In this document: piece after piece, positions 1 to 4,103 of the stretch | How the letters are laid out: each line of letters opens with the position of its first letter | Numbering within the stretch: position 1 is the stretch's first letter | Virus record (IMG/VR): IMGVR_UViG_2651869861_000013 | Coordinates: 1 to 4,103 of that record | Strand: one strand, 5' to 3' | From: a virus | Taxonomy: Duplodnaviria > Heunggongvirae > Uroviricota > Caudoviricetes | DNA length: 4,103 nt | The notes under the pieces: model-generated | The model's database searches: none | What the model was told of the DNA's origin: nothing | What the model saw: the letters and a program-made list of their open reading frames with translations, nothing else | Translations under genes and position numbers: made by a program

Positions 1-2551
1 TGGCGGCACGGAGCCGCGCATCACCTGTAATGCGTACCTGACCACGCGGCGCAAGGCGTGGGATGTGCTCAGTGATTTCTGCTCGGCGATGCGCTGTATG
101 CCGGTATGGAACGGGCAGACGCTGACGTTCGTGCAGGACCGGCCGTCGGATAAGGTGTGGACCTATAACCGCAGTAATGTGGTGATGCCGGATGATGGCG
201 CGCCGTTCCGCTACAGCTTTAGCGCCCTGAAAGACCGCCATAATGCCGTTGAGGTGAACTGGACTGACCCGGACAACGGCTGGGAGACGGCGACAGAGCT
301 TGTGGAGGACACGCAGGCCATTGCCCGTTACGGTCGTAACGTCACGAAGATGGATGCCTTTGGCTGTACCAGTCGGGGGCAGGCACACCGTGCCGGGCTG
401 TGGCTGATTAAAACGGAACTGCTGGAAACGCAGACCGTGGACTTCAGCGTGGGCGCAGAAGGGCTTCGCCATGTACCGGGCGATGTCATTGAAATCTGTG
501 ATGATGACTATGCGGGGATCAGCATCGGTGGGCGTGTGCTGGCGGTGAACAGCCAGACCCGGACGCTGACGCTCGACCGTGAAATCACGCTGCCATCCTC
601 CGGCACCACGCTGATAAGCCTGGTTGACGGAAGTGGCAATCCGGTCAGCGTGGAGGTCCAGTCCGTCACCGACGGCGTGAAGGTAAAAGTGAGCCGTGTT
701 CCTGACGGCGTTGCCGGATACAGCGTATGGGGGCTGAAGTTGCCGACGTTGCGCCAGCGCCTGTTCCGCTGCGTGAGTATCCGTGAGAACGACGACGGCA
801 CGTATGCCATCACCGCCGTGCAGCATGTACCCGAAAAAGAAGCCATCGTGGATAACGGGGCGCACTTTGACGGCGACCTGAGCGGCACGGTGAATGGCGT
901 CACGCCGCCCGCGGTGCAGCACCTGACTGCCGAAGTCACCGCAGACAGCGGGGAATATCAGGTGCTGGCGCGCTGGGACACGCCGAAGGTGGTGAAGGGG
1001 GTGAGCTTCCTGCTTCGCCTGACCGTGGCAGCGGATGACGGCAGTGAGCGGCTGGTCAGCACGGCCCGGACGACGGAAACCACATACCGCTTCACGCAAC
1101 TGGCGCCGGGGAACTACAGGCTGACAGTCCGGGCGGTAAATGCGTGGGGACAGCAGGGCGATCCGGCATCGGTATCGTTCCGGATTGCCGCACCGGCAGC
1201 GCCGTCTCGGATTGAGCTGACACCGGGCTATTTTCAGATAACCGCCACGCCGCATCTTGCGGTTTATGATCCGACGGTACAGTTTGAGTTCTGGTTCTCG
1301 GAAAAGCGGATTGCGGATATCAGGCAGGTTGAAACCGCAGCCCGCTATCTTGGCTCGGCGCTGTACTGGATAGCTGCCAGTATCAATATCAAACCGGGCC
1401 ATGATTATTATTTTTATATCCGCAGTGTGAATACTGTTGGCAAATCGGCATTCGTGGAGGCTGTCGGTCGGGCGAGCGATGATGCGGAAGGTTACCTGGA
1501 TTTTTTCAAAGGAGAAATCGGGAAAACACATCTGGCCCAGGAGCTGTGGACGCAGATTGATAACGGTCAGCTTGCGCCGGACCTGGCTGAAATCAGGACG
1601 TCCATTACGAATGTCAGCAATGAAATCACGCAGACCGTCAATAAAAAACTGGAAAATCAGAGTGCGGCAATCCAGCAGATACAGAAAGTTCAGGTTGATA
1701 CAAATAATAACCTGAACAGCATGTGGGCCGTGAAACTGCAGCAGATGCAGGACGGACGCCTTTATATTGCGGGTATCGGTGCCGGTATTGAGAATACGCC
1801 AGCAGGAATGCAGAGTCAGGTGCTGCTGGCGGCAGACAGGATTGCGATGATTAATCCTGCGAATGGCAACACAAAGCCGATGTTTGTTGGTCAGGGCGAT
1901 CAGATATTTATGAATGAAGTGTTCCTGAAATATCTGACGGCTCCCACCATTACCAGCGGCGGCAATCCTCCGGCATTTTCCCTGACATCAGACGGAAAGC
2001 TGACCGCTAAAAATGCGGATATCAGTGGCAGTGTGAATGCGAACTCCGGGACGCTCAACAACGTCACGGTAAATGAAAACTGTACGATTAAGGGCATGCT
2101 GGAGGCGACTCAGGTCAGAGGTGACTTCGTTAAAGCTGTATCCAAATCATTTCCGAAACAGGCTGGTACGTGGGGTAACACGGAAACACCAAACGGGACG
2201 GTTACAGTCACCATCAGCGATGATCATAACTTTGACCGTCAAATCATTATTCCGCCCATTATCTTTAACGGAATAGCGTATAGCGATCCGGGAAGTGGTA
2301 ATAACCCGGGAGGTACAAGATACACGGGTTATGGTTTTGAAGTTCGCAAAAACGGTGTATTAATCGCATCCAGAGAAACTAAAGGGGCCATTCCCGGTAG
2401 CTACAGTGCGGTTATTGATATGCCGAGTGGCAGGGGAAGCGTCACTCTGGAGTTTAAGGTTTTCCATAAAGGCAATCAGCGGGCAGGTAATATCACCGAC
2501 TGTACGGTGATTGTGACCAAAAAAGCGGCTTCCGGCATCAGTATCCGTTGA
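1..2551 (+). CDS. J: Tail tip / central tail fiber host-specificity protein J, 5'-truncated by the window edge (C-terminal ~850 aa present; codon phase starts at position 2; stop TGA 2549-2551)
   Basis: The reading frame is open from position 2 ([51 protein letters not shown]...) with no stop until 2549-2551. The translation closely matches my recollection of lambda gpJ through the N-terminal and central part, including the fibronectin-III-like segment (...[37 protein letters not shown]...) and the [42 protein letters not shown] block. The GTG at 65 used by the ORF track is an internal codon, not the true start. Confidence 0.93.
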
Positions 2552-2573
2552 AATATTTATAACCCTAATAACG

Positions 2574-2600
2574 GGCGCCAGAAATGGCGCCTTTTTTATT
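2574..2600 (+). terminator. Rho-independent terminator-like hairpin downstream of J (7-bp GC-rich stem GGCGCCA/TGGCGCC, GAAA tetraloop, then TTTTTTATT)
   Basis: Read directly: stem 2574-2580 pairs with 2585-2591, loop GAAA 2581-2584, T-tract 2592-2597 followed by ATT. The minus-strand version has no U-tract after the stem, so it is + strand only. Confidence 0.6.
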
Positions 2601-2610
2601 GCAGAAAATC

Positions 2611-2616
2611 GGGAGG
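2611..2616 (+). promoter_or_regulatory. Shine-Dalgarno sequence (GGGAGG) for lom, 5 nt upstream of the ATG at 2622
   Basis: GGGAGG followed by spacer TAATT and ATG; near-consensus ribosome-binding site with good spacing. Confidence 0.6.
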
Positions 2617-2621
2617 TAATT

Positions 2622-3221
2622 ATGCGTAAAGTTTGTGCAGCAATTTTGTCCGCAGCCATTTGTCTGGCCGTATCCGGTGTGCCTGCATGGGCGTCTGAGC
2701 ATCAGTCCACGCTGAGCGCAGGATATCTTCATGCCAGTACGGACGCTCCCGGCAGCGATGATCTGAACGGGATTAACGTGAAATACCGTTATGAGTTTAC
2801 GGACACACTGGGGCTGATTACGTCCTTCAGTTATGCCAACGCCGAAGATGAGCAAAAAACGCATTACAGCGATACCCGCTGGCATGAGGATTACGTGCGT
2901 AACCGCTGGTTCAGCGTGATGGCAGGGCCGTCTGTGCGTGTGAATGAATGGTTCAGTGCGTATGCGATGGCGGGTGTGGCTTACAGCCGTGTGTCGACTT
3001 TTTCCGGGGATTATTTCCGCGTAACTGACAACAAGAGGAAAACGCACGACGTGCTGACCGGAAGTGATGACGCTCGCTACAGCAACACATCTCTGGCGTG
3101 GGGGGCTGGCGTGCAGTTTAACCCGACCGAATCAGTGGCCGTTGATGTCGCTTATGAAGGCTCCGGCAGCGGTGACTGGCGCACTGACGGTTTCATCGTG
3201 GGTGTCGGTTATAAATTTTGA
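2622..3221 (+). CDS. lom: Lom outer membrane protein, Ail/Lom/PagC family 8-stranded beta-barrel (lysogenic-conversion 'moron'); predicted signal peptide 2622-2693
   Basis: 199-aa ORF with a strong RBS. N-terminus MRKVCAAILSAAICLAVSGVPAWA|SEHQ is a typical Sec signal peptide with an AxA cleavage site. The C-terminus ends ...GVGYKF, the terminal aromatic residue typical of OM beta-barrels. The translation is nearly identical to lambda Lom as I recall it (SEHQSTLSAGYLHAS...GINVKYRYEF...RWFSVMAGPSVRVNEWFSAYAMAGVAYSRVSTFSGDY...). Position directly after J matches lambda gene order. Confidence 0.93.
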   Translation: MRKVCAAILSAAICLAVSGVPAWASEHQSTLSAGYLHASTDAPGSDDLNGINVKYRYEFTDTLGLITSFSYANAEDEQKTHYSDTRWHEDYVRNRWFSVMAGPSVRVNEWFSAYAMAGVAYSRVSTFSGDYFRVTDNKRKTHDVLTGSDDARYSNTSLAWGAGVQFNPTESVAVDVAYEGSGSGDWRTDGFIVGVGYKF

Positions 3222-3242
3222 TTAGTAACACAGCGTTATGAC

Positions 3243-3269
3243 AGCCCGCCGGTTCAGGCGGGCTTTTTT
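3243..3269 (+). terminator. Rho-independent terminator downstream of lom (8-bp stem AGCCCGCC/GGCGGGCT, loop GGTTCA, T6 tract)
   Basis: Read directly: 3243-3250 pairs with 3257-3264, loop 3251-3256, TTTTTT 3264-3269. It lies 22 nt after the lom stop. No U-tract follows on the minus strand. Confidence 0.65.
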
Positions 3270-3271
3270 GT

Positions 3272-3275
3272 GGAG
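3272..3275 (+). promoter_or_regulatory. Shine-Dalgarno sequence (GGAG) for the side tail fiber gene, 5 nt upstream of the ATG at 3281
   Basis: GGAG then TGGGT then ATG. An in-frame TGA at 3239-3241 excludes a longer upstream start. Confidence 0.5.
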
Positions 3276-3280
3276 TGGGT

Positions 3281-4103
3281 ATGGCAGCAGTACAAATATC
3301 AGGCGTGCTGAAAGATGGTGCGGGAAAACCAATACAGAACTGCACCATTCAACTGAAAGCCAGACGTAACAGCACCACGGTGGTGGTGAACACGGTGGCC
3401 TCTGAAAATCCGGATGAGGCAGGGCGTTACAGCATGGACGTCGAGTATGGTCAGTACAGCGTCACTCTGTTGGTGGAGGGATTCCCGCCATCACATGCCG
3501 GGACCATCTCCGTGTATGAAGATTCTCAACCGGGTACGCTGAATGATTTTCTCGGTGCCATGACGGAGGATGATGCCCGTCCGGAGGCACTGCGTCGTTT
3601 TGAACAGATGGTGGAAGAAGCAGCGCGTCACGCAGAGGAGGCGAAGAAGAATGCCGGAGAAGCAGAGACGTCCGCGAGGAATGCCGGCATATCAGCCAGT
3701 AAGGCGGAAGCGAGCGCCGCAAATGCTGATACTTCAGCAGAGGATGCATCGGAGTCAGCCCGGCAGGCGGCAGAAAGTGCAGCCTCTGCAAAGAAGTCAG
3801 AGGAAGCGTCCTCGTCCTCAGCCTCTGAGGCCGCTCAAAAAGCCAGTGAGTCATTACAAAGTGCAACAGATGCCGAGTTGTCAAAAAAGACGGCAGAAAG
3901 TGCAGCCGGTAATGCAGCCAGGGATGCAACGACCTCAACAGAAAAAGCCCGGGAATCAGCAGAAAGCGCACAGTCAGCGGAACAAAGCAGAATAGCGGCG
4001 GAAGACGCCGTAAACAGAATTCCCACCGTGGTGGGGCCTCCCGGACCAAAGGGGGAACCGGGTCCCGCGGGTCCTCAGGGGCCGAAGGGAGATAAAGGAG
4101 AGC
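3281..4103 (+). CDS. stf: Side tail fiber protein (lambda Stf / orf-401 family), 3'-truncated by the window edge; N-terminal domain, Ala/Ser/Glu-rich low-complexity shaft, then collagen-like Gly-X-Y repeat
   Basis: ATG at 3281 with RBS. I translated the frame by hand from 3281 to the window end and found no stop (about 274 codons). This ORF is absent from the supplied track because it has no stop inside the window. The N-terminus MAAVQISGVLKDGAGKPIQNCTIQLKARRNSTTVVVNTVASENPDEAGRYSMDVEYGQYSV...FPPSHAGTISVYEDSQPGTLNDF... closely matches lambda Stf as I recall it. Gene order J-lom-stf is the lambda order. Confidence 0.88.
   Translation, partial: MAAVQISGVLKDGAGKPIQNCTIQLKARRNSTTVVVNTVASENPDEAGRYSMDVEYGQYSVTLLVEGFPPSHAGTISVYEDSQPGTLNDFLGAMTEDDARPEALRRFEQMVEEAARHAEEAKKNAGEAETSARNAGISASKAEASAANADTSAEDASESARQAAESAASAKKSEEASSSSASEAAQKASESLQSATDAELSKKTAESAAGNAARDATTSTEKARESAESAQSAEQSRIAAEDAVNRIPTVVGPPGPKGEPGPAGPQGPKGDKGE
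4034..4103 (+). repeat. Collagen-like Gly-X-Y triplet repeat coding segment within stf (GPPGPKGEPGPAGPQGPKGDKGE..., continues past the window end)
   Basis: Read directly from the translation in the stf frame: at least 7 consecutive G-X-Y triplets, proline-rich, starting at codon 4034-4036. Confidence 0.8.

Follow-up and report, generated by a model that had tools for sequence, protein, structure and literature searches.

Modular composition of a lambda-family tip attachment protein J carrying a receptor-binding domain of the phage 434 class

The gene at the start of the window (the whole stretch of 4,103 nucleotides of viral DNA that was analysed) encodes, as judged by alignment, the C-terminal three quarters of a lambda-family central tail fibre, the tip attachment protein J, which is composed of three exchangeable modules. 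The explanation that joins the observations, and that is held with high probability, is a mosaic J in which a module A of the lambda/434 type is followed by a module B of the cdtI/WGPS6 type and a module C of the h434 type, and which uses OmpC rather than LamB. The window is a further recombinant of known modules and brings no new module; its arrangement is already known and is common in E. coli prophages.

Module boundaries in the J fragment

The plus-strand reading frame at 2..2548, open from the first base through all 849 visible codons and closed by the stop codon at 2549-2551, codes for the final 849 residues of a tip attachment protein J of the lambda type. The translation was aligned by MAFFT to lambda gpJ (NC_001416, 15505..18903), where it begins at residue 317. 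The full-length protein is estimated at about 1165 residues, of which the N-terminal ~316 fall outside the window, as does the upstream gene I. [quoted passage not shown] All five Pfam domains found in the fragment exceed their gathering scores and follow one another in the order expected of a lambda-family tip attachment protein J (Table 1).

Table 1. Coordinates of the features assigned in the window; residue numbers are those of the 849-residue J fragment unless otherwise indicated.
Feature	Position (nt)	Strand	Residues	Remarks
J module A, lambda-type: end of the hub region and two Ig/FNIII domains	2..1513	+	aa 1-504	lambda aa 317-820
J module B, alternative shaft allele: α-helical shaft and upper β-prism	1514..1951	+	aa 505-650	
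Conserved junction, lower β-prism	1952..2071	+	aa 651-690	[40 protein letters not shown]
J module C, RBD, phage-434 (h434) class	2072..2548	+	aa 691-849	
Phage-tail_3 in J			aa 15-180	Pfam
Ig_J in J			aa 294-398	Pfam
Ig_J_second in J			aa 400-502	Pfam
Phage_Tail_Tip in J			aa 556-684	Pfam
Ig_GpJ_C in J			aa 713-848	Pfam, "C-terminal receptor binding domain"
Intrinsic-terminator-like hairpin and T-run downstream of J	2573..2600 (hairpin 2573-2592)	+		
lom, Ail/Lom outer-membrane β-barrel	2622..3221	+	199 aa	Pfam Ail_Lom, full length, E = 1.8e-131
Second hairpin	3243-3264			
Side tail fibre gene (stf), N-terminal part, runs off the window	3281..4102	+	274 aa	Pfam phage_tail_N, aa 3-134 of stf, E = 1.5e-68

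When identity to lambda gpJ is computed per 50 residues, it lies between 0.94 and 1.00 across aa 1-500 and then takes the successive values 0.22, 0.38, 0.72, 0.88, 0.48, 0.22, and 0.41. The motif GYLDFFKG, up to window residue 504 (lambda residue 820), closes the lambda-like part, and the break is located exactly at the boundary between FNIII-2 and the shaft, just past the end of Ig_J_second. At the nucleotide level, the match to lambda is identical through nt ~1512 and divergence starts at nt 1513. Four segments can be delimited on this basis: aa 1-504 with 488 of 504 residues identical to lambda (96.8%), aa 505-650 with 61 of 146 (41.8%) and an insertion of 28 residues, aa 651-690 with 37 of 40 (92.5%), and aa 691-849 with 62 of 159 (39.0%). 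The two drops in identity greatly exceed what chance would give (Fisher p = 1e-49 and 5e-56). The GC content is likewise stepped, from 60.1% in module A to 48.9% in module B and 47.4% in module C. By this profile, the divergence from lambda consists of two independent modules, the shaft and the RBD, split by a conserved junction, rather than of a single one.

The sequence-only reading had placed the end of the lambda-like part at GYLDFFKG near nt 1515, and the alignment bears this out. It had also described what follows as patchy, and indeed the conserved blocks that it named ([49 protein letters not shown]) were all recovered amid the divergent segments; the last ~140 residues, which it held to be unlike lambda, belong to the segment of lowest identity. 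Over the last 250 residues the identity to lambda is about 54% (mean of the 50-residue bins), far below 95%. What it called a divergent C-terminal half is divergent, but is not a half, as the part concerned is the last 345 of about 1165 residues, or about 30%.

Origin and distribution of the modules

The J proteins and genes of cdtI, 434, WGPS6, Ayreon, mEp332, 2851, and a Stx2c phage were included in a multiple alignment of both protein and DNA. Module A is as close to 434 (97.4%) and cdtI (96.6%) as to lambda, and is by these identities the lambda/434/cdtI allele. Module B shares just 42.5% of residues with 434, in line with lambda, and is 28 residues longer than the shafts of both; it is 96.6% identical to cdtI, 100% to vB_EcoS-783R2, and 92-100% per 25-residue bin to WGPS6, Ayreon, and mEp332. 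Matches of at least 90% occur in 65 phage records. Module B is thus placed by alignment as a separate shaft allele, common to cdtI, Ayreon, mEp332, and WGPS6, and absent from lambda and 434.

Module C matches 434 at 152 of 159 residues (95.6%), cdtI at 98.7%, and Ayreon and the Stx2c phage at 96-100% per 25-residue bin. The seven substitutions with respect to 434 are, with the window residue first, E692Q, S716A, Q720K, A721V, N731D, S761D, and R811G; some of them fall in predicted loops. The domain lies outside the LamB-binding class of lambda (gpJ residues ~985-1132, including the receptor loops), as aa 691-849 reach only the 39.0% given above, and the Ig_GpJ_C region taken by itself is 36.0% identical to lambda with 11 query residues opposite gaps. 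It also lies outside the OmpC-binding class of A8 gpJ (PDB 9WCB), with 44.7% identity over aa 691-849, the A8 sequence used for the identity figures having been re-typed from a PDB search alignment. A tblastn search with the last 170 residues of J against 50,697 phage records yielded RBD identities for 244 of them, with a bimodal distribution: 74 records at 90% or more, 170 below 60%, and none between. This bimodality makes the assignment to the h434 class unambiguous. Over these 170 residues the best phage matches were phi458 (99.4%) and the Stx2c/Stx1a phages and Perceval (98.8%), followed among others by mEp460 (95.3%), lambda h434 imm21 (94.1%), and WGPS6 (93.5%), lambda being at 40.6%. 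Module C is, by its identities, the well-known phage-434 "h434" host-range allele class.

The three modules assort independently among phages, as read from the alignments. Phage 434 and the Stx2c/Stx1a phages combine a lambda-type B with a 434-type C. In Lambda_2G7a (B 97.3%, C 44.2%) and in Chlobot (B 95.9%, C 46.2%), a cdtI-type B is followed by a non-434 C, and WGPS6 has B and C as in the window together with a divergent A. Among the 74 phage records with this RBD class, 25 cover B and C contiguously. The junction between the two modules is conserved, with 92.5% identity to lambda and 434 and 95% to cdtI and A8. Its DNA polymorphisms are WGPS6-like at nt ~1900-1965, then 434/Stx2c-like from nt ~1985, and beyond nt ~2045 hardly any difference separates the window from the Stx2c phage, Ayreon, and cdtI. 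The junction is thereby a likely crossover zone between modules B and C. The mosaic would have arisen by homologous recombination at two conserved junctions, the first at GYLDFFKG, where the second Ig domain ends, and the second in the TAPTITSGG...NANSGTL segment of the prism. Homologous recombination at conserved linkers, the classical mode of modular evolution in lambdoid phages, is expected to leave just such a switch of polymorphisms within the junction and such steps in GC content.

The closest relative with the same arrangement of A, B, and C is orf18 of cdtI (BAF63351, 1165 aa), which also shares the J-lom-stf neighbourhood. The J proteins of Ayreon and mEp332, aligned over all three modules, are cdtI-like throughout. 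Across B and C, the only part for which phi458 and ev099 were compared with the window, the DNA identity is 96.0% to cdtI and phi458, 95.7% to ev099, 95.4% to Ayreon, and 92.6% to mEp332. Over the parts compared, the J genes of these five phages differ from that of the window by point differences only. Phage 434 J (UMO75286, h434 allele, receptor OmpC) resembles the window in module A, junction, RBD, and gene order J-lom-stf; it differs in its lambda-type shaft without the 28-residue insertion, in its length of 1137 residues against about 1165, and in the seven RBD positions. Lambda gpJ itself (P03749, receptor LamB; structures 8IYK, 8XCG, 8XCJ, and 8XCK) shares the family, domain order, fold, and module A, but differs in shaft, RBD, and class of receptor. 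The A8 gpJ chimera (9WCA, and 9WCB with the OmpC of EDL933) is comparable in that a natural OmpC-binding C-terminus is joined to lambda gpJ within the same conserved junction, although its RBD is of another class.

Of 5,426 complete E. coli genomes, 1,165 contain modules B and C over at least 80% of the combined length, at a nucleotide identity of up to 97.4%. Over the whole 4.1-kb window, no record exceeds 93.8%. Homologues of the J protein are found in E. coli, Shigella sonnei, and E. albertii. Among contigs taken from one genome per species, the RBD is confined to Escherichia. Ayreon, which is cdtI-like in A, B, and C, and phi458, which matches over B and C, both plaque on E. coli K-12 derivatives, so that a J with the B and C combination is functional.

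Predicted structure, receptor, and triggering

A PDB search by sequence gave A8 gpJ (9wca, E = 7e-96) as best match, followed by lambda gpJ (8xcj, 8iyk). The last 250 residues of J were modelled as a monomer with AlphaFold2 (AF2) from an alignment of 25 sequences. The pLDDT of the RBD is about 75-94 and the β-prism is poorly modelled, which is expected for a single chain of an intertwined trimer. With this model as query, the four best Foldseek hits were 8xcj, 9wca, 8xck, and 9wcb (E = 1e-19 to 3e-14), which are, in this order, the complex of lambda gpJ with LamB, A8 gpJ in its closed form, lambda gpJ in its closed form, and OmpC-bound A8 gpJ. Against the 174-residue chain of 9wcb, the target-normalised TM-score is 0.69. 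According to the model, the C-terminus has the fold of the gpJ fibre and RBD, the difference being confined to the sequence class.

The AF2 model of module B, a monomer of a protein that acts as an intertwined trimer, has a mean pLDDT of 52. Its best region (pLDDT 61-77) is one long helix, aa 526-572, which spans the insertion. The extra 28 residues, equivalent to four heptads, probably lengthen the helical shaft. The hydrophobic periodicity of 3.5 residues in this helix is modest, being equalled by 2.2% of shuffled sequences, and only 6 of the 12 core hydrophobic residues fit a single a/d register. Given the low confidence of the model and these two figures, a canonical coiled coil is not claimed.

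In lambda gpJ, the opening of the RBD on the receptor is transmitted upward via the prism and the shaft (Ge and Wang 2024, PMC11101478), and this triggering mechanism is presumably common to the window J. In place of LamB, the trimeric RBD at the tip of the fibre would bind OmpC, itself a trimeric porin. The RBD trimer would open on contact, as it does in lambda gpJ, and the change would be relayed through prism and shaft until the tail tip opens. Signalling from the RBD to the tail tip is inferred from the homologous structures of lambda and A8 gpJ. It is conceivable, but unlikely, that the combination of the longer shaft with a 434-class RBD bearing seven substitutions gives a range of OmpC alleles, or a triggering, unlike those of phage 434. 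If the B and C combination did so, the shaft would co-determine host range and would be no neutral spacer.

Specificity is set by the C-terminal part of J, and the last 249 residues of lambda J suffice for binding to LamB (PMC3509688; PMC11101478). Lambda given the J gene of 434 binds OmpC, the receptor of 434 itself (PMC3509688; PMC11101478). Grafting a natural gpJ C-terminus at lambda residue 964 is sufficient to redirect lambda particles from LamB to OmpC (Brodel et al. 2024, PMC11338833); by the alignment offset this residue corresponds to window residue 676, inside the conserved junction. From the identity of module C to 434 J and the published genetics of 434, the receptor of the window RBD is most likely OmpC. 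The OmpC users 434, A8, and phi330 have RBD classes that are about 35-45% identical to one another. As at least three divergent classes use OmpC, there is no one-to-one mapping between sequence class and receptor.

Other sources on the receptor were considered. Phage phi330, which is OmpC-dependent and has WGPS6 as its closest genome, was set aside as direct evidence since its authors give an RBD only 35-40% identical to that of 434, which puts it in another class than the allele of the window. Phage 21 was discarded as an OmpC reference, its native receptor being LamB, and a 2026 preprint on receptor prediction covers GpJ of Drexlerviridae and is uninformative for lambdoid RBDs. Receptor experiments were looked for in the phi458 and Ayreon papers, and none are reported there; PMC13190303 was checked for mEp332 and PhiR* (PV3405xx lambdoid collection), and contains neither a mention of them nor receptor data for them.

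For the J gene of the window, a host-specificity protein of the OmpC type (h434 class) is the appropriate annotation, in place of one of the LamB type. Such an assignment is of use for predicting the host range of prophages and for picking natural gpJ modules for lambda-based delivery particles. The three modules, with crossovers at two junctions, provide a natural example of the exchange that engineers exploit at lambda residue 964. Beyond correct annotation, the significance is small.

Alternative explanations and neighbouring genes

Retention of LamB, or of a variant LamB allele, with the divergence reduced to neutral drift in a tolerant domain, is extremely improbable. The fold and domain order are those of lambda gpJ, and LamB and OmpC are both trimeric porins, as such a J would have it, but drift is poorly reconciled with an RBD just 39% identical to lambda with indels, with abrupt DNA breakpoints, or with the bimodal identities, which favour discrete allele replacement; moreover, the h434 class redirects lambda genetically from LamB to OmpC. 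The sequence-only reading had foreseen either a different receptor or a different LamB allele. The former is supported by an RBD 36-39% identical to lambda against 95.6% to 434 and 94.1% to lambda h434, and the latter becomes unlikely with an RBD of the h434 class, for which the literature gives OmpC. A 434-class RBD of shifted specificity, with K-12 OmpC replaced as target by certain OmpC alleles only or by a different porin (OmpF, for example, or one foreign to K-12), is quite unlikely. The seven substitutions, perhaps together with the longer shaft, could cause such a shift, since one to few J mutations add the use of OmpC or OmpF in phi21 and lambda, and the A8 and 1A2 gpJ variants differ in the alleles they accept among 23 of OmpC (PMC11338833). 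Yet the RBD shares 98.7-99.4% of its residues with cdtI and phi458, phi458 and Ayreon plaque on K-12 derivatives with the same RBD, and the identity to 434 sits well inside the tight class at 90% or more. Recognition of OmpC by an RBD of the h434 class remains the preferred explanation.

The J allele could also belong to a decaying, non-inducible prophage and have no adsorption function. Lambdoid remnants are very common in E. coli, with 3 matching places per genome as the median and 16 as the maximum, and the window lacks the 5' end of J as well as the rest of the prophage. This is nevertheless very improbable, as no stop interrupts the visible J codons, the Pfam domains are all complete and in the expected sequence, neither lom nor the start of stf is damaged, the terminators are retained, and near-identical alleles are carried by plaque-forming phages.

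Downstream of J, a terminator is annotated in phages 434 and Ayreon at the same position as the first hairpin of the window. The order J-lom-stf is that of lambda, 434, cdtI, WGPS6, and Ayreon, which corresponds to the expected position of J in the tail operon. The side tail fibre is a second adsorption determinant of lambdoid phages. The lom gene is a context gene, outside the adsorption apparatus. The exact Lom protein occurs in a great many E. coli prophages (over 9,000 index blocks), where it also adjoins 1137-residue J genes of other module composition.

Base composition and shaft of J

The G+C content of J (window 1-2548) falls stepwise from 60.1% in the lambda-type module A to 48.9% in the shaft allele (module B) and 47.4% in the 434-class receptor-binding domain (module C), which fits a different origin of modules B and C from that of module A. 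The fall is smaller in lambda's own J, from 59.0 to 54.1%. The shaft allele at window 1514-1951 and its lambda-type counterpart differ in length by 28 residues, which is exactly four heptads. Within module B, hydrophobic residues from L528 to L550 are spaced at intervals of 3-4, and a single a/d register accommodates only 6 of the 12 core hydrophobic residues.

A 98%-identical copy of the receptor-binding domain was found at positions 680-1189 of a 1350-bp contig (JAGZNZ010000056.1) assigned to a 'Collinsella sp.' metagenome-assembled genome. This contig is almost certainly a mis-binned fragment of an Escherichia prophage.

The lom unit and its context

Given the hairpins that follow J and lom (see table), lom would be a separately terminated unit. 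Terminators are annotated at matching positions in phages 434 and Ayreon.

The exact 199-residue Lom protein (window 2622-3221) is extremely widespread, with more than 9,000 index blocks. In EHEC-type prophages, such as that of O55:H7 CB9615, the same Lom adjoins a 1137-residue J without the shaft insertion, indicating that independent assortment extends to lom and the J modules. Downstream of Lom, these prophages carry type III effector genes (NleB/SseK, Peptidase_M85, NleG, OspG-like).

Start of the side tail fibre gene

Beyond its N-terminal domain, stf continues with a low-complexity stretch rich in Ala, Ser and Glu (nt ~3650-4020), where the AT skew is very high (0.42-0.47), and has collagen-like G-X-Y repeats (GPPGPKGEPGPAGPQGPKGDKGE) where it reaches the window edge. 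The two long open reading frames overlapping the low-complexity part seem to be artefacts of reading the repetitive stf coding sequence in other frames; an analogous antisense frame, 'orf206b', is annotated within orf-401 in the lambda record.

Features downstream of J and within stf
Feature	Window	Strand	Remark
G+C-rich hairpin, then T-run	2573-2592	+	directly 3' of J
G+C-rich hairpin, then T-run	3243-3264	+	3' of lom
stf N-terminus	3281-4102	+	Pfam phage_tail_N
Antisense ORF, 195 aa	3462-4049	-	overlaps stf low-complexity part
Alternative-frame ORF, 141 aa	3570-3995	+	overlaps stf low-complexity part

Follow-up and report, generated by a model that had tools for sequence, protein, structure and literature searches.

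Among the prophage genes that alter their host, lom is a textbook case, and in the stretch of 4,103 nucleotides analysed here (the whole of which we call the window) it raises a simple question, namely how it comes to be transcribed. A preliminary description of this DNA had depicted lom as an insulated moron cassette, flanked by two intrinsic terminators and lacking a recognisable promoter of its own, and had named read-through of the upstream terminator, a promoter inside J and a non-canonical promoter as the conceivable sources of its transcripts. Comparison with related phages and prophages suggests that lom is most likely a passenger of the phage late operon rather than an autonomous unit. 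The locus itself is a standard lom locus: public phage records already contain the gene, the two terminators and the alternative without lom, in part with annotation. What the comparison usefully adds is the exact boundary of the cassette.

Gene content of the locus

The window spans the region from J through lom into stf in a lambdoid phage or prophage (Table 1). The Ail/Lom Pfam match is flanked on one side by J domains and on the other by an open reading frame with the phage_tail_N domain, in agreement with the earlier placement of lom between two tail genes. The top match among E. coli chromosomes covers the whole window at 93.6% identity, the matching E. coli prophage regions are annotated as gpJ over the J part, and the closest phage records are ~91% identical to positions 2400-3400 of the window and carry an identical three-gene annotation.

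Table 1. Positions of the genes, signals and predicted RNA structures in the window.
Feature	Position	Strand	Description and basis
J, 3' two-thirds (tail-tip host specificity)	1 to 2551, entering from the left window edge; stop codon TGA 2549-2551	+	Pfam Ig_J, Ig_J_second, Phage_Tail_Tip, Ig_GpJ_C
Hairpin 1	stem-loop 2573-2592; T-run and ATT 2592-2600	+	Predicted resident J-stf intrinsic terminator; scan, fold, covariation
Present/absent unit ('lom cassette'), ~668 nt	~2601-3268	+	Junction alignment of the window with L200, phage 21 and Tritos
lom RBS GGGAGG	2611-2616, 5 nt before ATG	+	Read from sequence
lom, Ail/Lom-family outer-membrane beta-barrel precursor, 199 aa	2622-3221	+	Pfam Ail_Lom PF06316
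Hairpin 2	stem-loop 3243-3264; T-run 3264-3269	+	Predicted intrinsic terminator travelling with lom; scan, fold, conservation
stf leader TGTGGAGTGGGT, RBS GGAG	3269-3280	+	Also found directly after hairpin 1 in lom-less phages
stf, 5' part (side-tail-fibre)	3281 to 4103, leaving at the right window edge	+	Pfam phage_tail_N 1.5e-68

The Ail_Lom profile covers residues 1-199 of the 199 residues of Lom (E 1.8e-131; 436 bits against a cut-off of 23), and sequence homology connects the protein with solved 8-stranded barrels in the PDB, namely lambda Lom (9wso, E 3.5e-48), OmpX (1orm, 2e-20) and Ail (3qra, 6.5e-18). Judged by eye, the N-terminus (MRKVCAAILSAAICLAVSGVPAWA, followed by SEH) reads as a Sec signal peptide ending in AWA, and the C-terminus (VGVGYKF) closes with the terminal aromatic residue that serves as a signal for the outer-membrane assembly machinery. 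By its profile match, its homology, and its signal peptide together with the C-terminal aromatic residue, the protein of the window qualifies, as far as its sequence can tell, as a barrel of the Ail/Lom/OmpX kind. The literature on adhesion, serum resistance and anti-phage activity concerns lambda Lom only (PMC3594210; PMC12366544). At the position of the lom ribosome-binding site, GAGAGG or AAGAGG is found in all three Lom classes that we compared.

Two terminator-like hairpins on either side of lom

A consensus terminator scan of the + strand returned exactly two strong sites in the window, one in each intergenic gap. Hairpin 1, between J and lom, has the form GGGCGCCA-GAAA-TGGCGCCT, with 8 pairs, and runs into TTTTTATT; its stem alone folds at -15.1 kcal/mol, and in its flanking sequence it reaches z = -3.6 against shuffles. 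Hairpin 2, between lom and stf, has the form AGCCCGCC-GGTTCA-GGCGGGCT, also with 8 pairs, followed by TTTTT; the stem alone folds at -17.6 kcal/mol, with z = -2.9 in its flanking sequence. Both sites thus bear the signature of an intrinsic terminator (8 pairs, of which 6-7 are GC pairs, a loop of 4 or 6 and T6). The Shine-Dalgarno sequence of lom starts 18 nt past the stem of hairpin 1, close to the roughly 20 nt that had been given for a hairpin with a GAAA loop and a T-tract, and the second strong hairpin with T6 after lom is likewise present. Database records already carry terminator labels for these sites in mEp460, Ayreon and phage 21: the site of hairpin 1 is an annotated rho-independent terminator in the mEp460 record, where hairpin 2 is annotated as a terminator as well, and in the phage 21 record hairpin 1 is labelled 'terminator' and the GGAG that follows it is the RBS of stf. 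The comparisons confirm both predicted hairpins as real and as lying where the preliminary description had placed them.

Both hairpins could, in principle, be functionless GC-rich palindromes that arose by chance, and the raw count would be compatible with this, since the window holds 5 terminator-like sites against 4.1 +/- 1.9 in shuffles and is therefore not enriched. For this reason we relied on the comparison with related sequences. Among the lom loci collected from IMG/VR together with lambda (n = 148), a terminator-like hairpin occurs within 87 nt before the ATG in 146 of the 148, and one occurs within 200 nt after the stop codon in 140 of 145. In the 24 distinct upstream sequences, 94.8% of the cells in the hairpin 1 stem are paired, compared with 38-61% when the columns of the 3' partner are slid; three stem pairs show compensatory changes (GC/AU, CG/UA and AU/UA), and the covariation score was reached by none of 500 shuffles. 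Hairpin 2 is almost unchanged across Lom classes, lambda included, and so says little on covariation. Each of the two intergenic gaps holds exactly one of the hairpins, ~95% of ~150 loci keep them, and non-homologous hairpins stand at the same places in lambda and in loci of the L040 type. The conservation and covariation data thus exclude, for practical purposes, an origin by chance alone, and the conservation and the compensatory changes in hairpin 1 indicate that these hairpins are under selection.

Mosaicism around lom and comparison with lambda

Sliding identity profiles show that the receptor-binding end of J (~2050-2520) has been exchanged independently of the sequence downstream. The locus L039, for example, shares ~50% identity with the window in this part of J and 94-96% from position 2530 through lom. 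The lom class of the window is paired with at least two receptor-binding ends of J, and there is thus no strict matching between J and Lom. Lambda and a third Lom class, the latter with a barrel only 46-48% identical in protein, share the final 100 nt of lom, hairpin 2 and the beginning of stf with the window at 80-100% identity, and the leaders are alike in all three classes (…GAAAA…GAGAGG…). A minority of loci (L039/L040 type) has another lom 3' end and a different, 13-bp terminator ~100 nt downstream; all the arrangements that we saw have a terminator a short distance ahead of the next late gene. A scan of contigs for distant Lom loci mostly picked up lambda DNA that contaminates unrelated assemblies; apart from this, it recovered a few loci of Escherichia and Shigella, which have the same hairpin.

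Lambda shares with the window the gene order J-lom-stf (stf being orf-401 there), a hairpin with a T-run between J and lom, and a leader of the same style (AAAACAGTGAGAGG). Its hairpin 2 is near-identical to that of the window (AGCCCGCCGG..GGGCT with T6) and lies 11-12 nt before stf. In contrast, lambda Lom is only 46% identical to the Lom of the window, the receptor-binding end of J differs as well, and hairpin 1 of lambda (CGTCCG GGAA CGGGCG, followed by TTTTATTAT) folds at -9.0 kcal/mol, against -15.1 here, and occupies the same place with a non-homologous sequence.

The lom-less junction defines the cassette

The IMG/VR locus L200, found by searching relatives of the stf N-terminus, has a J 3' end, a hairpin 1 and a TTTTTTATT that are identical to those of the window, and continues directly with TGTGGAGTGAGTATG, that is, with the leader and start codon of stf. 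The same order is seen in L200, phage 21 and Tritos: the stop codon of J, an identical hairpin 1, TTTTTTATT, and then TGTGGAGTGA(A/G)TATG, where stf begins. Of 5426 complete E. coli genomes, 741 carry this lom-less junction at a coverage of at least 80%, E. coli LF82 being one example, and so do 18 phage records, among them phage 21, Tritos, ev207, ev017, HannyBb and PhiR11_1. It shares hairpin 1, the T-run, ATT and the stf leader with the window and differs from it in lacking the 668 nt that hold lom and hairpin 2, so that it represents the 'empty site' by which the cassette is defined.

The unit that is present or absent opens with a leader of 21 nt (GCAGAAAATCGGGAGGTAATT), which contains the RBS, continues with lom and a spacer of 21 nt, and closes with hairpin 2 and the greater part of its T-run. 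It sits immediately 3' of the T-run of hairpin 1, and hairpin 2, which is missing together with lom in the lom-less phages, restores the arrangement of a terminator, a 12-nt leader and stf. The edges are ambiguous by 2-3 nt, given the TT at both junctions, and the difference may reflect either an insertion of lom or its deletion between the two T-runs. Since the same hairpin 1 is found in lom-less phages, it is to be regarded as the resident terminator between J and stf and not as an insulator of lom; the upstream hairpin, which had been counted as part of the cassette, does not belong to it, as phage 21 and Tritos carry the identical hairpin between J and stf. With its 21-nt leader, the lom unit leaves no room for a promoter, and the question shifts from where the promoter of lom is located to how much polymerase passes the terminator of J.

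Search for a promoter of lom

A sigma-70 scan returned no + strand site anywhere in the window. In our own position-weight-matrix (PWM) scan, in which the spacer could be 15-19 nt long and an extended -10 raised the score, the best score in 2000-2621 was 7.43 (TTGACC-19-CATTAT at 2232), below the median best score of 8.72 obtained when the same stretch was shuffled, and lambda pR, pL, pRM and the lac promoter score 9.8-13.9 in the same scan. These results bear out the earlier observation that no sigma-70 promoter can be recognised before lom. Both scans cover promoters of the sigma-70 type, and activator-dependent or non-sigma-70 promoters would escape them. The best candidates vary in position and sequence between lineages and are equally weak, with none better in lambda, which also has no sigma-70 match upstream of lom. 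The authors of the mEp460 record annotated consensus promoter(s) elsewhere in that record and none for lom. In the literature that we searched we found no mapping of the lom transcription start, and the paper of Tree (2014) on EHEC sRNAs does not mention lom.

Hand inspection of 2480-2621 and of the lambda intergenic region for sigma-54, sigma-E and PhoP-box motifs gave only candidates whose spacing or half-sites did not fit. We also considered an RNA thermometer, or pairing that would hide the Shine-Dalgarno sequence, as AACCC pairs with the GGG of this sequence in the fold of 2552-2625 and a ROSE_3 match was obtained, though a weak one (17 bits). This was rejected because most relatives have GAGAGG, which is unable to pair in that way; the TTTATAACCC motif is kept in lom-less phages too, which also argues against it. 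No Rfam family reached its gathering score, and the weak matches to AaHKsRNA82, STnc40 and STnc50 lie mainly over the terminator. The lomR gene of the Rac prophage in E. coli K-12 was set aside as a test of expression: the 'barely expressed' entry in an RNA-seq compendium refers to a 3' fragment behind an IS5 insertion and is uninformative on the promoter.

The alternative to be weighed at this point is a dedicated, non-canonical promoter, situated within the final few hundred bases of J or overlapping with hairpin 1, which we regard as unlikely. It could be activator-dependent (of the PhoP, SlyA or OmpR type, as for pagC and ail), have an extended -10 or use an alternative sigma factor, and in that case hairpin 1 would serve the lom transcript as a 5' attenuator or a stabilising stem. 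A weak extended -10-like sequence, TGAAATATT, does lie on the stop codon of J (2549-2557, score 5.38) and would place a start just before hairpin 1, and a sub-threshold Rfam match to an Aggregatibacter sRNA extends from hairpin 1 across the leader into the first codons of lom. Against this, TGnAATATT is specific to the J type of the window, most relatives reading GCTGAATTTTATAACCC, and is absent in lambda; indeed no candidate is conserved across lineages. Moreover, the end of J is swapped independently of lom, as the comparison with L039 illustrates, and a promoter embedded there would be lost at each swap. A transcript that started upstream of hairpin 1 would also meet a strong terminator within 30 nt. 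The remaining point in favour of such a promoter is the expression of lambda lom from prophages, to which we return below.

Probable transcription of lom as part of the late operon

Along the late operons of lambda and phage 21, RNA polymerase modified by Q reads through intrinsic terminators. We consider it fairly probable that lom is a promoter-less 'gene plus terminator' passenger of a phage late operon. Hairpins 1 and 2 would stop ordinary RNA polymerase, and polymerase that comes from the late promoter and carries the Q antiterminator would, to judge from the relatives, ignore both of them; lom would be made mainly late in lytic growth, along with J and stf. Only few transcripts would reach lom in a lysogen, from weak or spurious upstream sites leaking past hairpin 1, the level of Lom would be low and dependent on conditions, and hairpin 2 would keep the leaked transcripts out of stf. 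Of the options named at the outset, read-through of the terminator fits best.

The window contains neither Q nor the late promoter. In mEp460, a complete relative, a Q homologue, the lysis genes and the genes from terminase through J, lom and stf lie on one strand, and five rho-independent terminators are annotated in the late operon: two of them follow the protease/scaffold gene and the major tail gene, one lies inside gene 012, and the other two follow J and lom. From these five we conclude that terminators inside late operons are ordinary, and to call lom 'insulated', as had been done, is an overstatement. Hairpins 1 and 2 resemble the usual intrinsic terminators of Q-antiterminated late operons, with which they share a strong hairpin and T-run between late genes on the coding strand; nothing material sets them apart from such terminators of lambdoid phages. 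As stf stands behind hairpin 1 in phage 21, in the same way as lom does here, genes behind hairpin 1 are evidently expressed lytically.

The hairpins might instead act mainly as stabilisers of RNA 3' ends or as processing barriers in the late mRNA, setting the amounts of J, Lom and Stf, with termination being incidental. The terminators of mEp460 do follow abundant structural genes (those for the protease/scaffold and the major tail protein), and between lambda and the lineage of the window it is the structure that is kept and not the sequence. A full terminator signature with a T-run of 6 right after the stem would be needless for a stability element, and we hold it to be improbable that this is the main role of the hairpins; such a role is, however, compatible with the transcription of lom as a late-operon passenger and not exclusive of it.

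Published observations on the expression of lom point in both directions. Two papers, both citing Liu 2013, describe a low level of Lom in lysogens and a strong rise late in infection (PMC12366544; PMC9836094), and a statement in PMC1151598, citing Juhala 2000, has late-operon terminators silencing aberrant transcription of the prophage as a proposal. In one array study lom went undetected in a lysogen, and the authors remarked that little is known of its promoter (PMC2147009). Expression of lambda lom from repressed prophages has been repeatedly reported, as papers citing the original work relate (Reeve & Shaw 1979; Barondess & Beckwith 1990), the level being given as low. Such prophage expression is usually taken to imply a dedicated promoter and counts against transcription of lom as a promoter-less passenger. 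The leak-through step is the weakest link of the late-operon explanation, because hairpin 1 looks like a strong terminator (8 bp, a GNRA loop and T6), and the leak past it might be too small to explain the expression reported in lysogens.

Both junctions of the cassette fall in T-runs. As a long shot, we may speculate that hairpin 1 is a regulated gate, responding to temperature, growth phase or a host factor, that sets the level of Lom in lysogens by read-through, and, more generally, that the T-runs of terminators are preferred landing sites for 'gene plus terminator' passengers.

Relation to morons and to receptor-masking genes

The classic moron comprises a promoter, a gene and a terminator (PMC3594210). 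The lom unit resembles it in being extra DNA that is absent from collinear relatives (L200, phage 21, Tritos and the 741 E. coli genomes) and in having a factor-independent terminator downstream (hairpin 2, with its counterparts in the lom loci surveyed). It departs from it in two respects: neither the sigma-70 scan nor the PWM scan finds a promoter within the inserted DNA, and the base composition is not distinct (GC 0.49-0.56 in lom, 0.47-0.50 in the 3' half of J and 0.53-0.57 in stf). GC content was considered as a sign of a foreign origin of lom and was discarded, as it is not distinctive. The reading of lom as a moron cassette flanked by two terminators therefore stands with respect to the gene, the two hairpins and the missing promoter, and falls with respect to hairpin 1, which is not in the cassette; the 'classic moron layout' that had been attributed to it does not apply to a unit with a 21-nt leader and no promoter (as defined in PMC3594210). 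The morons of HK97 and HK022 (Juhala et al. 2000; PMC3594210) are similar to the lom unit in that they are extra DNA between late genes in some relatives, have a downstream terminator and encode a product acting at the surface of the host cell, and they differ from it in that the lom unit is without a promoter of its own and has a GC content (0.50-0.55) like that of its neighbours. In practice this has a modest consequence: a 'moron' should not automatically be annotated as an independent transcription unit.

Receptor-masking genes are found beside the gene for the receptor-binding protein in several phages, as with cor of phi80, N15 and HK022 and llp of T5. The cor and llp systems are like lom in having a small envelope-protein gene directly after the host-specificity gene. 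Overexpressed Lom has been reported to block infection by lambda-vir, and transcription of lom as a late-operon passenger would fit a recent proposal in which Lom has its main effect late in infection, by a block of adsorption, and does not serve as a classical factor of lysogenic conversion (PMC12366544).

Lom type is not strictly matched to J type

The receptor-binding end of J (window 2050-2520) was compared separately from the stretch that follows it (2530-3100). Among loci whose Lom belongs to a single class, at 92-97% nucleotide identity, this end of J comes in at least two forms, which share only about 50% identity. The same J end also occurred both with lom, as in the window, and without it, as in the IMG/VR locus L200 and in the phage Tritos. 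Judged by sequence comparison, Lom is not strictly matched to J, since one Lom class follows differing J ends and the same J end is found with or without lom. This loose pairing is relevant to the proposed masking by Lom of the receptor that the phage itself uses.

For lambda Lom (206 aa) a solved structure is available (PDB 9wso, chain C). An apparent lambda lom region was also found in low-coverage genome contigs of many unrelated bacterial assemblies (loci L163-L175 and others), including those of Bacillus-like bacteria, Pseudomonas, Shewanella, Bradyrhizobium and other bacteria. These matches all give the same figures (43% identity to the Lom of the window, E 3e-48), several of the contigs are about 48.5 kb long, which is the size of the lambda genome, and the matches most likely represent contamination with lambda control DNA.

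Sequence features upstream of lom

A scan of the whole window for sigma-70-like sites returned a single one, TTCACA-16-AATAAT (10/12 matches), which lies antisense to J. The AT-rich patch inside J that contains it also holds the best -10-like hexamer of the + strand, TATTAT. An Rfam match below threshold, to Aggregatibacter sRNA 82 (RF02900), takes in hairpin 1 (located between J and lom) with its T-run, as well as the leader and first codons of lom; it scores 33 bits, where the gathering score is 51.4, and has an E value of 0.0013 in a 301-nt search. This match may be a chance similarity between terminators or, alternatively, may reflect a related hairpin-and-leader arrangement in Pasteurellaceae.

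Hairpin 1 itself varies among the related loci. Three of them (L005, L006 and L024) keep the stem and carry the loop inverted, GCC-ATTTCT-GGC versus GCC-AGAAAT-GGC, as if a short segment had been flipped across the palindrome. In L119 a deletion upstream of lom has fused the T-run of the hairpin straight to the lom ATG (GGTGCCTTTTTATG), with loss of the lom leader and RBS, and in L035 a rearrangement breakpoint falls within the left arm of the hairpin.

Variation on the 3' side of lom

L100 and L104 carry an IS21-family insertion at GTTAT, after the lom stop and before hairpin 2, the terminator 3' of lom. The element has TGTCA...TGACA ends and encodes an IstB-like ATPase ORF; its left and right junctions come from separate contigs. 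The lom 3' end and the downstream region differ in about one in eight loci (L039-type and L040), which are without hairpin 2 and carry an alternative terminator.

Positions of features in the window and in related loci
Feature	Location	Strand	Remarks
AT-rich patch	window 1380-1440		inside J
Sigma-70-like site	window 1404-1431	-
RF02900 match	window 2565-2647	+
Inverted loop of hairpin 1	~window 2579-2586		L005, L006, L024
IS21-family element	L236 1-1190
Alternative 13-bp terminator	L040 2204-2233		GAAGCCCGTGGCGTCACTGCTGCGGGCTTT + T-run; ~100 nt 3' of lom; also in L039-type loci

Follow-up and report, generated by a model that had tools for sequence, protein, structure and literature searches.

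Where does the glycine-periodic segment at the right edge of this locus lead: is it the start of a genuine collagen-like shaft, what follows it beyond the edge, and to which fiber does it belong? The window—the whole stretch of viral DNA analyzed here, 4,103 nt of IMG/VR record IMGVR_UViG_2651869861_000013—cuts the gene concerned after its first few Gly-X-Y triplets, and the answer has to combine the letters of the window with the alleles that share them. Our reading, held with high confidence, is that the window ends in the stf gene of a lambdoid prophage of the Escherichia coli O157:H7 Sp3/CP-933K type, and that this gene has the EPclA architecture with a collagen shaft.

Window Layout, the stf Gene, and Its Repeat

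The window contains three genes, all on the plus strand: the 3′ part of J, lom, and an stf frame that stays open over all 274 of its window codons to the right edge (Table 1). J carries the Pfam domains Ig_J, Ig_J_second, Phage_Tail_Tip, and Ig_GpJ_C, and the matching gene in Sakai and EDL933 is annotated as gpJ. The lom gene, an ordinary gene of lysogenic conversion, is intact and has the same neighbors, J and stf, as its lambda counterpart.

Table 1. Coordinates of the genes, domains, and segments in the 4,103-nt window
Feature	Position	Strand	Basis or remark
J, tail tip/host specificity gene (central fiber), 3′ part	2–2551	+	Enters from left window edge; ORF 65–2551
lom, Ail/Lom outer-membrane beta-barrel gene	2622–3221	+	Pfam PF06316, E 1.8e-131, full length; Sakai/EDL933 annotation
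stf, side tail fiber gene, EPclA type	3281–4103	+	ATG 3281; first 274 codons, right edge cuts gene
PfN, prophage tail fiber N-terminal domain, aa 3–134	3287–3682	+	PF08400 phage_tail_N, E 4.2e-68
Putative docking collar, first ~95 residues of PfN	3287–3565	+	Homology to PDB 9e7m/9mgh
Ala/Ser/Glu-rich segment (coiled-coil stalk, PCoil), aa 135–246	3683–4018	+	Composition; matches PCoil of Ghosh et al.
IPTVV linker, hinge between coiled coil and collagen shaft	4019–4033	+	Five codons, from translation
Collagen-like (Gly-X-Y)n start	4034–4103	+	7 triplets + Gly-Glu, cut by window edge

Three features support the assignment of the last gene as a lambda-type side tail fiber gene: it follows J and lom, it encodes a PF08400 domain, and PfN residues 3–95 match the collar domain of the Ur-lambda Stf (PDB 9e7m/9mgh; E 1.6e-50). 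Lambda Stf occupies the same position in the order J, lom, stf; it is 89% identical to the window protein over aa 3–111, and it likewise continues into an alanine-rich trimeric coiled coil after the collar. The similarity ends near aa 111, and the distal parts differ: lambda Stf lacks a collagen domain and carries a T4 gp37-like fiber with an OmpC-binding tip, whereas loci of the window type carry a collagen triple helix, a 64-aa PfC knob, and a 53-aa tfa remnant. Judged from sequence, the window gene is an Stf by its attachment module and position, not by its distal module.

Position and collar also bear on a reading in which the collagen-like protein is a bacterial surface adhesin that binds host tissue, in the manner of streptococcal Scl or Bacillus BclA. 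Collagen-like proteins of bacteria are known to serve as adhesins, the PDB matches include BclA (1wck, E 2.8e-9), and Ghosh et al. leave open a role of the EPclPs for E. coli itself (PMC3368898). Streptococcus Scl1/Scl2 and Bacillus BclA share with the EPclA type an uninterrupted Gly-X-Y repeat free of hydroxyproline, a globular trimerization domain that nucleates the helix, and a composition in which Pro is concentrated at X and polar or charged residues (Thr, Lys, Gln) stand at Y. They differ, however, in being anchored cell- or spore-surface proteins rather than virion fibers, and their trimerization domains are unrelated to PfC. The window gene, by contrast, follows J and lom, where lambda has its stf, and begins with a tail-docking Stf collar domain, and its translation, judged by eye, shows no signal peptide and no cell-wall or outer-membrane anchor. 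EPclP expression is tied to phage induction (PMC3368898), and Mondal et al. (2016) found the related two-collagen-domain ORF67 of phage Sp5 at the end of the tail by immuno-EM (PMC5155283). An adhesin is extremely improbable on this evidence, and we proceed with a phage side tail fiber.

Downstream of PfN, the fiber protein enters the Ala/Ser/Glu-rich low-complexity segment that the original prediction had placed ahead of the repeat. Residues 135–246 comprise 31% Ala, 21% Ser, and 13% Glu, near the 32/19/13% published for PCoil, a segment that is alpha-helical and trimeric by CD and SEC-MALLS (PMC3368898). The frame around the linker reads ...AEDAVNR-IPTVV-GPPGPKGEPGPAGPQGPKGDKGE, and the translation from 3287 ends ...AEDAVNRIPTVVGPPGPKGEPGPAGPQGPKGDKGE. 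In the EM images of Ghosh et al., PCoil and Col are joined by a hinge, and the PfN-PCoil construct of that study ends at residue 250, where, in our reading of the primer, the reverse primer reads back PTVV (PMC3368898).

The repeat itself, claimed as an uninterrupted Gly-X-Y series in the stf frame, is confirmed by translation and by a shuffle test, but its start is not: position 4019, given as the first base, belongs to the Ile codon of IPTVV, and the register begins at 4034. From 4034 to 4102 it holds eight in-register glycines, and the codon after the terminal Gly-Glu begins at base 4103. These 23 collagen residues correspond to the first ~6.6 nm of the shaft. Across 2,000 mononucleotide shuffles of the window, the longest Gly-X-Y run in any frame was 6 (6/2000); because runs of at least 7 are absent from the shuffles (0/2000), the repeat is not a product of chance. 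A chance or low-complexity artifact was considered and is ruled out by this test together with the Pfam and PDB collagen matches given below.

A six-frame scan of the window returned one other Gly-X-Y run of at least 4, GGTGSRGSSGAEGR, which comes from reading the same DNA in another frame and runs into a stop. This shifted reading of 4034–4103 yields a Gly/Arg/Ser-rich peptide and recurs as the C terminus of several frameshifted database alleles. The collagen-coding DNA (4034–4103) is 70% G+C, against 55% in the remaining window.

Continuation of the Gene in Identical Alleles

The last 904 bases of the window (3200–4103) are 100% identical to ECs_0844 in prophage Sp3 of O157:H7 Sakai and to Z0982 in CP-933K of EDL933; among complete E. 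coli genomes, 234 records, including many other O157 genomes, carry the window end at ≥99% identity. ECs_0844 is annotated as “phage tail fiber protein,” and WP_000741879 of the re-annotated EDL933 as “prophage tail fiber N-terminal domain-containing protein.” ECs_0844 has 438 aa, of which aa 252–362 form 37 uninterrupted Gly-X-Y triplets (111 aa), a domain that would span 4034–4366 in window-equivalent coordinates. Pro occupies X in 17 of the 37 triplets, and most Y positions hold Thr, Lys, Gln, Ala, or Arg. The Sp3 protein scores 63.4 bits against Pfam PF01391 Collagen (cut-off 27.2; E 1.7e-17), a score obtained with the full-length protein, the 23 window residues being too short to score alone, and its repeat matches animal collagen chains in the PDB down to E 6e-73. 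The collagen-like character proposed from the window alone is thereby borne out. Behind the repeat, aa 364–427 form the 64-aa PfC knob (PF06820 Phage_fiber_C; E 1.1e-33). An AlphaFold2 single-sequence model of the Col-PfC end (97 aa) had mean pLDDT 48.9, pTM 0.36, and weak beta-strand content, too poor for use.

The window feature is already known, its locus standing in the literature as ECs0844 and Z0982. Ghosh et al. (PLoS One 2012) compiled a catalog of collagen-like ORFs from the prophages of Sakai and EDL933, and their Table 2 lists ECs0844 (Sp3) and Z0982 (CP-933K) as type EPclA—EHEC prophage collagen-like protein A, of which ECs2717 (Sp14) is another example—with 437 aa, a PCoil of 116 aa, and a collagen domain of 111 aa (PMC3368898). 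That collagen length equals the 37 triplets counted here. As a discovery, the window feature therefore adds little: the class was characterized biochemically in 2012, and all of its domains are annotated by Pfam and PGAP. Window and EPclA agree in the DNA that they share with ECs_0844/Z0982, in composition, and in the module order PfN, PCoil, hinge, Col; the published lengths of PCoil and collagen are found in the identical allele. They differ in two respects. The window holds the first 23 collagen residues only and leaves its full triplet number to be extrapolated from other alleles; and its upstream J differs from that of Sp3, being a mosaic with Sp12-like sequence.

Local BLAST delimits this mosaic. 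Positions 1–1512 are 97.2% identical to Sp3 and positions 1873–4103 are 99.2% identical, 1513–1872 has no match in Sp3, and 1300–2083 is 99.4% identical to the J of Sakai prophage Sp12. Because J is an Sp3/Sp12 mosaic, the whole window is without an identical copy in the genomes compared: at ≥99% identity, megablast found no place for it in 5,426 complete E. coli genomes (best full-length place, 93.6%), and it was matched in 0 of 68 IMG/VR loci picked by an exact 110-base pattern from the J mosaic segment (best, L038, 96.2% over 758–4103). Given the mosaic J, the sequence suggests that the window is either a recombinant of co-resident lambdoid prophages or an assembly chimera.

For the same reasons—a mosaic J and no identical whole-window copy—the continuation past 4103 is an extrapolation from alleles that match the last 904 bases exactly. 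On that basis, 37 triplets appear most likely, possibly fewer. The larger number is favored because the Sp3 stf 3′ part with all 37 triplets is present in 222 complete-genome records, compared with the 234 that carry the window end, both at ≥99%; sampled matches in this band each form one ungapped 1,201-base piece. The collagen-PfC segment is present in 729 of the 5,426 complete E. coli genomes, usually in many copies each.

These alleles also weigh on a reading of stf as a decayed pseudogene, with a frameshift or stop just past the window edge and no fiber made. Most lambdoid prophages of O157 are regarded as defective, which would fit such decay. Defective alleles of the family do exist, among them the frameshifted EPclA* in Table 2 of Ghosh et al., where Z1382, Z3309/Z3307, and ECs2159/ECs2158 are marked as frame-loss variants (PMC3368898), and collagen C termini in a shifted frame occur in the database relatives P0074, P0075, and P0097, the last ending ...GASRAKGGTGARGSSGAEGR. 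Against decay, all 274 window codons are open, the last 904 bases are identical to those of intact alleles (ECs_0844, 438 aa; WP_000741879; and, subject to the rounding described below, P0001, 390 aa), the frame is open in every database copy identical to these bases, and the continuation is intact in the 222 complete-genome records at ≥99%. An end to the repeat within a few codons, or a frameshift or stop immediately downstream, is absent from Sp3/CP-933K and from the P0001 contig. We consider a pseudogene very unlikely and retain an intact Sp3-type fiber gene as the preferred reading.

Length Variation and Modular Ends among Relatives

A protein search with the 274-aa window fragment listed 120 relatives, and these agree with the claim that shaft length varies between related phages. 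In the 73 complete relatives with the same PfN and PfC, the triplet counts are 4, 5, 8, 14, 15, 16, 19, 20, 21, 25, 26, 32, 36, and 37, with 19 and 37 the commonest. Several variant counts come from chromosome-sized contigs; some of the short variants come from draft assemblies, in which repeat collapse is possible. The collagen start varies as well, with coiled-coil length (aa 188, 210, 224, 251, and 264), and in 12 relatives, mostly from Shigella, a Peptidase_S74 end (PF13884) replaces PfC.

Many of the database relatives P0098–P0120, each standing for hundreds to thousands of members, end at about aa 207–226. These ends look like draft-assembly contig breaks ahead of the multi-copy coiled-coil/collagen repeat, and triplet counts from short-read assemblies therefore need caution.

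One relative shows a length change in an otherwise nearly unaltered gene. P0001, from a draft E. coli assembly (contig L003), has an open 390-aa frame with 21 triplets, retains the PF06820 C-terminal domain, and lies in an Sp3-like gene context: lom, stf, PfC ORF, nleB2, nleC. Its BLASTP identity to the window fragment is 100% as a rounded value, the translated gene differing from the window's Stf part at a single residue. Relative to ECs_0844, it shows one residue change (S/A) and lacks 16 triplets through a clean in-frame deletion of 144 nt, which is bordered by the direct repeat ACAGGT. A tandem unit of 11 triplets (99 nt) was entertained as the cause of length variation in the family. TRF reports only a loosely kept 99-nt period (2.2 copies, 71% matches), and the unit was rejected because alleles do not differ by multiples of 11 triplets. 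Recombination or slippage between short quasi-repeats, of which the ACAGGT junction is an example, is the better description.

Such variation raises the possibility that the gene from which the window derives passes into a different module after its first triplets, either a much shorter shaft or another C-terminal end such as Peptidase_S74, the intramolecular-chaperone domain of the Shigella versions. The modularity of the family (4 to 37 triplets, with 12 relatives ending in PF13884), the recombinant J of the window, and the 21 triplets of P0001 in the same context all leave room for it. The S74-ended relatives, however, are 82–93% identical to the window Stf fragment, against 100% for the PfC-ended Sp3 alleles; the genome counts for the window end and for the 37-triplet continuation (234 and 222) are close; and the possible repeat collapse in draft assemblies weakens the case from short variants. 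We judge a different module unlikely, with a small but real chance, and keep the Sp3-type continuation into PfC as the working reading.

A broader proposal, quite unlikely when its parts are taken jointly, builds on the same observations. The window would be an as yet unsampled recombinant prophage combining an Sp12-like J segment with an Sp3-like lom–stf, its fiber might have an uncatalogued triplet number or C-terminal module, shaft length might be a tunable “reach” parameter that fits the thickness of the host O-antigen or capsule, and the 89-aa PfC ORF behind stf might serve as an alternative tip or hetero-trimer partner.

The Sp3-type protein is also represented among deposited phage genomes, where 141 records (Stx1a, long-tailed Stx2a, and cdtI phages) share ≥80% of the protein, at ~79–95% identity in sampled matches. 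The short-tailed Stx2 phages share its collagen and PfC part (aa 274–438) at ~92% identity. Their tail fiber is EPclB (933W L0121, Sp5 ORF67/ECs1228, phi24B gp61), which also has PfN and PCoil and, like Sp3 stf, is followed by an 89-aa PfC-only ORF (Sp5 ORF68). EPclB differs in its length (645 aa), in its two collagen domains (157 and 114 aa) split by a Pf2 repeat, and in its podovirus tail. A preprint on phi24B argues that the related fiber does not bind BamA.

Proposed Working of the Fiber and the Region Downstream

Physical data on the EPclA type bear directly on the trimeric triple helix that the original prediction had proposed. The recombinant EPclA tested was an ECs2717-like paralogue, the copies being reported as >90% identical (PMC3368898). 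It is trimeric by AUC and SEC-MALLS; it gives a collagen CD spectrum, with cooperative melting at 42 °C and quick refolding; its PfN-PCoil part is alpha-helical and melts at ~50–52 °C; PCoil and PfC each trimerize alone; and rotary-shadowing EM shows a hinged dumbbell 55–62 nm long (PMC3368898). For the EPclA type, the triple helix has thus been demonstrated experimentally, through a paralogue. At the other end of the protein, cryo-EM of Ur-lambda shows that Stf residues 1–94 build a collar of 12 copies where gpV meets gpM; each of the four trimeric side fibers is fed by three collars (PMC12617516).

By homology to Ur-lambda, we infer that the PfN collar would dock the fiber on the tail near its tip. 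An Ala/Ser/Glu-rich trimeric coiled coil of ~116 aa would follow and, through the short hinge IPTVV, lead into the collagen rod, in which three chains of uninterrupted Gly-X-Y would wind into one rigid, thin shaft. With 37 triplets this shaft would measure ~32 nm (111 residues at 0.286 nm per residue), and a ~32-nm helix, a ~17-nm coiled coil, and two knobs fit the published EM length. The PfC knob, able to trimerize alone, would nucleate refolding of the helix, starting at the C terminus. The knob is also presumed to be the part that binds the cell, and the rod would hold it tens of nanometers from the tail, where it could touch the cell surface first. Given the quasi-repetitive DNA, triplets gained or lost in frame would alter shaft length and leave the end domains undisturbed. 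The family thus offers a natural hydroxyproline-free, thermostable collagen with in-frame length change, of some interest for phage host range and for recombinant collagen engineering.

Behind stf, the identical alleles carry a second copy of the terminal domain. ECs_0845 (89 aa) starts one base after the stf stop (Sakai L001 7400–7669; window-equivalent 4599–4868) and is a stand-alone PfC domain (PF06820, E 5e-36), 35% identical to the PfC of Stf itself. Its Sp5 counterpart, ORF68, was reported to be nonessential, and the authors propose that it is a reservoir cassette for a spare tip (PMC5155283). The receptor-binding tip expected downstream takes another form in the identical allele, which ends in the 64-aa PfC trimerization knob; a large tip of the lambda/T4 kind is absent downstream of stf in these loci.

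Lambda Stf is widely considered to require Tfa for its assembly, and looking for a downstream tfa gene had been suggested as a check. No intact tfa was found downstream of stf in Sp3/CP-933K or in the P0001 contig; there is a 53-aa Caudo_TAP (tfa) remnant, ~3 kb away, behind nleB2 and nleC. Recombinant EPclA trimerized in a laboratory strain without phage helpers (PMC3368898), which is consistent with a fiber that needs no Tfa. The gene order after ECs_0845 (Sakai L001 7846–12517; L003 6083–6244) is nleB2, nleC, the tfa remnant, nleH1, and nleD, the nle genes being type III effectors, and this effector cargo seems either to have entered the original tfa region or to have taken its place. For annotation, the value of the window lies here: it represents the tail-fiber end of an EHEC-type lambdoid prophage with type III effector cargo just downstream.
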